A DNA stretch of 64,000 nt from an uncultured Acidimicrobiales bacterium (GCA_938029215.1 CALHFG010000018.1:4632-68631); one strand, 5' to 3'. Positions 1 through 64,000 are shown, numbered from the stretch's first letter. Notes: generated by a model not told the origin, from the letters alone. A program made the numbers and translations.

Positions 1-189
1 GAGGTACCGCTCAAGTTCGGGACGTCGATCGGGGTCGGGACTCTCGGTCCGGTACCCCACCCGACGCGTCAGATCGTCCACGAACGCACCCGATTCGAAG
101 TACCGGTCGGACGCGGCCAGTGCCGTAGTGCGCATGAGTCAACTCTAGGTTGTGGTGTCCAACCGCGTCGTAGCTACAACAGGTCGTCG

Positions 190-1533
190 TCAGAAGGGTT
201 CTTCGTGGTGAATGGTGTGTCGTCTTCGCTGAGCGAGTGCCACTTGAGTCTTTCCCTTGTGGCAGGGGGTGCAGTAGAGACGCCCGTTTTCGGGGTTGGT
301 GTAGCCACCGTCTTGCCATTCGATTCGATGGTCGACCTGTTCACCGGGCCTATCGCAGCCGGGTGATCGGCAGGTCCGGTCTCGCAGGACCACCGCCATC
401 CGAGCAGCGCCGGTAAACAGGCGTTGGCTTCGCCCTAGCTCTACCTTTCGGGTTGCAGGGTCGAGAACGAATCGGGCGATTCGATGTTTGAGAGCAAGAC
501 GAAACGCTTCTCGGGGTAAGAGAGGTGTGCCCGTGGTGGTTTGGCATTGATATCCGGGACGGAAGACGTCGGTGGGGTCCGAAGCTGGGGCCCGTTCGGT
601 GGCGATCCACTCGGTGAACTTGTCGGCCTCCCGATCGAACGTCTCGACGTCCATGCAGATTGCAACCAGCGGCTCGGGAGACCTGCCGTCTTTGGGTGAA
701 GTATTGGCAAGCGTCGCGAGCAACCCGCAACCCCGTGCCATCCAGTACTTCTTGCCGCGGCGAACCACCGGCCGCAGGGTGTACTCAGAAAGATTGAGGT
801 GATCGTCCTCGGCTTTGATTTCGCTCCCGGATGTACCACCACCATCTTCAGCAGACTGGCGGGCCTGATCTACAAGTCGGAGGAGCCCCTGGCGGAGCAA
901 TTCGGCATCGCTGGTAAGCAGCAACCCCTTGATGGTGGTTGTCCCGTTCTTGTTATCGGTGAAACCGATCGTGAGATCTTTGTCTTCGGGGGCCTTGGCG
1001 TGAGGGTCGACATCCAAAGCTGCGAGGATCCACGCATCACACGCCAGGGCGAACTCGCTATAGGGCAGGTCTCGAGCCAGATCGACCAGCATCTTGTGGT
1101 CCCGTTCGAACAGTTCGGCTCGGGTACGAGTGCGGTTCCCAGGCAGGCACTGCCGAAACTTTTTGACGTGGGATTGGTTGAGCACACCTTCGGCAATGCC
1201 CTCCGCAATTGCATCAAATCGACGAGCGAGACGTCCCGTTGCCACGAGCCGATTACCTTCACTCTTTGCCATGTTGCACTCATGCGCCGCCCAGTTGGCA
1301 GGGTTGGAGTAGGGAGAGCCGGCAAGGCCGCCGTTGTCATCGTACTCGGCAATTTCACAACCGATAACTGCGGTTAGGTGCTCTCTTGCTTTGGTTAGAG
1401 CGGCGAGTCGTTCTGCACCAAGCGGGAGGGTTTCGGCGACATTTAGGAGTGCGATGATGTCTCCGATTTCCGCCATATATAAGTATAACAAGTGTTCGTA
1501 GATGTGCTCCTTAATGGCTCCAAAAGTTGCCAC
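190..1533 (-). CDS. HNH endonuclease-domain protein of the DUF222 / 13E12-repeat family (actinobacterial, multi-copy, mobile-like)
   Basis: 447-aa ORF with a C-terminal HNH motif CRSPGCDRPGEQVDHRIEWQDGGYTNPENGRLYCTPCH. The N-terminal region has the typical DUF222 architecture. Confidence 0.7.
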   Translation of the reverse strand: MATFGAIKEHIYEHLLYLYMAEIGDIIALLNVAETLPLGAERLAALTKAREHLTAVIGCEIAEYDDNGGLAGSPYSNPANWAAHECNMAKSEGNRLVATGRLARRFDAIAEGIAEGVLNQSHVKKFRQCLPGNRTRTRAELFERDHKMLVDLARDLPYSEFALACDAWILAALDVDPHAKAPEDKDLTIGFTDNKNGTTTIKGLLLTSDAELLRQGLLRLVDQARQSAEDGGGTSGSEIKAEDDHLNLSEYTLRPVVRRGKKYWMARGCGLLATLANTSPKDGRSPEPLVAICMDVETFDREADKFTEWIATERAPASDPTDVFRPGYQCQTTTGTPLLPREAFRLALKHRIARFVLDPATRKVELGRSQRLFTGAARMAVVLRDRTCRSPGCDRPGEQVDHRIEWQDGGYTNPENGRLYCTPCHKGKTQVALAQRRRHTIHHEEPF

Positions 1534-1722
1534 GATTCTCCCACATAATCCACGCTCCCCACAGCGGGCAAGCAGGTCAGCGGTGAGCGGTCAGCGGTGA
1601 CGGGTCTCCGGGGAGCGGTCCCCATCGGCCGGACAGGCGGTCGGACCTACAGTCGCCTCAGCCAGCATCCACAACTCGAAGGACAACTACTCGTGCTAAG
1701 TCCATCATCCCGAATCGCAATC

Positions 1723-2355
1723 ATGTTGACCTGCCTTATGTTGCTTGCCGCGTGCGGAAGTGGAGACGAACCTGCAGCAGATGCCGCCACTCCCAGCACG
1801 GAAGGCTCGACTACAACCCAGACACCGACAACCCAGACACCGACAACCCAGACGCCAACGACCGAAGCCCCTACGACAACCCAGCTGCCGACGACCGAGG
1901 CTCCGACCACGACAGCTCCTACTGATACCAGCGGCGAGGGTCCCAGCGAACCGGTCACGCAATCGGTGATGATCGGCGCGATGACGACCTTGCTGTCGCC
2001 CCAGTGCACCGTTCACCCCGAGTTCGGCACTGGGTCCGGACCGGCGTCGTTTGGTTCGGGTGCTCTGGGTCCCCTCGACGACTCGGACCCGCCGGTTGCA
2101 ATTACCGACGAAACGGTGCTGTGTTCTCGGGACGTCGAGAACGACACGGGCACCAGCTACTTTGCATTCGCAACCCAATCCGCTGGCGACGCTGCTGACC
2201 TGTCGGCCTGGTTCGCAACCAGTTCGTGCCGAGCGATGGCTGTAGTCGATTCATGGGTAATTGTCGCCGCGACCACCAGGGACGAACCAGCTGACAGCTC
2301 GTTTCTTGTCCTGACCGACTTGCTCGGTGGAGAGCTTACGCGGAACTGCGGTTAG
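1723..2355 (+). CDS. Secreted lipoprotein with a Thr/Pro-rich repeat linker, function unknown
   Basis: Internal Met of ORF 1597..2355 gives MLTCLMLLAACGSG, a lipobox signal. It is followed by a TQTPTTQTPTTQTPTTEAPTTTQLPTTEAPTTTAPT linker and a Cys-containing C-terminal domain. Confidence 0.5.
   Translation: MLTCLMLLAACGSGDEPAADAATPSTEGSTTTQTPTTQTPTTQTPTTEAPTTTQLPTTEAPTTTAPTDTSGEGPSEPVTQSVMIGAMTTLLSPQCTVHPEFGTGSGPASFGSGALGPLDDSDPPVAITDETVLCSRDVENDTGTSYFAFATQSAGDAADLSAWFATSSCRAMAVVDSWVIVAATTRDEPADSSFLVLTDLLGGELTRNCG
1813..1925 (+). repeat. Coding tandem repeat (15-bp unit acaacccagacaccg x3, then degenerate TTEAPTT units)
   Basis: Direct repetition is visible in the DNA at 1813-1857, continuing in degenerate form to about 1925. 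Confidence 0.6.
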
Positions 2356-2363
2356 TAAACCAG

Positions 2364-2882
2364 CTACTTGGCGATGAGGTCGAGTACGTCCTGTTCCAGA
2401 CTGCCGTACCCGGTTACCTCGAAGGTCCCGTCGTCGTTCAAGAGCACGTAGGTGCGCTGGCGAGTGACGCCAAATCGCTCCCACAACCCGCTGGTTTCGT
2501 CGGGGACATGTTCGAGGCTTTCAACGCCGGTGCGCTCGATGAACTCAAGCATCGACTCTTGGTCGGCAAGCCCGGGAACTCCTATGAAAGTGACCTGGTC
2601 ACCGTATTGCTGCTGCACCTCCACGACCGTGGGGGCTTCAGAACGTCAAAATGGTCACCACGGAGCCCACAGCCAGAGCACCACATCTTGCCCCTCGAGC
2701 GAACCAAGATCGACCGAGTTTCCTGCGAGGGAAGTGAACTCCCCGTCGAATGCAGACGCTGGCGGAGCTGTTGCTGGGGCCTGAGCCGACTCCCCCGTAG
2801 TGGATTCGGCACCGCACGCAGCCAGGGTCAACGCCAGACCGAGCCCTAGGGCGGCTCGTCGAAAGCGGTTGGAGCGGATCAT
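2364..2882 (-). CDS. TlpA/ResA/DsbE-family thioredoxin-fold thiol:disulfide oxidoreductase lipoprotein in which both active-site Cys codons are in-frame TGA. Either a candidate UxxU (SelL-like diselenide) selenoprotein or a pseudogene.
   Basis: ORFs 2655..3197 and 2364..2624 share one reading frame. Reading through gives MIRSNRFRRAALGLGLALTLAACG (lipobox) ... LEGQDVVLWLWAPW-TGA-PF-TGA-RSEAPTVVEVQQQYGDQVTFIGVPG... The TGAs are at 2655-2657 and 2646-2648 on the minus strand, exactly at the two Cys positions of the WAxWCxxCRxE motif. There is no other frame disruption. Confidence 0.5.
2618..2635 (-). promoter_or_regulatory. Candidate bacterial SECIS-like hairpin (CCCCCAC-GGUC-GUGGAGG) starting 10 nt after the second in-frame UGA
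   Basis: A 7-bp stem with one mismatch and a GGUC apical loop, located 10 nt after UGA2 and 19 nt after UGA1 on the mRNA strand. Confidence 0.3.
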
Positions 2883-3041
2883 GCAGGAGTGAACCGGCGA
2901 TTCACCGGACCTATTCCGAAAAGTACGTACGTTCTTCGACGAACCGACTGGGTGCCGGTGTCTACTATCGCGGTGGTGGAGAGTTACGGAAAGTCCAGCA
3001 CGGGATTCAAGTCGTTGGGAACCAGCCTCGAGCCGGACCAT

Positions 3042-4025
3042 ATGGACCTCGGAACGAACCGGACACCGGTGGAGAGCTTCTTCGTCTGTAGTGGTGCGCC
3101 TGCCCCGCTTCCGAGCGATTGGAGCCTCACGCTCGACGGCGACGCCGCTGGAGAGGTGAGAACCCTGACGCTCGCCGACCTTGAGGCACTGCCGCAACAG
3201 TCGGTTGACTCATGGCTCGAATGCGCGGGGAATGGCCGAGCGATGTATGAGCTCGTTGGTGGCTACCCCCGCCCTGAGGAGGCCAACGACACCGCCTGGA
3301 CTCTGGGCAGCATGGGTATGGCGACATGGACTGGCCCGCGTCTGTCCGACGTGATCAACCTGGCCCGTCCAACCGGAGATCTCGCCTGGATAGGTCCGAC
3401 CGGAATGGATGTGGAGAACCTCGAGGGAGAGCCCGTCCGGATGAGCCTGCCGGCCACAAAGGCGCTCCATCCGGACACGCTGGTTGCGCTTGGAATGAAC
3501 GATGAGCCATTGGTGCCAGCCCATGGCGCACCGGCCCGTCTGCTGGTGCCCGGCTGGATTGGCGCCTACTCGGTGAAATGGATCGACCGCTTGGAACTCT
3601 CAACCACGTGGGTTAGCTCCTACCGATCCGACGAGTACTACGTGAGGCGAACCGCTGACGGAACCAAGCTCGGGCCAGCGACCACACATCCGCTCAAATC
3701 GACGGTGGCGTTGCCATTCGGTGCCACCATCGCCGCTGGCCAAACCGAGACCTTGGGCTATGCGCGCGGTGGCGACGGCCCCATCGTGGAGGTGGAGTTC
3801 TCGGTTGATGACGGGGATTGGATGCCGTGCACCCTGCTGCCGCTCGCAAGTCCGTGGGCGTGGACCCCGTTTCGTTTCGAGTGGACCGCCGAGCCGGGTG
3901 AGCGACAGGTACGGACACGAGCGGTCACCGCGTCGGGTGAGACGCAGCCCGACACCGTTCCCTATAACCCTCACACGATCTTGTGGAATGCGGTGACCCC
4001 GCACCGAGTTCTGGTGCGAGCGTAG
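3042..4025 (+). CDS. Sulfite oxidase-family molybdopterin oxidoreductase (Mo domain plus dimerisation domain), no signal peptide
   Basis: Contains the LECAGNGR Mo-ligand cysteine motif and FFVCSGAP at the start of the Mo domain. The ORF opens at 2889 (GTG), but ATG 3042 (MDLGTNRTPVESFF) avoids overlap with the divergent gene, so the start is uncertain. Confidence 0.7.
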   Translation: MDLGTNRTPVESFFVCSGAPAPLPSDWSLTLDGDAAGEVRTLTLADLEALPQQSVDSWLECAGNGRAMYELVGGYPRPEEANDTAWTLGSMGMATWTGPRLSDVINLARPTGDLAWIGPTGMDVENLEGEPVRMSLPATKALHPDTLVALGMNDEPLVPAHGAPARLLVPGWIGAYSVKWIDRLELSTTWVSSYRSDEYYVRRTADGTKLGPATTHPLKSTVALPFGATIAAGQTETLGYARGGDGPIVEVEFSVDDGDWMPCTLLPLASPWAWTPFRFEWTAEPGERQVRTRAVTASGETQPDTVPYNPHTILWNAVTPHRVLVRA

Positions 4026-4066
4026 AACCTTCCTGTAAGCAGCATCCTCGATCTACGCTGGCGAAC

Positions 4067-5302
4067 GTGCCCGACCTCGATCTCGATTTCGTCCGTTCCC
4101 AATTTCCTGCCTTTTCCGAAGCCAGTCTCGACGGTTGGGCCTTCTTTGAAAATGCTGGTGGGTCCTACGCCAGCCGGCAGACGATCCAGAGATTGCACGA
4201 CTTCTATGTGAAAACCAAAGTGCAGCCCTACGCGCCTTACCCGGCTGCCTCCGAGGGCGGCCATCAGATGGATCTGGCGCACGCCCGCCTCGCCGGCCTC
4301 ATGAACGTGGCCGAAGATGAGCTTCACATCGGACCATCCACCAGCCAGAACACTTATGTCCTGGCTCACGCATTCCGTGCCGGTTGGTCTGAGGGCGACG
4401 AGATCATCGTCACCAATCAAGATCACGAAGCCAACTCGGGTGTCTGGCGACGGCTGGAATCCACCGGCATCGTTGTTCGGGAATGGACCGTCGACCCCGA
4501 GACCGGCGAGCTCAACGTAGGTGACTTGGAAGACCTGCTGTCCGCCCGAACCAAGCTCGTAGCGTTTCCCCACTGTTCGAACATCGTGGCCCACATCAAT
4601 CCGGTCAGCGAAATCTGTTCGCTCGTTCACGACGCTGGCGCGGTCGCGGTGGTTGATGGCGTCTCGGCGGCCCCGCATGGACTGCCCGACGTTGAGGCAC
4701 TTGGTGCCGACATCTACCTGTTCTCCGCCTACAAGACCTACGGACCTCATCAGGGGATCATGGTTGTTCGCCGTGCCATGGGCGATGCCCTACCGAATCA
4801 GAGCCACTGGTTCAATGATGGCCAGCCCCATAAGCGACTGGTGCCGGCAGGCCCCGACCACGCCCAAGTTGCGGCTTGCAACGGAATCGCCGACTACGTG
4901 GAAGCGCTTCACGACCATCATTTCGACTCCATAGCTGATGGCGCTGAGCGAGGCCGTCGGGTCCATGATCTGATGCGGAACCATGAGATAGAGCTGCTCG
5001 GTCCACTGGTGCAAATGCTCGATGACCGAAGCGACGTTCGAGTCCTCGGCCCGACCGACCCTCATACGCGGGTGCCGACGGTTGCGTTTGCGACCGAACG
5101 AGACGCCGGCGATGTTGTCCGTTCGCTGTCGGAAAGCAAGGTGATGGCGAGCTCGGGCCACTTCTATGCCCGCCGACTGGTAGAGGCTCTCGGCCAGCCA
5201 GCCAACCCGGGTGTGGTTCGGCTGAGCTTCGTGCACTACACCTCCGCCAGCGAAGTGGCCCAGGCAATGGACGCTCTAACCGGCGCGCTACATACGTCCT
5301 AG
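4067..5302 (+). CDS. Class-V aminotransferase-fold PLP enzyme of the SufS/CsdA (cysteine desulfurase) family lacking the catalytic Cys. Possibly a cysteine sulfinate desulfinase-like enzyme.
   Basis: Contains SAYKTYGP (the PLP-binding Lys region) and a C-terminus ASSGHFYARRL that aligns to SufS RTGHHCAMPL with Cys replaced by Tyr. The N-terminus VPDLDLDFVRSQFPAF resembles SufS starts. GTG 4067 is the chosen start; the ORF opens at 3983. Confidence 0.6.
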   Translation: MPDLDLDFVRSQFPAFSEASLDGWAFFENAGGSYASRQTIQRLHDFYVKTKVQPYAPYPAASEGGHQMDLAHARLAGLMNVAEDELHIGPSTSQNTYVLAHAFRAGWSEGDEIIVTNQDHEANSGVWRRLESTGIVVREWTVDPETGELNVGDLEDLLSARTKLVAFPHCSNIVAHINPVSEICSLVHDAGAVAVVDGVSAAPHGLPDVEALGADIYLFSAYKTYGPHQGIMVVRRAMGDALPNQSHWFNDGQPHKRLVPAGPDHAQVAACNGIADYVEALHDHHFDSIADGAERGRRVHDLMRNHEIELLGPLVQMLDDRSDVRVLGPTDPHTRVPTVAFATERDAGDVVRSLSESKVMASSGHFYARRLVEALGQPANPGVVRLSFVHYTSASEVAQAMDALTGALHTS

Positions 5303-5312
5303 GCTCACCCTC

Positions 5313-6365
5313 ATGAACAACTCCAGCGTGACGGTATCGCCATGGATCGCGGCCCTTCCCAAAGTTGAACTTCACGTCCACTTGGAGGGGTCAATGTCGG
5401 TCGCGACCGTTGAAGAACTCACCCGCCGGCACGGGATCGACCCAACCCCGGTGTGGCCCGACGGCCTACCGGAGCGGTTCTCCTTCGACGGCTTCCCCGA
5501 CTTCGCCAACCAGTTCTTCTACGGCCTCTCGCTTCTGCGCACAGGGGACGACCTCGCCACGGTTGTTGAAGACCTCGCCGTCAGCCTGGCCTCGCAGAAT
5601 GTCCGATACGCCGAAGTAACCACGACCGCCTACACCCACTTTCTCGGGCGCGGCGATCGAGTCGGGATGTCGGCAACTGAATACCGCGATGCTTTGAACG
5701 CGGGGCGTCGTCGGGCCCGCGACCACGGCGTGGAGATGGGTTGGGTGATCGACATCCCCCGCGATCTCGAGATGCCCGACAGCACGGTCACCATCGACTA
5801 CCTCGAGAGTGGTCTAACACCCGATGGCCTCGTCGCTCTCGGACTAGGCGGATACGAGGTTGGCTTCCCCGCAGGTCCGTACGCCGATCACTTTGCACGA
5901 GCCCGTGCCGTTGGACTTCATTCGGTTCCTCACGCCGGAGAAACCGAAGGCGCTCATTCCGTGCGTTCGGCTGTTGAAGACCTAGGCGCCGAGCGGATCG
6001 GCCACGGAGTCCGCTGTCTTGAAGATCCCGAACTCGTCGCCACTCTGGTCGATCAGCAGATCATGATGGAGGTCTGTCCCACATCGAATGATCTCCTTCA
6101 GGTGATCGAGCGGATCGAAGACCACGCGTTACCCGCCATGATGGCGGCCGGATTGCGAGTGTGCCTGAACACCGATGACCCTGGGTGGTTCGCTACCAAC
6201 TTGAACACAGAACTGGCGATCTCCAGCGCTTCGCTCGGGGTCACCGAAAGCCAACATCTCGCAATGCAGCTCGATGCGGTGGAGGCGTCTTTTGCCGAAC
6301 CGGTCGTGAAAGCCGCGATCCGGTCAGAACTTGCCGACGTCAGGCCGACGGACTCCAGAAATTGA
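5313..6365 (+). CDS. add: Adenosine deaminase
   Basis: Carries the PKVELHVHLEGS metal-binding signature and overall ADA-like sequence. A SufS-like gene and a sulfite oxidase gene sit immediately upstream on the same strand. Confidence 0.85.
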   Translation: MNNSSVTVSPWIAALPKVELHVHLEGSMSVATVEELTRRHGIDPTPVWPDGLPERFSFDGFPDFANQFFYGLSLLRTGDDLATVVEDLAVSLASQNVRYAEVTTTAYTHFLGRGDRVGMSATEYRDALNAGRRRARDHGVEMGWVIDIPRDLEMPDSTVTIDYLESGLTPDGLVALGLGGYEVGFPAGPYADHFARARAVGLHSVPHAGETEGAHSVRSAVEDLGAERIGHGVRCLEDPELVATLVDQQIMMEVCPTSNDLLQVIERIEDHALPAMMAAGLRVCLNTDDPGWFATNLNTELAISSASLGVTESQHLAMQLDAVEASFAEPVVKAAIRSELADVRPTDSRN

Positions 6366-6506
6366 TTGCCCGATACGTACGCTCGCCCACGGTGTGGTGT
6401 GCCGATGTTGTAGCCATAGTGTCCCCTTCTGACTGCTGCCTCTTTTCATAATAGCCACTGCGGTAATATGACAAGCAGTCAATTGGGGAGAAAAGTATGA
6501 GGCCGG

Positions 6507-7292
6507 CTACGGCTCCATCGTGAAGAAGCCGTCGGCAAGCGCTTGGCAGGCGATGCCATACAGGTTCCAATCGACCTTCTCGACCACAACCTCTTGCTTC
6601 GGCGGGCTGAATGCGGAGGTCGCATGGTTCGAAAGGCCATCGTTGAGAGCAATGATTGCGAGCACAAAGTGCTCCACAGTGACCCCCGGCTTTACCTTCA
6701 TTCCAAAGATGTCCGCGAACTCTTTGATCAGCTCTACATACGATGCAACGAGCCGATCGTGGCCCTCTTCAATGGCTGCGAGAATCTCAGGATCCGGAAC
6801 CGGCGCAGTATTTGCTGCCGCCACTAGACCGGTATAGAGACGCCACATTTCCGAATTGAGGCGATCATGGTTAAAGAATGCAACCGCCCGTATGACCTCG
6901 TCGCGAGCCCACCGTTTTCGATCGAGGTCGCCCGAGTTGATGTCGTCGCTGAGGTTGGCGAGCAATTCCAATGCCATCTCGCGGGTGGGACCGGCATTGT
7001 TTGCGGTGGTGGATTTCAGCAGGTGGAGAACCGTGGCGTGCCGAAGGTTCTCCTGCGGTGTCCGATCTGGATGCTCCCATGCTTCATAGGCGCTCCCCCG
7101 TGGCACTTCGGCCAGCACGAGAACTCGATCGATGCGGATGGCGTCGACGCCAAAGGACGTTCCGTTTGCCAGCAGTTCCTGGACCGATTGGTCGATCATG
7201 CGCGAGTGGACCTCGGCAGGTGCAAACTTCCGTTTCCGTCCAGCTCGTCGCTTTGGGGGCTCGGCCGGATCAGTTGTTGAATCTTCTACCAA
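6507..7292 (-). CDS. TetR-like transcriptional regulator (divergent N-terminal HTH)
   Basis: The N-terminus ...FGVDAIRIDRVLVLAEVPRGSAYEAW fits the TetR HTH pattern (T..IA..AGVS.G.LY.HF). The rest is helical with no other recognisable motif. Confidence 0.45.
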   Translation of the reverse strand: MVEDSTTDPAEPPKRRAGRKRKFAPAEVHSRMIDQSVQELLANGTSFGVDAIRIDRVLVLAEVPRGSAYEAWEHPDRTPQENLRHATVLHLLKSTTANNAGPTREMALELLANLSDDINSGDLDRKRWARDEVIRAVAFFNHDRLNSEMWRLYTGLVAAANTAPVPDPEILAAIEEGHDRLVASYVELIKEFADIFGMKVKPGVTVEHFVLAIIALNDGLSNHATSAFSPPKQEVVVEKVDWNLYGIACQALADGFFTMEP

Positions 7293-7349
7293 GACATTTC
7301 TCCACTCTGATCATAGACTTTTTCAGCTGAACAGCAGCTGAGCAGTGTT

Positions 7350-8108
7350 CTAGAGGCCACGTAGTACGAGCGGCACCCCTGCCATAACGAGCCCACCCGC
7401 GAGCAGCACCAGCACCGTTTGCGCTGAGAGCTTGCCTGCGCTGAGCGCACCAATACGTCCGCCAATGACGGCGCCGACGATGACGAAGGGTGCAAAGGAC
7501 CACCGCGGGTTGCCTGCCAAGGCATGGCCCACGGCCGCGGCAAGTCCAGAACTCGCTCCGATCAGCGTTGTGGTCGCAGCCGCTCGATGAGCCGACAACT
7601 GTTGCAGCCTGGCAATGAGCGGCACCGTCACAAGACCCGCTCCGACACCGAGCGCTCCTGACAGCACGCCGATCAACGCACCCGACCCGGTGAGCGCCAT
7701 CACCTTTGGTTCCTTGACCGCACCGTCGGATCGTCCCGGCGACGGACCAAAAACGACGAACACCGCTAGTGCGATAAGCAGAAAGCCGATGATCAGATCG
7801 AACGCTCGTTGCGGGATCCGACTAGCCAACCACGCAGCCGACAAAAACGACACCGGGATCGCTCCAATCACAAACCATCGAGCGGTTTGGCGATCGACCA
7901 TGCCCGAACGGTCATAGGTGTAGGCCCCGACCGCTTGGACAAACAGTGTCGTAATCACGCTGGTCCCGACGGCGGTCGCGCCACCTAGGTCGAAAAACAA
8001 CACCAGGCCCGACACCATAAGGAAGCCCCCACCGGCACCAATGATCGACCCGTAGACGCCAACCAAAAGGGCGAGGACAAAGAGCCCAGCGGCGGTTTCC
8101 ACGTTCAT
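7350..8108 (-). CDS. TauE/SafE (DUF81) family sulfite/sulfoacetate exporter-type membrane protein
   Basis: Gly-rich, ~8-TM protein with the internal duplication typical of the family (GSIIGAGGGFLMVSGLV ... GALGVGAGLVTVPLI). Confidence 0.75.
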   Translation of the reverse strand: MNVETAAGLFVLALLVGVYGSIIGAGGGFLMVSGLVLFFDLGGATAVGTSVITTLFVQAVGAYTYDRSGMVDRQTARWFVIGAIPVSFLSAAWLASRIPQRAFDLIIGFLLIALAVFVVFGPSPGRSDGAVKEPKVMALTGSGALIGVLSGALGVGAGLVTVPLIARLQQLSAHRAAATTTLIGASSGLAAAVGHALAGNPRWSFAPFVIVGAVIGGRIGALSAGKLSAQTVLVLLAGGLVMAGVPLVLRGL

Positions 8109-8180
8109 CGCGGCCGAGCGTAGATGACCAGCACCAACAATTCGGCCAAGGCAGCGAACCTCGCCCAGTAAATTGAACCG

Positions 8181-9821
8181 ATGAGCGCTGCGCCAGATCT
8201 ACGGGAAGAACGGGAAGCGCTCGAAGAGGCCCGGATTGCGGTTCAGGAGAAGTTGCGAGTTCTTGCCCAGGTCGAAGGCGGGGCAGCCGACGCACTTACC
8301 CAGGAATACATCGACTCGGTGGTTCGTGGTGCGGTCGAGAGGCTCCAGCAGGAGCTGGTCGTTTTCGGAAGAATCGATGACCCTCATCCGTGGAGAATCG
8401 GCTTGTACGGGATCGACCGGGCTGGGGACCAGTTGGTCGTCGATTGGCGAACGCCATTGGCCCGGACCTTCTATCAGGCTGGATTCGACGAACCGCTCGG
8501 GCTCACTCGACGGGTGACCTACGTCGGCACGATCGAGGACCTGTTCGTGGAGGACTATCTCACCGGCGAGGTCGCCGGTTCCTCGCCGCTCATGCGAGAA
8601 CTCAACCGAAGTCGAGGCCAACAGATGAGAGCGGCGGTGGCAACGCTTCAAAGCGAGCAGGACCAGCTCGTTCGTCTAGCGCCAACCAAGAAGCTGGTAC
8701 TTCGGGGCGGGCCAGGAACCGGCAAGACGGTCGTTGGCCTGCACCGCGCTGCCTGGCTCGTCTACAACGACACCCGACTCACCGCCGGCCGGATTCTCAT
8801 CATCGGGCCAAGCGACAAGTTCCTGCGATTCGTTGCAGCTGTCATGCCCACGTTGGGTGAAGCACGGATTGTGCAAACCACCTTCGACCGACTGCTCGGG
8901 CCATCAACGGCAGCTGGCAGCGATGAGCGTTGGCTCGGGATTCTCGATCGGTATGAGGCCAGCCTGCTCGACCCGCACGAGGTCATCGTGGGCTACACCC
9001 GTCTCCGAATCGATGTCATTACCGACGCAGTGGAGCGAGCGTCCAAGCGCTCACTGCCCTGGCGTGACAGACGCAAGGTCTTCAACCAGATCCTTGCCAA
9101 TGGTCGCGACCTCAAGATTGGTGACGTCAGCCAAGCGACCGCCAAGATCTGGCCTCCCCGATCGGCCCGGGCCGCAATGAAACAGCTCTCGCAGCGTTCC
9201 ACTCTGGAGCGACTAGGAGCGCCGAGCGATCTGATCGATGACTGGGTGTCGAACCCAACCGATGGCGCCCTCATCGACGAGGTGCGAGCGCGTTTTGAAG
9301 GGGTCCCATCGCTGTATGGCCATGTGATCGTCGACGAAGCTCAAGACCTCAACCTGCTTCAGTTGCGGGCCATACAGCGCCGCTCAACGGGCTTCACGCT
9401 CGTCGGCGACGACGCCCAGATGTCGGCGCCCAATGGCTTGGGACTGCGCGGTGCAGCCCGTCGGCTGGGAGTCGATGTCGAAGAGTTGGCTACCGCCTAC
9501 CGAATGTCCGCCGAGATCGCGGACTGGCTGAACAATTGGGCGCGCACGAGTGGAGTCGACGCCGTGGTGTTGCTGGGCATCCGGGCCAACGGCATAGAGG
9601 TCCGAGAGATCTCGGGCAACTCGACGGTGGTGGCGGACCATCTTGAACGGCTCAGCCGATCATGGACCAACGTTTCGCTGATAACCGCCGAGGACGCCTG
9701 GAGTCACAAGGGCGTTGAGTACGACGGAGTCGTCGTTGACACCACCGATATGACGCCGGCGCAGGTATACATCGCTGCATCTCGGGCCGCTCACGAGTTG
9801 GTCATCGTGCACCCAGGTTGA
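8181..9821 (+). CDS. helD: HelD-like (helicase IV / UvrD-like) ATPase, RNA-polymerase-associated in Actinobacteria
   Basis: A coiled-coil N-terminus is followed by Walker A VLRGGPGTGKTV, a UvrD-like 1A/2A layout and the C-terminal motif VYIAASRAAHELVIV. Confidence 0.7.
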   Translation: MSAAPDLREEREALEEARIAVQEKLRVLAQVEGGAADALTQEYIDSVVRGAVERLQQELVVFGRIDDPHPWRIGLYGIDRAGDQLVVDWRTPLARTFYQAGFDEPLGLTRRVTYVGTIEDLFVEDYLTGEVAGSSPLMRELNRSRGQQMRAAVATLQSEQDQLVRLAPTKKLVLRGGPGTGKTVVGLHRAAWLVYNDTRLTAGRILIIGPSDKFLRFVAAVMPTLGEARIVQTTFDRLLGPSTAAGSDERWLGILDRYEASLLDPHEVIVGYTRLRIDVITDAVERASKRSLPWRDRRKVFNQILANGRDLKIGDVSQATAKIWPPRSARAAMKQLSQRSTLERLGAPSDLIDDWVSNPTDGALIDEVRARFEGVPSLYGHVIVDEAQDLNLLQLRAIQRRSTGFTLVGDDAQMSAPNGLGLRGAARRLGVDVEELATAYRMSAEIADWLNNWARTSGVDAVVLLGIRANGIEVREISGNSTVVADHLERLSRSWTNVSLITAEDAWSHKGVEYDGVVVDTTDMTPAQVYIAASRAAHELVIVHPG

Positions 9822-9825
9822 CCAA

Positions 9826-11610
9826 CTACAGGTCCTCGGGTCGAACCGGGCGACCGAGGTAGTAGCCCTGCAAATATTCACAACCTCGGGCCTTCAACCA
9901 CTCGAACTGCTCGGCATCCTCGACCCCCTCAGCCAACGATGTGATGTCGAGCGTGGTGAGAAGGCGGATCACACCGAGAAGCAGCTGTTCGTGCCGAGGC
10001 GAGCCAATGCCCTGAACAAAGTGCTTGTCGATCTTGACGATGTCGAACGGCAAATCCCCCAGAAGTGCCAGTGAGGACTGGCCGACCCCGAAGTCGTCCA
10101 TCGCGATCCGAACGCCTGCCTCCCGAAGTCGTTCCAGGTTGCGACGCACGTTACGGCTGTTGTCGGCGACAGCGGTCTCGGTCATCTCTACCGTCAGCCG
10201 CTCGGGACGCAGATTGAAGCTGTCGAGACAGTCCAGAATCATGGCCGACAAGCCGCCCGAACCCAGCTGAAGCGGAGAAAGGTTCACGTTTACTGCGAGA
10301 TTGGCGGGCACCCGAAAGTCGGTCTGCCACTCGGCCAACTGGGCAAGAGCCTGCTCCACGATCCATTCTCCCACCGGCAAGATGAGCCCGGTCTGTTCCA
10401 GGTGAGGAAGGAAGCGGCCGGCCGGTTCCATTCCAGAGCCGTCTTCGGTTGGCATGCGCAACAGGGCCTCGACCGCCGCCAGCCGGGTAGTCCCGGCCGC
10501 GTAGATCGGCTGGTAGTAGAGCTCAAAATCTGTCTCTCGAACGGCTCGGCCCACTCGGTTCCGCATGTAGAGGCCCTCCTCAGCCTCCTTGAACATTTCG
10601 GGGCTGAAGACTTCGAATCGGTCCCGCCCGTTGGCCTTCGCCTCGTACATCGCGAGGTCGGCGTCTCGCAAGATGTCGGCCGGTTCGTTGTGGTGCTCAG
10701 CCCTTCGGGCAACACCGATCGAGGCGCTGCAGTACAGGTCGAGGTCCTCGACCACGATCGGCTTCCGAAATTCAACGACGAGCGTGTTGGCCAGCTGCTC
10801 GCTAATCAACACATTGTCACCAGTGATCAAGATGCCGAATTCGTCTCCGCCCAGGCGGGCGATCAGGCCAGCCGACGGGATCGTCTCGGTGAGTCTCCGA
10901 CCCACTGCCTGAACCACTCGATCACCGACTTCATGTCCTAACGAGTCGTTGATGACCTTGAACCCATCCAGATCTACGAAAAGGACGGTGAACTCTTGGT
11001 TGTCGGCGAAAAGGAGCCGCAGGGCTTGGTTGAGGCTACGGCGGTTTGGCAGACCCGTGAGCTCGTCGAGGGCTGCGTACTCGGCCAACTGCCGCGCCTT
11101 GACCTGAATCTCGCGAGACTTGCTGTATTCGTCGGTTACATCCTCTGAGATCCCGAAGATCCCGATGATGACGCCGTCCTCATCGGCGAACGGCCATCGA
11201 CTTGTCCGTAGCTGCCGTCGCTGGTCGTCGACACCAAACCGTTCCTCCAGCTGATCGAGCACAGGCTCCCCGGTTAGGAGGACACGCTTGTCCATTTCGG
11301 CGGAGGCTTCGAATTCCTCAGGAGTGAGAAAGTCGGCGTCGGTCTTTCCATGAATGTCCCGTGCACCTTCACATCCGAGACTGGTCAGAAACGATCCGTT
11401 TGCCCCCAGAAAGCGAAGGTCGGTGTCCTTCCAGTATGCGAAATACGGGGCCACCTCGATGATCGCCGACATGGTCGCGATGGTGCGCTCAGCGGCTGCC
11501 AATCCCCGAAGCAAGTCTCGGTTGTTGAGCCCGAAGTCGACCGGAGACACGGGGCTCTCCAAATCCGGGCGAACTGTCATGTTCTTGGATCGACGCCGAA
11601 GCCAGAGCAC
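9826..11610 (-). CDS. PAS-GGDEF-EAL signalling protein (diguanylate cyclase/phosphodiesterase)
   Basis: Contains GGDEFGIL (GGDEF), AVEALLRM (EAL) and an N-terminal PAS-like region. The true start may be the internal ATG near 11580. Confidence 0.8.
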   Translation of the reverse strand: MLWLRRRSKNMTVRPDLESPVSPVDFGLNNRDLLRGLAAAERTIATMSAIIEVAPYFAYWKDTDLRFLGANGSFLTSLGCEGARDIHGKTDADFLTPEEFEASAEMDKRVLLTGEPVLDQLEERFGVDDQRRQLRTSRWPFADEDGVIIGIFGISEDVTDEYSKSREIQVKARQLAEYAALDELTGLPNRRSLNQALRLLFADNQEFTVLFVDLDGFKVINDSLGHEVGDRVVQAVGRRLTETIPSAGLIARLGGDEFGILITGDNVLISEQLANTLVVEFRKPIVVEDLDLYCSASIGVARRAEHHNEPADILRDADLAMYEAKANGRDRFEVFSPEMFKEAEEGLYMRNRVGRAVRETDFELYYQPIYAAGTTRLAAVEALLRMPTEDGSGMEPAGRFLPHLEQTGLILPVGEWIVEQALAQLAEWQTDFRVPANLAVNVNLSPLQLGSGGLSAMILDCLDSFNLRPERLTVEMTETAVADNSRNVRRNLERLREAGVRIAMDDFGVGQSSLALLGDLPFDIVKIDKHFVQGIGSPRHEQLLLGVIRLLTTLDITSLAEGVEDAEQFEWLKARGCEYLQGYYLGRPVRPEDL

Positions 11611-11667
11611 TTAAGCGCGAGTAGGACATGCCTGCGCTCCCGACGCAACAGCGGCCACAATGGGTAC

Positions 11668-12885
11668 GTGAATCGGTCCGGGGTCCGCACGTGGGTGGGG
11701 GCGATGATGTTCGTGGGGATCGTCGTGTTGTTGCAAGCCTGCTCCTCAGACGCCTCCCCGCCGGTTCCTGCGGTCGTGGAGTCCGCGTCGGGCAATCAGA
11801 CAGCGCCGTTCCGAGACCGGATCCCCGTACTTCCCGATGAGCGGTTTGACTATCAGACACCGGTGCCCGATCACTTCATCGACGATGGCTCCGGCGTGTC
11901 CGTCCTCGACCTCGATCGGACCGGTGGAGAGCTGGACGACGCGGTGCTTACGGTTGGCCGCGTGCTGTTCTACGACGTCAACCTCAGTAACTCTCGCACC
12001 GTTCGCTGTGCATCCTGCCATGTGCAGGACGCATCCTTCGCCGACACCCAGACCCTCAGTCTCGGCGTACGGTCGGTAACCGACCGCCATTCCATGGCTC
12101 TGGCCAACGCGGTGTTTACGCCGAGCGGCCAGTTCTTCTGGGACAACCGGGCCGCCTCGCTTGAGGGTCAGATCGAAGAAGCGATCACGAGCCCGATCGA
12201 GATGGGCCTCACGCTCCCGCAGCTCGTACAGAGAGTGGAAGAGCGGCCGTTCTACCCGGCTTTGTTCAATGACGCCTTTGGGGATGACCGAATAACCGAC
12301 GAGAGAATCATCGGTGCAATCGCGGACTTTGTCCGAGGCATGGTCAGCGCAAACGCTCGCTACGACATCGGGAGGAGCGACGCCGACAATCCGTTGGAGC
12401 CGTTCTCCAACTTTACCGACCAAGAGAACCAGGGAAAGGAACTCTTCTTTACGCCAATTCGCGAAGGCGGAGGCAGTTGCTCGGCATGTCACACCGGTGA
12501 AGCCCAAATCGTTATTGGAGCCAAGAACAACGGACTGTCCGCGGACGACATCGATCAACTGGGCCGGCTCGACACCGGCGTGTTCCGGTCTACCGGAATC
12601 GAATCCGATCGCGGAACGTTCCGAGCACCGTCACTTCGCAACGTGAACGTGACCGAGCCGTACATGCACGACGGTCGATTCTTTACCTTGAAAGCGGTCG
12701 TAGAACACTACAACAACGGGATCGCCGACCACCCGCAACTGGATACCGAGTTGCGGGCGGACGACGGGAGACCGGTTCGGCTCGGGTGGAGTACCGAACA
12801 GGTGGATGCCGTGGTGTCGTTTTTGGAAACCTTGACCGACGAGACGTTCCTCACCGATCCACGGTTCGCCGACCCATTCCGGTGA
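11668..12885 (+). CDS. Di-haem cytochrome c peroxidase (CCP/MauG family) lipoprotein
   Basis: Two haem-binding motifs, CASCH and CSACH. A GTG start at 11668 gives MNRSGVRTWVGAMMFVGIVVLLQACSS, a lipobox signal. The ORF opens at 11350 but overlaps the upstream gene there. Confidence 0.75.
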   Translation: MNRSGVRTWVGAMMFVGIVVLLQACSSDASPPVPAVVESASGNQTAPFRDRIPVLPDERFDYQTPVPDHFIDDGSGVSVLDLDRTGGELDDAVLTVGRVLFYDVNLSNSRTVRCASCHVQDASFADTQTLSLGVRSVTDRHSMALANAVFTPSGQFFWDNRAASLEGQIEEAITSPIEMGLTLPQLVQRVEERPFYPALFNDAFGDDRITDERIIGAIADFVRGMVSANARYDIGRSDADNPLEPFSNFTDQENQGKELFFTPIREGGGSCSACHTGEAQIVIGAKNNGLSADDIDQLGRLDTGVFRSTGIESDRGTFRAPSLRNVNVTEPYMHDGRFFTLKAVVEHYNNGIADHPQLDTELRADDGRPVRLGWSTEQVDAVVSFLETLTDETFLTDPRFADPFR

Positions 12886-13644
12886 TTACTTGAACACGTG
12901 GGTTCCGTACCAGCCGTTGTCGGTGAGCACGATGCCTACACCAATCGTGGTGTAGTTGGCATTGGTCATATTCGCGTAGTGTCCGGGACTATCGATCCAG
13001 TTGGTATTGAATGTCTCGGCGGCCCATACGCCGGATTGGGACGTGTCGGACGCAAAGGCGATGTTCTCGCCATAGGGCGCGTCGCTGTGTTCGAAGTTGC
13101 CGGTTGATCCCATCTCGGCGCTCCAACTGCGAGCGAACTCGTCCATGGTGGTATCTCTAACCAGAGGCGTGAGGCCCAGCGACACTCGTAGCTCGTTCAG
13201 AAGTTGGAAGGACCGATCATCCGCGTCGGTCGCCGGTGGCGAGGTTACTGGCGCACTGGTCTCGGCGGGAGCGGATGTAACGGGCTGGGTCGTTTCGACC
13301 GGTGGATTGTCCGCCGGTGCGTTGTCGACCGGGGCGGCCGTGGTTGCGGGTGCCGCCGTTGTCGAGGTCTCAGCTGGCGGCACGTCGGTGGTGGTCGATT
13401 CGATCGAGCCTTCGTCATCGCTGGCCGGCTCCGCCACCGTAGTTGTTGTTTCGCTGGAGGTTGTTGTCTCGTCATCCAGTGCAAGCTGATCAGGGATTTC
13501 ATCCGATTGCGCGCCGATCGTTGGTCCCCCGCAGGCTGTGATAGCCATGGCGGAGACGGTAGCCAGGATGGTCAGTCGAAGTCTTGGGCCTCGAGTCGGT
13601 TGGGGCTCGGTCGAGTTGGATCCGAGGGTGGTTCGTCGAAACAT
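12886..13644 (-). CDS. CAP (SCP/PR-1/YkwD-like) domain lipoprotein with a Thr/Ala/Pro-rich linker
   Basis: Lipobox ...AMAITACGG followed by a low-complexity TTAAPATTAAP linker. The C-terminal CAP signature is GHYANMTNANYTTIGVGIV...GTHVF. Confidence 0.65.
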   Translation of the reverse strand: MFRRTTLGSNSTEPQPTRGPRLRLTILATVSAMAITACGGPTIGAQSDEIPDQLALDDETTTSSETTTTVAEPASDDEGSIESTTTDVPPAETSTTAAPATTAAPVDNAPADNPPVETTQPVTSAPAETSAPVTSPPATDADDRSFQLLNELRVSLGLTPLVRDTTMDEFARSWSAEMGSTGNFEHSDAPYGENIAFASDTSQSGVWAAETFNTNWIDSPGHYANMTNANYTTIGVGIVLTDNGWYGTHVFK

Positions 13645-13758
13645 GGATTCACTCCTTCACCGCCCAAGGGCGGGGTGGGGACGGAACCCAATGCATCGAC
13701 TTACTGCGCCCAAATCTTTAGGGCTTTTCACCTACGTCCCTGGTCCGATCGGCCCGGG

Positions 13759-14601
13759 TCAACCCTCCAACCGTTCCGTTGGAAGCGGCACATTGCCCGC
13801 CCCTCGTACCGTTTGATCGAAGTCGATCACTGTGCCGGTCATCATTCCGGCCTCGTCGCTCAAGACGAAGGCGATGGTATTCACGATCTCGTCGGTCTTC
13901 ACGAGTCGACCGAATGGCATCCGAGCCTCCGCTTCGGCCAGCCATGTGTCGCCACCATCGTGGAACGTGCGTTGGATCACATCCTCGCCGGGAGTGTCCA
14001 TCCAGCCGGGGTTGACGGCCACCACTCGGATTTGGTCGAACATCAACGCAAACGCCGCGTTCTTCGTCATGGACATCAGCGCGCCCTTGGCGGTTGAGTA
14101 AGCAAGGAGGTTTGGTGGCCCGCCCCAAGCGACCACGCTGCCAATATTGACCACCGACGCGGGAACCTTGGCCGCTCGCGCCATGTGAGCGACTCCCTGG
14201 ATGAGCTGGAAGGGTGCCCGCGTATTGACCGCCATCATCTTGTCGAAGAAGTCAGTGCTGGTGTCGAGGATGGTGCCGCGTTCGGTGAGTGCAGCACAGT
14301 TAGCTAAGTGGTGAACGACCCCGAACCGTTCCTGCGCTGCCCGAATGATCCCCTCAACACTCGCGGCATCGGACAGATCGGCTGCCACGAAAATGGCGTC
14401 ACATCCTCGCTCGGTGAGCGAAGCTACGACTTCGGCGCCCCGTTCGGCGTGGCGTCCGGTCACCACCGCACCCGAAAGTCCTTCATCGGCCATGCGTTCG
14501 AGCAGCGCCCGCCCCAACCCCTGGGTCGAACCGGTGACTATTGCGTTCCTGCCTGAGAATCTTCCCGTCATGCCTCTGATCCTAGATACAGCCCAACTCA
14601 A
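13759..14601 (-). CDS. Short-chain dehydrogenase/reductase (SDR)
   Basis: Contains GRNAIVTGSTQGLGRA (TGxxxGxG) and the NAG / YxxxK-type layout. Confidence 0.8.
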   Translation of the reverse strand: MSWAVSRIRGMTGRFSGRNAIVTGSTQGLGRALLERMADEGLSGAVVTGRHAERGAEVVASLTERGCDAIFVAADLSDAASVEGIIRAAQERFGVVHHLANCAALTERGTILDTSTDFFDKMMAVNTRAPFQLIQGVAHMARAAKVPASVVNIGSVVAWGGPPNLLAYSTAKGALMSMTKNAAFALMFDQIRVVAVNPGWMDTPGEDVIQRTFHDGGDTWLAEAEARMPFGRLVKTDEIVNTIAFVLSDEAGMMTGTVIDFDQTVRGAGNVPLPTERLEG

Positions 14602-14624
14602 CCGGTCATGACCCGCTCGAATGC

Positions 14625-15350
14625 CTACACCAGCAAGAGACCGAGGCGAACGGTGTATCCGCTCATCACGGTCCAGAACAGGATCGCGAACCGGTGTTCA
14701 CCGACACGTTCGTTGAGTGAGGATCCGGTCCAGGTTCCTAACGCCATAAGCGGGATCGCCGCCAGGGCCATGAAGACCGAACTCCGGCCCAACAGATCGG
14801 CCTCGGCGAAGATTGCCGTTTTGGTTGCGTCGCCGGCGAACGATGCCAGCGAGGCGGCGCCGACAAAGTGCCGTCGGTCCAGGTCGAGGTTACGAATAGC
14901 GACACCCTTCAGTGGGCCGCTGGTTCCCGAGAATCCGCTCGAGGCACCCGAGACGAGCGCGAGTAACGGGGCGAATCCTGTTCGTACCGTGGTCAGTTGG
15001 AGCCGTTCCGCGATCATGGTCGAGACGAACATGAAGATCACGCCGGCGGTCACAACGATGGTGGGAGCTTTCACAAGCAACGTCGAGCCCAATGCGGCGC
15101 CCAATGCAATCAGGATCACGATCGGCACGGCGGCTCGGAAGGGCAGCGTCTTTCTGTAGGCGATGATCTTGGCCATGTTGTTGCTGGCCAACAAGAGTCC
15201 GGCGAGCGCCACGCCTTCCTTGGTCCCCAAATACAACGCCAGGGTTGGAACGAGAACCAACGATCCGCCGAGACCGGCCGAAGCCGAAACGGCAAACGAC
15301 ACGAACACCAACACGAGCACGCCAACGATTGCAAGAATTTCCACTACCAC
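14625..15350 (-). CDS. TauE/SafE (DUF81) family membrane exporter, a second paralog
   Basis: Hydrophobic, Gly-rich protein (SASAGLGGSLVLVPTL ... SGASSGFSGTSGPL). It is a paralog of the gene at 7350..8108. Confidence 0.7.
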   Translation of the reverse strand: MVVEILAIVGVLVLVFVSFAVSASAGLGGSLVLVPTLALYLGTKEGVALAGLLLASNNMAKIIAYRKTLPFRAAVPIVILIALGAALGSTLLVKAPTIVVTAGVIFMFVSTMIAERLQLTTVRTGFAPLLALVSGASSGFSGTSGPLKGVAIRNLDLDRRHFVGAASLASFAGDATKTAIFAEADLLGRSSVFMALAAIPLMALGTWTGSSLNERVGEHRFAILFWTVMSGYTVRLGLLLV

Positions 15351-15392
15351 TCCTCTGCGTTGTTGCTTAGGTGTTACCCACCTAGCAACAAC

Positions 15393-18300
15393 TCACGCTC
15401 CGATGACCCCGGTACCTACATCTAGAAGGTTTCGGTTCATGTCGGCCACGTCAGCTGCAACGAACTGGTCCAAGAGCGCCAGCTGTTCATCAATTTGAGC
15501 GGAAAGCTTTTCGAATACCTCATAGGACTGCTTGGTGGGCGGCTTGTCGGCACTACTGACCACCGGAGGCAACCCGTTCAGCTTTTCGAACAACATGTTG
15601 CGGTAGTTCAGCGTGTCGCCAGCCGATGTGAACTCAGGCTGCACCAGCGCCAGCTCGATGGCCGTGAGCCCGCCGGAGACCTTTTCCAACTTGGTGCAGG
15701 TGGCCTCGTCGCTCACGCGTTCCTGGCACTCAGCCAACTGGGCCTTCATGGTGCGAATCGAGTTGACTCCGACCACAACCTCGTTCAGCTTCGACTGAAT
15801 CTTCAGCAGAAGGTCGAACTGCTCAGCCAGTTCTTCGTCGGTCGTGGTGACCCGGGGATCTTTGAATAACTCGAACGTCTGGCTCTGCTCCTTGCCGTCG
15901 ACCGTGAGAGTCACGGTGTAGGAACCAGGCTTGGCCAGCGGCCCCTTTGGCCGGCCGTGGAAGTTGGAGTCCTTCATCTTTTCGCCCGACGGGTAGAACA
16001 TCGGCCACTGGAAGCTATTCACCCCCTCGTCGGCTGTGATATACAAACCCGTCCTGTCCTCCTTGGTCTCGGGAATGTCGCTCGTGAACGTTTCAATGAC
16101 GGTGCCAGCGGAGTCCGCGAACGTAAGCGTTGCCCCCGCCTCTGGTTTGCTGGCTAGGAAGTAAGTAACTCGCACCCCTGGGTCGAGATCTTCGCCACCG
16201 TCGAGGACCCGCTTGGTTTTGTGCCCCGTTTCGTGCTCTTCGAGAATGAACGTGGCGTTTTGGCCCAGCGTGACGTGATAGTTCTTGCCGCCGGCGGCGC
16301 CCCAAAAGTCAGCAAACATGTCGGGCGGAACCCGAACGGTGTCGACGGGCTTGAAGAGATGATCGTCCGACTTCCCGACCGCAACAAGCTCGTCGTGAAT
16401 CTGATGCAGCTGTGTGAGGTCGTCGAGAATCCAGAACGATCGACCGTGCGTGGCGATGACGAGATCAGTGTCCTTCACGACGAAGTCATACACCGGGGTG
16501 ACAGGCAGGTTGGCCTGGATCGACTGCCAGTTGGCACCACTGTCGAACGAGGCGTAGATCCCCAGTTCGGTGCCCACATACAGAAGTCCCTTTCGGTTGG
16601 GATCTTCTCGGATCACCCGGCAGAAGTCGTCCTCTGGCAGGCCGTTGGTAATTGACGTCCACGTCTCGCCAAAGTCGGTTGTCACGAACACATAGGGGGC
16701 GTAGTCGCCTTCCTTGTGTCGGGCGACGGTCATGTACACCGTTCCCTCGTCATGTTCGGATTCTGCCAACATCGTGACCTGGGAGAACTTTGGTAGCCCG
16801 TCAGGCGTGACGTTCTTCCACTCTCCGCCGTTGTCGTGGCTCACGTGCACCAGACCGTCGTCGGACCCCGCCATGAGAACTCCCGGGCGGTGGGCCGAGG
16901 CCATGAACGAAAAGATCGTTGCGTACATTTCGGCGCCCGCGGTGTCCATGGTGAGGGGTCCGGAGACTCCCATGGTTTCCGGATCGGCGTAGGTGAGGTC
17001 GGGGCTGATGGCATCCCAACTGGCTCCCTCGTTCTCCGACTTGAAGACCTTGTTGCCACAGGCATACAGCACATTGGAGTCCTGCGGCGAGAACACGATC
17101 GGGTAGGTCCACTGGAATCGCACCTCGGCGGTGTTGCCGTCGTGGTATTCCTCGGGCCACACGCTTACCAGCTGCACCTGGTCGGTGGTTCGGTCATAAC
17201 GTTGGAGCGCGTCTCCTCCGCCCATCGATGATCCGATCGCCCCTACGTAGACGATGCTCGGGTCGCCTGGCTTCGGAGCGATGTAGCCGCTCTCCGCGGT
17301 ACCGGGCGGGTAACAATCGCCCCAGTTGATCGCTCCCTTTCCATTCTTGCTCGGGACCGCGATGCTGCTGTTGTCCTGTTGGGTTCCGTACACCAGGTAC
17401 GGGTACTGGTCATCGACCGCCACGTGATAGAACTGCGCCGTCAGCTGGTTGTACACCGACGACCATGTGGTGCCCTCGTTCATCGAAACCCAGGCCCCGC
17501 CGTCGTCACAGCCGATCATTCGCTTTGGGTTCTTGGGATCGATCCATAACGCATGATTGTCACCGTGAGGCGTGGACCATTCGGTGAACTCCTTGCCACC
17601 GTCGACCGACTTCCACGCCTTCATGTTCATCACGTAGACGGTCTCGGGATCGGTGGGGTGAGCGATCACATGTTGGTAGTACCAGGGCCGCCAGCACAGC
17701 TCGGGCTTGGACGACGTCTTGACCCAGGTATCGCCGTTGTCCTCGCTGCGATACAGACCACGTTTGCGCCCCTCGGCCTCGACAACAGCCCAGACTCTTC
17801 CCGACCGAGCCGGAGAGATGGCGACGCCCATCTTCCCCAGCGTTCCCGAAGGCAGACCTGGTGAGCGACTGATGTCCTCCCATGTGTCGCCGCCATCGCG
17901 TGATCGCCACAAGCCGCAATCCGGGCCGCCACTAGTCATCGACCAGAAATTCCGCCGGGCCTGCCAGATCGTGGCAAACAAGAGCCGCGGATTGTTGGGG
18001 TCCATGGAGATATCGACTGCGCCAGCGCCATCGCTCACATGCAGAACCTGTTCCCACGAGCCGCCACCATCGCTGGATCGGTAGACCCCTCGCTCGGGGT
18101 TGTCCTTTGCGGCGTGTCCCAATGCGGCCACGTAGACAAGGTCAGGGTTTGAAGGATGAACCCGGATCGCTCCGATATGACGGCTTTCCTTTAGACCCAC
18201 ATGGGTCCAATGAGCACCCGCGTCGGTCGATTTGTAGACACCGTCGCCATGGCTCACGTCGATACGGATCGTCGATTCGCCCGTGCCGGCGTAAATCACG

Positions 18301-18542
18301 TTCGGATCGGACTCGGCCACCGCAAGGGCTCCAATCGACCCGGTGGTCATCTGACCATCTGAGATGTTCTCCCAATAGGTGCCACAGTCATCGGACTTCC
18401 ACACGCCACCGGCGACAGAACCGAAATAAAAGGTGGCCTGATCGTTGGGGTCGGCCGCGACGGCAACCACTCGGCCAGCCCGGGTCGGACCAATACAGCG
18501 ATAGCGGACCTGGCGAAGAAGTTCTGGGTCTATTTGGGCCAT
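15393..18542 (-). CDS. Large BNR/Asp-box repeat protein (tandem beta-propellers, sortilin/Vps10- or GH74-like); no signal peptide detected
   Basis: Eleven or more S-x-D-x-G-x-T-W boxes, for example KSDDCGTYW, KSTDAGAHW, RSSDGGGSW, RSRDGGDTW, VSMNEGTTW and SFDSGANW. The protein is 1049 aa. Confidence 0.6.
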   Translation of the reverse strand: MAQIDPELLRQVRYRCIGPTRAGRVVAVAADPNDQATFYFGSVAGGVWKSDDCGTYWENISDGQMTTGSIGALAVAESDPNVIYAGTGESTIRIDVSHGDGVYKSTDAGAHWTHVGLKESRHIGAIRVHPSNPDLVYVAALGHAAKDNPERGVYRSSDGGGSWEQVLHVSDGAGAVDISMDPNNPRLLFATIWQARRNFWSMTSGGPDCGLWRSRDGGDTWEDISRSPGLPSGTLGKMGVAISPARSGRVWAVVEAEGRKRGLYRSEDNGDTWVKTSSKPELCWRPWYYQHVIAHPTDPETVYVMNMKAWKSVDGGKEFTEWSTPHGDNHALWIDPKNPKRMIGCDDGGAWVSMNEGTTWSSVYNQLTAQFYHVAVDDQYPYLVYGTQQDNSSIAVPSKNGKGAINWGDCYPPGTAESGYIAPKPGDPSIVYVGAIGSSMGGGDALQRYDRTTDQVQLVSVWPEEYHDGNTAEVRFQWTYPIVFSPQDSNVLYACGNKVFKSENEGASWDAISPDLTYADPETMGVSGPLTMDTAGAEMYATIFSFMASAHRPGVLMAGSDDGLVHVSHDNGGEWKNVTPDGLPKFSQVTMLAESEHDEGTVYMTVARHKEGDYAPYVFVTTDFGETWTSITNGLPEDDFCRVIREDPNRKGLLYVGTELGIYASFDSGANWQSIQANLPVTPVYDFVVKDTDLVIATHGRSFWILDDLTQLHQIHDELVAVGKSDDHLFKPVDTVRVPPDMFADFWGAAGGKNYHVTLGQNATFILEEHETGHKTKRVLDGGEDLDPGVRVTYFLASKPEAGATLTFADSAGTVIETFTSDIPETKEDRTGLYITADEGVNSFQWPMFYPSGEKMKDSNFHGRPKGPLAKPGSYTVTLTVDGKEQSQTFELFKDPRVTTTDEELAEQFDLLLKIQSKLNEVVVGVNSIRTMKAQLAECQERVSDEATCTKLEKVSGGLTAIELALVQPEFTSAGDTLNYRNMLFEKLNGLPPVVSSADKPPTKQSYEVFEKLSAQIDEQLALLDQFVAADVADMNRNLLDVGTGVIGA

Positions 18543-18595
18543 ACCCGAAACCTAACATCGTCTCTCGCACGGCAAGAACTTGACACAATGGGCTC

Positions 18596-19510
18596 ATGGA
18601 TCTCGATGCCTCACTCCGCACGATCATCGAGGCAATCGACCCCACAGCAACGATCAAACATCATGAGAAACTGTCGGGGGGTCTCTCCTACGAACTCCGC
18701 CGGATCGACACCGATCGAGGCCGGTTCGTGGTACGTGAAGCCAACAACATGCGGGCCGGCCGCTGGGGTCTGGCCCTGTCCGACGAGTATTCGTTGATCC
18801 AGCAACTCAACCAAACACCAATTCCCGCGCCTCAGGCCCGCCTCTTCGATGACTCTGGCACGGTTCTCAAACACCCGTTTGCGGTGTACGACTTCATCGA
18901 CGGGACACCGTTTCTTCACGCGAACGACCCGGCCTCGGTGGGAATCCACGTGGCGGAGGCGCTCGCCCAGATTCATGCGCTCTCGCTGACCTCCATCGAC
19001 ACCGCGTCGCTCCCGATGTGGAGCGAGTTTGCCGGATCGATAATCATGAACGACCCAACGGTCTTCGACGCCAATACCGATGAAGAGGTGGTGAGAAAGG
19101 CCCTCTCGGAACATTGGCCGCCCCCAGAGCCAGATCGCCTGTCACTCCTTCACGGAGACTTTTGGCCCGGCAACCTGATATCCAAGGACGATCGGATCGT
19201 TGGTGTGCTCGACTGGGAAAACGCGGCCGTCGGCGATCCCGTAGCCGACGTGGCTGTGGTCCGTCTCGACCTGCTGTGGTGTTTTGGTCCGACGGCGGCC
19301 GTCAGCTTCCTACGCCACTACCGAACGCTGTCGCCGATCGATCCCCAGATCTTGGCGGTGTGGGATCTCTTTGCCGCCCTTCGGCCGGCCGGTGACCTTC
19401 ACCAATGGGCGGCGGGCTACCCCAGCCTGGGCCGGCCTGACATCACGTTTGACACCATGCAGGCCGGGCATCGCTGGTTCGTGTCGCAGGCATTGGCCGC
19501 GCTGGCCTAG
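18596..19510 (+). CDS. Aminoglycoside phosphotransferase (APH)-family kinase
   Basis: Contains LLHGDFWPGNLI (the Brenner HGD motif) and VLDWENAAVGDPVADVA. Confidence 0.7.
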   Translation: MDLDASLRTIIEAIDPTATIKHHEKLSGGLSYELRRIDTDRGRFVVREANNMRAGRWGLALSDEYSLIQQLNQTPIPAPQARLFDDSGTVLKHPFAVYDFIDGTPFLHANDPASVGIHVAEALAQIHALSLTSIDTASLPMWSEFAGSIIMNDPTVFDANTDEEVVRKALSEHWPPPEPDRLSLLHGDFWPGNLISKDDRIVGVLDWENAAVGDPVADVAVVRLDLLWCFGPTAAVSFLRHYRTLSPIDPQILAVWDLFAALRPAGDLHQWAAGYPSLGRPDITFDTMQAGHRWFVSQALAALA

Positions 19511-19588
19511 CTGACCTTCCTTCGCGGTGGGTAGATCGACTTCCCACGAATACCGAAAGGTTGGCTCGATATATGCCGTTAGACCCAC

Positions 19589-21295
19589 ATGGCTGAATCT
19601 CAAATAATTTCACTGAGAAACGACCTCGATCGCTTTCGCCCGGATTGGCTTCGTACGAACGCCGCTGGCATCGTCCACGCCGTACTGCTCGCCATTCTGG
19701 CCGGATGGGTGTGGCTTGTTCGCCCTTCGATCACCATGACACTGGTGCTGGCCGGGCCACTAGTCATCGATTCGCTGATTCTTCGTCTGGCCGACGACCC
19801 AGCGCTAGGGCCGGTCTCGACGGTTGTCCAGTGGATCCGTGTCTTTATGGTTCCCGCCGCTCTGCTGTTCACCTTCGCCAGCGGTGTCGACAACGGACTG
19901 CTGTCCTTTCTTCTGGCGGCTCCGTGGATGGTCTTGAGCCTACGGATCCTCCTGGTCGCCGTCCTCCGCTTCCTCTCCCGACAATCGATGACCGAAACCA
20001 GCCTTGGGCTCGATGCTGCCGTCGCGGCTTTGGGGCTGGCGGGAGTGACTGCCGCAACCCACGTGATGGGCATCGGTGGTGATAGCTCGGCCAAGGCTGC
20101 GATTGCGCTCACGCTCTGTGGTGCCGGTCTGCCCGCGATCACCGCGGTACTCGCCACGATCCACGGATCTCCGCGCTTGGCCGTTTCGACTACGATGCTT
20201 GGCCTTGGATCGGCGATCATGTTCAGCCTGGGCGGGCCCACAGGACTGTTCGTGGGCGCGGTGTTTCTAAGCCTTATCGCCTTTCCGACGGTTCGCTCGC
20301 TGGTCGCGACCCAGACCGACGCCTTCCCGCTCGCCATCCAGAAAAGTGCGGCGTTGCCCATTGGGCTCGCTGCGATCGCCGGCCTGTATCACACGGCCTC
20401 AGAACGCTTCGATCTGGATCTGCCTGGAGAGGAGTGGCCGCTTCGCATCGGCGTGGGCTGCTTGCTCCTTGGAGTAACCCTGGCACTGGGTGCCGCCAAC
20501 TGGATCAGCCAACCTGGAAAGCATGAGGACGAGCTGCCATTGGTGCACACCAAGTTCCACTTCGGCCCGCGAAGCGAGACGCAGCTCGAACAGCTTCGAG
20601 CTGCTGCAGAGCGCTCAGAGGCAACCCCGGTGCCAGGCCTGCTCACCGGTGATCTTCGGGCCGGATACCGGGAGCGCTCGTGGTCTGCTCCGGTCGCTGA
20701 CTTTGAGAACTCTTGTGAAGCGCTCTGGGCCTGGGCCGGTCATGAACACGCGGGTATCTCTCTGCAGCCCGAACGTCCCCGGATCGCCGTTGGTGAGACG
20801 GTAGCCATGACCGTGCCGCTGGGACCCTTCACGATCTCGACCACCGTGCGCATTGTGAGCATTGTCGACGAGCCCGACCGCTACGGCTTTGTTTTCTGGG
20901 CGCTAGACCACCACGTCTTCACCGGTCAGGAGTCGTTCATCGTGCATCGCACCCCAAACGGTGCCAAGGCAACGATTACGACAATCTCCAAGCCATCCGT
21001 TCTCGCTACCAGCTTGCTTGCCCCACTGGCGCGAACGTTTGAAACCTCGATTGCGCTGAAGTGTTTGGAAGGCGTCGGAGAAGCCGAAGCTGCGGTCATT
21101 GACGAACGCATGACCACGCTCCTCTCCGATCTAGACCGTCAACAGTTCTCGATCAACCGTGAGCAAGTAATGAACGAACGGGTGGCATCTCTGCCGAGCG
21201 AGCCGGAAGAGATCGTTCCAGAACCGACCGAGCTAGAAAAGCTGTTTGCTCAGCCATTCGACTCCGCGGAGGACGACGGCGAGCTACCGGTCTAG
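19589..21295 (+). CDS. Integral membrane protein (~9 TM) with a ~250-aa C-terminal soluble domain, function unknown
   Basis: The N-terminal half is hydrophobic and the C-terminal half is hydrophilic. No recognisable motif. Confidence 0.4.
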   Translation: MAESQIISLRNDLDRFRPDWLRTNAAGIVHAVLLAILAGWVWLVRPSITMTLVLAGPLVIDSLILRLADDPALGPVSTVVQWIRVFMVPAALLFTFASGVDNGLLSFLLAAPWMVLSLRILLVAVLRFLSRQSMTETSLGLDAAVAALGLAGVTAATHVMGIGGDSSAKAAIALTLCGAGLPAITAVLATIHGSPRLAVSTTMLGLGSAIMFSLGGPTGLFVGAVFLSLIAFPTVRSLVATQTDAFPLAIQKSAALPIGLAAIAGLYHTASERFDLDLPGEEWPLRIGVGCLLLGVTLALGAANWISQPGKHEDELPLVHTKFHFGPRSETQLEQLRAAAERSEATPVPGLLTGDLRAGYRERSWSAPVADFENSCEALWAWAGHEHAGISLQPERPRIAVGETVAMTVPLGPFTISTTVRIVSIVDEPDRYGFVFWALDHHVFTGQESFIVHRTPNGAKATITTISKPSVLATSLLAPLARTFETSIALKCLEGVGEAEAAVIDERMTTLLSDLDRQQFSINREQVMNERVASLPSEPEEIVPEPTELEKLFAQPFDSAEDDGELPV

Positions 21296-21297
21296 GC

Positions 21298-21957
21298 CTA
21301 CCAGGCGGGCCAGTCTTCTTCGGGACGACCCAATTTCTTCAGCCGGTTTGTGCCCCATACCGGAATGCCGATCGACTCTCCTGCCAACGCGGTTTGCGCG
21401 AGCTCGGTGTCCTCGGCCCACACATGGCAGCTGTTGAGGTTGAACGACATCGCCTTCCGACGAGCCTCGATATCGTCTGCTTCCACGGTCACTGGGGCGT
21501 TCTCGGGGTCGATTTGACGCATACTCCACATGCTCTGCACAGCAACTGGAGCCATGGCCCGCAAGAGCGCCCCGATGTGGGTGCATCCCGAGGGTCCGCC
21601 AAATCGTTCGGTCAGCTGACGGTTGAAGCCACGAGCAATCGACAGTCCGATGAGACTCTCATAGCTCGTCTCGATCGTGGTGCAGTGGAGGTGCGGCGTT
21701 ACCTCCATGACGACGTCGACGTCGGCGATGGTGAGAGAGGGCACTTCGAGCACCAGGTCCACGACCATTTGATGAATCGGGAGCGGCTCGGGATCTTCGG
21801 GAAAGTACAGGCCGGGCGGCTTCTCGTCGAGGATTGCCCCGCGTAGGCGCATGAGTCCAGTGGCTTCGTAGTAGGCCCGCACGGTGTAGGTCCGCGTGTG
21901 CATCAAGGGACTATCGGGTTCGATTGGCAGACGACTCACCGCTAGATGATGCCTCAA
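21298..21957 (-). CDS. Conserved hypothetical protein (possibly DUF2889-like)
   Basis: 219-aa ORF with Cys/His-containing motifs (HLHCTT, GCTHIGALL) and good coding character. The family assignment is only a recollection. Confidence 0.35.
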   Translation of the reverse strand: MRHHLAVSRLPIEPDSPLMHTRTYTVRAYYEATGLMRLRGAILDEKPPGLYFPEDPEPLPIHQMVVDLVLEVPSLTIADVDVVMEVTPHLHCTTIETSYESLIGLSIARGFNRQLTERFGGPSGCTHIGALLRAMAPVAVQSMWSMRQIDPENAPVTVEADDIEARRKAMSFNLNSCHVWAEDTELAQTALAGESIGIPVWGTNRLKKLGRPEEDWPAW

Positions 21958-22017
21958 ACCTTCCGCAATACCCCAAAGGGCCTCGGGCTCGTCACCGATC
22001 CTTTCTAGGATCGAACG

Positions 22018-22896
22018 GTGTCAGCGGACTCGCCCCAGGCCGAAGTGGACCTCACCGAAGATTTGATACGCCGGCTCATAGCGACCCAGGCGCCGCATCT
22101 GGCCGAAAGGCCGGTCTCGTTCTTGGCCGAGGGGTGGGACAACGCCCAGTACCGCCTGGGCGCCGATCTCGTGGTTCGGGTGCCGCGCCGGCAGAAGGCA
22201 GTGGCATTGCTGGAGAACGAACAGCGGTGGCTTCCGAGACTCGTCGGAGCGTTGCCGCTGCCGGTTCCGGCTCCGGTCTTCCACGGTAAACCATCCCCAG
22301 GATTTCGCTGGCCCTGGTCGATCGTGCCGTTCATCGAGGGCCGGGATGCACTGACCCACCCGCTGCCGTCCTCACCACGGCTGGCTCATCAGATCGCGCA
22401 CTTCTTCACGGCGCTACACGTCCCCGCTCCCCCGGGCATGGACAAGAACCCCTTCCGTGGCGTGCCACTACAGGAACGTGCCGACAATCTGCTGACGGTG
22501 ATCCGACAGTCGTCGCTTCAAGCCGATGCGTTGGAACGTGCGCTAGCCAACGCGTTGGCAGCCGATCCGTACCAGGGGCCCGCGGTCTGGGTGCACGGCG
22601 ACCCTCATCCGGGCAACATCATCGCTCACCAGGGCCGCATCGTGTCGTTCATCGACTGGGGAGACATTACATCCGGCGAACCTTCGTCTGACCTGGGGCT
22701 GCTGTGGATGGTGTTGAACGCCAACGATCGCGCAGTGGCGATCGATCAGCTCGGAATGGACGAGCACGCGGTCAGCCGAGCTCGCGGCTGGGCGTTGAAC
22801 TTTGGGATGATGTTGGTTGCCAACTCTGCCGATCGGCCTGCGTACCTCGCACTCGGCCATCGGATTGTAGAAACGATCTTGGCCGAAGGCGTCTAG
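22018..22896 (+). CDS. Aminoglycoside phosphotransferase (APH)-family kinase, a second paralog
   Basis: Contains VHGDPHPGNIIAHQGRIVSFIDWGDITSGEPSSDLG. Confidence 0.7.
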   Translation: MSADSPQAEVDLTEDLIRRLIATQAPHLAERPVSFLAEGWDNAQYRLGADLVVRVPRRQKAVALLENEQRWLPRLVGALPLPVPAPVFHGKPSPGFRWPWSIVPFIEGRDALTHPLPSSPRLAHQIAHFFTALHVPAPPGMDKNPFRGVPLQERADNLLTVIRQSSLQADALERALANALAADPYQGPAVWVHGDPHPGNIIAHQGRIVSFIDWGDITSGEPSSDLGLLWMVLNANDRAVAIDQLGMDEHAVSRARGWALNFGMMLVANSADRPAYLALGHRIVETILAEGV

Positions 22897-23117
22897 TCGT
22901 CCTTCAACGCCACAGCATTGGGAGTGACGTTCATCTTGGGTTCGAACTCCGGAGCCACCGCGCTCTCGTCTCGCACACCAACGATTGATGACCGCAACGC
23001 CTCTGAGCATTCTTGGCACGGACCATAGAGACGTTCGCTGACCTCGGCTCCGCATCGCGGACATTCGAACGCAATGTCTTGGGGAATCTCCGCCATGTCC
23101 AACTGCAGATCTCGCAC
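22893..23117 (-). CDS. Small zinc-ribbon protein (CxxC...CxxC), hypothetical
   Basis: 74-aa ORF with ECPRCG and PCQEC pairs. It overlaps the APH stop by 4 nt in a convergent arrangement. Confidence 0.3.
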   Translation of the reverse strand: MRDLQLDMAEIPQDIAFECPRCGAEVSERLYGPCQECSEALRSSIVGVRDESAVAPEFEPKMNVTPNAVALKDD

Positions 23118-23156
23118 CGCCTGATAGTACCCCGGCAGGGTGAAGACCGAGGTCGG

Positions 23157-24449
23157 TCAGACCGAGACTTTGCCTGGGGCCGACGAAGCTAGTTCCTCCG
23201 CCGCATGTGATCCGCCTCGTTCAGAGACTGCGCCGTAGAGTGCCACAGCAGACGCGGCGACGCCGCCCATGATGACCAAGGTTGGTCGGAGTCCGATCAG
23301 CTCGGCCAACAGACCAAGAGGCAGAGCGGTCATGCCAAACCCGGCGAAGCCCAACTGCATGATCGACTGGACTCGGCCCTGGAACTCGTCTCGGGCCTCC
23401 CGCAAGGCCAGTGTGTTCGACAAGGTCTGGAAGGTGGTTGTTCCCATGCCCGCCAGCACCGCGATCACGACCGCCACCCAGAAGACCGGGGCTAGGCCGA
23501 GCGCGATCACCATCAGCCCAAAGAAGATGCCGGCCGCCGTCATGATTCCTTGAGCACGTTTGGAGTCGGCGAGTCCGGCAACCCAGAATCCTGCGACGAG
23601 CGCACCAAGCGACGATGCAGAGGTGAACAGGCCAACCTCGCGTTCGGACAGGCCGAACTCACCCTCCACAATCGCGGGCACGAAGCTCACGTAGCTGAAG
23701 GCAAACATCAGAACCGCGAACGCGGCGAACACAACGTTTCGAATCGCCGGGACCGAGTTGACGTAGCGAACTCCGGCAGCGATGTCAGTAAACGGATTGG
23801 ATCTTCCCGTGAGAGCTGCCGGACGATGAGGCAGGATTGCAGTGAGCAACAGACTCAGCGACGACATCGATGCCGACACGATGTAGGCGCCGCCGATGCC
23901 GAACAGCTGCCACCCCACCAATGCGCCAGCGAGGCTGGGCGCAAAAACTCGTGTTCCGTTCATCGCCAGGGACTGCAGGCTGATGGCGTTACCCAGGTTG
24001 TCGCGACCAACGATTTCCGACGCCATCGATACCCGGGCGGGACCAAAGAATCCGAACGCCGTTCCCTGAGCAACCGATGCGGCAAGCAGCATCCAGAATT
24101 CGACCCGCTCGGTCAGCACGGCGATACCCATACCGATCGCCGAGAATGCCAAAAGTGACAGCGAGGCCAGCATCACCGTGCGTTTAGGCAAACGATCGCT
24201 CGTGACGCCCCCCAAAGGCGTTGCGATAAGCAAGGCGACGCCGAAAACGAAGTAGACCAGACCAAGGGCTCCTTCGCGCTCGGTGAGATCCCACGCCAGA
24301 ATGCCTCGCAGGAAGAACTGCATTTGCACGCCCATAAAGCTGAACAGCCCACCCAACCACAGAACCCGGAAGTCTCGGTTGTGGAGGGCGGCAAAGCGTT
24401 CGGACATCGTGATGCCAACGTAACCCCACCACCGGTGCCAACCTTCCAT
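23157..24449 (-). CDS. MFS transporter
   Basis: 12-TM hydrophobicity pattern and the MFS loop motif LPKRTVMLASL/DR. 430 aa. Confidence 0.75.
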   Translation of the reverse strand: MEGWHRWWGYVGITMSERFAALHNRDFRVLWLGGLFSFMGVQMQFFLRGILAWDLTEREGALGLVYFVFGVALLIATPLGGVTSDRLPKRTVMLASLSLLAFSAIGMGIAVLTERVEFWMLLAASVAQGTAFGFFGPARVSMASEIVGRDNLGNAISLQSLAMNGTRVFAPSLAGALVGWQLFGIGGAYIVSASMSSLSLLLTAILPHRPAALTGRSNPFTDIAAGVRYVNSVPAIRNVVFAAFAVLMFAFSYVSFVPAIVEGEFGLSEREVGLFTSASSLGALVAGFWVAGLADSKRAQGIMTAAGIFFGLMVIALGLAPVFWVAVVIAVLAGMGTTTFQTLSNTLALREARDEFQGRVQSIMQLGFAGFGMTALPLGLLAELIGLRPTLVIMGGVAASAVALYGAVSERGGSHAAEELASSAPGKVSV

Positions 24450-24535
24450 CGAAAAGAACCTTGACCTATGACTTGTGTCGCAACACGGATGGAAAGGCCG
24501 ATCGGTCGCCGACGGTCCTGGCGTAGACTGGCCCC

Positions 24536-25783
24536 TTGACCACGACCGATACCCGATCGACCGATCGGCCGCAACGATCGGACCGACAGGTCATCGCGTA
24601 CCTCGCGTTCACGGGCATTCTGCTGGCCCTTGGTATCGATATTGCCCTCCCGGCATTCGACGAGATTCGGCCAGCGCTCGGACTGGCCGAAGGGTCGAAT
24701 CGCATTACCCAGGTCATCACCGTCTACTTCCTGGGCATGGGCCTTGGACAGTTGGTATGGGGCCCGGTTTCGGACCGGTTCGGCCGACAGCGGGCGATGC
24801 TCACTGGGGTCGGTCTCTATGTCGGGTGCGCTGTTGCTTCCGCACTCGCCCCGTCCTTCACCGTGCTCCTACTGGCTCGGTTCATCTGGGGACTCGGTGC
24901 AGCGGCGCCAACCGGCCTACGGCCAGCGATCGCACGCGATCTCTATCGCGGCGATCAGATGGCACGTGTCATGAGCATGGTTATGGCGATCTTCATGATC
25001 GGCCCCATTCTCGCTCCGTTGCTCGGTGAGGTGATCCTCAGCGTGGTGTCATGGCGGTACGTGTTTGTGTTCTGCGCTCTCGCTGGAGCCGGACAGATGG
25101 CCTGGACGGTCCAGTTTGGCGAAACCCTCCCGAAGGATCAGCGTCAGCCGTTGGAGTTCCGCACCACCGGCCGTGCGTTCGTTCGGGTCGTGACAACCCG
25201 ACAGACCATCGCCTACACCTTGGCCCTGGCGTTCGCCTATAGCGGGTTCTACGTCTACCTTGCCAGCACTCAACCGATCATGGACACCATCTACGGGCGG
25301 GCGAATCAGTTCGCGATCGTGTTCGGTGCATCGGGAATTCTCATGGCTGGAGCCTTCGTTCTGTCCAATCGCCTCTTCGCTCGAATCGGCACCGCCGCGA
25401 CCGTGAATGCGTCGGCGGTGGTCTTTATCGCACTGGCCACCGCTCAGCTCGCTCTCGTTCTGTCCGCGGGGGGTACACCATCGTTCTGGCCGTGGATCGC
25501 ACTGGTCACCGCAGCAAACCTGGTTGGCGCTCCATTAGGTCCTGCCGCATTCACTCTCGGCCTCGAACCAATGGGTGATTTGGCAGGCACCGCAGCCGGT
25601 GTGATGGGCTTTCTTTCCATGACGATCGCATCGGGCCTGTCCGCGATCGTGAACTCACAGATCGACCTCACCGTTACGCCAATGGCCCTCGGCTACGGCC
25701 TTTTCGGACTGCTGTCGCTGCTCGCCCTCATCCTTGCTCAGCGCCCTGGTCCAAAGGAACTGCGCAACACCGTCGACCCCTAG
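24536..25783 (+). CDS. MFS transporter, Bcr/CflA-like drug-resistance subfamily
   Basis: Contains VYFLGMGLGQLVWGPVSDRFGRQ (motif A region). 12 TM. Confidence 0.75.
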   Translation: MTTTDTRSTDRPQRSDRQVIAYLAFTGILLALGIDIALPAFDEIRPALGLAEGSNRITQVITVYFLGMGLGQLVWGPVSDRFGRQRAMLTGVGLYVGCAVASALAPSFTVLLLARFIWGLGAAAPTGLRPAIARDLYRGDQMARVMSMVMAIFMIGPILAPLLGEVILSVVSWRYVFVFCALAGAGQMAWTVQFGETLPKDQRQPLEFRTTGRAFVRVVTTRQTIAYTLALAFAYSGFYVYLASTQPIMDTIYGRANQFAIVFGASGILMAGAFVLSNRLFARIGTAATVNASAVVFIALATAQLALVLSAGGTPSFWPWIALVTAANLVGAPLGPAAFTLGLEPMGDLAGTAAGVMGFLSMTIASGLSAIVNSQIDLTVTPMALGYGLFGLLSLLALILAQRPGPKELRNTVDP

Positions 25784-28700
25784 GGTTCGTCGGACTCGGC
25801 ACGAGTCTTTGCCGCGGTCGATGCCAGAAGATCAATCGCCCGAGCCGCAAGCGGATCTTGCATCTCCAACGCCCCCGAAACTTTCTCGATCGCTTCAATC
25901 AATCGATCCAAATCACCGCTCGAGTGCGGTTTGGTTGCTTCGGCCGGGCCGCCAGAAGATGGCGCGACGCCGAATCCTTGCCCCATCGAGGTGCTGACAC
26001 CCTCGATTGCCGCTACCACCCTGGTGACGGGATCGCTGTCGCCGCCACCCAGTCGTTGCCGACGGTTGAACGTGTCCAAGATCTCATCCCAACGCACCCG
26101 TTGCTCATCGGTCATCCGGCCCCGGAGGTCTGCGAGTTTCAGCAGGTTCGCCTCGGCGGCGCCGGTCAGACTTTGACTCTCGGCGATGTAGTGGTCGTCT
26201 AGTAGTTGCTGGACTTCCTCCTCGGTCATCGCAGGAACAATCTTGGAGGCCAATCGGGCCATGTTGCGGTAGGAACCCTGGAGTAAGAAAGGCGGCTCGG
26301 TTCGGTAGGAATCTTCAGTTGCAGCCGACGCTATGTACTGTCGATTGACCGCCAACACCGTCTGCTGAGTGGTAATGAGGTGCCTCAACGCAGCGATCAT
26401 CTCGTTGATCTCCGCACTGCTGTATGAGCCGGCCAGTGTCGACTCTGGAAGAGGTTCGCCCGCAGCCGCACGAAGGAACGCATTGAAGTCTTCCGGTGCG
26501 CTACCTGCTAACGGCGCAAGAACAGGATTCGCGGTCAACGCATTCTCGAGATAGCTCCTGGCGAACACTTCGTCATTGCCGCCCACGACATCGCCAAGGT
26601 TGTAGGTGTCGGCTCGGTTGGCCAACATGTCGGGGATCTGGAAGCGTTCGCCGCTCTCGGTGTAAGGATTTCCCGCCATGATGACAGCGAAGCGTTTGCC
26701 CCGAAGGTCAAAAGTTCGACTCTCGCCGTTCCAGACACCCTCGATTCGCCGTTGCCCATCGGTCAGGGAAATGAACCGCTGCAGGAACTCCGGGTTTGTG
26801 TGCTGAATGTCATCGAGGTACAGAATGACGTTGGTGCCAACAGCAAACGACAGGTTGATCCGATCGATCTCGCGAGCTGCGGTGGCGCTGGGAGCCTGAC
26901 CCGGATCCAGCGACGTCACGTCGTGACCCAAACCAGGGCCCGAGACCTTTACCAACGCCATGCCCAGACGATCCGCCAGATACTCCACCAGCGTGGTCTT
27001 TCCATAGCCTGGCGGCGAGAGCAACATCAACAGCCCGGACCGAGCGCCGGTGCGATCTTCGACCGTGCCGATCTGGCGAGCCAGGTTGTCACCAATGAGC
27101 GGCAGGTACACCTTGTCGATCAGTTGGTTGCGAACAAAACCCTCCGGAACCGAGGGCTCGAGGTCGTCGATGCGCAGTCGTTTCCGGAGATCTTCCAGCG
27201 TGCTACGCCGGGCCTCTCCGAACCGCCGATGCGCAGGAACGACCCTGGCAACGTGGTCGGAGACCACGGCAAAGACGTCATCGACGCGCCCTTCAAGTGA
27301 CCCTCCCACAAGCGTGGGGTGCTGACCAATGAGGCCGGAGGCAACGAAACCTAGATCGGCGTCGTAGGTCCGTCGAGGAAGATCTGGCGTGAGCAGAGCA
27401 ACGGCAACTTCGTCAACGAATGGAAGCTCGTTGGGTTGCGCTGTTCTCTGCAGGAAGTCGGTGAGAACGACGCTTGCAGCTTCGGTATCGTCGCCGATGC
27501 GCTCGAGAAGCTCTGCGACCGCACGGTTCTTGCGCATCGACTGGGTCAGCCCAGCCGCGCCTGGAGTGGTAGCAAAGCCCAAACCCTTCGGGTGCGTGAG
27601 CTCGGACATGAGGTAGCGAGCCGCAGCTGCTGAGAGGTTGAAATCATCGCCGACCTCGACCGACAGCGCCGATGACACCGCTGCCGACACCGACAAGGCT
27701 TCGGCTGCTGTTCCTCGATCGATCCACTGCTGGCGTTTCGAGTCGTCGGCTGCGGCCCACGCCAGAATCGCCCGACCACGTTCGGCGCCACTGGTCACCA
27801 GCGGGCCAGCGGCCAGAAGAGCCGGGCCCGCGGCTTCAGCGATCTTGGCAGCGTCCACATCATGAACGCCACGGTCATATCCCTCGTCCAAACGGTTATC
27901 GACCTCGGACTGCATTATGGGCATGACCCGATCAGCGATCGTCTCGGTGGCGCCGGGCCCGGGTGCGGTGAAGAGCCGCTCCATCTGGTCGCGGTCGCTC
28001 ATGAGTCCCGCCATCACATCGAACGCCAGGAAGGTCGATCGGTACAGATCGGCGGTTTCGGAAGCAAAGGGCTGACTCCAGAGATCCTTCGCTCCGTCCA
28101 GTTCGTCTGAGTGCACCGGCAACCGCAGTTCGGTGCCTGTCAGGACTGCGTCTAGCTGATCTTCACTGGGCACGATGGTGAGTTCGCGGGAACGGCGATC
28201 CACGCTGAACCGATGTCGGCCCAGCTTTACCGCATCACCGTCATACAGGTCCTGTCGATCGCGAAGGCTACGGGCCGCGCCATCCCGGGCAGCTCCCAAA
28301 CGAGATCCCAGTTCATCAGCCCGCACGGGCTCACCAAGTTCACGGAGGTCTTCGACCAGTTTCCGGATCCGACCCACCATTGGATCGGCAGCGAAGAACC
28401 CGTTGATTTCGTCGGCAGAGCCCAACTGGGACGCCCGTTGAATAACTCGATCGAGGGTCCGGGTCGCAGCAGAAACCAGCCGTTCACTCCGTTGCTGCCG
28501 GTCATCGACGAGTTGTTGACGCTTTCCGCTCAGCGCCTCGGACACCTGATCGCGGCGCGATGCCAGTTCGTCAAGTTGTGCGTCGGTGCGTGGTCCGGCG
28601 GTTTCCAGCTGTTCCAACTGCAGCAGCAAACGAGCAAGCGCCTCATCACACTCTTCGGGAGTTCCTGCCCGACCAACCGCGGTGGCGATCGACTGTCCGA

Positions 28701-30813
28701 ACAGACCCAGTTCAGTGGCGAAGGCGGCACCTGTCTCGGACTCAATGAGCTCAGTGCGTCTCCCCTCTACACCGGCCCGAACCCGGTTCAGTTCGGCAAG
28801 CACACCGCTGACTTGCTCGAGCACATTGGTTCGGACGCGAGGATCATCGACAACGAGATCACTTACGGTTCCAGCGACCACGTCCATTGATCCCGCCACC
28901 GCGTCGACCTGTTCGAGCAGGTCGTTGGCCGTTACGGACGAGTCGGCTGTGGGAATCTGTGCTTCGATCGCAACCAGGCGATCGTGGTAGGGAGAAAAGG
29001 CGCCCTCACTGGCGAGGTGAGCCGCGGCCGTCTGCGCAAGAGCGTTGTAAGAACCCTCGGCGTCTTCGATCAGTTCATCCACCCGGTCGGTGTCGATCTG
29101 GCGTCGCTCGCGAACCGTGTGCAGATGACCGATCTCGGTGCGAACGGCGGCAAGGCCGTCGATAAAGGCCTCGGTTGTGCGAGGTGGGCTTATACGGAGG
29201 TCTTCGAGAACTCGCGATACCGAGTCTTCCGCTTCAGCCAGAGCCGAGCCCGCCGCACTCTGGATCTCCAGCATGCGCTCAAACTCGTCGATGACCTGCT
29301 CGGCCGCAAGACGAATGTTCTTAGCTGGGTCGGCCAGATCGCCTACTTCGGTGTCACTGGACCAGTGGTGAGCATCCACGAAGCGGCCGGCCGAGGTGAG
29401 CAGGTCGCCGTACACCTCCGAACTTGGCTCGACTGCTTCGACCAGGCGAGTGAGCGCCAACGCGTCGGCGATTCCTCGAACCAGGGCTGCGTTACCAATT
29501 CGATCCAGTTCGCTGGTCGAACGCGGTTGTGCCTCGTACCACTCGACGGTCGAGAAGGGGGTTGACCAAATTTGGATTGGATGAATTCTTGTCGGTTCGG
29601 CCTCTTCGCGGAACACCACCATGGTCCCGTCCTCGAAGAAGGTGTGGCCGTGACAGGTGATTGGGGCAGTAACTTCCTGACGCACAACGTTGTAGGGCAT
29701 CAAGATGCTCACACCGGTCTCGCGCTCATGGAACACATACAACACGTCTTCACCATTAGGTGAACGCTGGACTTCGAGCAGCTCCATGTTGGCCGGATCG
29801 AGATCAAAGGTGCGGACCTCACCGGTCTTCAAATACACCCCGGAGGGAAAGATGATCCCTTGACCGTCTGGCAACTGGCGGAAGGCTTGTCCTAGATCGT
29901 CGAGCCGAACCGCGGAGTGGGTTAGCAGGTTGATCACGTAGTAGCGATGGTGCAGTTCGCCGTAGGGCAAGACGTCGAGAATGATGAAGTCGCCGCCCGC
30001 CTTGGCCCAGCTGATCTGGCAATCCGCCAGAGATTGATCAGCATGCTCCATCGGGTCAGAGAGCAGTTCGGTGCCCTCTCCCCCGTCGTCAAACAGAATC
30101 TGCAGAGTGCCCTGGAGGGGGTTAATCACAATCCGGTCATCGATCGCCACGTGCGTGGCGCCCACGTGGTCAGCGCGGGTGGTCATCGTCCATTCGGCGT
30201 CGTGGTGTGCGGGAAACTTGTGGTCCCGCTCCCCTCGGGCGTCGAGATAGCGAAGCGTCTTGTTGACCTCAATCTGCCACCGCAACACGCGAATGTCGTT
30301 CTTGGCGCTACCGGTGCGAAACACAGCCAGGAGACGGTCCTGACGGCGATACAGCTGTTGGAGTTGGCTCTCCTTGAAATAGGTGTGAAGTTCGCCGAAA
30401 TCGCGATGAAACTGGTCGTCGTCGAGGGCGGAACCGGTGAGACCTTCAGGGTTCGGATTGAGGATGACGGTCCGCGGGTCGCTGGTGTCACGCTCGTAGT
30501 GATGCACCGCGAACACGTCTTCGCTCCGGATCTCGCTCTTGATCCCTGCTGCAACGTTGTATGCGAAGACCATCTGGTCACCGACCGTGGCGACATCTCG
30601 AGGGACGGCGTTGGCCTCGGTGCGGACCCGCTCGGTCCCCAACAGCTCGAGCTGAGAGGCACCGAAGGTTTCGAGGCGTCGCTCGTTCAGCGCATTTGCT
30701 CGGTCGGCCAAGTCCGCAGCCGCGGCTTCAAGCCGCCCACGCAACAGGTCATAGGTCGATTGTGAGACCGCTTGGTTCTCAGACACTGTTCGGTTGCCTT
30801 TGCTCGTTCTCAA
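25780..30813 (-). CDS. Giant (1677-aa) uncharacterised protein with a single AAA+ (AAA_5/MoxR-like) ATPase module in its C-terminal third and long predicted coiled-coil/helical regions
   Basis: Walker A LLSPPGYGKTT at about 26990-27012, Walker B ILYLDDIQ and a sensor-1-like AVIMAGNP. The N-terminal ~1250 aa has no motif I recognise. It starts at TTG 30813 (SD GGAGGG 12 nt upstream), or alternatively GTG 30789. It lies 212 nt downstream of flotillin on the same strand. Confidence 0.6.
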   Translation of the reverse strand: MRTSKGNRTVSENQAVSQSTYDLLRGRLEAAAADLADRANALNERRLETFGASQLELLGTERVRTEANAVPRDVATVGDQMVFAYNVAAGIKSEIRSEDVFAVHHYERDTSDPRTVILNPNPEGLTGSALDDDQFHRDFGELHTYFKESQLQQLYRRQDRLLAVFRTGSAKNDIRVLRWQIEVNKTLRYLDARGERDHKFPAHHDAEWTMTTRADHVGATHVAIDDRIVINPLQGTLQILFDDGGEGTELLSDPMEHADQSLADCQISWAKAGGDFIILDVLPYGELHHRYYVINLLTHSAVRLDDLGQAFRQLPDGQGIIFPSGVYLKTGEVRTFDLDPANMELLEVQRSPNGEDVLYVFHERETGVSILMPYNVVRQEVTAPITCHGHTFFEDGTMVVFREEAEPTRIHPIQIWSTPFSTVEWYEAQPRSTSELDRIGNAALVRGIADALALTRLVEAVEPSSEVYGDLLTSAGRFVDAHHWSSDTEVGDLADPAKNIRLAAEQVIDEFERMLEIQSAAGSALAEAEDSVSRVLEDLRISPPRTTEAFIDGLAAVRTEIGHLHTVRERRQIDTDRVDELIEDAEGSYNALAQTAAAHLASEGAFSPYHDRLVAIEAQIPTADSSVTANDLLEQVDAVAGSMDVVAGTVSDLVVDDPRVRTNVLEQVSGVLAELNRVRAGVEGRRTELIESETGAAFATELGLFGQSIATAVGRAGTPEECDEALARLLLQLEQLETAGPRTDAQLDELASRRDQVSEALSGKRQQLVDDRQQRSERLVSAATRTLDRVIQRASQLGSADEINGFFAADPMVGRIRKLVEDLRELGEPVRADELGSRLGAARDGAARSLRDRQDLYDGDAVKLGRHRFSVDRRSRELTIVPSEDQLDAVLTGTELRLPVHSDELDGAKDLWSQPFASETADLYRSTFLAFDVMAGLMSDRDQMERLFTAPGPGATETIADRVMPIMQSEVDNRLDEGYDRGVHDVDAAKIAEAAGPALLAAGPLVTSGAERGRAILAWAAADDSKRQQWIDRGTAAEALSVSAAVSSALSVEVGDDFNLSAAAARYLMSELTHPKGLGFATTPGAAGLTQSMRKNRAVAELLERIGDDTEAASVVLTDFLQRTAQPNELPFVDEVAVALLTPDLPRRTYDADLGFVASGLIGQHPTLVGGSLEGRVDDVFAVVSDHVARVVPAHRRFGEARRSTLEDLRKRLRIDDLEPSVPEGFVRNQLIDKVYLPLIGDNLARQIGTVEDRTGARSGLLMLLSPPGYGKTTLVEYLADRLGMALVKVSGPGLGHDVTSLDPGQAPSATAAREIDRINLSFAVGTNVILYLDDIQHTNPEFLQRFISLTDGQRRIEGVWNGESRTFDLRGKRFAVIMAGNPYTESGERFQIPDMLANRADTYNLGDVVGGNDEVFARSYLENALTANPVLAPLAGSAPEDFNAFLRAAAGEPLPESTLAGSYSSAEINEMIAALRHLITTQQTVLAVNRQYIASAATEDSYRTEPPFLLQGSYRNMARLASKIVPAMTEEEVQQLLDDHYIAESQSLTGAAEANLLKLADLRGRMTDEQRVRWDEILDTFNRRQRLGGGDSDPVTRVVAAIEGVSTSMGQGFGVAPSSGGPAEATKPHSSGDLDRLIEAIEKVSGALEMQDPLAARAIDLLASTAAKTRAESDEP

Positions 30814-31025
30814 ACAACAAGTCTTCCCTCCGAACCCTCAACGACTCGCCATGAGCGAGGGACCGAGGTTGCCGCCGCGCCAGCAAGGCAGCACGCAACG
30901 ACACCAAGACTGTTTGAGCGGAGCGAGTCCGGAGCGACCCGACCTGATCAATGTCGAACGAGCCCGGGAACGGTTCCGGAAAGAGAGCGTTCGCCACGGT
31001 CCGCTTGAGGCGAGCGAAGGCAATG

Positions 31026-32975
31026 TCACTGTCCGAGGCGCTTCATGAGGTCGGCTACGGAAAGGTCACGTATGCCTTCGGCTCCCAAACCACTGATCGC
31101 GTCGGCGATCTTGGCGATGAGATCCTCATCGCCGTTGGTGTAGCGCTCAGCGATCGCCGACAACGTGTCCGACTTCTCGATCATGCCGTCGACCTGCTTG
31201 CCCTGGCCAATGGAGCCCATGAGCTTGTCGACGAACATGTCGGATCCGCCGACGATGTCGATGTTGGCCGCTTCGAGGCCGGCCTTCATTGCGCTGGCCT
31301 GAGCGGTCGCGACGCCAACCTGGGCTTCGACCTCGGCCAAACGAACCGACGTGTCGGCTTCGAGCCGGCGAATGAACTCTTCGTGTTCCTGCCCAACGCC
31401 TTCGAGCTCTCGCATGGCAGCTGCCTTGTCGGTGAGACCCTTGGCCTCGCCCTTCAGCTTGGCTTCGGTGACCTCGGCTTCGGCAAGTCCTGCATCACGA
31501 AGGGTGGATGCCTCGGCTTCGCCCAGTTCACGGACCGCGACGGCTCGAGCCTTGTCGATGTTCACCTGAGCGAGACCGAGTTTCTCATCGGCCCGTGCTC
31601 GGGCCTCCATTACTTCCACCTGAGCAAGTCCAGTGGCTGCGCTCTCGGCTTGGTTACCTTCGGCGAGACGGATCTTGGCCTGGGCCTCGAGCTGGCTCGA
31701 TTCCAGTTCGGCCTTGGCCATACGGACCTGTTCAGCCGCACGGTGTTCTGCCGCGGCCTCGGCTGCTTCGGCTGCTTTGATGTCCTTCACCAACGCCGCC
31801 TGAGCATCTCCCTCGGCCAGGATGACTGCAGCATCCTTCTGACGGTTCGCTTCTTCGACCACCCGAAGGCTGGCGATTTCTTCTTCTTGCTCGGCCACGG
31901 TTTTCTCGACCGCAACTCGGCTGCGGCGAAGATCGGCTATTCCCGCCAACTCTTCTTCCAACGCTTTCTCGGCTGCAAGCGTCTCGACCTTTCGGCTCAT
32001 GTCTTCAAGTTCGGCCGCCTTGCGAACACGCTCGGACTCGACCGCGAGTACCCGCTCGCGGTTCTTGGCTGCAACGGCGACTTCTCGTTCGAGGTTCTCG
32101 CGCTCAATACCAAGCTTTTGATCCACCTCAAGAGCTGCCATTTCAGCCTTCAGACGTTCCTCGGACCGAATCGCCTCTGTGGTGGCTTCTTCGCGGGCCT
32201 TAACGGTTTCGACCTCTCGGCTCTGACGGGCCTCCGCATCAGCTTGCTGACGCTCTAGTTCCAGCACCGCCTCACGAGTCTCAACGTTTTTCGCCGTGAT
32301 CATCTTGCGCTCATCGTTCTGAGCATTATTGGTGGCCACGTGTTCGGTAGCGGTCAGTTCGGTGATCTTTCGGATTCCCTGGGCGTCCAGGATGTTGTTG
32401 GAGTCCAGCGCACTAAGAGGCGTCTGCTCCAGGTAGTCGATGGCGACATCTTCAAGGCTGTAGCCGTTGAGGTCGGTTCCGATGACCTCGATGATCCGGT
32501 CACGGAAGTTGGCGCGCTCGGTGTAGAGCGAGATGAAATCCATCTGCTTGCCAACGGTCTTCAATGCCTCAGAGAACTTGGCCGCGAAGAGTTCCTCGAG
32601 CGTTGCGATGTTGCTGGCTCGTTCACAACCGATGGCCTGGGCCACCTTGATCACGTCCTCCTTCGCTTTGTTCACACGAACGAAGAAGTTCACCTTGATG
32701 TCGGCCCGAATGTTGTCCTGGCAGATGAGGCCCTCGGTGTTGCGGCGGTCGATCTCGATCGTCTTGACCGAGATGTCCATGGTCTCAGCCTTGTGAATCA
32801 CTGGCAGAACCATTTGGCCGGTAAAGGTGACATCGACCTTCTTCTGGCCACTGACCACGAGCGCGTAGCCCTGCGGGACCTTGCGATAGAAGCTGGCGAA
32901 GAGCAAGCCCACGACAACTGCCAGCAGCAGAAAGGCGACGACGACCGCTATCGCTACGAAGATGATGGTTTCCAT
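31026..32975 (-). CDS. Flotillin (SPFH/band-7 family, YqiK/FloT-like)
   Basis: An N-terminal membrane anchor and SPFH domain (MVLPVIHKAETMDISVKTIEIDRR...ADIKVNFFVRV), followed by a long Ala/Glu-rich coiled coil (EAEARQSREVETVKAREEA...). Confidence 0.8.
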   Translation of the reverse strand: METIIFVAIAVVVAFLLLAVVVGLLFASFYRKVPQGYALVVSGQKKVDVTFTGQMVLPVIHKAETMDISVKTIEIDRRNTEGLICQDNIRADIKVNFFVRVNKAKEDVIKVAQAIGCERASNIATLEELFAAKFSEALKTVGKQMDFISLYTERANFRDRIIEVIGTDLNGYSLEDVAIDYLEQTPLSALDSNNILDAQGIRKITELTATEHVATNNAQNDERKMITAKNVETREAVLELERQQADAEARQSREVETVKAREEATTEAIRSEERLKAEMAALEVDQKLGIERENLEREVAVAAKNRERVLAVESERVRKAAELEDMSRKVETLAAEKALEEELAGIADLRRSRVAVEKTVAEQEEEIASLRVVEEANRQKDAAVILAEGDAQAALVKDIKAAEAAEAAAEHRAAEQVRMAKAELESSQLEAQAKIRLAEGNQAESAATGLAQVEVMEARARADEKLGLAQVNIDKARAVAVRELGEAEASTLRDAGLAEAEVTEAKLKGEAKGLTDKAAAMRELEGVGQEHEEFIRRLEADTSVRLAEVEAQVGVATAQASAMKAGLEAANIDIVGGSDMFVDKLMGSIGQGKQVDGMIEKSDTLSAIAERYTNGDEDLIAKIADAISGLGAEGIRDLSVADLMKRLGQ

Positions 32976-33140
32976 TCCGGTTGTTTCCTTTCAGAAGAAA
33001 CGTTGGTAGTAAATCGGCTGTGTTCAGGGAGTACTTAGCCAACGGACGGCGAGGCCGATCCGAGGGACCCTGGCGAGAACATTTTGTTGTTTTGGGCGAG
33101 TTGAGGCGAGATCAGTGATTGACCTCATCGGTGAAAGTCG

Positions 33141-33788
33141 TCAGCTGACCGCTTCCACGTCCGGCGAGATTTGAAACAGCCCGTCGCCGTCAACGGTGAC
33201 GATGAGGGCTTGAGATCCTTGGCGAAGCTCGTTGGCTTGTTCGCATCGAACCTGAATCAGATGGCTTCCGTGTTCGGAGTCCACAACCTCGGCTTGGCCA
33301 AAGGTGGAACTGACCGATCCGGTCTGAACAATACAGATCCGTCCAATGAGATCGTCCCGGCCAGGGGCTGGGTTGGGAGCAAACACCGGGCGTAGCGCTT
33401 GGCCAATGCGTCCGGTAATCAACCCGGAGACGATCAGAGCGCCAAGAAAGATAGCGAGAGCGGGAAGGAAGGACGCACTGCCGCTATCGGTCGTCAACGA
33501 AGTGGCGATCACGCTCACCGCCCAGCCAAACAGGCTGAGCAGCGTAAATGTGAGCGACAGCGGAATGTGATGAAGGTGGAACGTACGGAGCAGACCGCTC
33601 AGCCCGGTGCCGACATCGCTTTCGAGTTCCAGATCCAAATCGAGATCAACATCAAGATCCAGGTCAAGACCGTCGCCGCCTCCCCCGCCGAGAAGCGTGG
33701 TAAGAAGCCAGTAGCCGACCGAGATCAGAAGGAGCGTGGTGAAGATGACCGTTGGAAACCCAAACGAAACTTCGAGAACTCTGCCCAC
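33141..33788 (-). CDS. NfeD/YqiJ-like membrane protein (the usual flotillin partner), with a DLDLDVDLDLDLE acidic repeat
   Basis: Two hydrophobic segments and a C-terminal OB-fold-like region (GQAEVVDSEHGSHLIQVRCEQ...ALIVTVDG). It sits immediately upstream of the flotillin gene on the same strand. Confidence 0.65.
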   Translation of the reverse strand: MGRVLEVSFGFPTVIFTTLLLISVGYWLLTTLLGGGGGDGLDLDLDVDLDLDLELESDVGTGLSGLLRTFHLHHIPLSLTFTLLSLFGWAVSVIATSLTTDSGSASFLPALAIFLGALIVSGLITGRIGQALRPVFAPNPAPGRDDLIGRICIVQTGSVSSTFGQAEVVDSEHGSHLIQVRCEQANELRQGSQALIVTVDGDGLFQISPDVEAVS

Positions 33789-34132
33789 TAATCCCTTTCT
33801 GCAAGTGCTGAGTGTTTTCTAGCCTTGCGTTCGACTGTTATGCAAATAACGTCGGACCGTAGGGGTCGGTTCCTGAGCAAGAACACCCAAACACTGCCGC
33901 CCCGACCCGTGTCGGCCACGATCAGTCGAGACGTTCGGAAAGAGACTCGATGGAAGACTGTCCGAACCGCCGCGGGTCGGACAATCCTTCCATCGATGCG
34001 TCGTCATGCCGGACGACCGCCTCTAGAGCCGCAAGCTCCTGTTGTAGACCGTAACGGCAGGTTGAAAGTCGACCTGAATACCTCGTGCGGGATACACCAA
34101 AGTTGATACGTGCCCATTGCGTGAGCGATGAA

Positions 34133-34990
34133 CTAACCGACATCCCGACGCTCGAAGACCGCCACTGCGACGACGGTCACCAGTCCGCAGATGAACAGCA
34201 ACAGCGCCAGGTTGTCCCATTGCCATCCTTCCCGCAGCGGAAACTGGCCAAGTGCCTGGTAGTAGAGCGAAAACATCTTGAACGGTTCAAGCCAAGAGAC
34301 CAACCCGCCCAGGCCGTTCAGTAGATACCCCGCCGCGAACAACACCGTTGCCGCCCCTACGGCTGAGCCGCGACGACCGGTCATCGCTCCAACCAGCAGC
34401 GCCACGAGACCGTGGACCACTACCAACAATGAAACAGCGAGAACGGTTGCCGCGAGAGACGTCCAGTCGATGTCCAACGCAACAAATCCATTCGCCACCA
34501 GGACGACCAGGCCTGGCACCGACGCCAGTCCCAGTGTGGTGACGCCGAGCGACAAGGCCTTCTCCACAACAACTCTCCAGCGACGGATCGGGTTGGCGAG
34601 AAGCAGGTCCATCGTGCCGTCGTGTTGCTCGCTCCCCATGCTTGCACCAAATCCGATCGCCCAGATAGACAACAGCAGCGGCAGGACAAGGTTGAAGAGC
34701 TCAGCGGACAGGTATCCCGTCCCGCTGGTGAGATCAAACGCGTCTTCGCCTCCCAAGAACTCCTTCAGCGCGTCCGGGTATTCTTCGGCCGCCTGCGCGA
34801 ACCCCGCGGAATCTCGGATGGTCGGGAACAGGGAAACGATCAGGACGGTGTAGACCAACAACCCAATCGCCCAGACCGCCATCGATCGCCAACGGTCGAG
34901 CACAAAACGCTCGGTCAGAGCCAGTGGGCTGCGGCGCTGTTCGACAAGGCCCGGAAGCGCAGTACCGATGCCCGATGCCTTGATATCCAC
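34133..34990 (-). CDS. ABC-2 type transporter permease
   Basis: A 6-TM permease whose start overlaps the stop of the upstream ABC ATPase (translational coupling). Confidence 0.6.
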   Translation of the reverse strand: MDIKASGIGTALPGLVEQRRSPLALTERFVLDRWRSMAVWAIGLLVYTVLIVSLFPTIRDSAGFAQAAEEYPDALKEFLGGEDAFDLTSGTGYLSAELFNLVLPLLLSIWAIGFGASMGSEQHDGTMDLLLANPIRRWRVVVEKALSLGVTTLGLASVPGLVVLVANGFVALDIDWTSLAATVLAVSLLVVVHGLVALLVGAMTGRRGSAVGAATVLFAAGYLLNGLGGLVSWLEPFKMFSLYYQALGQFPLREGWQWDNLALLLFICGLVTVVAVAVFERRDVG

Positions 34991-35928
34991 TACTGCCCCA
35001 CCTTCTGAATTTCTCGGCCGGTGCGATCAAAGGACTGCAGAAATACGTCCTCAAGCGACGCCGGCTGGCTGATGACATCGAGCACTCTGAACCGAGCGAG
35101 CCGCCGAACCAGATGTTCAAAGGACCCAGTTACTTGAAGCTCGAAGATGGTCTGCCCCACTACCGAGGGGACAACCTGTACCGCACCGACCCCATCGAGC
35201 CCGGCAATCTCCTCTGCCTGCACGACCTCATCGAGAACAAGGCGAACGCTGCGGTGGTGTAGCTCTGCAAGATCCGCGATCGCACGAACGCTTTCCAGGC
35301 GACCCTCGAGCACGGTTCCGACTCGATCGCAGACGTCCTGCACCTCGGAGAGTTCGTGCGAGGATACGAAAACCGTGGCCCCGAGTGCGGTCGTTTCATG
35401 GACCACCGAACGGAACTCACGCCGCACCACTGGGTCGAGGCCCGACGTGGGTTCGTCCAGAATCAGAAGGCTCGGACGATGACTGAACGCTTGAATCAAG
35501 CCAACTTTCTGTTGGTTCCCGGTGGAGAGCTCTCCAATTGGGCGGTGCGGGTCCAGCGCGAATCGTTCAATGAGCTCGTCGGTGAACGAGGCATCGTGGC
35601 GTCCACGAAGTCGACCGAGCCAGTCGAAGAATTCATCCGCAGTCAGACCCTCATAGAGCCGAATGTCGGAGGGCAGGTAGCCGGTGTGGGTGTGGATTTC
35701 CACGTTGGAGTGTCGAACGTTGCGTCCGAAAATTCGTGCCGATCCCGATGTGGGACGAATGAGATCGAGAAGCAGCCGGATCGTGGTGGTCTTTCCCGCC
35801 CCGTTGGGGCCGATCAAGCCGAACACCTCTCCAGCAAAGACCTCGAGGTCCAGGTCCTCGACGCCTCGCGATTGGCCGTATCGCTTCGTGAGTCGGCAGG
35901 TCTCAATTGCTGTTCCCACGTCCACCAC
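34990..35928 (-). CDS. ABC transporter ATP-binding protein
   Basis: Walker A GLIGPNGAGKTT, ABC signature LSTGNQQKV and Walker B LILDEPTSGLD. Confidence 0.85.
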   Translation of the reverse strand: MVDVGTAIETCRLTKRYGQSRGVEDLDLEVFAGEVFGLIGPNGAGKTTTIRLLLDLIRPTSGSARIFGRNVRHSNVEIHTHTGYLPSDIRLYEGLTADEFFDWLGRLRGRHDASFTDELIERFALDPHRPIGELSTGNQQKVGLIQAFSHRPSLLILDEPTSGLDPVVRREFRSVVHETTALGATVFVSSHELSEVQDVCDRVGTVLEGRLESVRAIADLAELHHRSVRLVLDEVVQAEEIAGLDGVGAVQVVPSVVGQTIFELQVTGSFEHLVRRLARFRVLDVISQPASLEDVFLQSFDRTGREIQKVGQ

Positions 35929-36782
35929 TACTCCGGTACGACAACGGTGACTGACGTCGGATGATGAGCGAGTGAGGTTGTGGTTGAGCCAAGCAAGAGA
36001 TGCGCGACTCCACGGTGACCTCGGGCCCCGATCACCAGCGCGTCGGCGTGCTGTGCCGCCCTTCGTAGCTCGAGCCTCGGGTCGCCGATATGGGCATCAA
36101 CCTCGATGATGTTCTCGATCTCCTCGGTGGTAGCGACATCGTGAACCGTTCGCTCGGCGACTGCGGTGAGCTCGGCAATCAGCTCGGAGTCGGGAGGGCT
36201 CGGGACACCAAAGGCGTGAACGATCCGCATGAAAGTCGCCATGACGACGACCGTTCCGCCGGGTTCAACGTGATCCAGCGCCCACCTCAGGGCAGCCTTG
36301 GAGTTCTGAGAGCCATCGACCCCGACGATGAGGCGAGACAAGCCACCGGAGGAACGATCGGGCGGGATTAGGGCAACCGGAACCTTCGAGTGCTTGACGC
36401 AATGGGAGCCGGTCGAACCGAGAACGGCTTCGGCGAGAGCGTTTCGAGACCGACATCCAACGACCAGTAGGTCGGCACCGAGTGCGGCATCGACCAAGGT
36501 GCGCCCGGCCGAGCCCTGCACGGTCCGGTGTTGCTTCGCAAGGGAGGGGTCAGTCGAGGAGAGCAGCACCATCGCTCGCGCCTCAGCTGATTCACGAAAC
36601 ACGTCCGGGTTGTAGGCAACAGATGTGGCCATTCCGAAACCATCGAAGATTGGCCCGACCGAAAACGCCGTCAGCGTGCGTACCTGTCCGACCTGCTTTT
36701 CGTTGCGAAGGGCCCATTCCAGGGCCTGGCGCGACGCCGCCGATCCATCAATCCCAACAACTACGTGGCTCTTTGTGGTCAT
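35928..36782 (-). CDS. Universal stress protein (tandem UspA domains)
   Basis: Two VVVGIDGS...LLVVGCRSR...GSTGSHCVKH repeats. Confidence 0.7.
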   Translation of the reverse strand: MTTKSHVVVGIDGSAASRQALEWALRNEKQVGQVRTLTAFSVGPIFDGFGMATSVAYNPDVFRESAEARAMVLLSSTDPSLAKQHRTVQGSAGRTLVDAALGADLLVVGCRSRNALAEAVLGSTGSHCVKHSKVPVALIPPDRSSGGLSRLIVGVDGSQNSKAALRWALDHVEPGGTVVVMATFMRIVHAFGVPSPPDSELIAELTAVAERTVHDVATTEEIENIIEVDAHIGDPRLELRRAAQHADALVIGARGHRGVAHLLLGSTTTSLAHHPTSVTVVVPE

Positions 36783-36927
36783 ACCTCATGGTGCTGGTAC
36801 GCCCAGCTTCCCCGGCAGGGCCCTTGGTCACTTCTGGTCCCGACGTTTTCTCATCGACCTATCAGAATTAGGGCGATCTCAACCGCGCCGCGACCTCAAC
36901 CACTCGCTGATCGTCAATATTCTGTGA

Positions 36928-37448
36928 CGATGACCACGATGCGCGGCGGCCTGCCTACTTCCGGGGACTTGTTTGCCTCCGGCGGCATGTTAGATTCCGG
37001 GGAGCCACTAGGCTCTCGCCCCAGTCGACAGTCAACGACCGAAGCCTCGCTGCGCGGCGCGCTAGGCGCAGAGCTCGCCAACATCGGCGGCGGACGAACC
37101 CAACTGTCAAGGTGGCTCGACGGTCGGGTCGCTCAAGACCAAATCGGCGACATCGTGCTCGTGTTCAGCGAACTTCTTACCAACGCGGTCGACGCGGCGC
37201 CGGCCGAGACCGAGGTGGCATATTTTGCTGCCGCCACGGCGCAACAGATCAAGCTCACCGTCGTGAATTCCCGATCGGAGCTGGGACCTGTCCTTCCCGT
37301 TGCGATGCCCAACCCTGAAGCAGAGTGTGGGCGAGGTCTGGCCCTGGCCGAGGTCTACTCCGACAAGTTGGAGATCCTCATGAACCTCGACGTCATCGAG
37401 GTGTGCGCAACCTTCATGCTTCCTTCGAAGGATCACTTCGCCGGCTAG
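36928..37448 (+). CDS. GHKL/HATPase_c-like anti-sigma regulatory factor (RsbW-like) protein
   Basis: Contains SELLTNAVDAA ... ECGRGLALAEVYSD. An internal ATG (MTTMRGG) was chosen because the ORF opening at 36765 overlaps the divergent Usp. Confidence 0.45.
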
Positions 37449-37616
37449 CAGCCAAGACCGGGCAACATCACCTGGTGGTGCCCGATAGCGCATCAAGCGA
37501 AGTGACCAAGGTCCGTTCCCGTGACCGTCAGGCAAACATTAGGTTCCAACGATCGAGGAGCCGACACGAATGCCTAACCCAACCACTCTCGCTGATGCGA
37601 ACAGCACGACCTTCGG

Positions 37617-38546
37617 ATGATCGCCCTGTGGTTGGTCCTGCTTGTGGTCTGTGTCGCCGGCACTGCCTTCGCGAGCCGGAGGGCGGTGGATGCGGCTCTA
37701 CAGGTGGTTGAGGCGACGCCGTTCTCGCCTGCGCTGGTAGGCCTAACCGTGATGTCGATCGGTACCGATCTTCCCGAGATCGCCAACAGCATCGTCAGCA
37801 CTGCAGGCGGCCATGGCGACATCAACGTCGGAGACTCGATGGGCTCGACTCTTACCCAAATCACTCTGGTTCTCGGGCTGCTCTGCTTTACGAGCACAAA
37901 ACTGTCAGCCAACCGAAACTTCGTCGTCGGCGTCGGTTCAGCAACGTTCTTTGCCTCCGTGATCGTGTGGGTTTTTGTTCAGGATGGCTACATCAGCCGG
38001 TTTGATGCCGCAGTCCTGGTTGTGTTTTGGCTCGTGGGCACGGCGCTCTTCGGTCAGTCAGAACTGCGACCGCGGGAAGCGGTCACCCTGGGCACCAGCG
38101 ACGTCTGGCGAAGCATCGGCCAGTCGCTCCTCTGGCTGGGCGCAGTCGGTGGTTTAGCCATCGGCGTCGTCGAGTCCTTTCTGGCCCTGGCCGAGGCTTT
38201 TGGAATTCCAGAGTTCATCGGCAGTTTTGTGGCCTTGTCACTGGGTACGTCTCTTCCTGAGCTAGCTGTTGATTGGACAGCAATTCGGAAAGGGGCCGCA
38301 TCGATGGCAGTGGGTGACATCTTCGGCTCGTCGTTCGTGGACGCCACCCTGTCGCTCGCTGCCGGACCGCTCATTTTCGGCTCGCTCGTATCATCCGATG
38401 TCCAGGTCGGGGTGGCTCTCGCTGCGGCCGCCGTCGCGGTGGCAACAATTCTTACCGCTCGCAGCAGTCATCGGCTTGATTGGAGGGTTGGTCTGGGACT
38501 TATTGCCGTCTATGCGTCGGTTCAAACCATGGTCGCGATTGCGTAA
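37617..38546 (+). CDS. CaCA-family Na+/Ca2+ (cation/Ca2+) exchanger, YrbG-like
   Basis: Two alpha-repeat motifs, GTDLPEIANSIV and GTSLPELAVDW. 10 TM. Confidence 0.7.
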   Translation: MIALWLVLLVVCVAGTAFASRRAVDAALQVVEATPFSPALVGLTVMSIGTDLPEIANSIVSTAGGHGDINVGDSMGSTLTQITLVLGLLCFTSTKLSANRNFVVGVGSATFFASVIVWVFVQDGYISRFDAAVLVVFWLVGTALFGQSELRPREAVTLGTSDVWRSIGQSLLWLGAVGGLAIGVVESFLALAEAFGIPEFIGSFVALSLGTSLPELAVDWTAIRKGAASMAVGDIFGSSFVDATLSLAAGPLIFGSLVSSDVQVGVALAAAAVAVATILTARSSHRLDWRVGLGLIAVYASVQTMVAIA

Positions 38547-38615
38547 CCGACCCTACCGAGGCCAAAGGACCGAAGACTCTACCGAGGCGCTTGGTGCGCC
38601 CTGAATACTCAAAGC

Positions 38616-38897
38616 ATGAGCAACACACCGAGCCCCCGCCCACGGGCTGAAACGCCGTGGGAGTTCTACCCCGATGATGATCTTCGGGAAGAGCCGGGAG
38701 AAGCCCCAGAAGATGAAGCCATGCATGTGGAGTTCGTCGACAAGGGCCCGAAGCTTCCAGATGCGCCTCCCGTCGTCGTCCACTACCTCGACGACGAAGA
38801 ACCCGAGGTACCTGATGTAAGTCAGCCCCGCGAGACCAGCGACGTCACACCCGAGGTCGACGCGCTGCTCATCCAGCAGCATTACCTCGACGAGTGA
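38616..38897 (+). CDS. Small acidic hypothetical protein
   Basis: 93-aa ORF that is strongly Asp/Glu/Pro-rich. Coding status is uncertain. Confidence 0.3.
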   Translation: MSNTPSPRPRAETPWEFYPDDDLREEPGEAPEDEAMHVEFVDKGPKLPDAPPVVVHYLDDEEPEVPDVSQPRETSDVTPEVDALLIQQHYLDE

Positions 38898-38940
38898 CCA
38901 TTGTGCCCACCCGCCATTCCCACTATCCAGAGGAGATGAG

Positions 38941-39195
38941 ATGACCAAGGCAGACAACAGCCGACCGGGTTATGACCAGGCCGTAGACCAGTTGGTCGAA
39001 GCACTGGATCACGGCACGATCCCAGAGGAGCGGGCAGCCGAGATTCGCCGTGAGGTACTGGGGCTGAAACAGGGCGACACGCCCGAGCAGCGGAACCGAC
39101 TACTGGTAGCGCTCGAACGGTTCGAGGGAGAACACCCCAAGCTCACCAGAGTCATCAATGACGTCGCCTACTACCTCAGCGGATCCGGCGTTTGA
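38941..39195 (+). CDS. Small hypothetical protein
   Basis: 84-aa helical ORF preceded by GGAGATGAG and then ATG. Confidence 0.35.
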   Translation: MTKADNSRPGYDQAVDQLVEALDHGTIPEERAAEIRREVLGLKQGDTPEQRNRLLVALERFEGEHPKLTRVINDVAYYLSGSGV

Positions 39196-39419
39196 TCCAA
39201 CTAGGGACTTTGTCCTCTATTGGGGCCGGTCCAGGTCGTAAAGACTGAAGCCGAACCCGAGGCAACACGAGTCCACTTCCCGCTCGATGCCTCCACAGCT
39301 GGCGCCTCGACCGCCGCGATGTGGCCGTCCAGGCTCGGACACCGATGGCAGTCCATCGGGCCACGATCGTCGAGGCGCCCTCTCGATGGGCTCGGCTTCG
39401 GCCGGGCCCATCGGCCGGT

Positions 39420-40808
39420 TCAGGATGAACCGGAAGCGTGCGCCAGCTGGGTCCAGGCGGCGTATCCGCCGAGGATGTCAGACACATCGCTGAACCCCGC
39501 ATGACGGAGAAGGCTCGCCCCCACCGATGACCGGTAACCGCCGGCGCAGAACACCACCGTGGGCGCCGCAGGGTCGAGTTCGTTCAGTCGGTCCCTCAAC
39601 TGGCTAACAGGAATCGACTCCGCTCGATCGATCGATCCCAGTGCGTGCTCGCCCGGGTTCCGAATGTCGATGAGCTGCAGTCCGGCCACCCCATCCCGGC
39701 GGCTGTCAAACTCGATCGCAGTCATGCGCGATGCTCTCCGGACCTTCTCGGGGTTGCTCGCCAACACTGCCAGAGGGGCCTGAAGAAAGCCGACGACTCG
39801 GTCGAATCCGATGCGGGCGAGCCGATTCTTCGCCTCTCGTTCAAATCCCTCGTCAACAACAAGAACGATGTCCGTGTCGGATGGAACCGTCGAGCCAGCG
39901 AATTCGGCGTAACGACCGTTGAGACCGACATTCACCGATCCAATCAGATGGCCGGCGGCAAAGTCTTCAGGATCGCGCCCGTCGAGCAGAACGGCTCCGC
40001 TGGACATGAGACCTTCGACTGCGGTGAGGGTCAGGGCTCGCGGTTGCCCATGTTCGTCGAGCAGGTCTCGGTCCTTGCGGTTGAGGATCGCGTCGTACAC
40101 GAAGTAGCTCGGCGCTGGTGGCTGCCCCTCGGTAACCATCTCGATGAACGCTTCCTTAGTGGGGGCCATGAGCGCATAGTTCGTCAACCGCTGCTCACCG
40201 ATCGTGGACGACGTTTCTGTGGAGAGATTCTTTCCGCACGCCGATCCAGCACCATGTCCAGGGAACACTCTGGTGGCATCGGGTAGACGAAGAAGCTTGT
40301 TGTGCAAGCTGTCATACAGCTTCTCGGCGAGTTCGTCCTGGGTAAAGCCGATGGAGGCCAGCAAATCTGGCCGGCCGACGTCTCCGATGAATAGGGTGTC
40401 GCCGGTGAGAACCGCGTACGGAGTTTTATCGGATGCATCTTCGAACACGACGATGCTGAGCGATTCGGGCGTATGGCCCGGGGTATGAAGGATCTCGAGC
40501 TCCACCGATCCCAGCGAAATGCGTTCACCGTCACGGAGTTTCCGAGACCGAAACTCGGTCTCGGCAACTTCTGAGTACGCGATGTCGGCACCTGTAGCGG
40601 CTGCCAACTCGAGGTGACCAGATAAGAAGTCGGCATGGAAGTGCGTTTCGATCACGAGCTCGATCGTGAGACCGTGGTCTGCAGCGTCAGTGACGTACTC
40701 GTCGATATCTCGGCGTGGGTCAACAACCACGGCACGACCTGTGGTTTGATCGCCGATGAGGTACGACGCTTGGGAGAGGCAATCTAAGTAGTACTGCGTG
40801 AATTTCAC
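39420..40808 (-). CDS. MBL-fold metallo-hydrolase fused to two rhodanese domains (persulfide dioxygenase-rhodanese fusion, CstB/Blh-like)
   Basis: The N-terminus has ETHFHADF...HTPGHTPES (a metallo-beta-lactamase fold). The C-terminus has the rhodanese active-site loop VVFCAGGYRSS. Confidence 0.75.
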   Translation of the reverse strand: MKFTQYYLDCLSQASYLIGDQTTGRAVVVDPRRDIDEYVTDAADHGLTIELVIETHFHADFLSGHLELAAATGADIAYSEVAETEFRSRKLRDGERISLGSVELEILHTPGHTPESLSIVVFEDASDKTPYAVLTGDTLFIGDVGRPDLLASIGFTQDELAEKLYDSLHNKLLRLPDATRVFPGHGAGSACGKNLSTETSSTIGEQRLTNYALMAPTKEAFIEMVTEGQPPAPSYFVYDAILNRKDRDLLDEHGQPRALTLTAVEGLMSSGAVLLDGRDPEDFAAGHLIGSVNVGLNGRYAEFAGSTVPSDTDIVLVVDEGFEREAKNRLARIGFDRVVGFLQAPLAVLASNPEKVRRASRMTAIEFDSRRDGVAGLQLIDIRNPGEHALGSIDRAESIPVSQLRDRLNELDPAAPTVVFCAGGYRSSVGASLLRHAGFSDVSDILGGYAAWTQLAHASGSS

Positions 40809-40834
40809 CGTGTGGTCCTTTCAGGATGTGTTTG

Positions 40835-41419
40835 TCAAACAGCCGATCGCTGCAGTTGTTGAATGACTCCGGCAACGTCGCACGTGTCGGTTTGGTTGTA
40901 CGGAAGCTTGGAGAGGACCGCTGCCATTGCACACGTGTTGCTCGCCGCCGAGTAGGTCAACCCGGCCGCCACGCCGCCAGCGATCCACTTCGCTCCGGGG
41001 ACAACGGTGCTGGCTACCACCCCAGCGAGGGCGATCGACCCTGCCGCGAACCGTACTTGACGGTCCATCGCCCAACGTTCGTTGTCGCCGCGTATGACCT
41101 CGCCGCCCGCAGCTTCCCACGACGCCATTCCTCCTTCGAGAATGTGCAGTGCGTCCTTTCCGACTGCAACGAGCTTGTCGTGAGCTTGAGTCGCCCGATT
41201 GCCGCTCTGACAGACCAGTACGACTGGATGATCGACCGCTGCAAGATCGCGAGCGTGCTCCCCCAAGGTGTCGAGAGGAACGTTGTACGAACCCGGGATG
41301 TGAACCGATTCGAATTCTCCGCCGGTCCGGACGTCGAGTATCCGAACGTCAGGGTCCTCGGACCGAAGTCGACGAAGCTCGGCAATGGTGATGGTGTCGG
41401 TGGTCGGAATGGTTGTCAT
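40835..41419 (-). CDS. Rhodanese-domain protein with a C-terminal YgaP-like (DUF2892) membrane segment
   Basis: Contains VVLVCQSGNRA (the rhodanese Cys loop) and C-terminal hydrophobic helices. An internal Met start was chosen to avoid overlap with SulP. Confidence 0.65.
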   Translation of the reverse strand: MTTIPTTDTITIAELRRLRSEDPDVRILDVRTGGEFESVHIPGSYNVPLDTLGEHARDLAAVDHPVVLVCQSGNRATQAHDKLVAVGKDALHILEGGMASWEAAGGEVIRGDNERWAMDRQVRFAAGSIALAGVVASTVVPGAKWIAGGVAAGLTYSAASNTCAMAAVLSKLPYNQTDTCDVAGVIQQLQRSAV

Positions 41420-41427
41420 GACGCCTC

Positions 41428-43191
41428 CTATACGGCGAGTTGTTCTGAGTTGTTCCATGGGATGAGATCGCTGCGTTCGTCGATGCCGTGACGGCGCTGA
41501 TCAGCGGGACCTGGCCGCTTGGACGCAATGGCAACCAGGGCATCGCTCGTGGACGTGTGAACCCTGTCCCCCAGTGCTTGCCAGATTCCGCTGGCCCAGA
41601 GCACGTCGCGCACCGGACCCTTGACGTCGGTCATGTGGAAGGCAACGCCTTGATCATCGACTTCCATTAGCACCTCGTGCAGCATCTCGGCGCCGGTCGC
41701 ATCTAGGTCGTTGACACCGGATGCGTCGAAGACCAGCGCCCGCGGCTCTAGGACGAGTTCGGCCGCGTGTCTCAGGATCAACTTCTTGACGTTCACGGCA
41801 TTCACGAACGAGAGCGCCGCATCGATTCGAAGGATATGGACCCCGTCGACAACCTGAGCTTCGGGAAAGCGGGCGAGGTTGCGGTAGCTGGTTGTGCCCG
41901 CCACATGGCCAAGGACGGCCGAATGAGGCGTTGACATCCGAGCAAAGACGACCAGCATCGAGGCGACGACCGCCACGAGAATTCCGAGCTCAATTCCGAG
42001 GGCAAGTGTGGCACCGAACGCCACAACCAAACCGATGAGATCGCTCCGCTTAACCTTCGCAATGTGACGCATCTCGGCAACGTCGACAAGACCAACGACG
42101 GCCATGATGATGATCGCCCCCAATGCAGCACGTGGAAGCGATGCAAAGAATGGGGTGAGGAAGGCGATTGTGGACAGAACGATCGCGGCGGTAATCAGCG
42201 AAGCGAGCGGGGTCTTGGCTCCGGCGGTGTCATTGACCGCCGTACGAGAGAAACCACCAGTGACGGGGTAGCCCCCAAAAAGGCCGGCTGCGATGTTCGC
42301 AGCGCCCAAGCCGAGGAGTTCGTTGTTGGGATCAAGCTCGTAGCGGTGACGGCGGGCGTAGACCTTCGCGACAGCGATCGATTCCATAAACCCAACGGCC
42401 GTGATCACCAGGGCCGTCGTGGCGAGATTGCTCAGGAGAGAACCGCTAAAAGCCGGCAGTCCAAAGCCGGGCAATGAGTCGGGGATGTCACCGACAACGC
42501 TGACACCACGGTCCTCGAGCCGAAACAGTTCGACAACTCCGATTGATGCGACCACGACCACCAGCGCTGCGGGAAGGCGAGGCGCCAGCCGCTTGATGGC
42601 GAAGAGGGTCGCCATGGAGACACCTCCCACGACAAGCGTGGCTGGGTTCGTGTCTGGAAGGTTCCGAGCGACCTCGAGAACGGTCTGGTAGAAGTGTTCC
42701 TTGCGGTCAGTGTCGATGCCAAAAAGGTGCTTGGCTTGCGAGAACCCGATGATGATGGCTGCCGCCGCCGTGAAGCCCACCAGCACCGAGTGAGACAGCA
42801 CATTCACCAGGAAGCCCAGGCGCCCAAGGCCCAGAACGACGTGGAGCACACCAACCATCAAAGCCAACAGCGCAGCAGCCGCCACGTAGTCGCTACCGCC
42901 CTCGCTCACAAGGGGACCAAGAGCCGACGCGGTAAGCAGCGAGACGATGGCAACCGGCCCAACCGCCAGCTGGCGCGACGTACCAAAAAGCGCGTACACC
43001 ACCACCGGAACGGTTGCCGCGTAGAGACCAATCTCGGGTGGAAGGCCGGCAAGCAGCGCGTACGCCATCCCTTGTGGCACGAGCATCGCTCCGACGGTCA
43101 GGCCGGCGGCGAGGTCGCTCCGCAGGTTCCGACGGTCATAGTGACGGACCCAACTAACGATCGGCATGTACCGCTCAAGAGGCGTCATCAC
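41428..43191 (-). CDS. SulP-family sulfate/anion permease with a C-terminal STAS domain
   Basis: Contains LAAGLTVGAMLVPQGMAYALLAGLPP plus a STAS-like C-terminus. Confidence 0.8.
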   Translation of the reverse strand: MMTPLERYMPIVSWVRHYDRRNLRSDLAAGLTVGAMLVPQGMAYALLAGLPPEIGLYAATVPVVVYALFGTSRQLAVGPVAIVSLLTASALGPLVSEGGSDYVAAAALLALMVGVLHVVLGLGRLGFLVNVLSHSVLVGFTAAAAIIIGFSQAKHLFGIDTDRKEHFYQTVLEVARNLPDTNPATLVVGGVSMATLFAIKRLAPRLPAALVVVVASIGVVELFRLEDRGVSVVGDIPDSLPGFGLPAFSGSLLSNLATTALVITAVGFMESIAVAKVYARRHRYELDPNNELLGLGAANIAAGLFGGYPVTGGFSRTAVNDTAGAKTPLASLITAAIVLSTIAFLTPFFASLPRAALGAIIIMAVVGLVDVAEMRHIAKVKRSDLIGLVVAFGATLALGIELGILVAVVASMLVVFARMSTPHSAVLGHVAGTTSYRNLARFPEAQVVDGVHILRIDAALSFVNAVNVKKLILRHAAELVLEPRALVFDASGVNDLDATGAEMLHEVLMEVDDQGVAFHMTDVKGPVRDVLWASGIWQALGDRVHTSTSDALVAIASKRPGPADQRRHGIDERSDLIPWNNSEQLAV

Positions 43192-43823
43192 TCAGAGTCG
43201 GGAGCGTCCGCGTAGCGGAGGTACGGCTTTAGTTCTTCAACGTTCGAAAACCGAACCTTGGCATCGTCGGTCGTCATACCCGGCGGGACGATGACTCGAT
43301 CTCCGGGAGTCCAATCCGCTGGCGTCGCCAGTGTGTGCATCGACGTGAGCTGCAAGCTGTCAAGCACCCGAAGGATTTCGTCGAAGTTTCGGCCCGTCGA
43401 TTTTGGATATGTCAGTGACAGCCGGATCTTGTTGTCCTCATCGATGATGAACACCGACCGAACCGTGGATGTATCGCCTTCACCAGGGTGGATCATGTCG
43501 TACAAGTGAGAAACAACCTTGTCCTGGTCGGCGATGATTGGAAAATTGAGTGCGGTGCCCGACATTTCCCCAATATCGGGAGCCCACGCTCGATGGTCCT
43601 CAATCGAGTCGACCGAGAGGGCGATGAGGCTGGTGTTCCGCTTCTCGAACTCGGGCCGCAGCGCCGCCGCTCGGCCGAGCTCGGTAGTGCACACCGGGGT
43701 GAAATCGGCCGGGTGACTGAAAAAGACGGTCCACTTACCAGCCTTCCAGTCGTGAAACGATATTTCGCCATCGGTGGTGTCGACGGTGAAATTGGGAGCG
43801 ATGTCTCCAAGGTGCAGTGCCAT
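43188..43823 (-). CDS. 1-Cys peroxiredoxin (Prx6-like)
   Basis: Contains HPADFTPVCTTE, the peroxidatic Cys motif. Confidence 0.85.
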   Translation of the reverse strand: MALHLGDIAPNFTVDTTDGEISFHDWKAGKWTVFFSHPADFTPVCTTELGRAAALRPEFEKRNTSLIALSVDSIEDHRAWAPDIGEMSGTALNFPIIADQDKVVSHLYDMIHPGEGDTSTVRSVFIIDEDNKIRLSLTYPKSTGRNFDEILRVLDSLQLTSMHTLATPADWTPGDRVIVPPGMTTDDAKVRFSNVEELKPYLRYADAPDSE

Positions 43824-44095
43824 GATCTAGTCCTTTGCGTATGGCCCGGACGCCAGTCGAGGGTCAAGTCCGTATGTCCGTACATTTACCCTACCACTCA
43901 CCCCACCGGGCGGACAAGGACCTTCGTCACACCCGAGTACTCGCGGTCGAAACCGCGCTGGCGGCAAGGCCGACTTCATCTTTCCACTCGCCTTGGTCCT
44001 TATGGCAACCGGGGCTGCACTGACCCCTCTCGCCCTTGGATTGATCCTCTACGGAACTGCCGGGGGTACGCGTGAGACGGATGGACCGATGACGT

Positions 44096-45427
44096 TCAGT
44101 CGGCCCCAAACGATGGTTGCCGAGTAGTCTGCACCACTCGATTCCACGTGGCGCCCCCAGGATCTAGTTGGCGTCGGCTACGTGTTGCAGCCTTCAGCGG
44201 GACGATGGTGAACTGCTGGTTCCAGTGCCCAACCATCACGTCGGTGAATCCCGCCATGCCTGCGTGCACGGCGTGTTGTCCCAAGGCGAGGCAGTACTCG
44301 CCGTCCACGGCGTTCGCTGGTCCACCTCGAACCAGGTAACTGGGATCGATGTAGCGAACGTGTGCGGAAAGATCCGACGTTTGAAAGTGGTCTTTGATGG
44401 CGTCGCGCAGGTATGTCCCGATGTCGCCCAGTTTCTGGTTGCCGGATGGGTCGGTGCCCGCTGCGGCCACCAGGTGCTGCCCGGACCCTTCGGCAACAGC
44501 AAGCACGCAATGTCCTGAGCGCGTAAGCCGTTCTTCTAGAAACATAAACAGACCATTGGGTCCATCGAGATGGAACGGAACTTCAGGCACGAGACAGACG
44601 TTGCAGTCGGGATTCGCCAATGTTGCATGGGCTGCTATGAAGCCGGAATGTCGACCCATGAGCTTCACGATGGCTATGCCGTTTCGTGCACCCCGGGCTT
44701 CGTTGTGGGCGACCGCGATCGTTTCGGCGGCAACGCCCACCGCGGTGGCAAAGCCAAAACTCTTGTCAACCCACTGCAGATCGTTGTCGATCGTCTTCGG
44801 TATTCCGATCACGGCGAGCTTGACCGATCGTTTCTGAGCTGCCTCTGCCAAGGCCGACGCTCCCCGAAAGGTACCGTCACCTCCGATACAGAAAAGTATC
44901 GAGATTTGCCGGCGAACAAGATTGTCAAGCATTGCTTCGACGTCTTGATGGCCCCGGCTCGAGCCCAGCAGCGTTCCACCGTGTTCGTGGATCGCATCGA
45001 CAACCTCATGGCTGAGCTCTAGCGGTTCGGGTCCGATACCAGCAACTCCGGCATAGCCATAACGAAACCCCTCCACGGTCGACACCCCGTAGAGATACCG
45101 CAGCGTGAACGTGATACTCCGAATGACATCGTTCAAGCCAGGGCAGAGACCGCCACATGTGACGATGCCAGCGCGAATCGAAGAAGGCTCAAACGCCAGC
45201 TGACCGCGGGGTCCGGCCCTGACGAATGCAGGCGGCTCTGCTCCCGCGGCAGAGAAACGGCGCACCGACTCGAGCGATGCTTCGGCCAATACATCGGGGG
45301 CGTCGGTCGCCACGATCCCCGACTGAGAAAGCGCCGATGGGAGGAGCGCCTCAACGCCGGTCAGTCGACGCGGAATCAGATCCTCCGCCGCTGGTAGTGG
45401 GACAGAGCTCTTGTCGGTTTCAGCCAC
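44096..45427 (-). CDS. 6-phosphofructokinase (ATP- or PPi-dependent, group III)
   Basis: Contains GIVTCGGLCPGLNDVIRS, GSSRG and a PFK fold. Confidence 0.8.
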   Translation of the reverse strand: MAETDKSSVPLPAAEDLIPRRLTGVEALLPSALSQSGIVATDAPDVLAEASLESVRRFSAAGAEPPAFVRAGPRGQLAFEPSSIRAGIVTCGGLCPGLNDVIRSITFTLRYLYGVSTVEGFRYGYAGVAGIGPEPLELSHEVVDAIHEHGGTLLGSSRGHQDVEAMLDNLVRRQISILFCIGGDGTFRGASALAEAAQKRSVKLAVIGIPKTIDNDLQWVDKSFGFATAVGVAAETIAVAHNEARGARNGIAIVKLMGRHSGFIAAHATLANPDCNVCLVPEVPFHLDGPNGLFMFLEERLTRSGHCVLAVAEGSGQHLVAAAGTDPSGNQKLGDIGTYLRDAIKDHFQTSDLSAHVRYIDPSYLVRGGPANAVDGEYCLALGQHAVHAGMAGFTDVMVGHWNQQFTIVPLKAATRSRRQLDPGGATWNRVVQTTRQPSFGAD

Positions 45428-45535
45428 TCTTCCAGTGTGGACTGCGGAACTCTATTTGGTCAGGGCCCAAAGTCAAACGAGCGCTGTGATCTAAGGCCCT
45501 AGGAAAAGCGTAGTGATGAAGTCACAATCAAGACT

Positions 45536-46858
45536 GTGAATCCAATCCAGGGTCCCCTGCGTACGCTCTCACCGAAACGTGGCGAGCCGCTCGGCGTCTC
45601 CGACCTCGCCGATCGATTGATCGAGTGCATGCCACCGGGCGCGAATCTCGTTGTCCCAATCGCCAACGGGGAACCCGTGGCGCTGCTGGATGCCATCGAA
45701 CATCGAGCCACGGCATTAAAGGACGCCCGTATTCACCAGATGCATGCGCTGCGCGACCGACCGTACATCCGAGGTGAATTTCGAGGGCATCTAGAACACG
45801 TTTCATGGTTCCTGTCCGGAATTACTCGGAAGGCCTACCTGGCCGGACAGTGCGATTTTTCTCCAGCAAACTTCAGCGAAGTGCCCCAATTCATGGCCGA
45901 CAAGGACCCGGTCGCCGTCCTGGCGGCAGCCAGTCCGCCGGATCGGCACGGATACTTTTCCCTGGGGTTGGGAGCAGACTACGCCGCAGCTCTCATTGGC
46001 AAGGTCCCGTTCGTGCTCGAGGTCAACCCACTGATGCCGCGAACCCACGGGGCCAATCGCCTTCACCTCCACGACGTCGCTGCGTGGTGTGAGGCGTCGA
46101 ACGAACTCATCGAGGTTCCACCTCCCGAACCCTCAGATCTCGACCGCGTGATCGCAAGCCACATCGTCGATCGGATTCGGAACGGGTCCACCATTCAGCT
46201 CGGTATCGGCGGCATCCCCTCTGCGGTGGCGACATTTCTTGGTGATCACAAGAACCTGGGTGTGCACACCGAACTGCTTTCGGACTCGGTGGTGGACCTC
46301 GTGGAACGTGGGGCCGTTAACGGGTTGGCCAAGAAGACCAATCGAGGACATGTGGTCACCACGTTCGCCCTGGGCACGAAACGTCTCTACGAATTTGTGG
46401 ACAACAATGATCTCGTGAAGTTCCTCCCGGTAGATGAGGTGAACGACCCCCGCAACATCGGGCAGGAAGACAACTTTGTTTCGATCAACGCAACCCTCCA
46501 AGTGGATCTCTTTGGCCAGTGCGCGTCCGAGACACTAGGAACCAGTTACTACTCCGGGAGTGGCGGGCAGGCCGACTTCGCCCGCGGGGCCCAGTACTCT
46601 GCCGGGGGGCAAGGGTTCGTGGTGTTGAGCTCCACCGCGAAGGATGGCTCGATCTCCAAGATCGTCCCCACGTTGTCGGCAGGGTCGGTCGTGACAACCC
46701 AAAAGAACACCGTCGACAAGGTGGTGACCGAATACGGGATTGCCGAACTCCAAGGCCGCACGATACGCCAGCGGGCTCGCGCCCTGATCGACATCGCCCA
46801 CCCAGCCCACCGGGATGCACTGGAGGCTCAGGCGCGAACGAGCGGCATTCTGGTCTAA
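45536..46858 (+). CDS. Acetyl-CoA hydrolase/transferase family protein (4-hydroxybutyrate/succinyl-CoA:acetate CoA-transferase-like)
   Basis: Contains ...GIGGIPSAV... and a C-terminal SGSGGQADFARGA... typical of the family. Confidence 0.75.
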   Translation: MNPIQGPLRTLSPKRGEPLGVSDLADRLIECMPPGANLVVPIANGEPVALLDAIEHRATALKDARIHQMHALRDRPYIRGEFRGHLEHVSWFLSGITRKAYLAGQCDFSPANFSEVPQFMADKDPVAVLAAASPPDRHGYFSLGLGADYAAALIGKVPFVLEVNPLMPRTHGANRLHLHDVAAWCEASNELIEVPPPEPSDLDRVIASHIVDRIRNGSTIQLGIGGIPSAVATFLGDHKNLGVHTELLSDSVVDLVERGAVNGLAKKTNRGHVVTTFALGTKRLYEFVDNNDLVKFLPVDEVNDPRNIGQEDNFVSINATLQVDLFGQCASETLGTSYYSGSGGQADFARGAQYSAGGQGFVVLSSTAKDGSISKIVPTLSAGSVVTTQKNTVDKVVTEYGIAELQGRTIRQRARALIDIAHPAHRDALEAQARTSGILV

Positions 46859-46881
46859 CGCGGGCCGGTTGCTGTGACGAT

Positions 46882-47436
46882 CTATGGCCTTTGGGTCAGC
46901 CGGTCCGGTAACGACGCAATCGCACGCTTGTAGGCCGCCGTCTTGCCGCTGGTCGACGCGATCACCATGCCACCCTCGATCGCAGCAACCGCGTCCATCG
47001 CCGCCACCTCGGCCTGTGCCTTGGTGAGGCCCGCGTCCCGGGCAATGTGGGTTAACGCTTCGGCCCACGAATCCAGACAACTTCCGGCCGTGGACCGGTT
47101 TTCTTCGTCAGAAACGCTCAGTGCCACTACCAAGCACGACTGAGTACCGCCCTTGTAGTAGTCATCAAGACCCTTGGCCACCTGGCGGGCTCGCTCGACG
47201 GGCGGGCCGTCGGCGAACGCCGGAGCTAGCGCCACGCGGTAACGTTCGATGGCCCGCTCGACAATCGCCTCAACCATCTGGTCCTTTCCCCCCGGGAAAC
47301 GGTGATAGAGGCTGGCCCTGCCGAGACCAGTTGCCTTCGACAAGAGGTTGATGCTCGCTCCTGCGTACCCGTAACGGCTGAACACTTCGGCGACTGCATC
47401 GGCGAGGCTTACGTCATCGATTGTGCGGGGAGGCAT
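46882..47436 (-). CDS. TetR-family transcriptional regulator
   Basis: The HTH motif ASINLLSKATGLGRASLYHRF is present. Confidence 0.8.
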   Translation of the reverse strand: MPPRTIDDVSLADAVAEVFSRYGYAGASINLLSKATGLGRASLYHRFPGGKDQMVEAIVERAIERYRVALAPAFADGPPVERARQVAKGLDDYYKGGTQSCLVVALSVSDEENRSTAGSCLDSWAEALTHIARDAGLTKAQAEVAAMDAVAAIEGGMVIASTSGKTAAYKRAIASLPDRLTQRP

Positions 47437-47513
47437 AGAAATGAACTGTACCGAACGTTCGATTACAGACCGATTTCGGCAGTGCGGACTGTGTCTCGGC
47501 TATCTGGTCTCGG

Positions 47514-48548
47514 CTATATGCGTCTCGGCTCTCTGTCCTCGAGCGTGAAGATGGTATTACGAACCTCGGCTATACAGCTGTCGATCTCGGCGACGGCCGC
47601 TGCGCCTGCATCCTGCAGCCGTTTTGGGTCTGATCCGGCCGCCTGCAGTCGAATGCCGGCAGCGAACAGCCGTTGGATCACACTGTCTTGAAGTCGCCGA
47701 GCAATCCGCTCCCGCTCTTGAGCGAGACCAAGCTGTGCCTCGCGTGCGTTGCGACGCTCCACCTCTCGTGCCATTTCGTGTTGCTGTCTCTTTCGCTCAG
47801 CGGTTCGACGGGCCAGCGCGATCAACGACCCCCGTCCGAACGCGATCCCGTCGACCCGCTCCACAAGAACCTCTACCTCCGTTCGAGGGACTCCCGGCCC
47901 ATGGTGAATGGCGTCGTAGGTTACGACGGCCCGCTCCCCGCTGCGGAGTAGTTCGAGCATCTCCAACAACGGCACCGCGCCTGTCGGCTGTGAGACGTCA
48001 AGAAAGGACAGTCCCGAGGACAACTCGACCGAAGGGCGACCGATCTGTTCCTGAGCGGCACGGTTCGTATACCAAAGTCCGAACGTCTCGGAGTCGAACA
48101 TGAATACCGCCTCTGCGACCGAGTCGAGCGCTAGACGAATGGAGCGGTCATCGATCTCCTTTGCCCTCCGTAGAGAGATGTCTCGAACAATGGCAAGCAC
48201 CGAGAACTCCTTGCCCGTTCCGACCGGACTCAGACTGATTTCGGCTAGGAACTCAGAGCCATCGCTTCGAAGCGCAACCAGGTCGCCCGGTCGTTCGCCC
48301 ATGAACGCCGCATGCGGCTGGTCCTTGTATCGGTCGTGGTGGCCCTGATGGACAGAGCGAAGCCGCTCCGGAACAAGTGCATCCATCGTTACGTCTGCAA
48401 ACGACTTCGCCGAGTAGCCGAAAAGCGACGCTGCCGCGGGGTTGGCCCAGTTGATCTTGCCTTCAGTGCCGAAGACGATCATTGCATCGGGAGCCTCAAG
48501 AAGATGGGGCAGCGTTGCGGTCGTCATGGCGTCGGAGCCGGTGAACAA
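47514..48548 (-). CDS. PAS-PAS-HisKA_3-like protein lacking an HATPase domain, with Gln in place of the phospho-acceptor His (degenerate sensor-kinase fragment)
   Basis: Two PAS regions are followed by ERERIARRLQDSVIQRLFAAG (compare LHD in the kinase at 52722). The ORF ends 20 aa later and no ATPase domain follows. Confidence 0.55.
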   Translation of the reverse strand: MFTGSDAMTTATLPHLLEAPDAMIVFGTEGKINWANPAAASLFGYSAKSFADVTMDALVPERLRSVHQGHHDRYKDQPHAAFMGERPGDLVALRSDGSEFLAEISLSPVGTGKEFSVLAIVRDISLRRAKEIDDRSIRLALDSVAEAVFMFDSETFGLWYTNRAAQEQIGRPSVELSSGLSFLDVSQPTGAVPLLEMLELLRSGERAVVTYDAIHHGPGVPRTEVEVLVERVDGIAFGRGSLIALARRTAERKRQQHEMAREVERRNAREAQLGLAQERERIARRLQDSVIQRLFAAGIRLQAAGSDPKRLQDAGAAAVAEIDSCIAEVRNTIFTLEDREPRRI

Positions 48549-48554
48549 CGTTGA

Positions 48555-48974
48555 TTAGAGGGGTCGGCCCGGGAGGACCCGACCGGTAATCGCGTCGGTC
48601 TCGATCCGAAGAAATCGGCTCTTCACGCCCGCGGCCCAGGGCTCTACCTCGAGGTCATCGGCGAACATAAGATCGTCCAGACGCTCGAGTTCGTGGGCCT
48701 GTCCTCTCACCACGATGCTCCAACCAAACTTGCGGCGTTCGTCCACGGCGTCGACTTCGAACGCAACGTTGGGGTTAAGCACCGCGGCAGCGAGCTTCAA
48801 CCCTGGTGCGGTCTGCAAGTAGATCTCCCGTTCCCACACCTTGTAGTTGACGGGAAAGATGTCCGGTGTGTTGTTGATCACGACCGCTAGGCGCCCTACC
48901 GACTTCGCTGGCAGTAGCTCCCAGCACTCCTCTTCGGTCAGAGGCTCCAGTGATGACTTGAGGAATTCGCTCAT
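48555..48974 (-). CDS. Pyridoxamine 5'-phosphate oxidase-like (PPOX class, FMN/F420-binding split-barrel) protein
   Basis: Contains GRLAVV...PVNY...FEVD...WSIVVRG, the split-barrel signature. It resembles Rv0080-type dormancy proteins. Confidence 0.65.
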   Translation of the reverse strand: MSEFLKSSLEPLTEEECWELLPAKSVGRLAVVINNTPDIFPVNYKVWEREIYLQTAPGLKLAAAVLNPNVAFEVDAVDERRKFGWSIVVRGQAHELERLDDLMFADDLEVEPWAAGVKSRFLRIETDAITGRVLPGRPL

Positions 48975-49114
48975 ATTTCAACCTTCAACCCGTTGAGCGA
49001 GGTTCATCTAGGGCATTTGGTCCTGGCGTCGCGATGGAGAGACAAAGGTCCCTAGTCCAAAGCCCGTCACGGAGGGACGCTCAATTCAGAGAAGGACAAC
49101 CAAAGGAGCCGACC

Positions 49115-49948
49115 GTGTTCAATCGAATTCTCGTCCCCCTGGACGACACAAATACCTCACTGCGAGCCCTGAAGCCAGCGGAAGCATTCGCAAAAGCCAC
49201 CGGTGCCGAGCTCGTGGTCGCGACGGTGCTGTTTGCCGAGGTAATCGATGCCAACGAGCGAGCCGAAGCGCTCAAAGACCGAGTGAAGCGGTATGGCGTC
49301 GAGCCCGATCGCGCCGAAGTCAGGGTGAGCCCAGTTTCGGTTGAGGAAGGCATCGCCGACCTCATCGACGCAGACACGTTGGTCGTGATCGGCAGCGTGG
49401 GACACCCTCACACCCAGAAGCCATTTGGAAACGTTTCAGAACAGATCATCCATAGTCGCCGTGACGGGCTCAGTGTTGTCGTCGGCCCCAAGGTCGATGT
49501 GGACAACTACACCTTGGCCGGGCCGGTATTCGCCGCCATCGACCCGGCCGCGCCTTCGGATGAGTTGCTCGCCGCATTTACACGAATTTCCCAGGAACTT
49601 GGGATGGCTCCATGGCTTGTCTCGGTGGTCCAGGAGATCAAGGTTCCCGCGGGCATCGGCGGTCTCCCCGGCTATGACGTGCCACTCGAAACCAATCAAC
49701 TCAGGCAGTTAGCTCACCGAGTGGAGGCCCGAGGGACCGGCACCGTGAACTACGAGGTGCTTCATCACGCCAATGCGGCAAAGGAGGTCAACCGCTTCGC
49801 AAAGGACTGGAACGCGTCACTCATCGCAGTTGCGACCCGGGAACGCGGCGGCCTCAGCCGACTCGTGTTCGGCAGCGTGGCAATTGACATCATCCGCAAG
49901 TCGGCGGCACCGGTGCTCGCCGTACACACAGACAGGACAAAGAAATGA
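49115..49948 (+). CDS. Universal stress protein (tandem Usp domains)
   Basis: A GTG start is preceded by AAAGGAG with a 6-nt spacer. The sequence contains ILVPLDDTNTSLRAL ... LIAVATRERGGLSRLVFGSV. Confidence 0.7.
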   Translation: MFNRILVPLDDTNTSLRALKPAEAFAKATGAELVVATVLFAEVIDANERAEALKDRVKRYGVEPDRAEVRVSPVSVEEGIADLIDADTLVVIGSVGHPHTQKPFGNVSEQIIHSRRDGLSVVVGPKVDVDNYTLAGPVFAAIDPAAPSDELLAAFTRISQELGMAPWLVSVVQEIKVPAGIGGLPGYDVPLETNQLRQLAHRVEARGTGTVNYEVLHHANAAKEVNRFAKDWNASLIAVATRERGGLSRLVFGSVAIDIIRKSAAPVLAVHTDRTKK

Positions 49949-50415
49949 ACAGAAAGATCGTCGTAGCAGTCGATGACTCGACCCGAGCCAACGCCGTGCT
50001 GTCGTGGGCTTTGGATCACGCCAACCCGACCGATGAAGTTGTCGCTCTCGCGGTTTGGAACCTCGGTTTGGCCGGAGGCTTCGAGAATCCGTTCTCAAGT
50101 CTCAATGAAGCCCAAATCAAGGCCACGACCCGAGTGAACAGCCTGATCGAGCGGGCGACACGAGGCCGATGGGCTGATGGCGAACCCAGTGTGTCAGTTC
50201 ACGCCGACGTGCGGCACGGCGACACGGCTACCGAACTCGTGGACGCGTCGGACGGGGCAGACCTCCTGGTGCTTGGGAACTGCCACTACAACAGGCCGGG
50301 TCAGTTGGGTTCGGTTGCCAAAGCGACGCTCTATGGCGCCAAGTGCGCCGTCGTCCTGGTGCCCGTACAGGTGGATGCTGACGCCGAGACTGGCACGATG
50401 ACGGCGACCATCTGA
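49945..50415 (+). CDS. Universal stress protein (single domain)
   Basis: Contains IVVAVDDSTRAN ... LLVLGNCHYN. Its ATGA overlaps the upstream Usp stop. Confidence 0.7.
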   Translation: MNRKIVVAVDDSTRANAVLSWALDHANPTDEVVALAVWNLGLAGGFENPFSSLNEAQIKATTRVNSLIERATRGRWADGEPSVSVHADVRHGDTATELVDASDGADLLVLGNCHYNRPGQLGSVAKATLYGAKCAVVLVPVQVDADAETGTMTATI

Positions 50416-50435
50416 CCCCTATATCCACCGGCCAT

Positions 50436-52115
50436 CTACGGGCTACGCCTCGACAGATGCTCTCGATAGTGGGCAACGGCGGCATTGATCGTTGGGTGAA
50501 TTGATTGCCGACCCAGGCGGTCGATCATGCCGCTGCGACTCAGCACGTCGAGTACATCTGGGTTGGGTCGGGCAAAGGCGATGGTGACGCCCCGATCGGT
50601 GAGCGTCTCATGAAGTTCGAGAAGGTGATCCGCTGCGGTCGCATCGATGGAACCCACCCCCTCCATGTCGAGGATCATGTGGTGCTCCTCGCCCGGCTGG
50701 TGTTCGGCGAGATCGAACAGGGTCGACCGGTAATGCTCCGCGTTGGCGAAGAACAGTGGGGCATCGAACCGGTAGACCAATAGGCCTACCTCGGGCGACG
50801 CTCGAGGGTCGGTCTTGTCGATCCAGCCGGCCAAACCCTCTGCTGCGCCGAGGGCTGCATGGGCAGGGCGAGCAATCCGTGCCATCGCCATCAAAATCGC
50901 CAACGCCACTGCAATCAGGACTCCAAGCAACAGGTCGGTCGTGATCACGGCAAGGCACGTCACCCCCGCCAGCGCAGCTTCCTGACCGTTGATTGCCACG
51001 AGGTCACGAAATCCGCGGAGGTCGATGACGGCAACGGCAGCGGCGACAATCACCGCCGCCAGTGCTGGCCGGGGAATCTCGGCAAGAACCGACGTCCCCA
51101 CCAAGAGGAACACCACGACGGTTACGAACGTCACGATGCTGGACATCTGTGACCGGCTCCCGATGGTCGCCGGCACGATCGATCGGGACGCGCTGGATGA
51201 CATCGGGAAGCCGCCCGTGAAGGCAGCCGCAAGATTGATGGCTCCGAGCGAACCGAGTTCTCGGTTTGCGTCGATGGCGTAGCGCTTCTTGGACGCGATA
51301 GCCCGAGCCGTCAAGACGTTGTCGGTAAAGCCGATCAGGGTCAGTCCGAACGCGGCGGGAACCAACGACCGGACGTCCTCCGCACTTACTCCAGGCATCG
51401 AAAACGATGGCAGGGCGGCGTCGATCTCTCCAACAAGAGCAACATCGAGATCGAGCAGTCGAACGGCGACCACGGCAACGGACAGCGCTATCAGCGCCCC
51501 GGGCAGCGCGGGCCGAAGTCGCCGTAGCCCCAAGATGATCGCTAAAGCTGCGATGCCAAGGCTGGTAGACGTCGGATCGATCTCTCCGAGCTGCGTCACG
51601 AACTGCCAAGATCGCGGAAAAAAGCTGTCAGCGGTGATGCCGACACCGGTGAAACTTCGCAGCTGGCTGCTGAGGAGCGTGAGACCAACACCGCTGATGT
51701 AGCCGACAAGGACCGGTTTCGAAAGTAGATCGGCGACGAACCCCAACCGCAAAACGCCGCCTACCGCCGCGAGCAGCCCCACCATTCCCGCCAGCAAAGC
51801 CATGAGCTCGAGATAGCGCTGAGGGTCCCCGTCGGCCAATGGAGCGATCGAAAGCGCTGCCAAGACCGCGGTCCCCGGCTCTGGGCCGACCCCGAGATGG
51901 CGACTGGTGCCAACGAGGGCATACACCGGCAGGGCAACGAGCGCGGCTCGGAACCCGGCCGACGGCGGCAAGCCGCCCAATTCGGCGTACGCCATCGCCT
52001 GTGGAACCAACATTGCCGCCACGGTGAGTCCCGCAAGTACATCGGGCTTGCACCAATGGGCGCGGTAGGTACGGGACCGTAGATCTTGGGGAAGTGAGGA
52101 CGCTGGAGTGGACAC
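50436..52115 (-). CDS. SulP-family anion permease with STAS domain (second paralog)
   Basis: Contains VLAGLTVAAMLVPQAMAYAELGGLPP and a C-terminal STAS-like domain. Confidence 0.8.
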   Translation of the reverse strand: MSTPASSLPQDLRSRTYRAHWCKPDVLAGLTVAAMLVPQAMAYAELGGLPPSAGFRAALVALPVYALVGTSRHLGVGPEPGTAVLAALSIAPLADGDPQRYLELMALLAGMVGLLAAVGGVLRLGFVADLLSKPVLVGYISGVGLTLLSSQLRSFTGVGITADSFFPRSWQFVTQLGEIDPTSTSLGIAALAIILGLRRLRPALPGALIALSVAVVAVRLLDLDVALVGEIDAALPSFSMPGVSAEDVRSLVPAAFGLTLIGFTDNVLTARAIASKKRYAIDANRELGSLGAINLAAAFTGGFPMSSSASRSIVPATIGSRSQMSSIVTFVTVVVFLLVGTSVLAEIPRPALAAVIVAAAVAVIDLRGFRDLVAINGQEAALAGVTCLAVITTDLLLGVLIAVALAILMAMARIARPAHAALGAAEGLAGWIDKTDPRASPEVGLLVYRFDAPLFFANAEHYRSTLFDLAEHQPGEEHHMILDMEGVGSIDATAADHLLELHETLTDRGVTIAFARPNPDVLDVLSRSGMIDRLGRQSIHPTINAAVAHYREHLSRRSP

Positions 52116-52134
52116 CTAGCTTGAACTGTACGTG

Positions 52135-52563
52135 CTAGGTGATTCGCCGTCCGGTGATCTTGGCGGGCACGATGCGTACCCAGCGATTCTGACCCGGATC
52201 CTCTGCCCACGGCCGGAGCCCAAGGTTCTCCGCCGTCTCGAAACCGGCGTGATCTTCGATTTCCTCGGCTTGCCCCACGACGAGAACGCTCCAGCCGGTG
52301 CGACTATCACGGTCCCACCGATCTACTTCGAACGCAATGTTCTGGTCAGAGGCGACGGCGTGGAGTTTGCGCCCTGCCGAGGTGCGGAACACGATCGTGT
52401 CGTCGACGAATCGATAGTTCACCGGCAAAATATGCTGTTCTCCAGCAAAGCTGAACCCAATTCTTCCTACCGGGGTACGTAAAAGAAGTGACTTGCACTC
52501 GCTTACTGTTAGCTCGCCCAGAGCGGTCGGTCCCGAAGTAGTGGGGGTGGCGGGTACAGCCAT
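52135..52563 (-). CDS. PPOX-class split-barrel (pyridoxamine 5'-phosphate oxidase-like) protein, second paralog
   Basis: Contains GRIGF...PVNY...FEVD...WSVLVVG. An internal Met start (MAVPATP) is likely. Confidence 0.6.
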   Translation of the reverse strand: MAVPATPTTSGPTALGELTVSECKSLLLRTPVGRIGFSFAGEQHILPVNYRFVDDTIVFRTSAGRKLHAVASDQNIAFEVDRWDRDSRTGWSVLVVGQAEEIEDHAGFETAENLGLRPWAEDPGQNRWVRIVPAKITGRRIT

Positions 52564-52721
52564 GCTGAACTCCTTTGGTTCGCGGGAGAGGCTCTTTCTC
52601 CCTAGATCCATCCTGTTCTGTTCGTTTGTCTCGTTCTAGGGTCCTTAGTCCTCTGAGCTCGCTGTGCAGTCAAAGAGCTAGCATGTGGCCCTGAACTTGG
52701 CGACCGTGCGGAGGACTGACC

Positions 52722-54488
52722 GTGGACAACTTTGACGGCACCGAGACCGAACGTGCCGCATGGGCCATGGTGGAAAGCTCCCCCGATGGCATGCTCCTCG
52801 CCGATGAACAGGGTCAGATTCTGCTCGTCAACACCCAAGTTGAAGAACTCTTTGGGTACACACGCGCCGAGCTGCTGGGGCTGAGCATCGAGGTGTTGGT
52901 GCCGGAACGGCTACGGAAAGTGCATTCCGCGCACCGAACCCGATACCGAGTCGACCCGAAGCCTCGCTCGATGGGCGGAGACCTCGACCTTCGGGCACTC
53001 CGCAAAGACGGAACAGAGTTCCCGGTCGAAGTGTCACTCAGTCCGCTCCAGACCGGAAGCGAGACCCGTGTGATCGCCACGATTCGTGACGTCACGTTGC
53101 GGTATGAAGCCGAGGCCGAGTCGCACGCCGTGCTTCACACCATGAACGCCACTCGCGATGGCGTATTCATGTTCGACCCCGACACTTTGGCCTTTACCTA
53201 TGTAAACGAAGGTGCCGTGCGGCAACTCGGCTACACGAGGGACGAACTCCTCGGCATGACCCCACTTCACATCAAACCGATGTTCGATGAAGGGTCGTTT
53301 CGAGAGCTGTTGCGACCCCTTGTTTCCGACGAAGTGAAATCTCATGTCTTTACGACAAGTCATCGACGCAAAAGCGGTGAAGACGTCCCTGTCGAGATCA
53401 TCCTCGAATACCCAGAGGCAGTAGATGCGGGTCGCAGTCGCCGGCTGGTGGCCATCGTCCGAGACATCTCAGAGCGAGTCCAGGCCGATCTGGCGTTGGC
53501 CACGAGCGAGGAAGCATTCCGCACCGCGTTTGACTCCGCCCCGGTCGGCATGGCGCTGGTGGACTTCAATGATCCGGTACGACGCCCGATCACCCGGGTG
53601 AATCAAGCTCTTTGTGAGTACTTGGGTTATGAAGCCGACCAGCTTTTGACGATGGGGTTCGCAGAACTCACCCATCCCGATGATGCCGAAGTCAGCGATC
53701 AACAAGCGCTTCGAGCCGTCGATGGAAAAGCGTCCCAGTTTGCGGTAGAGAAGCGATACCTGCACGCCGATGGACATGCCGTTTGGGCGTGGGTCCACTC
53801 GGCGGTGCTCGATAACGGCATCGACTCCCCTACCAGCGTGCTGGTACACGTTGCGGACATGACCGAAGCACGCCGAGCTCAGCAGGATGAGGCTCGTCTT
53901 CGGATCCTGGAGGACCGAGAGCGGCTCGCTGAAGACCTCCATGATCTCATCATCCAACGACTGTTTGCAGCAGGAATGGGTCTGCAGTCGCTGCAGACCC
54001 GCGTTACCGACCCGATCACCGCCGACCGTCTGGCCCGTACCGTCGACGAGTTGGACCACACCATCGCGGATCTCCGGAACGCCATTTTCCGCCTGCACTC
54101 TCCGTTTGAATCAAGCGTGCGGCACGACATCGAAGAGGCGGTCCACAATGCCAATCGCTCACTTGGGTTCACGCCTCAGCTCACCTTTGAAGGCGACCCC
54201 AGTCAGATCGCAGCTCCGGTAGCCGAACAACTGATGCCAGTTCTGTCAGAGGCACTCATGAATATTGCCAAACATGCTGATGCAACCGCCGCCGCGGTAT
54301 CGCTCGCAATCGACGAGCGGGTGGAGCTCACAATCCGCGACAACGGCTGCGGGTTCGTCGAGCAGCGTACGGGAGGTCATGGGATCAATAACATGCGCTC
54401 CCGAGCCGAGCGACTTGGTGGCACTGTCGCCCTCGAGTCACCCGCCGACGGCGGCACACAGTTGGTGTGGACCGCCGTCAACCGCTAG
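52722..54488 (+). CDS. Multi-PAS sensor histidine kinase (HisKA_3 + HATPase_c; DevS/DosS-like partner of a NarL-family regulator)
   Basis: Three PAS regions, the H-box RERLAEDLHDLIIQRLFAAG, and N/G boxes (...GHGINNMRSRAERLGGTVALESPADGGTQ). Confidence 0.8.
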   Translation: MDNFDGTETERAAWAMVESSPDGMLLADEQGQILLVNTQVEELFGYTRAELLGLSIEVLVPERLRKVHSAHRTRYRVDPKPRSMGGDLDLRALRKDGTEFPVEVSLSPLQTGSETRVIATIRDVTLRYEAEAESHAVLHTMNATRDGVFMFDPDTLAFTYVNEGAVRQLGYTRDELLGMTPLHIKPMFDEGSFRELLRPLVSDEVKSHVFTTSHRRKSGEDVPVEIILEYPEAVDAGRSRRLVAIVRDISERVQADLALATSEEAFRTAFDSAPVGMALVDFNDPVRRPITRVNQALCEYLGYEADQLLTMGFAELTHPDDAEVSDQQALRAVDGKASQFAVEKRYLHADGHAVWAWVHSAVLDNGIDSPTSVLVHVADMTEARRAQQDEARLRILEDRERLAEDLHDLIIQRLFAAGMGLQSLQTRVTDPITADRLARTVDELDHTIADLRNAIFRLHSPFESSVRHDIEEAVHNANRSLGFTPQLTFEGDPSQIAAPVAEQLMPVLSEALMNIAKHADATAAAVSLAIDERVELTIRDNGCGFVEQRTGGHGINNMRSRAERLGGTVALESPADGGTQLVWTAVNR

Positions 54489-54494
54489 AGGCGC

Positions 54495-54944
54495 TCAGTC
54501 GGCGTCTTCCTTCACGACCAAGACCGAGCAGTGAGCATGATGAATAACCTTGGTGGAGACGCTTCCGTGTAGCAGCCGCTTCGCCGGGCCTTCGCCTCGA
54601 GATCCGACGACGATCAAATCAGCTCCCGTCGCATCGGCAACGTCGAGAATCCCGTCCGCTGGATCGGCACCCATCATGTGAGTAACGGGGTCAACGTCAG
54701 CAAGCTTGCAGATACTGATCGCTTTGGTGATGCGTTCCTCGCCGAAGTAGTCGGCGTGTAACTGCGGCCAAAACTCCGATGGCAGCGCCTTCTTCAGCTC
54801 ATAGAGCTGTCCCGGGGTCAGCGGACGGATGGCCGTAACGATATGGAGCTTCGCACCCTGTTCGGCGGCGATCCGAGCAGCTGCGGTAACCGCCTTTTCG
54901 GCGTTTGTTGAGCCGTCGGTTGCGGCGACGATTGTCTTGAACAT
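54495..54944 (-). CDS. Universal stress protein
   Basis: Contains MFKTIVAATDGSTNA...LIVVGSRGEG...HHAHCSVLVV. Confidence 0.75.
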   Translation of the reverse strand: MFKTIVAATDGSTNAEKAVTAAARIAAEQGAKLHIVTAIRPLTPGQLYELKKALPSEFWPQLHADYFGEERITKAISICKLADVDPVTHMMGADPADGILDVADATGADLIVVGSRGEGPAKRLLHGSVSTKVIHHAHCSVLVVKEDAD

Positions 54945-55144
54945 AGTGACCTCCTGTAGATGGGCTCCCTTTCAGCATGCGTCGCCTTGGGCACTCCTCG
55001 GAAGGGCCCAAGGTCCCTCGGTCACGACACCTGCGGTGAAGGTTCGGTATCGACCATCGGTGACCTACGGCCCTTCTACCGCTGTCGTATACCGACGAGG
55101 GTGGAGGTGAGCACCAAAGCTGTGCCAATAACGAAGGAGAGCCA

Positions 55145-56566
55145 ATGCCGGATGGAAGAGTTCACCGCATCGACCCCGACACCGAGTCGGTATACATCAT
55201 TCGCCGAGGTCGCACCTACCGAGCACCCCTGAACGAAGTCGAGGCTGCAGCCCGGGTTCCGAGCGCTCGCGTGCAGTTCGGTCTGCGCAGGCGCAACGGC
55301 GAAGAAAGCGCCGAAGGCGTGACCTTGCGTCGAGGCACGCGCACCAACAAGCGTCACCGCCGGTTCGGCGACCTCACCGGAGCCGCCCGTCCCGGCGCCA
55401 AGACTCGAACCCGGACCCAGCAAGACTTCGGAATCGATGTCACGACACAGCCGCGCCGAGTCGCGGAGGCATGGGTGAACGCTATGAATACCGCGGACTT
55501 CGACGGCGCAGCCTCGCTGTACTTGCCCGAGGCCAAAGTTCACACCGATGCCGGCACCATTTCTGGACGCCGCAAGGTTCGGGCCGCCCTCGAAGACTGT
55601 GGATGGGAAGTTGGGCAATCTGATGTCACGTTCCACGTCGACGATCGCTTCGTGGACATCCATCACGGCGGTTCGGCCCACGAGCTGGATTCTTCGCTCA
55701 TGATCAGCAAAGGTGCGATCGTTGAGCACTGGTTCGGACCCAGCTATGAAAGCGGTGCCGAGAAAGAGGACGATCAGCCTGTCATCGAGGTTGTAAACCG
55801 AACCGGTGTCAGCGCCGTAGCGGTCACGAATGCCGAGGAACGAATGTCGACGGTGATCGCCGGCATTCCGGAGAAGGTTTTGTCGGCGCGCATCAAATTG
55901 GCACTCGCTCCGAAACCACGGTCCATGCTTGCCGCCCACGTCGAAACAACGTTCGAACTGGAGAACGGCGGTGTCATTCGCGTCCACGCCGGCGCAACAA
56001 CGCTTTCCGAGGCGATCGACCAGGCGCTCTCAAAGTTCGCCGCAAAGCTGGAACGCACACGCGATCGAGATCGACACAACCCGACGGGCGTAGCTCCGAA
56101 CCCCAACCAATGGCGTCACGCCAACCGGCCAAGCGACGGGCTTCCCTATTTCGATCGACCTCCGGAAGAACGGGAAATCGTTCGCCACAAGACAGTCGCG
56201 GCAGCGCAGATGACGATCGAGGAGGCCGCATGGGACGCCGATCTCATGGCGTTTGACTTCTTCCTCTTCGAGGAGATCTCCACCGGTCATGATTGCCTCC
56301 TCGAACGCAATGACGACGCATACGTCGTGTACGGCATGGGACTGGGAGTCCAGACCATCCCCAGCGCGATGGGAGATCTCAACACCAGCGATGCGACCGT
56401 TCCCACAGAACGGCTGAGTGCTGCGATCGAGATACTCCATGGTTCCGGAGCGCCGTACCACTTCTTCATTAACGAAGCGACCGGCAGAGGGAACGTGATC
56501 TATCGACGACTAGACGGCCACTACGGCTTGATCACGCCTCGGGTCAGCGTCACTCGTACCGACTGA
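55145..56566 (+). CDS. Long ribosome hibernation-promoting factor (HPF/RafH-like) with an extra ~230-aa N-terminal NTF2/SnoaL-like region and a duplicated C-terminal domain
   Basis: The mid-section ...VIRVHAGATTLSEAIDQALSKFAAKLERTRDRDR matches the HPF N-domain tail. Two HPF-CTD-like segments follow: DLMAFDFFLFEEISTGHDCLLERNDDAYVVYG and YHFFINEATGRGNVIYRRLDGHYGLITP. A strong SD (AAGGAGAG) precedes the ATG. Confidence 0.55.
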   Translation: MPDGRVHRIDPDTESVYIIRRGRTYRAPLNEVEAAARVPSARVQFGLRRRNGEESAEGVTLRRGTRTNKRHRRFGDLTGAARPGAKTRTRTQQDFGIDVTTQPRRVAEAWVNAMNTADFDGAASLYLPEAKVHTDAGTISGRRKVRAALEDCGWEVGQSDVTFHVDDRFVDIHHGGSAHELDSSLMISKGAIVEHWFGPSYESGAEKEDDQPVIEVVNRTGVSAVAVTNAEERMSTVIAGIPEKVLSARIKLALAPKPRSMLAAHVETTFELENGGVIRVHAGATTLSEAIDQALSKFAAKLERTRDRDRHNPTGVAPNPNQWRHANRPSDGLPYFDRPPEEREIVRHKTVAAAQMTIEEAAWDADLMAFDFFLFEEISTGHDCLLERNDDAYVVYGMGLGVQTIPSAMGDLNTSDATVPTERLSAAIEILHGSGAPYHFFINEATGRGNVIYRRLDGHYGLITPRVSVTRTD

Positions 56567-56593
56567 GCACAAGGAGCGGGTGTTCGGTCCCAC

Positions 56594-57280
56594 TCACTCG
56601 TACCGTTTGCGAGCCCGTTCATCGAGACGGGCCGCAAATGCGGCGGCCTCGGTTCGGCGGGTCATCCCCAGCTTCGCCAGGAGATTCGACACGTAATTCT
56701 TGACCGTCTTTTCGGCAAGGAACATCTCATCAGCGATCTGACGGTTAGACCTTCCCTCACCGATGAGGTCGAAGATCCGGTGTTCTTGCGGGGTCAACGT
56801 GGAGACCAGGCCTTCTTCGCTGTCCTTGAGCCGTCCCATCGCCATCCGAACCGTGGCCGCATCGAGCAATGCAGCGCCCGAAGAGACTTTTCTGATCGAC
56901 TCGACCAAATCATTGCTCCGAATTTGCTTCAGCACATATCCAGCGGCCCCCGCGAACGAGGCATCGACTATGGCGTGGTCATCTGCAAACGACGTGAGAA
57001 TCAAGCAGGCGATCTCGGGAAACTGTGAGCGAATATCGCGGCAGACCTCGATCCCGTTGCCATCTTCGAGTCGCACATCGAGGACTGCGACATCGGGCTG
57101 GCACCGCTCGACCTCGCGCAATGCCTCGGTGGCTCCGGCTGCCTCGCCAACAACGACGATGTCGGGTTCGGCCTCGAGGAGGTCGGCAACTCCGCGGCGA
57201 ACAATCTCGTGGTCGTCGAGAAGAAAGACCCGGATCGAGTCGGTCGAGCTAGTGGGTGTCACGTCGTCTGCGCTCATCAT
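56594..57280 (-). CDS. NarL/LuxR-family response regulator (DevR/DosR-like)
   Basis: A REC domain (IRVFLLDDHEIVRRGVADLL...VAVLDVRLEDGNG) is followed by a LuxR HTH (SNRQIADEMFLAEKTVKNYVSNLLAKLG). An internal start was chosen because the ORF opening at 57379 overlaps the upstream Usp. Confidence 0.8.
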   Translation of the reverse strand: MMSADDVTPTSSTDSIRVFLLDDHEIVRRGVADLLEAEPDIVVVGEAAGATEALREVERCQPDVAVLDVRLEDGNGIEVCRDIRSQFPEIACLILTSFADDHAIVDASFAGAAGYVLKQIRSNDLVESIRKVSSGAALLDAATVRMAMGRLKDSEEGLVSTLTPQEHRIFDLIGEGRSNRQIADEMFLAEKTVKNYVSNLLAKLGMTRRTEAAAFAARLDERARKRYE

Positions 57281-57356
57281 CTTTTCCATTGTCTCGACAA
57301 CTGCCATAGCTGCCATGGTGCCCACCGATGGTAGGCGCCGGTAGGGACCAACGTCC

Positions 57357-58238
57357 CTATCCGAGCTCCCTTGCAACATCAGGTAGCACGACCGTCACCA
57401 ACGACGGCTGGTGGGTGAGAGCGGTGGCGACCGACCCGAGCAGTAGATAGGCGACACCACGAGTACCCCGGGCACCGAGAACGAGAGCGTCAGCACCCTG
57501 GGCCACCTTTGGCAGTTCCGATCGAGGATCACCCGGAACAACCACGATCTCCACCAACTGTTCCGCTTCGTCGTGGGACGCCACCGACGCGACGATCTGA
57601 CGGACCTCTTCGGTTGTCGATCGATGAAGGTCTGACTCAACCGATCGGCCGGCGCTATAGGAATAGGCCAGCGAAGCAAAGGTCGATGCCGCTACGACGG
57701 TGCCGTCCTTGGCTACGCGGTCCAACGCCCATCGAAGGGCGCGTTTTGAATTCGGCGATCCGTCGATGCCTACTACTAGTCTCCGAAGCGGTCCACGAAC
57801 ACCAGCGCTCGAGGGCACGATCGCAACCGCTGACTGCGCGTGCTTTACGCAGTGGGACCCCGTTGACCCGAGCAAGGCGCTCGCGAGCCCACCGCGCCCG
57901 CGACACCCGACCACGAGCAGATCGGCGGTCATCGAGGCTTCAACGAGCATCTGTCCCGCGTAGTCGGCCGCAACGACATGAGAAGACAACAAGCCAGGGT
58001 CCACGGCCTCGATGACTGCAGCAGCACGCCGCTCTGCGACCTTTCGGAATATCTCAAGATCGATGGGCTGGGGCGGCGGACCCAGCCCATCGAATGTGGG
58101 GCCGATGCTGTAGGCAGTGGACACGCAGACGGTGCCGAGCTGTTTCTCAGGATCCGTGGCCCACTCGAGGGCAAGTCGAGACTCATCGGAACCATCCACG
58201 CCTACGACCACGGTGCACTTACGGTCCGGTATGTCCAT
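57357..58238 (-). CDS. Universal stress protein (tandem Usp domains)
   Basis: Contains VVVGVDGSDESRLALEWA...LLVVGCRGRGG and a second VVGIDGSPNSKRAL...LVLGARGTRG. Confidence 0.7.
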   Translation of the reverse strand: MDIPDRKCTVVVGVDGSDESRLALEWATDPEKQLGTVCVSTAYSIGPTFDGLGPPPQPIDLEIFRKVAERRAAAVIEAVDPGLLSSHVVAADYAGQMLVEASMTADLLVVGCRGRGGLASALLGSTGSHCVKHAQSAVAIVPSSAGVRGPLRRLVVGIDGSPNSKRALRWALDRVAKDGTVVAASTFASLAYSYSAGRSVESDLHRSTTEEVRQIVASVASHDEAEQLVEIVVVPGDPRSELPKVAQGADALVLGARGTRGVAYLLLGSVATALTHQPSLVTVVLPDVARELG

Positions 58239-58274
58239 GTGATCTGCTCGCTGACCCGGTTCCGCGTGGCCCGG

Positions 58275-58637
58275 TTAGACCGTGGCCTCGAACTGGTGCA
58301 TGTGAAACTGCTCGAGCGCTTCTAGCGCTTCGGATCCGTACACGGCGGCCGGTCCGCCTCCCATCAGAATGGCAACACCGACGGCCTCTTTGATCTCTGG
58401 CGGGGTAGCTCCAGCTTTCAGCGCGTCATAAGTGTGGAGTGCGATGCACCCATCGCAGTGACTGGTGATGCCAATCGCCAGGGCAATGAGTTCCTTGGTC
58501 TTGGTGGAGAGCTCGCCTTCGGCCATCGACTGGCGGTGCAGCTCACCAAACCCAGCCATTACCTCAGGCAACTCGTTTCCTAGATTCCGAATTCCCTTCA
58601 GAAGATCGTCTCGGCGGTGTATGAACTTGGTTGCCAT
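58275..58637 (-). CDS. Carboxymuconolactone decarboxylase / AhpD-like family protein
   Basis: Contains KELIALAIGITSHCDGCIALH, the AhpD-core CxxC motif. An internal ATG (MATKFIHRRDD) is the likely start; the ORF opens at 58940. Confidence 0.7.
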   Translation of the reverse strand: MATKFIHRRDDLLKGIRNLGNELPEVMAGFGELHRQSMAEGELSTKTKELIALAIGITSHCDGCIALHTYDALKAGATPPEIKEAVGVAILMGGGPAAVYGSEALEALEQFHMHQFEATV

Positions 58638-58800
58638 GGGCCCCTCATTTCGGTTAGGTGATGCTCTCATTGAAGGCGGTAGCCGTCGCGGTCCCCAGAG
58701 TCCTTGGTCCCAACTGCGGTATTGACCAAAGCCTCTAGCCCGATGTGTGCCGCGCACATAGGTTCGTGTCAGCCAACTCGGTCGAAAGAAAGGCCATCCG

Positions 58801-59625
58801 ATGACACATGCAACCGCGGGAAGCCCCCCATCACTCATTGGTGATCGAACAATCTTCGAGATCGCCCTGCCGGTCACGTTCACATCAGCAGACGACCGAG
58901 TCCGCACGTTCGCCATCGAGCTATGCCGAAGGTGGAGCATTCCCCTCCGGCTGATCTACGTCTCTGACTCGATTGAGCCGTCGATACCGCAGCTCGAAGA
59001 TCTGGCCGCGCATATCAGGCGGCGCCACGAGGCGCTGACGGTAAAGACCAGCCATGTCTATGGTCACGACGCCGCGGTCGGGATTTGTTCCACCGTGTTC
59101 CCTCGATCCTTGGTTCTGATGCCCACCGACCACGCTGACGAGTGGAAGATGAAGGGATCGGTGGCCGAGATCGTCGTGATGTCGGCCGGGGTTCCCGTGC
59201 TCCTGTTTGGGCCCAACGTCGGCACGTTCCGACCCGGCGCAGACATCGTTGTTGGTCTCGATGGTTCAGCCTCTGCCGAGGCAGTGCTGCCCGCCGCCCT
59301 CGGGCTGGCACAGGCATTCGACGCCCAACTCTGGCTTGTTCAAGTCGTTCCGGTTGGCGTTGACGACGAAATCAACGTGGACATCGCAACCTACATCCAG
59401 GATCAGGCGGCGGTGATCGAGATCCCTCATCATCGAACCGGCTGGGAACTCATTCACAGCAACAACCCTGTGTCGGCGCTCGCCTCGTTCGCCGAGGCCC
59501 GCAATGCATCGATGATCCTTGCCGGTGCTCGCGGTCGTACCGATCCTCACCGTCAATCGATGGGGAGCATAAGCATGGGTTTGGTGTCGACCGGCACCGT
59601 GCCGGTGCTGACCCTTGCGGTGTAG
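58801..59625 (+). CDS. Usp-domain protein (divergent N-domain plus a canonical C-terminal Usp domain)
   Basis: The C-terminal domain reads IVVGLDGSASAEAVLP...MILAGARGRTDPHRQSMGSISMGLVS. Confidence 0.55.
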   Translation: MTHATAGSPPSLIGDRTIFEIALPVTFTSADDRVRTFAIELCRRWSIPLRLIYVSDSIEPSIPQLEDLAAHIRRRHEALTVKTSHVYGHDAAVGICSTVFPRSLVLMPTDHADEWKMKGSVAEIVVMSAGVPVLLFGPNVGTFRPGADIVVGLDGSASAEAVLPAALGLAQAFDAQLWLVQVVPVGVDDEINVDIATYIQDQAAVIEIPHHRTGWELIHSNNPVSALASFAEARNASMILAGARGRTDPHRQSMGSISMGLVSTGTVPVLTLAV

Positions 59626-59630
59626 ATCGG

Positions 59631-60338
59631 TCAGAACTGACTGGCGTTGGTAACGCTCTGCCAGTCAGCGGCCACATTGCCCTTGTCCGGAAAGCCGCCC
59701 ATGTCCTTCAGAATCTTTGCCTGGTGCATGAGGTTCCAGGCCATGATCGTGGTGTTCCGGTTGGTGAAGTCGTTGTCGAAACCAAACGGACGACCGGTAT
59801 CAGGGTCGGCATCACCGTAACTCGGCCCCGGGCCGGCTTCGCCGATCCATCCGCAGTCCGCCTGCGGTGGCACCACATAACCAATGTGCTGGAAGGCATA
59901 CAGCAGTTCCATACTTACCGCCTTAACACCGTCTTCGTTGCCGGTGACGATGCACCCCGCGGTCTTCCCATAGTAGAGATACTGCCCCTTGGCGTTCTTC
60001 TCGCCACTGGACGCGTACATGCGCTCGATTGCCAAGGTCGCCAAGCTGCTCTTTACTCCGAGCCAAATTGGGCTGCCGATCACCAGAATGTCCGCTGCCA
60101 TGATCTTTGCTTGAATCGAGGGCCACTCATCGGCTTCGGCCCCGTTGTCGGCAACCGCGTCGGTAACCATGCCGAATCCAATGCGATGATCCAGCATGTG
60201 GATGAGTTCGACGTCGACACCTTCCGAGCGCATGATTCCGGCGCTCTTTTCCATCAATTTCCTCGTGTGCGAATCGGCTGCATGGCGCTGAAGCGACGCA
60301 TTGAGGTAGACAGCGGACAATCCTTCGAATTCGGGCAT
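59631..60338 (-). CDS. Flavodoxin-like fold NAD(P)H-dependent FMN reductase / multimeric flavodoxin (WrbA-like)
   Basis: Contains ADILVIGSPIWLGVKSSLATLAIERM, the FMN-binding loop pattern. Confidence 0.6.
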   Translation of the reverse strand: MPEFEGLSAVYLNASLQRHAADSHTRKLMEKSAGIMRSEGVDVELIHMLDHRIGFGMVTDAVADNGAEADEWPSIQAKIMAADILVIGSPIWLGVKSSLATLAIERMYASSGEKNAKGQYLYYGKTAGCIVTGNEDGVKAVSMELLYAFQHIGYVVPPQADCGWIGEAGPGPSYGDADPDTGRPFGFDNDFTNRNTTIMAWNLMHQAKILKDMGGFPDKGNVAADWQSVTNASQF

Positions 60339-60416
60339 TCGTTCGTTTTAGTCGATCAGCGCGACGCAAGCTCCATCGCGACCTCCCTTCGGGCGATCCA
60401 CAGCTAGTCTCAAGCC

Positions 60417-60959
60417 GTGGACGCTGAGGGCTACACCGACGACCCTGGATGGTTCGTCGATACCCGACTAGGCAGGATGATCATCTCGCTGATCGGCATC
60501 GGCTTTATCTACTTCCTGGTGATCTGGAATTTGCCGGAGAGCGCCGTGCGCGACGAACTGCGTCCGGGGCTCGCTCCCATCATTCGCCCCATGGGAATCG
60601 CTCAAGACTGGGGGGTCTTTGCGCCCAACCCTGTCAGCACGTCGTACCGGGTTGAGGCCGACGTGGAAATGGCTGATGGGACCGTCGTTCGCTACATGTT
60701 TCCCGATGGGGACCCTTACCTCGGGGCCTATCGAGAATTCCGGTGGCGAAAGTATGAGAGCCGGATCCGCAAGGACGAGAATCGGCGTCGATGGCGACCC
60801 ACCGCCGAATGGATTCGGGATCAGTTCCCCGACGGCGAGGTCCGGACGATCGATCTGATCCGACGAACCCGACCCGTCCCCGAACCCGGTACCAACGAGA
60901 CCTCTCAATGGGACGAAGAGTCGATCTTCAGCGTTACGTTCCCTGTGGGGTCCCCATGA
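60417..60959 (+). CDS. Single-pass membrane protein, DUF5819-like (the usual partner of HTTM proteins)
   Basis: An N-terminal TM segment (MIISLIGIGFIYFLVIW) and the motif IAQDWGVFAPNP. Its stop overlaps the ATG of the downstream HTTM gene (ATGA). Confidence 0.4.
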   Translation: MDAEGYTDDPGWFVDTRLGRMIISLIGIGFIYFLVIWNLPESAVRDELRPGLAPIIRPMGIAQDWGVFAPNPVSTSYRVEADVEMADGTVVRYMFPDGDPYLGAYREFRWRKYESRIRKDENRRRWRPTAEWIRDQFPDGEVRTIDLIRRTRPVPEPGTNETSQWDEESIFSVTFPVGSP

Positions 60960-61903
60960 TCTTCCGACGGATCGCCACCGCGTGGAGCAGCTTCTGGTTT
61001 TCTCCGCACTCGACGATCAACATCACTTGGATTCGAATCCTCCTGGGGGCTACCTCGCTCGTATGGGGTCTTGCGCTCATTCCCGACTTCGAAACCTTCT
61101 ACTTCGATGACGGCTTGTTTGCCGAGCCCCGTTACGGCGCCTATCACACCGGCGTGTTGCAGTGGCTCCGGCAGGACTGGGCCGCTGTCGCTGTCTTGGG
61201 TGTTCTTCTGGCGAGTTCTTTGCTTGTCACATTCGGGTATCTGGTCCGACTGGCGGCCCCCATTCTCTTCTATGCACTGATGTCTCTGCAGCAAGACATT
61301 CCGGTCTTGATGAACGCCAGCGACAACCTGCTGCGCATCATCGCCATGTACTTCGCCGTGTTCGCCTTGCTGACCCCCTCTCGATATCTCTCGCTCGGGC
61401 CGCGGGGAATCAAGAGGGAAGACCAAAGTCGACGGTGGCCTGTCGGTCCGGCGTGGATTCTTCGAATCCTTCAGTTGCAGCTCACCATCATCTATTTGGA
61501 TACCGCAATTGAGAAATCGACGGGAAGCAGATGGCACAACGGCACCGCGGCGTCGATCGCACTGGGCCTGGAAGAGTTCGAACGGTTCTACGTACCCGAG
61601 TTCGTGCGAACGAACTTGATCATGGGCAATATCGGAACATGGCTCGCCATCGGTTTGGAGGCAACCCTTCCGTTGCTCCTTTGGAATCGTAGAACCCGGC
61701 TGATCGGCGTGGTGCTTGGGGTCGGTATGCACTTTGTGTTCGACTACGCGATGCGGCTTGGATACTTCTTCCCCGGCATGTTCATCGCGTACATCGCGTT
61801 CATGAGGCCAGGCGACTGGGCCAAGATAAAGGCACTTCCCGGTAGGGTGCTCCGGCGGCGGGCCGCAACTCCGGCCGACCCGCTTCTTCCAAAACCTGCC
61901 TAG
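60956..61903 (+). CDS. HTTM-domain (vitamin-K-dependent gamma-carboxylase-like) integral membrane protein
   Basis: Internal ATG of ORF 60791..61903. The sequence MIFRRIATAWSSFWFSPHSTINITWIRILLGATSLVWGLALIPDFETFYFDDGLF fits the HTTM N-terminus. There are multiple TM helices. Confidence 0.55.
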   Translation: MIFRRIATAWSSFWFSPHSTINITWIRILLGATSLVWGLALIPDFETFYFDDGLFAEPRYGAYHTGVLQWLRQDWAAVAVLGVLLASSLLVTFGYLVRLAAPILFYALMSLQQDIPVLMNASDNLLRIIAMYFAVFALLTPSRYLSLGPRGIKREDQSRRWPVGPAWILRILQLQLTIIYLDTAIEKSTGSRWHNGTAASIALGLEEFERFYVPEFVRTNLIMGNIGTWLAIGLEATLPLLLWNRRTRLIGVVLGVGMHFVFDYAMRLGYFFPGMFIAYIAFMRPGDWAKIKALPGRVLRRRAATPADPLLPKPA

Positions 61904-61938
61904 ATCCCGCACCCCGTCCTGGTCGTTTCGAGCACGTG

Positions 61939-63012
61939 CTACCAGCCAATCACCCAGCCGCTGCGCTCCTTTAAGATCTGCCGGACAACAAGCGCGAGGC
62001 CAAGACTTGTCAGCACCACGATGGACGTCGTGATGAGCCAGCGGAGTGGTTCTGGGCCGTACATCATGGACGTACCCACGGAACCGCCAAGATACGCGAG
62101 CGACGCCTCCGCACCCCAGATCACCCACGGATGCAGAAAGAAGATGGGAAAACTCGCCGACGCCAATGTCTCCAGGGTTCGATTAGGACGATCCTCAAAG
62201 CGATCTAGCAACACCATGAAGAACAGGCAGAGAAGCACCTTCTGTACCAAGAGAACATCTGGCAGCGCCGCCTGAAAGGCTGGTTTTTGGAGATTGCCAA
62301 ACGTTGGGTACGCATAGGCCTGAACCAGCGCAAGGACGCCGATAGACAACCCGAGGTGAGCCTCTCGCCCTTTCAGGCGAGCCAGAATCTCGGGGCGATG
62401 GAGCGATGAGAGCGTTCCGAGTAGAAACACGGGCATGAAGTATGCGACCGATTGCCAGACATCACCGTTGGCCACGGGGCGCTGTAGGGCAAGCGAGAAG
62501 AGCAAGCTGACCGTCACGATCATGATCCGAAACGGCGCACTCAGTCCAAGAAAGCGAATCACGAGCGGCGAGAGCACAAACACCACGCAAATGAACGGGA
62601 TGTACCAGTAGCCGGTGAGGATCTTCCCAGTCCACACATACGACGCAACCGGCTCCAGACTCGAGGCTGCGAACAACCCTTGTTCCCCTGTACGAACCGT
62701 TCCGCCTCGGGGCGCAGCACCTTCGATCAGTACCCGGTAAAGCACGAGCGGCACCGACAGAACCAAGTACGGCACCAAGACTCTTTTGCACTTGTTGGTG
62801 AGAAAGCTCCGGTAGTCAAAGCTTGCCGCATGAACGTGATGGAACAGGTAGCCCGATATGAACACAAAGAGGGCTGTCCCGCCGACCACCAGGTTGGCGA
62901 CCCACTTGTCGGCAACCGTATCGACCGTCCAACCGGATACAGAGAGGCAGTGTCCGGCCACGATAAGCACGATGGCGATACCGCGGAACTGCTTCAGTGA
63001 TTGAAGATACAA
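61939..63012 (-). CDS. Acyltransferase family 3 (OpgC/OatA-like) membrane protein
   Basis: Contains LKQFRGIAIVLIVAGHC...FVFISGYLF, the acyltransferase_3 N-terminal signature. 10 TM. Confidence 0.75.
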   Translation of the reverse strand: MYLQSLKQFRGIAIVLIVAGHCLSVSGWTVDTVADKWVANLVVGGTALFVFISGYLFHHVHAASFDYRSFLTNKCKRVLVPYLVLSVPLVLYRVLIEGAAPRGGTVRTGEQGLFAASSLEPVASYVWTGKILTGYWYIPFICVVFVLSPLVIRFLGLSAPFRIMIVTVSLLFSLALQRPVANGDVWQSVAYFMPVFLLGTLSSLHRPEILARLKGREAHLGLSIGVLALVQAYAYPTFGNLQKPAFQAALPDVLLVQKVLLCLFFMVLLDRFEDRPNRTLETLASASFPIFFLHPWVIWGAEASLAYLGGSVGTSMMYGPEPLRWLITTSIVVLTSLGLALVVRQILKERSGWVIGW

Positions 63013-63080
63013 GGGTCACACACCTGCCGTCGCCCAGGAGGTGCCTGTGACCTGGTGATCCTAGCTCACCACAACCGCAG

Positions 63081-63243
63081 CGTTCGCCACGCACCACGAA
63101 GGCGAGCAAAGCGCAAGTCACCGCCAAAGGCCAGCGAAGCGACCCGCCACAATCAGACAACAGCCCCCTCAACCGGGCCCAAAACAACCAAACCGTTCGC
63201 CACGCACCACCAAGGCGAGCAAAGCGCAAGTCACGGCCGAAGG
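63081..63243. repeat. Two copies of a ~50-bp imperfect direct repeat (cgttcgccacgcaccacSaaggcgagcaaagcgcaagtcacSgccgaagg) separated by ~63 bp
   Basis: Copy 1 at 63081-63130 and copy 2 at 63194-63243, about 90% identical. They lie in the convergent intergenic region and the 3' end of the partial MDR gene. Confidence 0.5.
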
Positions 63244-64000
63244 AAGACCTTTCCTCGGGGGTCTTTCAGGACTTCAGGCAGTTGTTCTATGGCTTCGCCG
63301 ATGGAGAGTGTGGCGCCCACGTCGGTGGCCCAGTGGCCGTCGCTGAATCGGCGTTGTACGTCGCCGAACACGGCGAGCTTTTCATCAAGAGATTTGGAGC
63401 CCAACCATGGGGTGAGCCAAAAACCGCCGATGGTTTTGTTGAGGAAGATGAGCTCGCCCGGGTTGGACAGCGGCGGGAGTTCAGGGCTGAGCGATCCATA
63501 GATCATCCAGTGGCTGTTCTTTCCCATCGCGTTGAACACTTGGGTGCTGACCGAGTCGACTACCGCATCGATGAAGAAGCTTGGTTTGTGCTCCTTCATA
63601 GTGGTGGCCAGTTTGGAGGCAAAATCATCATCGGTCTGGTTGAGGATCACGCTCGCACCCAAGCCTGTGAGCGTGTCGTTATGCACGTCCCGCCGCACGA
63701 TACAGATGGCCTCCAGTCCGGCGTCTCTGGCAAGGGCAACGATGAACTTGCTGACCTGGCTTGCTCCCGCGGTAAGAACGACCCCGGGCGACCCCGTTGC
63801 CTTTACCTCTTCGAACATTGCGGCCGCCGTCAGCGGGTTGACGATGAAGCCTGCTGCGTTGGGGTCTGAGACCGTGTCGGGTTGAGGGATGCAGAGCATG
63901 GACTCGGCGACCGCGTGGGTGGCCCAGGTTCCGGTGCCCTTCGGTGTGGCGGCAAAGCTGACTCGTTGCCCCATAAGGGACAGCGAGTATTCATCGTCTC
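63231..64000 (-). CDS. MDR-superfamily (zinc-type alcohol dehydrogenase / quinone oxidoreductase-like) protein. Only the C-terminal part is present; the N-terminus lies beyond the window edge.
   Basis: A Rossmann nucleotide-binding region (GSPGVVLTAGASQVSKFIVALA) and the C-terminus ...KVFLRP. The ORF is open to the window end. Confidence 0.65.
   Translation of the reverse strand, partial: DDEYSLSLMGQRVSFAATPKGTGTWATHAVAESMLCIPQPDTVSDPNAAGFIVNPLTAAAMFEEVKATGSPGVVLTAGASQVSKFIVALARDAGLEAICIVRRDVHNDTLTGLGASVILNQTDDDFASKLATTMKEHKPSFFIDAVVDSVSTQVFNAMGKNSHWMIYGSLSPELPPLSNPGELIFLNKTIGGFWLTPWLGSKSLDEKLAVFGDVQRRFSDGHWATDVGATLSIGEAIEQLPEVLKDPRGKVFLRP

Follow-up and report, generated by a model that had tools for sequence, protein, structure and literature searches.

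The closest described system is the operon reported by Ravi et al. (mSystems 2024, PMC11237479), in which a CesT/Tir-PspA dyad is combined with a YqiJ/YuaF protein, a band-7/flotillin protein and a 'novel AAA+ ATPase with beta-propeller and coiled coil'. Their example is the operon of Dokdonia donghaensis, anchored on ANH61663.1 (Table S3), and abbreviated operons without PspA are mentioned explicitly. In this comparative genomics study the cassette was noted beside membrane-stress genes, a chaperone-like role of the band-7/AAA+ partners in membrane complex assembly was proposed, and the ESCRT analogy was drawn for PspA-AAA+ associations; the treatment comprises one paragraph, with the ATPase neither quantified nor classified. 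As described by Hinderhofer et al. (2009, PMC2636767), YqiJ-YqiK of E. coli and YuaF-FloT of B. subtilis are NfeD-flotillin (SPFH2) operons. No experimental work on any member of the cassette was found in the literature.

The window (i.e. the whole 64-kb stretch of DNA that was analysed) carries a minus-strand trio of ORFs with the same three proteins, domain architectures and gene order as the operon of Ravi et al., matching the Table S3 entry, in which a YqiJ/YuaF TM protein is followed by a Band-7+coiled-coil+flotillin protein and this by a beta-propeller+coiled-coil+AAA ATPase. The full operon, however, has the CesT/Tir-PspA dyad and a PLD hydrolase, and the window has neither; a PspA profile detected no PspA-like ORF in its 64 kb. 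In the absence of the dyad, the operon in the window corresponds to the 'abbreviated' form. The partnership of a flotillin with a giant AAA+ protein, of which the first-pass annotation knew no description, had thus already been published in both its full and abbreviated forms. What is added here are two-way synteny counts, the recognition of a distinct flotillin subfamily, the assignment of the ATPase to the MoxR class and its DD Walker B. ORF calls and translations agree with the three minus-strand genes as first annotated, and the features are as follows.

33141..33788, minus strand: ORF, YqiJ/YuaF-type NfeD-like membrane protein, 215 aa; N-terminal TM, acidic D/L-rich loop, about two further TMs, C-terminal beta-rich part
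33180-33350, minus strand: C-terminal beta-rich (OB-like) domain of the NfeD-like protein, residues ~147-203
31026..32975, minus strand: ORF, flotillin-type SPFH protein, 649 aa
32886-32975, minus strand: N-terminal TM of the flotillin, one strongly hydrophobic segment, residues 1-34
32439-32882, minus strand: SPFH/Band_7 domain, flotillin residues 32-179
~31176-31298, minus strand: conserved flotillin C-terminal segment around 'IDIVGG'
30814..31025, minus strand: flotillin-giant spacer, 212 nt
25780..30813, minus strand: ORF, giant soluble ATPase, 1677 aa, TTG start
29365..30714, minus strand: DUF3686 domain, giant residues 34-483, N-terminal helix and beta-rich propeller-like domain
28246..29547, minus strand: helical-bundle region, giant residues ~423-856
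28750-29001, minus strand: DUF7902 (Pfam), giant residues 605-688, within the helical-bundle region
27391..28233, minus strand: small beta domain and second helical domain, giant residues ~861-1141
26656..27030, minus strand: MoxR/AAA_5-type AAA+ core, giant residues 1262-1386
26992-27018, minus strand: Walker A SPPGYGKTT, giant residues 1266-1274
26809-26823, minus strand: Walker B LYLDD, giant residues 1331-1335, DD replacing DE
26662-26679, minus strand: sensor-1 MAGNPY, giant residues 1379-1384
26608-26634, minus strand: PDMLANRAD motif, giant residues 1394-1402, just beyond the AAA+ core range
25783..26655, minus strand: AAA+ lid and C-terminal helical extension, giant residues ~1387-1677 (AF2 model)
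26260-26280, minus strand: invariant 'QGSYRNM', giant residues 1512-1518

The NfeD-like protein has about three to four hydrophobic segments (residues ~4-34, 75-99 and 102-129 among them), and thus the several N-terminal TM helices that are a trait of the YqiJ/YuaF type of NfeD. NfeD proteins of this type also have a C-terminal OB-fold domain for partner binding (PF01957, PF07290). The C-terminus of the window protein matches YqiJ_OB weakly in Pfam (E = 1.6e-3, 18.9 bits, under the cutoff of 25.4); among 12 homologues, two match YqiJ_OB and one NfeD. A profile search retrieved no PDB relative. The Hymenobacter homologue is annotated as 'DUF1449 family protein', DUF1449 presumably being the earlier name of PF07290. 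Because the YqiJ_OB score is below the cutoff, the original label 'NfeD/YqiJ-like' is retained on the basis of architecture, position and literature more than of Pfam.

The full-length flotillin gave zero Pfam matches. When residues 1-219 were scanned alone, Band_7/SPFH (PF01145) was found at residues 32-179 with E = 8.7e-13 and 49.1 bits (cutoff 23.6), confirming the SPFH domain annotated earlier. Beyond it follows a long, charged and helical segment rich in E, A and R. Scans of the full-length protein and of fragments, with E-value limits of 1 and 10, detected no Pfam Flot domain, for which the HMMER bias filter acting on E/A-rich sequence may be the explanation. Streptomyces homologues are named 'flotillin family protein' in RefSeq, and across 76 loci from several phyla a mean of 66-77% of the positions in the SPFH region carry the residue of the window protein. 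On plasmids this flotillin forms a distinct subfamily, with full-length matches at E ≤ 1e-89 and every other flotillin at E ≥ 1e-27.

The likeness to YqiJ-YqiK and YuaF-FloT lies in a multi-TM NfeD-like protein upstream of a flotillin with N-terminal anchor, SPFH domain and long coiled coil. Flotillins outside the cassette subfamily, however, resemble the window flotillin only remotely (E ≥ 1e-27; at best 24-34% identity, mostly across the SPFH region), and the plasmid records that bear them lack the giant. The E. coli matches among them were taken to be YqiK, the records annotating no feature there.

Pfam recognizes DUF3686, DUF7902 and AAA_5/AAA in the giant at the positions listed above; the DUF3686 (PF12458) match has an E-value of 1.5e-153 and covers profile positions 1-448 of 448. 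Zero hydrophobic segments were found, indicating a soluble protein without TM, and no Pfam peptidase family matched. The N-terminus was originally described as long and helical or coiled-coil. The AF2 model and Foldseek point instead to a short helix, a propeller-like domain of ~26 strands (pLDDT ~90 for the DUF3686 part) and then ~430 residues of helical bundles; in all, ~700 residues of helical domains separate the propeller from the AAA+ module. Foldseek retrieved beta-propellers and propeller-plus-helical proteins for the DUF3686 part (clathrin heavy chain, IFT-A, DDB1 BPB, PON1) with probability ~1 and low TM-scores. Among the 150 matches listed of 606 representatives, DUF3686 is N-terminal in nearly all, and in three, which are longer proteins, it begins at residue 204-667. 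The small beta and second helical part is modelled with pLDDT >90 across most of its length and contains invariant motifs, e.g. 'DEGYxRGVHDxDA' at ~976-988 (homologue alignment columns). Beyond residue ~1600 the AF2 confidence is low.

The single AAA_5-like module of the first-pass annotation is borne out, and based on its modelled fold it is of the MoxR/AAA_5 class. Its structural neighbours are MoxR, midasin and dynein, with CbbQ and NorQ as the closest structures. Giant homologues show no variation in Walker A (GYGKT intact), in sensor-1 or in the conserved Arg motifs. A canonical hhhhDE Walker B is absent: Asp stands for the catalytic Glu, invariantly in 66 homologues, suggesting a possibly slow or regulatory hydrolysis. 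The canonical MoxR ATPase acts together with a VWA partner. The MoxR proteins CbbQ, NorQ and RavA are ~300-500 aa and usually VWA-paired, whereas here the module is the C-terminal part of 1677 aa, to which a propeller, helical arms and the DD Walker B are added. No VWA match was obtained in the scanned window proteins, and no VWA partner is conserved beside the cassette in 80 genome loci.

Two other membrane systems bear comparison. In HflK/C-FtsH and prohibitin-m-AAA protease, AAA+ proteases are enclosed by SPFH cages; there, as apparently here, the function of an AAA+ machine at the membrane is tied to that of an SPFH scaffold. FtsH, however, is a membrane-anchored protease of the classic AAA clade, while the giant has no TM, no peptidase domain and a MoxR-class module. 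PspA and Vipp1 are bacterial relatives of ESCRT-III, and the likeness to ESCRT-III/Vps4 is that pspA, a membrane-remodelling polymer gene, is linked to the AAA+ gene in part of the loci: PspA/IM30 is the gene immediately upstream, in the same orientation, in 24 of 80 metagenome loci (~30%), as well as in six gammaproteobacterial genome loci and one Hymenobacter plasmid. On pQBR103, PspA is found inside a yjf-like PspA/polyamine cluster with the cassette. Vps4, by contrast, is a classic-clade AAA with a MIT domain; the giant belongs to another AAA+ clade and has flotillin, not PspA, as its constant partner.

Next, the synteny of the giant with flotillin and NfeD in other genomes, set beforehand as the test of the proposed association, was assessed from both sides. 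Of 80 genome loci anchored on the giant, 76 carry the flotillin in the same orientation, 75 of them immediately upstream; the remaining four loci have <1.5 kb of upstream DNA each, so that all 76 loci with enough upstream DNA, from at least eight phyla, carry it. Conversely, a search from the flotillin found the giant downstream in 55/60 metagenome loci, the subfamily being without an adjacent giant in five. Among plasmids, full-length matches to the flotillin subfamily and the giant occur in the same 13 records and in no others (13/13), and records bearing the next-best flotillins (E ≥ 1e-27) lack it. NfeD-like homologues precede the flotillin in 68/80 genome and 59/68 metagenome loci. No further neighbour is broadly conserved, no other gene occurring in more than 17 of the 80 genome loci. 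The cassette genes are collinear and co-diverging across phyla, with mean pairwise identities of 54% (giant) and 57% (flotillin); the two sets of identities correlate with r = 0.93, a value confounded by shared phylogeny. An adjacency kept across phyla is not coincidental and strongly favours a functional partnership. From gene order only, we infer that flotillin and giant may interact physically.

On balance, we lean towards the view that the three genes form one conserved cassette, the abbreviated, pspA-less version of the operon of Ravi et al., in which the giant would act through ATP on a flotillin scaffold in envelope stress or membrane maintenance. By analogy, ATP-driven remodelling or chaperoning at this scaffold during envelope stress is the most likely function. 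As in solved SPFH assemblies, the flotillin and the NfeD-like protein would together build an oligomeric scaffold attached to the membrane at its cytoplasmic face. The giant, like MoxR and other AAA+ enzymes, would oligomerise via its AAA+ ring, and its propeller and helical arms may dock it onto the scaffold. With ATP it might build up, take apart or reshape the flotillin assembly, polymers of PspA, or membrane proteins that are its clients, presumably within an envelope-stress or membrane-maintenance response.

A bolder and more doubtful proposal is that the giant is a dedicated ATP-driven assembly and disassembly machine for this one flotillin subfamily, and for PspA/ESCRT-III-like polymers where pspA is linked. 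If true, bacteria would have in it a functional equivalent of Vps4 or NSF that serves membrane scaffolds, and the grip of its propeller and helical arms on the flotillin dome would recall coat proteins such as clathrin and IFT-A.

Alternatively, the giant could be a MoxR-type chaperone that matures one particular membrane enzyme or complex, with flotillin merely concentrating this client and no remodelling of either flotillin or PspA polymers. CbbQ and NorQ, the closest structures, mature Rubisco and nitric-oxide reductase, and the chaperone-like role proposed by Ravi et al. (PMC11237479) goes in the same direction. However, neither a client gene nor a VWA adaptor is conserved beside the cassette, and the near one-to-one tie of the giant to one flotillin subfamily suggests that flotillin itself is the partner or substrate. 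We regard this alternative as rather unlikely.

An anti-phage or other conflict system of the abortive-infection type, in which the AAA+ protein senses infection and flotillin and NfeD act at the membrane, appears quite improbable. The cassette is indeed patchily distributed (the matches number at least 592 in 185,579 species genomes), it is found on megaplasmids and chromids, pQBR103 among them, and it is self-contained in a variable genomic context. MoxR-type ATPases are also known from conflict systems (PMC7159879). None of the three proteins, however, has a PADLOC match, phage genomes are without matches, and what recurs beside the cassette is PspA/IM30 along with polyamine and membrane genes rather than defence genes, the window neighbours likewise being transporters and a Usp. 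The identities of 54% and 57% across phyla are moreover unlike those of fast-diversifying immune genes.

That the giant is a DNA repair ATPase, as databases name it, with a functionally meaningless flotillin adjacency, can practically be dismissed: the Pfam text for DUF3686 ('ATPase involved in DNA repair'), the PGAP/UniRef name 'DNA repair ATPase' of homologues and weak RuvB P-loop matches (E ~3e-3) stand against an adjacency kept, across phyla, in all 76 and in 55/60 informative loci, the lack of detected nuclease, helicase and DNA-binding domains in the giant, a RuvB likeness limited to ~35-50 residues round Walker A where Rix7 and p97 (classic AAA) score equally, structural neighbours that are MoxR, midasin and dynein and not RuvB, and a literature in which no mention of DUF3686 or PF12458 was found. 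The name, which most of the at least 1733 giant homologues carry from their source databases, appears unsupported and may have been passed on from 'ATPase involved in DNA repair' entries of SMC/SbcC type by way of coiled-coil similarity.

Within the cassette, 165 nt separate the end of the NfeD-like gene from the start of the flotillin gene. The 212 nt first given for the flotillin-giant spacer hold with the TTG start; the public record begins the giant at a GTG at 30786 (1668 aa), which lengthens the spacer to 239 nt. No terminator-like or sigma-70-like site was found in 30814-31025, Rfam gave no match there, and the RNA fold of the spacer is no better than that of shuffles (z = 0.22). The flotillin-giant distance is short in most genomes, the median being 114 nt, and a quarter of the loci having ≤37 nt, when measured from the stop codon of the flotillin gene to the first giant residue in the alignment. 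As the spacer in the window, at 212-239 nt, exceeds most others in length, it may contain an internal promoter.

Finally, the ABC-2 exporter and Usp reported upstream of the cassette are not part of it, these neighbours not being conserved, but their presence was confirmed with Pfam (ABC-2 permease, ABC ATPase and Usp). In the window, the neighbours of the cassette are transporters and a Usp.

Translated ORF calls returned the three minus-strand genes at exactly the coordinates of the first-pass annotation. The features of the window discussed here are:

33141-33788, minus strand: NfeD-like protein, 215 aa, with about 3-4 hydrophobic segments and an acidic D/L-rich loop
31026-32975, minus strand: flotillin, 649 aa, with one N-terminal TM segment and Band_7/SPFH in its N-terminal part
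25780-30813, minus strand: giant AAA+ protein, 1677 aa, TTG start, with Pfam DUF3686, DUF7902 and AAA_5/AAA
Giant residues 34-483: DUF3686 (Pfam, E=1.5e-153)
Giant residues 605-688: DUF7902 (Pfam)
Giant residues 1262-1386: AAA_5/AAA (Pfam)
Giant residues 1331-1335 (window 26809-26823): Walker B motif LYLDD, with Asp in the position of the catalytic Glu, invariant in 66/66 aligned homologues
34133-36782 and 36765-37448, upstream of the three-gene cassette: ABC-2 permease, ABC ATPase and tandem-domain Usp on the minus strand, and a divergent HATPase_c_2 gene (anti-sigma-factor-like kinase) on the plus strand

A scan for the giant, with each GTDB species represented by one genome, yielded at least 592 confirmed matches, of which the best 80 loci were kept. 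These include Actinomycetota, Myxococcota, Gammaproteobacteria, Acidobacteriota, Thermoanaerobaculia, one Clostridia MAG and one Planctomycetota MAG. The other two genes were sought around the giant in all six frames, by HMM searches with the proteins of the window. The adjacency that the first-pass annotation had reported from the window is kept in other genomes, with a same-strand flotillin (E 1e-83 to 1e-120) in 76 of these best 80 loci, immediately upstream of the giant in 75 of the 76. At each of the other four, the sequence available upstream is shorter than 1.5 kb. An NfeD-like gene is present at 68 of the best 80. Between the flotillin stop and the first aligned giant residue lie 114 nt at the median, and at most 37 nt in a quarter of the genome loci. 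Starting from the flotillin side, among metagenome loci with at least 1 kb of sequence downstream of flotillin (n=60), 55 carry a same-strand giant downstream. At the remaining five with the NfeD-like and flotillin genes (L120, L128, L134, L147 and L148), no giant was found in the span searched (~2.7 kb at L134, ~8 kb at the others), where it could have been lost, relocated or replaced. With synteny kept from both sides, coincidental adjacency is rejected, and it is near certain that the three genes form a conserved unit.

Plasmids give the same pairing. The giant matches 13 of 72,556 plasmid records and flotillin matches 58, with full-length flotillin matches (35-57% identity, E<=1e-89) on exactly the 13 giant-bearing records; the remaining plasmid flotillins, whose records lack the giant, match at E>=1e-27 and chiefly over the SPFH region. 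This split indicates that the window flotillin belongs to a distinct subfamily, paired almost one-to-one with the giant. Over 67 loci, the pairwise identity of the giant correlates with that of flotillin at r=0.93, a value to which shared phylogeny contributes. The trio is also found in annotated Deinococcus, Hymenobacter (Bacteroidota) and Pseudomonas fluorescens pQBR103.

Some loci depart from this layout. In a Myxococcales MAG (L070:3573-9865), a ~6.4 kb insertion with several long ORFs splits flotillin from the giant, the sole split among the 76. Five Streptomyces loci (L032, L051, L055, L066 and L080) have no recognisable NfeD-like ORF upstream of flotillin and no TM segments in any upstream plus-strand ORF; NfeD matches in other Streptomyces loci are weak (E~1e-28 to 1e-32).

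Next to the cassette, a Pfam scan confirmed the ABC-2 exporter and Usp seen in the first-pass annotation, and a convergent MFS gene lies downstream of the giant. None of the window's ABC-2 permease, ABC ATPase, Usp and HATPase_c_2 genes is conserved beside the cassette elsewhere. In an all-against-all clustering of the remaining ORFs, none was conserved in more than 17 of the best 80 loci, which places the exporter and Usp outside the unit. The search for a fourth conserved gene yielded only a lineage-specific PspA. In 24 of 80 metagenome loci, in six gammaproteobacterial genome loci and on a Hymenobacter plasmid, the NfeD-like gene is directly preceded on its own strand by a PspA/IM30 gene; on the plasmid, a 'Tir chaperone' gene comes before this PspA gene. 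The 64 kb of the window hold no PspA-like ORF. On pQBR103 (L081, record 85.5-104.4 kb), a 425-kb environmental megaplasmid of P. fluorescens SBW25, the trio immediately follows a yjf-like cluster (PspA, rhomboid, DUF2491, DUF350, DUF1190 and glutathionylspermidine-synthase-like genes), and an MvaT/MvaU-type H-NS-like gene comes after it. The presence of the cassette on this plasmid offers a tractable system for genetics.

The first-pass annotation knew of no described partnership between flotillin and a giant AAA+ protein. According to Ravi et al. (mSystems 2024; bioRxiv 2020; PMC11237479), however, such an operon exists, in which CesT/Tir-PspA stands with three further genes, one of them encoding a 3TM YqiJ/YuaF-type protein. 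The authors state that abbreviated operons lacking PspA are more widely distributed, and the Dokdonia gene order in their supplementary table is that of the window. The window thus adds a new example to an operon type that comparative genomics had already recorded; the flotillin-linked ATPase system that had been proposed is supported by synteny in both directions and is not new to the literature. The ATPase is absent from the SPFH operon survey of Hinderhofer (2009) and from a 2026 P. aeruginosa SPFH paper. Literature searches found no paper on DUF3686 (PF12458), none pairing flotillin with a 'DNA repair ATPase' or YqiK/YqiJ with an ATPase, and no experimental work on the operon.

The giant starts with GTG at 30786 in the public record, giving 1668 aa. 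No hydrophobic segment was found along the protein. Confident AF2 models built with 66 homologues (pLDDT 88 over residues 10-1200, 86 over 1190-1677) begin with a helix, a beta-rich domain of ~26 strands and ~430 residues of helical bundles. Next come a small beta domain and another helical domain, then the AAA+ alpha/beta core with its lid, and last a helical C-terminal extension. The 'long helical/coiled-coil N-terminus' described earlier is thus only half right, since the first 480 residues form a propeller domain and the helical bundles come after it. The 'AAA_5-like motor' holds, given the modelled core with lid, the Pfam AAA_5/AAA match and the Walker motifs. Walker A (SPPGYGKTT, residues 1266-1274), sensor-1 MAGNPY, 'PDMLANRAD' and the distal 'QGSYRNM' are all invariant. 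The LYLDD Walker B suggests from sequence that hydrolysis may be slow or regulated, or that a catalytic residue may be supplied from elsewhere. An NCBIfam scan gave only sub-threshold RuvB and TrlF noise, and searching the PDB by sequence and by profile brought up only weak matches at the level of Walker A. Stop-to-stop ORFs of the giant are ~5.0 kb in actinobacterial loci and ~5.3-6.4 kb in Myxococcota/delta-proteobacterial loci (L002, L004, L021, L023, L026, L041, L053 and L056), pointing to lineage-specific extensions in the latter.

The two smaller proteins are hard to recognise. Full-length flotillin has no Pfam match; the SPFH domain named in the first-pass annotation appears only when residues 1-219 are scanned alone (Band_7/SPFH, E=8.7e-13), probably an effect of the HMMER composition-bias filter on the E/A-rich region. 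A PDB search with flotillin gave only a prohibitin coiled-coil match (E~7e-3). For the NfeD-like protein, YqiJ_OB matches the C-terminal beta-rich domain below threshold (E=1.6e-3), 2/12 homologues match YqiJ_OB and 1/12 NfeD, and a PDB profile search found no relative. Precomputed public annotation is blank ('-') for both proteins. Without full-length Pfam matches, domain-based neighbourhood pipelines miss the flotillin-ATPase link.

The reading we lean towards is ATP-driven remodelling at a flotillin/NfeD-like scaffold in envelope stress. Its computational basis is domain content, topology, invariant ATPase motifs, collinearity and PspA linkage; the activity itself is hypothesised by analogy. 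Like the SPFH assemblies HflK/C, QmcA-YbbJ and flotillin domes, flotillin and the NfeD-like protein would build an oligomeric scaffold attached to the membrane on its cytoplasmic face. The giant, a soluble protein, may oligomerise through its AAA+ ring, as MoxR/AAA+ enzymes do, and its propeller and helical arms could engage this scaffold. With ATP, it would then remodel the scaffold itself, polymers of PspA or client proteins. A MoxR-type chaperone for client maturation, which overlaps with remodelling, is possible and seems the less likely role. A defence or conflict system is doubtful: a PADLOC scan of the three proteins gave no match, phage genomes hold no homologues, the cassette is highly conserved and its neighbours are Psp rather than defence genes. 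A true DNA-repair ATPase beside flotillin by chance is most improbable and is rejected, as it runs counter to the synteny and the giant showed no DNA-related domain; an FtsH-like protease partner was likewise considered and rejected.

Bacterial flotillins are widely studied. To our knowledge, no energy-consuming partner has been established for them, and we know of no dedicated ATPase for bacterial PspA/IM30 polymers. The cassette couples a single, highly conserved subfamily of flotillins, almost one-to-one, to a MoxR-class motor of 1,600-2,000 residues, and occurs in Streptomyces, Myxococcus, Proteus mirabilis, Vibrio campbellii and P. fluorescens pQBR103. This near one-to-one link in tractable hosts gives a testable way into ATP-dependent remodelling of membrane scaffolds. 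'DNA repair ATPase' is a probable database misnomer, which we suspect goes back to coiled-coil resemblance to SMC/SbcC-type entries. It is spreading through thousands of genomes, a problem compounded by the Pfam blind spot for the two partner proteins.

The spacer between flotillin and the giant (30814-31025) measures 212-239 nt, more than most relatives have. It contains no promoter or terminator pattern (promoters being scanned with an E. coli-type consensus) and no Rfam family, its fold energy is no better than that of shuffles, and its small ORFs look spurious. In a relative at 74% identity (L165:5350-6000), the spacer is ~650 nt and holds at least four copies of a repeat translating as 'VVPPGGVQTPRRL...', which the gene caller made into a 167-aa ORF and which looks like an intergenic REP/MITE-like insertion.

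What the first reader, a model, noticed from the sequence alone, without database searches (positions are those of the whole stretch)
25780..30813. Architecture of the giant ATPase: a single AAA+ module at residues ~1255-1420 of 1677, a TTG start, and an inverted repeat in its 5' spacer
Walker A (LLSPPGYGKTT) lies about 1269 residues into the protein. It is followed by Walker B ILYLDDIQ, a sensor-1-like AVIMAGNP, and an arginine-rich C-terminal segment RFQIPDMLANRADTY. This layout is AAA_5/MoxR-dynein-like.

There is only one P-loop in 1677 aa. The N-terminal 1250 aa carries no motif I can recognise and includes long Glu/Ala/Arg/Leu-rich helical stretches.

The first start codon in frame is TTG 30813, with GGAGGG 12 nt upstream. 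The 212-nt spacer contains the palindrome cccgggaacggttccgg (~30953-30969), which could be an attenuator or partial terminator.
Basis: seen in the sequence. Interest (0 to 1): 0.6.

Follow-up and report, generated by a model that had tools for sequence, protein, structure and literature searches.

The report
Flotillin-linked giant MoxR-type ATPase
The 1,670-residue ATPase is real and belongs to a widespread but unstudied protein family that is almost always encoded right after a flotillin membrane-scaffold gene pair, so it is probably the scaffold's motor and not a DNA-repair enzyme.

Summary
Three of its claims need correcting.

- **N-terminus.** It is not motif-free. Pfam assigns DUF3686 (res 34-483, E 1.5e-153) and DUF7902 (res 605-688). 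AlphaFold2 models them as a divergent beta-propeller followed by talin/spectrin-like helical bundles.
- **Start codon.** TTG 30813 is less likely than GTG 30786 (1668 aa), which lines up with the ATG starts of the closest orthologues.
- **Palindrome.** It lies at 30963-30979, is imperfect, occurs at chance frequency, is absent from 80 related loci, and is neither a terminator nor unusually stable.

The main new result is context. In 70 of 72 related loci from at least six phyla, the gene directly follows a YqiK-type flotillin gene, usually preceded by a YqiJ/NfeD-like gene. No other neighbour is conserved. Searches for the Pfam names and accessions and for flotillin combined with ATPase terms found no paper on the family or the three-gene module. 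The database name "DNA repair ATPase" has no support.

Best reading: a cytoplasmic, probably hexameric MoxR-class remodeller with fused adaptor arms that acts on the flotillin scaffold or its clients. The partnership is shown; the mechanism is inferred.

The parts
25780..30786 (-). Giant ATPase gene read from the favoured GTG start (1668 aa + stop).
   Evidence: ORF list and translation. A near-identical protein, P0001, was called at 1668 aa. The closest orthologues start with ATG 9 codons before the conserved Tyr, and L001 has an in-frame stop where the TTG extension would lie.
29365..30714 (-). DUF3686 (res 34-483): an N-terminal helix followed by about 28 beta-strands, modelled as a divergent, probably seven-bladed beta-propeller.
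28246..29364 (-). Helical-bundle rod (res ~484-856), Ala/Glu/Leu/Arg-rich. It includes DUF7902 (res 605-688 = 28750-29001).
27217..28233 (-). Middle region (res ~861-1199): a small beta domain (KLGRHRFSV at 863-871) plus a helical domain. It carries the near-invariant motif DEGYDRGVHDVDA (res 976-988 = 27850-27888). No family assignment.
   Evidence: AF2 pLDDT mostly above 90. Invariant columns in a 93-sequence alignment. No Pfam hit even at E <= 5.
26584..27144 (-). AAA+ alpha/beta core (res ~1224-1410). Walker A SPPGYGKTT with K1272 (26992-27024). Walker B ILYLDDIQ with Asp-Asp (26803-26826). Pre-sensor-1 beta-hairpin (res ~1356-1369). Sensor-1 N1382 (26665-26688). Arg-finger candidate R1400 in ANRAD (26602-26646).
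26044..26583 (-). Enlarged helical lid and C-terminal helical domain (res ~1411-1590) with the MoxR-like GSYRN motif (res 1513-1517).
   Evidence: AF2 pLDDT above 90. About 240 residues align with the 267-residue CbbQ. GSYRN or GSYRD occurs in 66 of the 72 diverse full-length representatives.
25783..26043 (-). Variable, partly low-confidence C-terminal tail (res ~1591-1677).
   Evidence: pLDDT 45-80. Length and sequence vary among homologues.
30787..31025 (-). Intergenic spacer between the flotillin gene and the ATPase gene: 239 nt to the GTG, 212 nt to the TTG. It holds GGAGGG (30826-30831) and the imperfect palindrome CCGGAACCGTTCCCGGG (30963-30979).
   Evidence: Sequence. No terminator or promoter consensus. 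Fold z = -0.81. Palindrome at chance frequency and not conserved. No Rfam match. In the related loci, the distance from the end of the flotillin match to the projected ATPase start is typically about 50-200 nt.
31026..32975 (-). YqiK-type flotillin (649 aa): N-terminal TM anchor, SPFH domain, about 350 aa of Ala/Glu-rich helix, and a subfamily-specific C-terminal block.
   Evidence: hhalign of the family profile against E. coli YqiK: probability 99.9%, E 7.9e-32, 415 columns. 6 of 26 homologues pass Pfam Band_7, though the window copy alone does not. Sources name it "flotillin family protein" or YqiK. TM segment.
33141..33788 (-). YqiJ/NfeD-like membrane protein (215 aa): TM segments, an acidic DLDLD repeat, and a C-terminal OB-like beta domain.
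   Evidence: Weak Pfam YqiJ_OB hit, E 1.6e-3, below cutoff. 2 of 21 homologues hit YqiJ_OB and 1 of 21 hits YqiJ_N. hhalign against E. coli YqiJ: probability 87%, E 4e-6. Conserved position upstream of the flotillin gene.

Best explanation
The gene encodes a cytoplasmic giant ATPase of the DUF3686-DUF7902-AAA family. It is the third gene of a self-contained, phylum-spanning module: YqiJ/NfeD-like membrane protein, then YqiK-type flotillin, then the giant ATPase.

Its single AAA+ domain is of the MoxR/midasin/dynein (AAA_5) class. By analogy with CbbQ, NorQ and RavA, it most likely forms a hexameric ring.

In other MoxR systems the target adaptor is a separate VWA protein. Here the 1,200-residue N-terminal part appears to take that role as a fused arm: a beta-propeller tip, a talin/spectrin-like helical rod, and a conserved middle domain.

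The proposed mechanism is as follows. The ring docks through its six propeller-tipped arms on the cytoplasmic face of the flotillin/NfeD scaffold. It then uses ATP, hydrolysed at an unusual Asp-Asp Walker B site, to assemble, disassemble or pull on the scaffold or on proteins held in it. This would be the same kind of SPFH-cage plus AAA+ pairing as HflK/C-FtsH, but with a non-proteolytic MoxR-class motor.

Shown: the gene, its domain anatomy, the AAA+ class, conservation of the motifs, and the obligate gene linkage in both directions. Inferred: hexamer formation, physical contact with the flotillin, and what is remodelled.
For: **Gene linkage**
- In 70 of 72 related loci with enough upstream DNA, the flotillin gene lies directly upstream on the same strand. 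67 also have the YqiJ-like gene.
- The loci come from Actinomycetota, Myxococcota, Gammaproteobacteria, Eremiobacterota and a Clostridia MAG.
- The same module occurs in an Acidobacteriota MAG, in Deinococcus, and on the P. fluorescens megaplasmid pQBR103.
- The reverse test also holds. Flotillin homologues at 55-58% identity from Streptomyces and Acidobacteriota are followed by a DUF3686 ATPase.
- All-against-all clustering of ORFs from the 80 loci finds no other gene in more than 9 loci.

**Identity of the partners**
- The flotillin assignment is firm: 99.9% hhalign probability against YqiK.
- The YqiJ assignment is moderate: 87% probability.

**The ATPase**
- The giant protein has no TM segment; its maximum 19-residue Kyte-Doolittle hydropathy is 1.27. 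By established knowledge of YqiK- and YqiJ-type proteins, not tested here, the bulk of both partners is cytoplasmic.
- The catalytic motifs are close to invariant in the 72 diverse full-length cluster representatives, whose N-terminal parts share as little as 25% identity with the query: SPPGYGKTT/S in 69 of 72, DDIQ in 68, AGNPYT in 64, NRAD in 64.
- Both structure models are confident, pLDDT 89.6 and 88.6.

**Possible docking site**
- The C-terminal ~185 residues of the flotillin do not align with YqiK and contain conserved blocks.
Against: - No experiment or interaction prediction links the proteins physically. Gene linkage cannot say what the ATPase acts on.
- The domain arrangement of the N-terminal model is uncertain (pTM 0.54).
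- The helix-2 insert that defines the MoxR clade (PMC7159879) is modelled as a conserved loop, not a beta-hairpin.
- MoxR proteins normally have a VWA partner, and none is present.
- The Asp-Asp Walker B could mean slow, switch-like hydrolysis and not motor activity.
- Two loci (L058, L079) have a family member without an adjacent flotillin gene.
Confidence: 0.5

Rival explanations
1. The flotillin only provides a membrane platform. The ATPase is a MoxR-style maturation or insertion chaperone for some other membrane complex, as NorQ is for nitric-oxide reductase and CbbQ is for Rubisco. In this reading the invariant DEGY(D/E)RGVHDxDA motif binds a metal or the client.
For: The closest structures are CbbQ and NorQ. 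An unexplained invariant acidic/His motif lies at res 976-988. Bacterial flotillins are generally described as scaffolds that recruit other proteins (background knowledge; PMC2636767 covers the operon type).
Against: No candidate client gene and no VWA adaptor is conserved next to the module in 80 loci. Linkage is to the flotillin subfamily itself, in both directions.
Confidence: 0.2
2. The three-gene module is a membrane-associated conflict or anti-phage system. This would resemble the MoxR-centred ternary systems of multicellular bacteria, with the flotillin as a superstructure-forming component.
For: Distribution across phyla is patchy, the module occurs on megaplasmids, and it is enriched in Actinomycetes and Myxococcota. 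MoxR-vWA conflict systems sometimes carry Band7-like domains (PMC7159879). There are weak IetA P-loop matches in PADLOC, E about 0.01.
Against: There is no significant PADLOC hit and no effector domain such as a nuclease, protease, TIR or pore-former. There is no vWA or VMAP component. Neighbours are transporters and housekeeping genes, not defence islands. No phage copy was found. The catalytic motifs are near-invariant and the closest flotillin orthologues are 73-91% identical, unlike diversifying defence genes.
Confidence: 0.1
3. It is what the databases call it: an SMC/SbcC/RecN-like "ATPase involved in DNA repair".
For: Only the names support this: the Pfam DUF3686 description and NCBI's "DNA repair ATPase". 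Long helical regions superficially resemble SMC-type coiled coils.
Against: The ATPase is an AAA+ fold with all motifs contiguous near the C-terminus, not a split ABC-type head. No DNA-binding or nuclease domain was found. Its partners are membrane proteins. Searches for the Pfam names and accessions and for flotillin plus ATPase terms found no paper that characterises the family.
Confidence: 0.03
4. The linkage is only co-transcription of functionally unrelated genes, or the ATPase has its own promoter in the 212-239-nt spacer and an independent role.
For: The spacers are sizeable, typically 50-200 nt. Two loci lack the flotillin gene.
Against: The same gene order is kept in 70 of 72 loci across phyla that share no other neighbour. 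That is not expected without functional coupling.
Confidence: 0.05

Closest known systems
MoxR-family AAA+ ATPases (CbbQ, NorQ, RavA; Pfam AAA_5)
   Different: MoxR proteins are about 270-500 aa and work with a separate VWA-domain adaptor. This protein is about 1,670 aa with a fused propeller-and-rod N-terminus and no VWA partner. Its Walker B is Asp-Asp, not Asp-Glu. The helix-2 insert is not modelled as a hairpin. Its operon partner is a flotillin.
SPFH cage plus AAA+ pairings (HflK/C-FtsH; prohibitin with the m-AAA protease)
   Same: An SPFH-family membrane scaffold is genetically or physically coupled to an AAA+ machine. This is the precedent for the proposed mode of action (PMC13220708 abstract; PMC2636767).
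   Different: FtsH is a membrane-anchored classic-clade AAA protease. This ATPase is soluble, MoxR-class, has no protease domain and carries 1,200 aa of adaptor-like domains. The SPFH partner is flotillin-type (SPFH2), not HflK/C.
NfeD2-SPFH2 operons (E. coli yqiJ-yqiK, B. subtilis yuaF-floT)
   Same: The first two genes of the module are homologous to YqiJ (87% hhalign probability) and YqiK (99.9%) and lie in the same order. The operon type is described in PMC2636767.
   Different: The E. coli operon ends after yqiK, and PMC2636767 mentions no ATPase. Here a giant ATPase gene always follows, and the flotillin has a subfamily-specific C-terminal ~185 aa.
Midasin and dynein heavy chains
   Different: They contain six concatenated AAA modules in one chain; this protein has one. 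The Foldseek matches have TM-scores of about 0.1 or less and are probably generic helix matches.
MoxR-vWA ternary conflict systems (Kaur, Burroughs, Iyer and Aravind 2020, PMC7159879)
   Same: A MoxR-class ATPase in a three-gene module, sometimes with beta-propeller or Band7-like scaffolding domains, enriched in Actinomycetes and Myxobacteria.
   Different: Those systems are defined by a vWA protein plus a VMAP, iSTAND or FtsH third component and by effector domains. None of these is present here.
SbcC/RecN/SMC "ATPases involved in DNA repair"
   Same: Only the database label and a long helical middle region.
   Different: Different ATPase superfamily (ABC-type split head versus a contiguous AAA+ domain), no DNA-related domain, and membrane partners.

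Membership tests
AAA+ superfamily | Walker A P-loop with the catalytic Lys on the beta1-alpha1 loop | tested here: met
   SPPGYGKTT at res 1266-1274 follows modelled beta1. It is invariant across the family. The first residue is Ser, not the usual Gly/Ala.
AAA+ superfamily | Walker B hhhhD(D/E) on beta3, sensor-1 polar residue at the end of beta4, and an Arg finger before beta5 | tested here: met
   VILYLDD lies on beta3 with Asp-Asp at 1334-1335. N1382 ends beta4. R1400 (ANRAD) precedes beta5. All are near-invariant.
AAA+ superfamily | alpha/beta core plus helical lid fold | tested here: met
MoxR / AAA_5 (helix-2-insert) clade | Closest structural and profile similarity to MoxR, midasin and dynein modules | tested here: met
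MoxR / AAA_5 (helix-2-insert) clade | Pre-sensor-1 beta-hairpin | tested here: met
   Two strands at res ~1356-1361 and 1364-1369 lie between alpha3 and beta4 in the AF2 model, pLDDT above 88. This is model-based only.
MoxR / AAA_5 (helix-2-insert) clade | Distinctive insert in helix 2 of the core (the definition quoted in PMC7159879) | tested here: inconclusive
   A conserved ~15-residue segment (GHDVTSLDPGQAPS, res ~1296-1309) interrupts the beta2-alpha2 connection. It is modelled as a loop, not a hairpin.
MoxR / AAA_5 (helix-2-insert) clade | Operon-encoded VWA/MIDAS partner protein | tested here: not met
   No VWA domain was found in the protein, in the eight window genes scanned, or as a recurrent neighbour in 80 loci.
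DUF3686-DUF7902-AAA family (NCBI name "DNA repair ATPase") | Pfam PF12458 + PF25472 + a C-terminal AAA domain in one 1,600-1,900-aa chain | tested here: met
   One search gives E 1.5e-153 and 1.3e-20. The homologues have the same architecture.
SMC/SbcC/RecN-type DNA-repair ATPases | ABC-type head with an N-terminal Walker A and a C-terminal signature/Walker B separated by an antiparallel coiled coil | tested here: not met
   All nucleotide-binding motifs lie within res 1264-1404 in an AAA+ fold. There are no SMC/RecN/SbcC hits in Pfam or NCBIfam.
Dynein / midasin | Six AAA modules concatenated in one polypeptide | tested here: not met
   One P-loop and one AAA hit.
NfeD2-SPFH2 (YqiJ-YqiK / YuaF-FloT) operon | Flotillin-type SPFH protein: N-terminal membrane anchor, SPFH domain, long Ala/Glu-rich helical region | tested here: met
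   hhalign against E. coli YqiK: 99.9%, E 7.9e-32. Band_7 hits in 6 of 26 homologues. TM segment at res 4-26. The window copy alone gets no Pfam hit.
NfeD2-SPFH2 (YqiJ-YqiK / YuaF-FloT) operon | Upstream small membrane protein with a C-terminal NfeD-type OB fold | tested here: inconclusive
   hhalign against YqiJ: 87%, E 4e-6. Pfam YqiJ_OB is below cutoff and is found in 2 of 21 homologues. The YuaF structure matches at E 0.16. No structure model was made.
Known anti-phage defence systems (PADLOC-DB v2) | Significant match of any component to a defence-system model | tested here: not met
   There are only P-loop-local IetA matches at E about 0.01, and nothing for the flotillin or the YqiJ-like protein.
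Intrinsic terminator / attenuator in the 5' spacer | Stable GC-rich hairpin followed by a U tract, or a conserved structured leader | tested here: not met
   No terminator-like site lies between 30814 and 31025. Fold z = -0.81. No Rfam match. The palindrome is not conserved and occurs at chance frequency.

The most novel reading that the evidence does not exclude
The triad is a previously undescribed, phylum-spanning membrane machine. A roughly 1-MDa hexamer of a single-module MoxR/dynein-class motor, with six propeller-tipped talin-like arms, would grip and mechanically assemble, disassemble or pull on flotillin cages. That would give bacterial flotillins a dedicated ATPase for the first time. 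It could also represent a one-module, linker-bearing relative of the midasin/dynein lineage.
Probability: 0.3. Interest if true: 0.8.

Novelty: new variant of a known kind. Interest (0 to 1): 0.6.

Why it matters
What bacterial flotillins actually do, and how their assemblies are built and turned over, remains debated. No energy-consuming partner is known for the YqiK/FloT type.

A giant, strongly conserved MoxR-class ATPase locked to one flotillin subfamily is a concrete, testable handle on that question. At least 502 of the GTDB species-representative genomes scanned encode a relative, and 70 of the 72 loci examined have the flotillin gene directly upstream. Carriers include potentially tractable bacteria (P. 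fluorescens SBW25 with pQBR103, Streptomyces, Vibrio campbellii, Proteus mirabilis).

The result also extends the "SPFH scaffold plus AAA+ machine" theme beyond proteases. It shows a MoxR-type ATPase whose adaptor appears to be fused, not supplied by a VWA protein. It also indicates that the automatic name "DNA repair ATPase" on thousands of database entries is probably misleading.

Tried and rejected
- **Attenuator or terminator in the spacer:** rejected.
- **TTG 30813 as the start:** disfavoured against GTG 30786.
- **afdb50 fold library:** not available.
- **Defence hypothesis:** PADLOC was negative, there was no phage copy, and there were no defence neighbours.
- **A fourth conserved gene:** the first all-against-all run timed out. 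The reduced run found none; a 30-locus cluster was only the antisense ORF of the Ala/Glu-rich flotillin gene.
- **Literature:** ten searches found nothing on the family or the triad. Terms were DUF3686, PF12458, DUF7902/PF25472/WP_011922896, flotillin with DNA repair ATPase, flotillin with NfeD and AAA+, MoxR with flotillin, SPFH with MoxR, bacterial flotillin with AAA+ ATPase and operon, YqiK with YqiJ, and flotillin with AAA, gene neighborhood and SPFH. Subscription-only papers were not searchable.

Full report
**1. The observation**

The minus-strand ORF 25780..30813 exists and has 1677 sense codons from TTG. An in-frame TGA at 30840-30838 makes TTG 30813 the first possible start. GGAGGG lies at 30826-30831, 12 nt upstream of it. 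The distance to the stop of the upstream gene (31026) is 212 nt.

| Motif | Residues |
|---|---|
| LLSPPGYGKTT | 1264-1274 |
| ILYLDDIQ | 1330-1337 |
| AVIMAGNP | 1376-1383 |
| RFQIPDMLANRADTY | 1390-1404 |

There is a single P-loop. The gene is real. A near-identical protein (P0001) and more than 1,700 homologues of the same length and architecture were found, the best 120 all with E = 0. An exhaustive HMMER scan with the first 1,200 residues found 999 clusters (50% identity) at E <= 1e-3 and 301 at E <= 1e-30. Most are 1,600-1,900 aa, down to 25% identity. The closest relatives are Acidimicrobiales MAGs.

**2. Corrections to the observation**

The N-terminal 1,250 residues are not featureless. 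Pfam assigns DUF3686/PF12458 to res 34-483 (E 1.5e-153) and DUF7902/PF25472 to res 605-688 (E 1.3e-20). Residues ~690-1250 and 1420-1677 have no family, even at E <= 5.

The start is probably not the TTG:
- The two closest orthologues begin with ATG nine codons before the conserved Tyr of TYxLLRGRLE (MAEQVSQSTY..., MAEGQQTSTY...).
- One of them (L001, 81% identical) has an in-frame stop where the window's TTG extension would lie.
- The window's GTG 30786 (VSENQAVSQSTY...) is the positional equivalent.
- Gene callers chose the GTG for the near-identical P0001, giving 1668 aa.
- Neither candidate has a well-placed Shine-Dalgarno sequence: GGAGGG at 12 nt for the TTG, AAAGG at about 10 nt for the GTG.

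So this is a preference, not proof.

The palindrome is at 30963-30979, ten bases from the stated position. It has 7-nt arms with one mismatch around a single base.
- Sites of that quality occur 530 times in the window, and counts for two neighbouring palindrome classes match simulated sequence.
- No terminator- or promoter-like site lies in the spacer.
- The spacer RNA folds no better than shuffles, z = -0.81, and the minimum-energy fold does not use the palindrome as a local hairpin.
- Rfam finds nothing in 25500-34200.
- The palindrome is absent from all 80 related loci.

In related genomes the distance from the end of the flotillin match to the projected ATPase start is mostly about 50-200 nt. 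The window's spacer is a little longer than most of these, but several loci have longer ones.

**3. Anatomy of the protein**

I ran AlphaFold2 with a 93-sequence alignment on res 10-1200 (pLDDT 89.6, pTM 0.54) and on res 1150-1677 (pLDDT 88.6, pTM 0.74). In full-length numbering the models give:

| Residues | Feature |
|---|---|
| ~20-50 | N-terminal helix |
| ~56-417 | About 28 beta-strands, the core of DUF3686 |
| ~435-856 | Long helices forming successive bundles, including DUF7902 |
| ~861-900 | Small beta domain |
| ~925-1141 | Helical domain carrying the near-invariant motif DEGY(D/E)RGVHDxDA (976-988) |
| from ~1224 | AAA+ core |
| to ~1590 | Enlarged helical lid |
| 1591-1677 | Variable tail |

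**4. The AAA+ module**

In the model the motifs sit on the expected elements:
- Walker A follows beta1.
- Walker B is on beta3.
- A beta-hairpin (res ~1356-1369) precedes beta4.
- N1382 ends beta4 as sensor 1.
- R1400 precedes beta5.

The lid carries a GSYRN motif that resembles the GaSPRa motif of MoxR lids. That comparison is from my own knowledge of the family and was not tested.

Two points depart from typical MoxR proteins:
- The Walker B is Asp-Asp (DDIQ), not Asp-Glu. The DDIQ sequence is also that of DnaA's Walker B; I recall this and did not test it.
- The helix-2 insert that defines the clade (PMC7159879) is modelled as a conserved loop, not a hairpin.

The motifs are almost invariant across the 72 diverse full-length cluster representatives: SPPGYGKTT/S in 69, DDIQ in 68, AGNPYT in 64, NRAD in 64, GSYRN or GSYRD in 66. 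This argues for an active, strongly constrained nucleotide site.

**5. Context, the main finding**

Immediately upstream on the same strand lie a 649-aa protein (31026-32975) and a 215-aa protein (33141-33788).

The 649-aa protein:
- It has an N-terminal TM segment, an SPFH-like region and about 350 aa of Ala/Glu-rich helix.
- Alone it gets no Pfam hit.
- 6 of 26 homologues pass Band_7, and sources call its relatives "flotillin family protein" or YqiK.
- The family profile aligns to E. coli YqiK with 99.9% probability (E 7.9e-32, 415 columns).

The 215-aa protein:
- It has TM segments, an acidic DLDLD repeat and a C-terminal beta region.
- It matches YqiJ with 87% hhalign probability (E 4e-6).
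- It matches Pfam only weakly.

So the first two genes form a yqiJ-yqiK-type NfeD2-SPFH2 pair, as described by Hinderhofer et al. (PMC2636767). That paper mentions no ATPase, and the E. coli operon has no third gene.

A scan of one genome per GTDB species found at least 502 loci encoding a relative of the ATPase. I examined the best 80.
- 72 have at least 2.5 kb of upstream DNA. In 70 of them the flotillin gene lies directly upstream on the same strand, and 67 also have the YqiJ-like gene.
- These loci come from Acidimicrobiia, many Actinomycetes, Myxococcota, Gammaproteobacteria (Pseudoalteromonas, Methylococcales), Eremiobacterota and a Clostridia MAG.
- The triad is also found in Deinococcus and on the P. 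fluorescens SBW25 megaplasmid pQBR103. A Hymenobacter plasmid also carries the ATPase gene, but I did not examine its neighbours.
- Starting from flotillin homologues in Streptomyces and Acidobacteriota, the next gene is again a DUF3686 ATPase.
- Clustering all ORFs of the 80 loci shows no other gene shared by more than 9 loci.
- None of the window's own neighbours (ABC-2 transporter, Usp, MFS) is conserved.
- The exceptions are L058 and L079, where a family member lacks an adjacent flotillin gene. L058 carries two paralogues.

**6. Interpretation**

The linkage is too consistent across phyla with otherwise unrelated neighbourhoods to be anything but functional coupling. The ATPase is soluble. 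The bulk of YqiK- and YqiJ-type proteins is cytoplasmic by established knowledge of these families. So the simplest model is a cytoplasmic complex at the flotillin scaffold.

MoxR ATPases are hexameric remodellers that reach their target through an adaptor protein: CbbO, NorD or ViaA, all VWA proteins. Here no VWA protein exists. The ATPase instead carries 1,200 residues of propeller, rod and conserved middle domain, which I interpret as a fused adaptor arm.

SPFH scaffolds are known to pair with AAA+ machines (HflK/C-FtsH; PMC13220708). I therefore propose an ATP-driven remodeller of the flotillin assembly or of its clients. The flotillin's subfamily-specific C-terminal ~185 residues are a candidate docking site.

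Hexamer formation, contact and substrate are all inferred. I put 0.5 on this overall reading: about 0.85 on functional partnership, about 0.7 on a MoxR-class oligomeric remodeller, and about 0.35 on the scaffold itself being the substrate.

**7. Rivals**

| Rival | Main argument against | Confidence |
|---|---|---|
| The flotillin is only a platform, and the ATPase matures another membrane complex, NorQ/CbbQ-style | No conserved client or VWA gene | 0.2 |
| A conflict or defence system | Megaplasmid occurrence and patchy distribution fit, but PADLOC is negative, there is no effector, there are no defence neighbours or phage copies, and conservation is strong | 0.1 |
| DNA repair, as annotated | Wrong ATPase superfamily, no DNA-related domain, membrane partners | 0.03 |
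| Coincidental co-transcription | Same gene order in 70 of 72 loci | 0.05 |

**8. Novelty**

The protein family is catalogued (two Pfam DUFs, an NCBI name), so the window's gene is a new member of a known but uncharacterised family. The three-gene module, the MoxR classification, the propeller-rod architecture and the flotillin linkage appear in no paper I could search. Ten full-text searches found nothing. Subscription-only literature was not covered.

Relative to known systems this is a new variant of the "SPFH scaffold plus AAA+ partner" theme, and of MoxR ATPases, here with a fused adaptor and no VWA protein. Interest is 0.6. The gene nonetheless leads to a widespread, apparently undescribed and experimentally tractable flotillin-associated machine.

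Noticed in passing
window 25780-25783: The giant ATPase gene (-) and the convergent Bcr/CflA-type MFS transporter gene 24536..25783 (+) overlap by 4 nt. They share a CTAG in which both strands read TAG as the stop codon.
   Followed up: partly
window 33141-33788 (-), residues ~39-58: The YqiJ/NfeD-like protein carries an alternating acidic repeat, DGLDLDLDVDLDLDLELESD, between its first and second hydrophobic segments. The consensus of 21 homologues keeps a DxDxLDxDxD pattern. Its function is unknown.
   Followed up: partly
window 27850-27888 (-), residues 976-988: The near-invariant motif DEGY(D/E)RGVHDxDA sits in a loop of the otherwise unassigned middle helical domain. Its Asp/Glu/His content suggests a metal- or ligand-binding site, but no family or fold match explains it.
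   Followed up: partly
window 30951-32258 (+): A 435-aa ORF lies antisense to the flotillin gene. The same antisense ORF appears in 30 related loci. It is an artefact of the Ala/Glu-rich repeat region, not a gene.
   Followed up: yes
L085 (pQBR103, NC_009444.1 86.5-97.6 kb): On the P. fluorescens SBW25 megaplasmid, the triad directly follows genes for DUF2491, DUF350, DUF1190 and a glutathionylspermidine-synthase-like protein. From memory, this resembles the E. coli yjf cluster, which includes a PspA-like envelope-stress protein. That is a hint of a membrane-stress context, seen in one locus only.
   Followed up: no
L058 7248-12794 (+) and 15900-20888 (-); L079 9992-15226 (+): One Deltaproteobacteria MAG contig carries two giant ORFs (1848 and 1662 aa); only the first was confirmed as a family member. 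It has no flotillin gene upstream. A Methyloprofundus MAG copy also lacks one. These are the only 2 exceptions among 72 loci.
   Followed up: partly
window 31026-31580 (-), flotillin residues ~466-649: The C-terminal ~185 residues of the triad-type flotillin do not align with E. coli YqiK. They contain conserved blocks, for example IVGGDGxFFDR...GKSxDGF in the consensus. This is a candidate docking surface for the ATPase.
   Followed up: no
window 15393-18542 (-): The near-identical contig encodes a 1049-aa protein here with Sortilin-Vps10/BNR-type repeats. It is unrelated to the finding.
   Followed up: no
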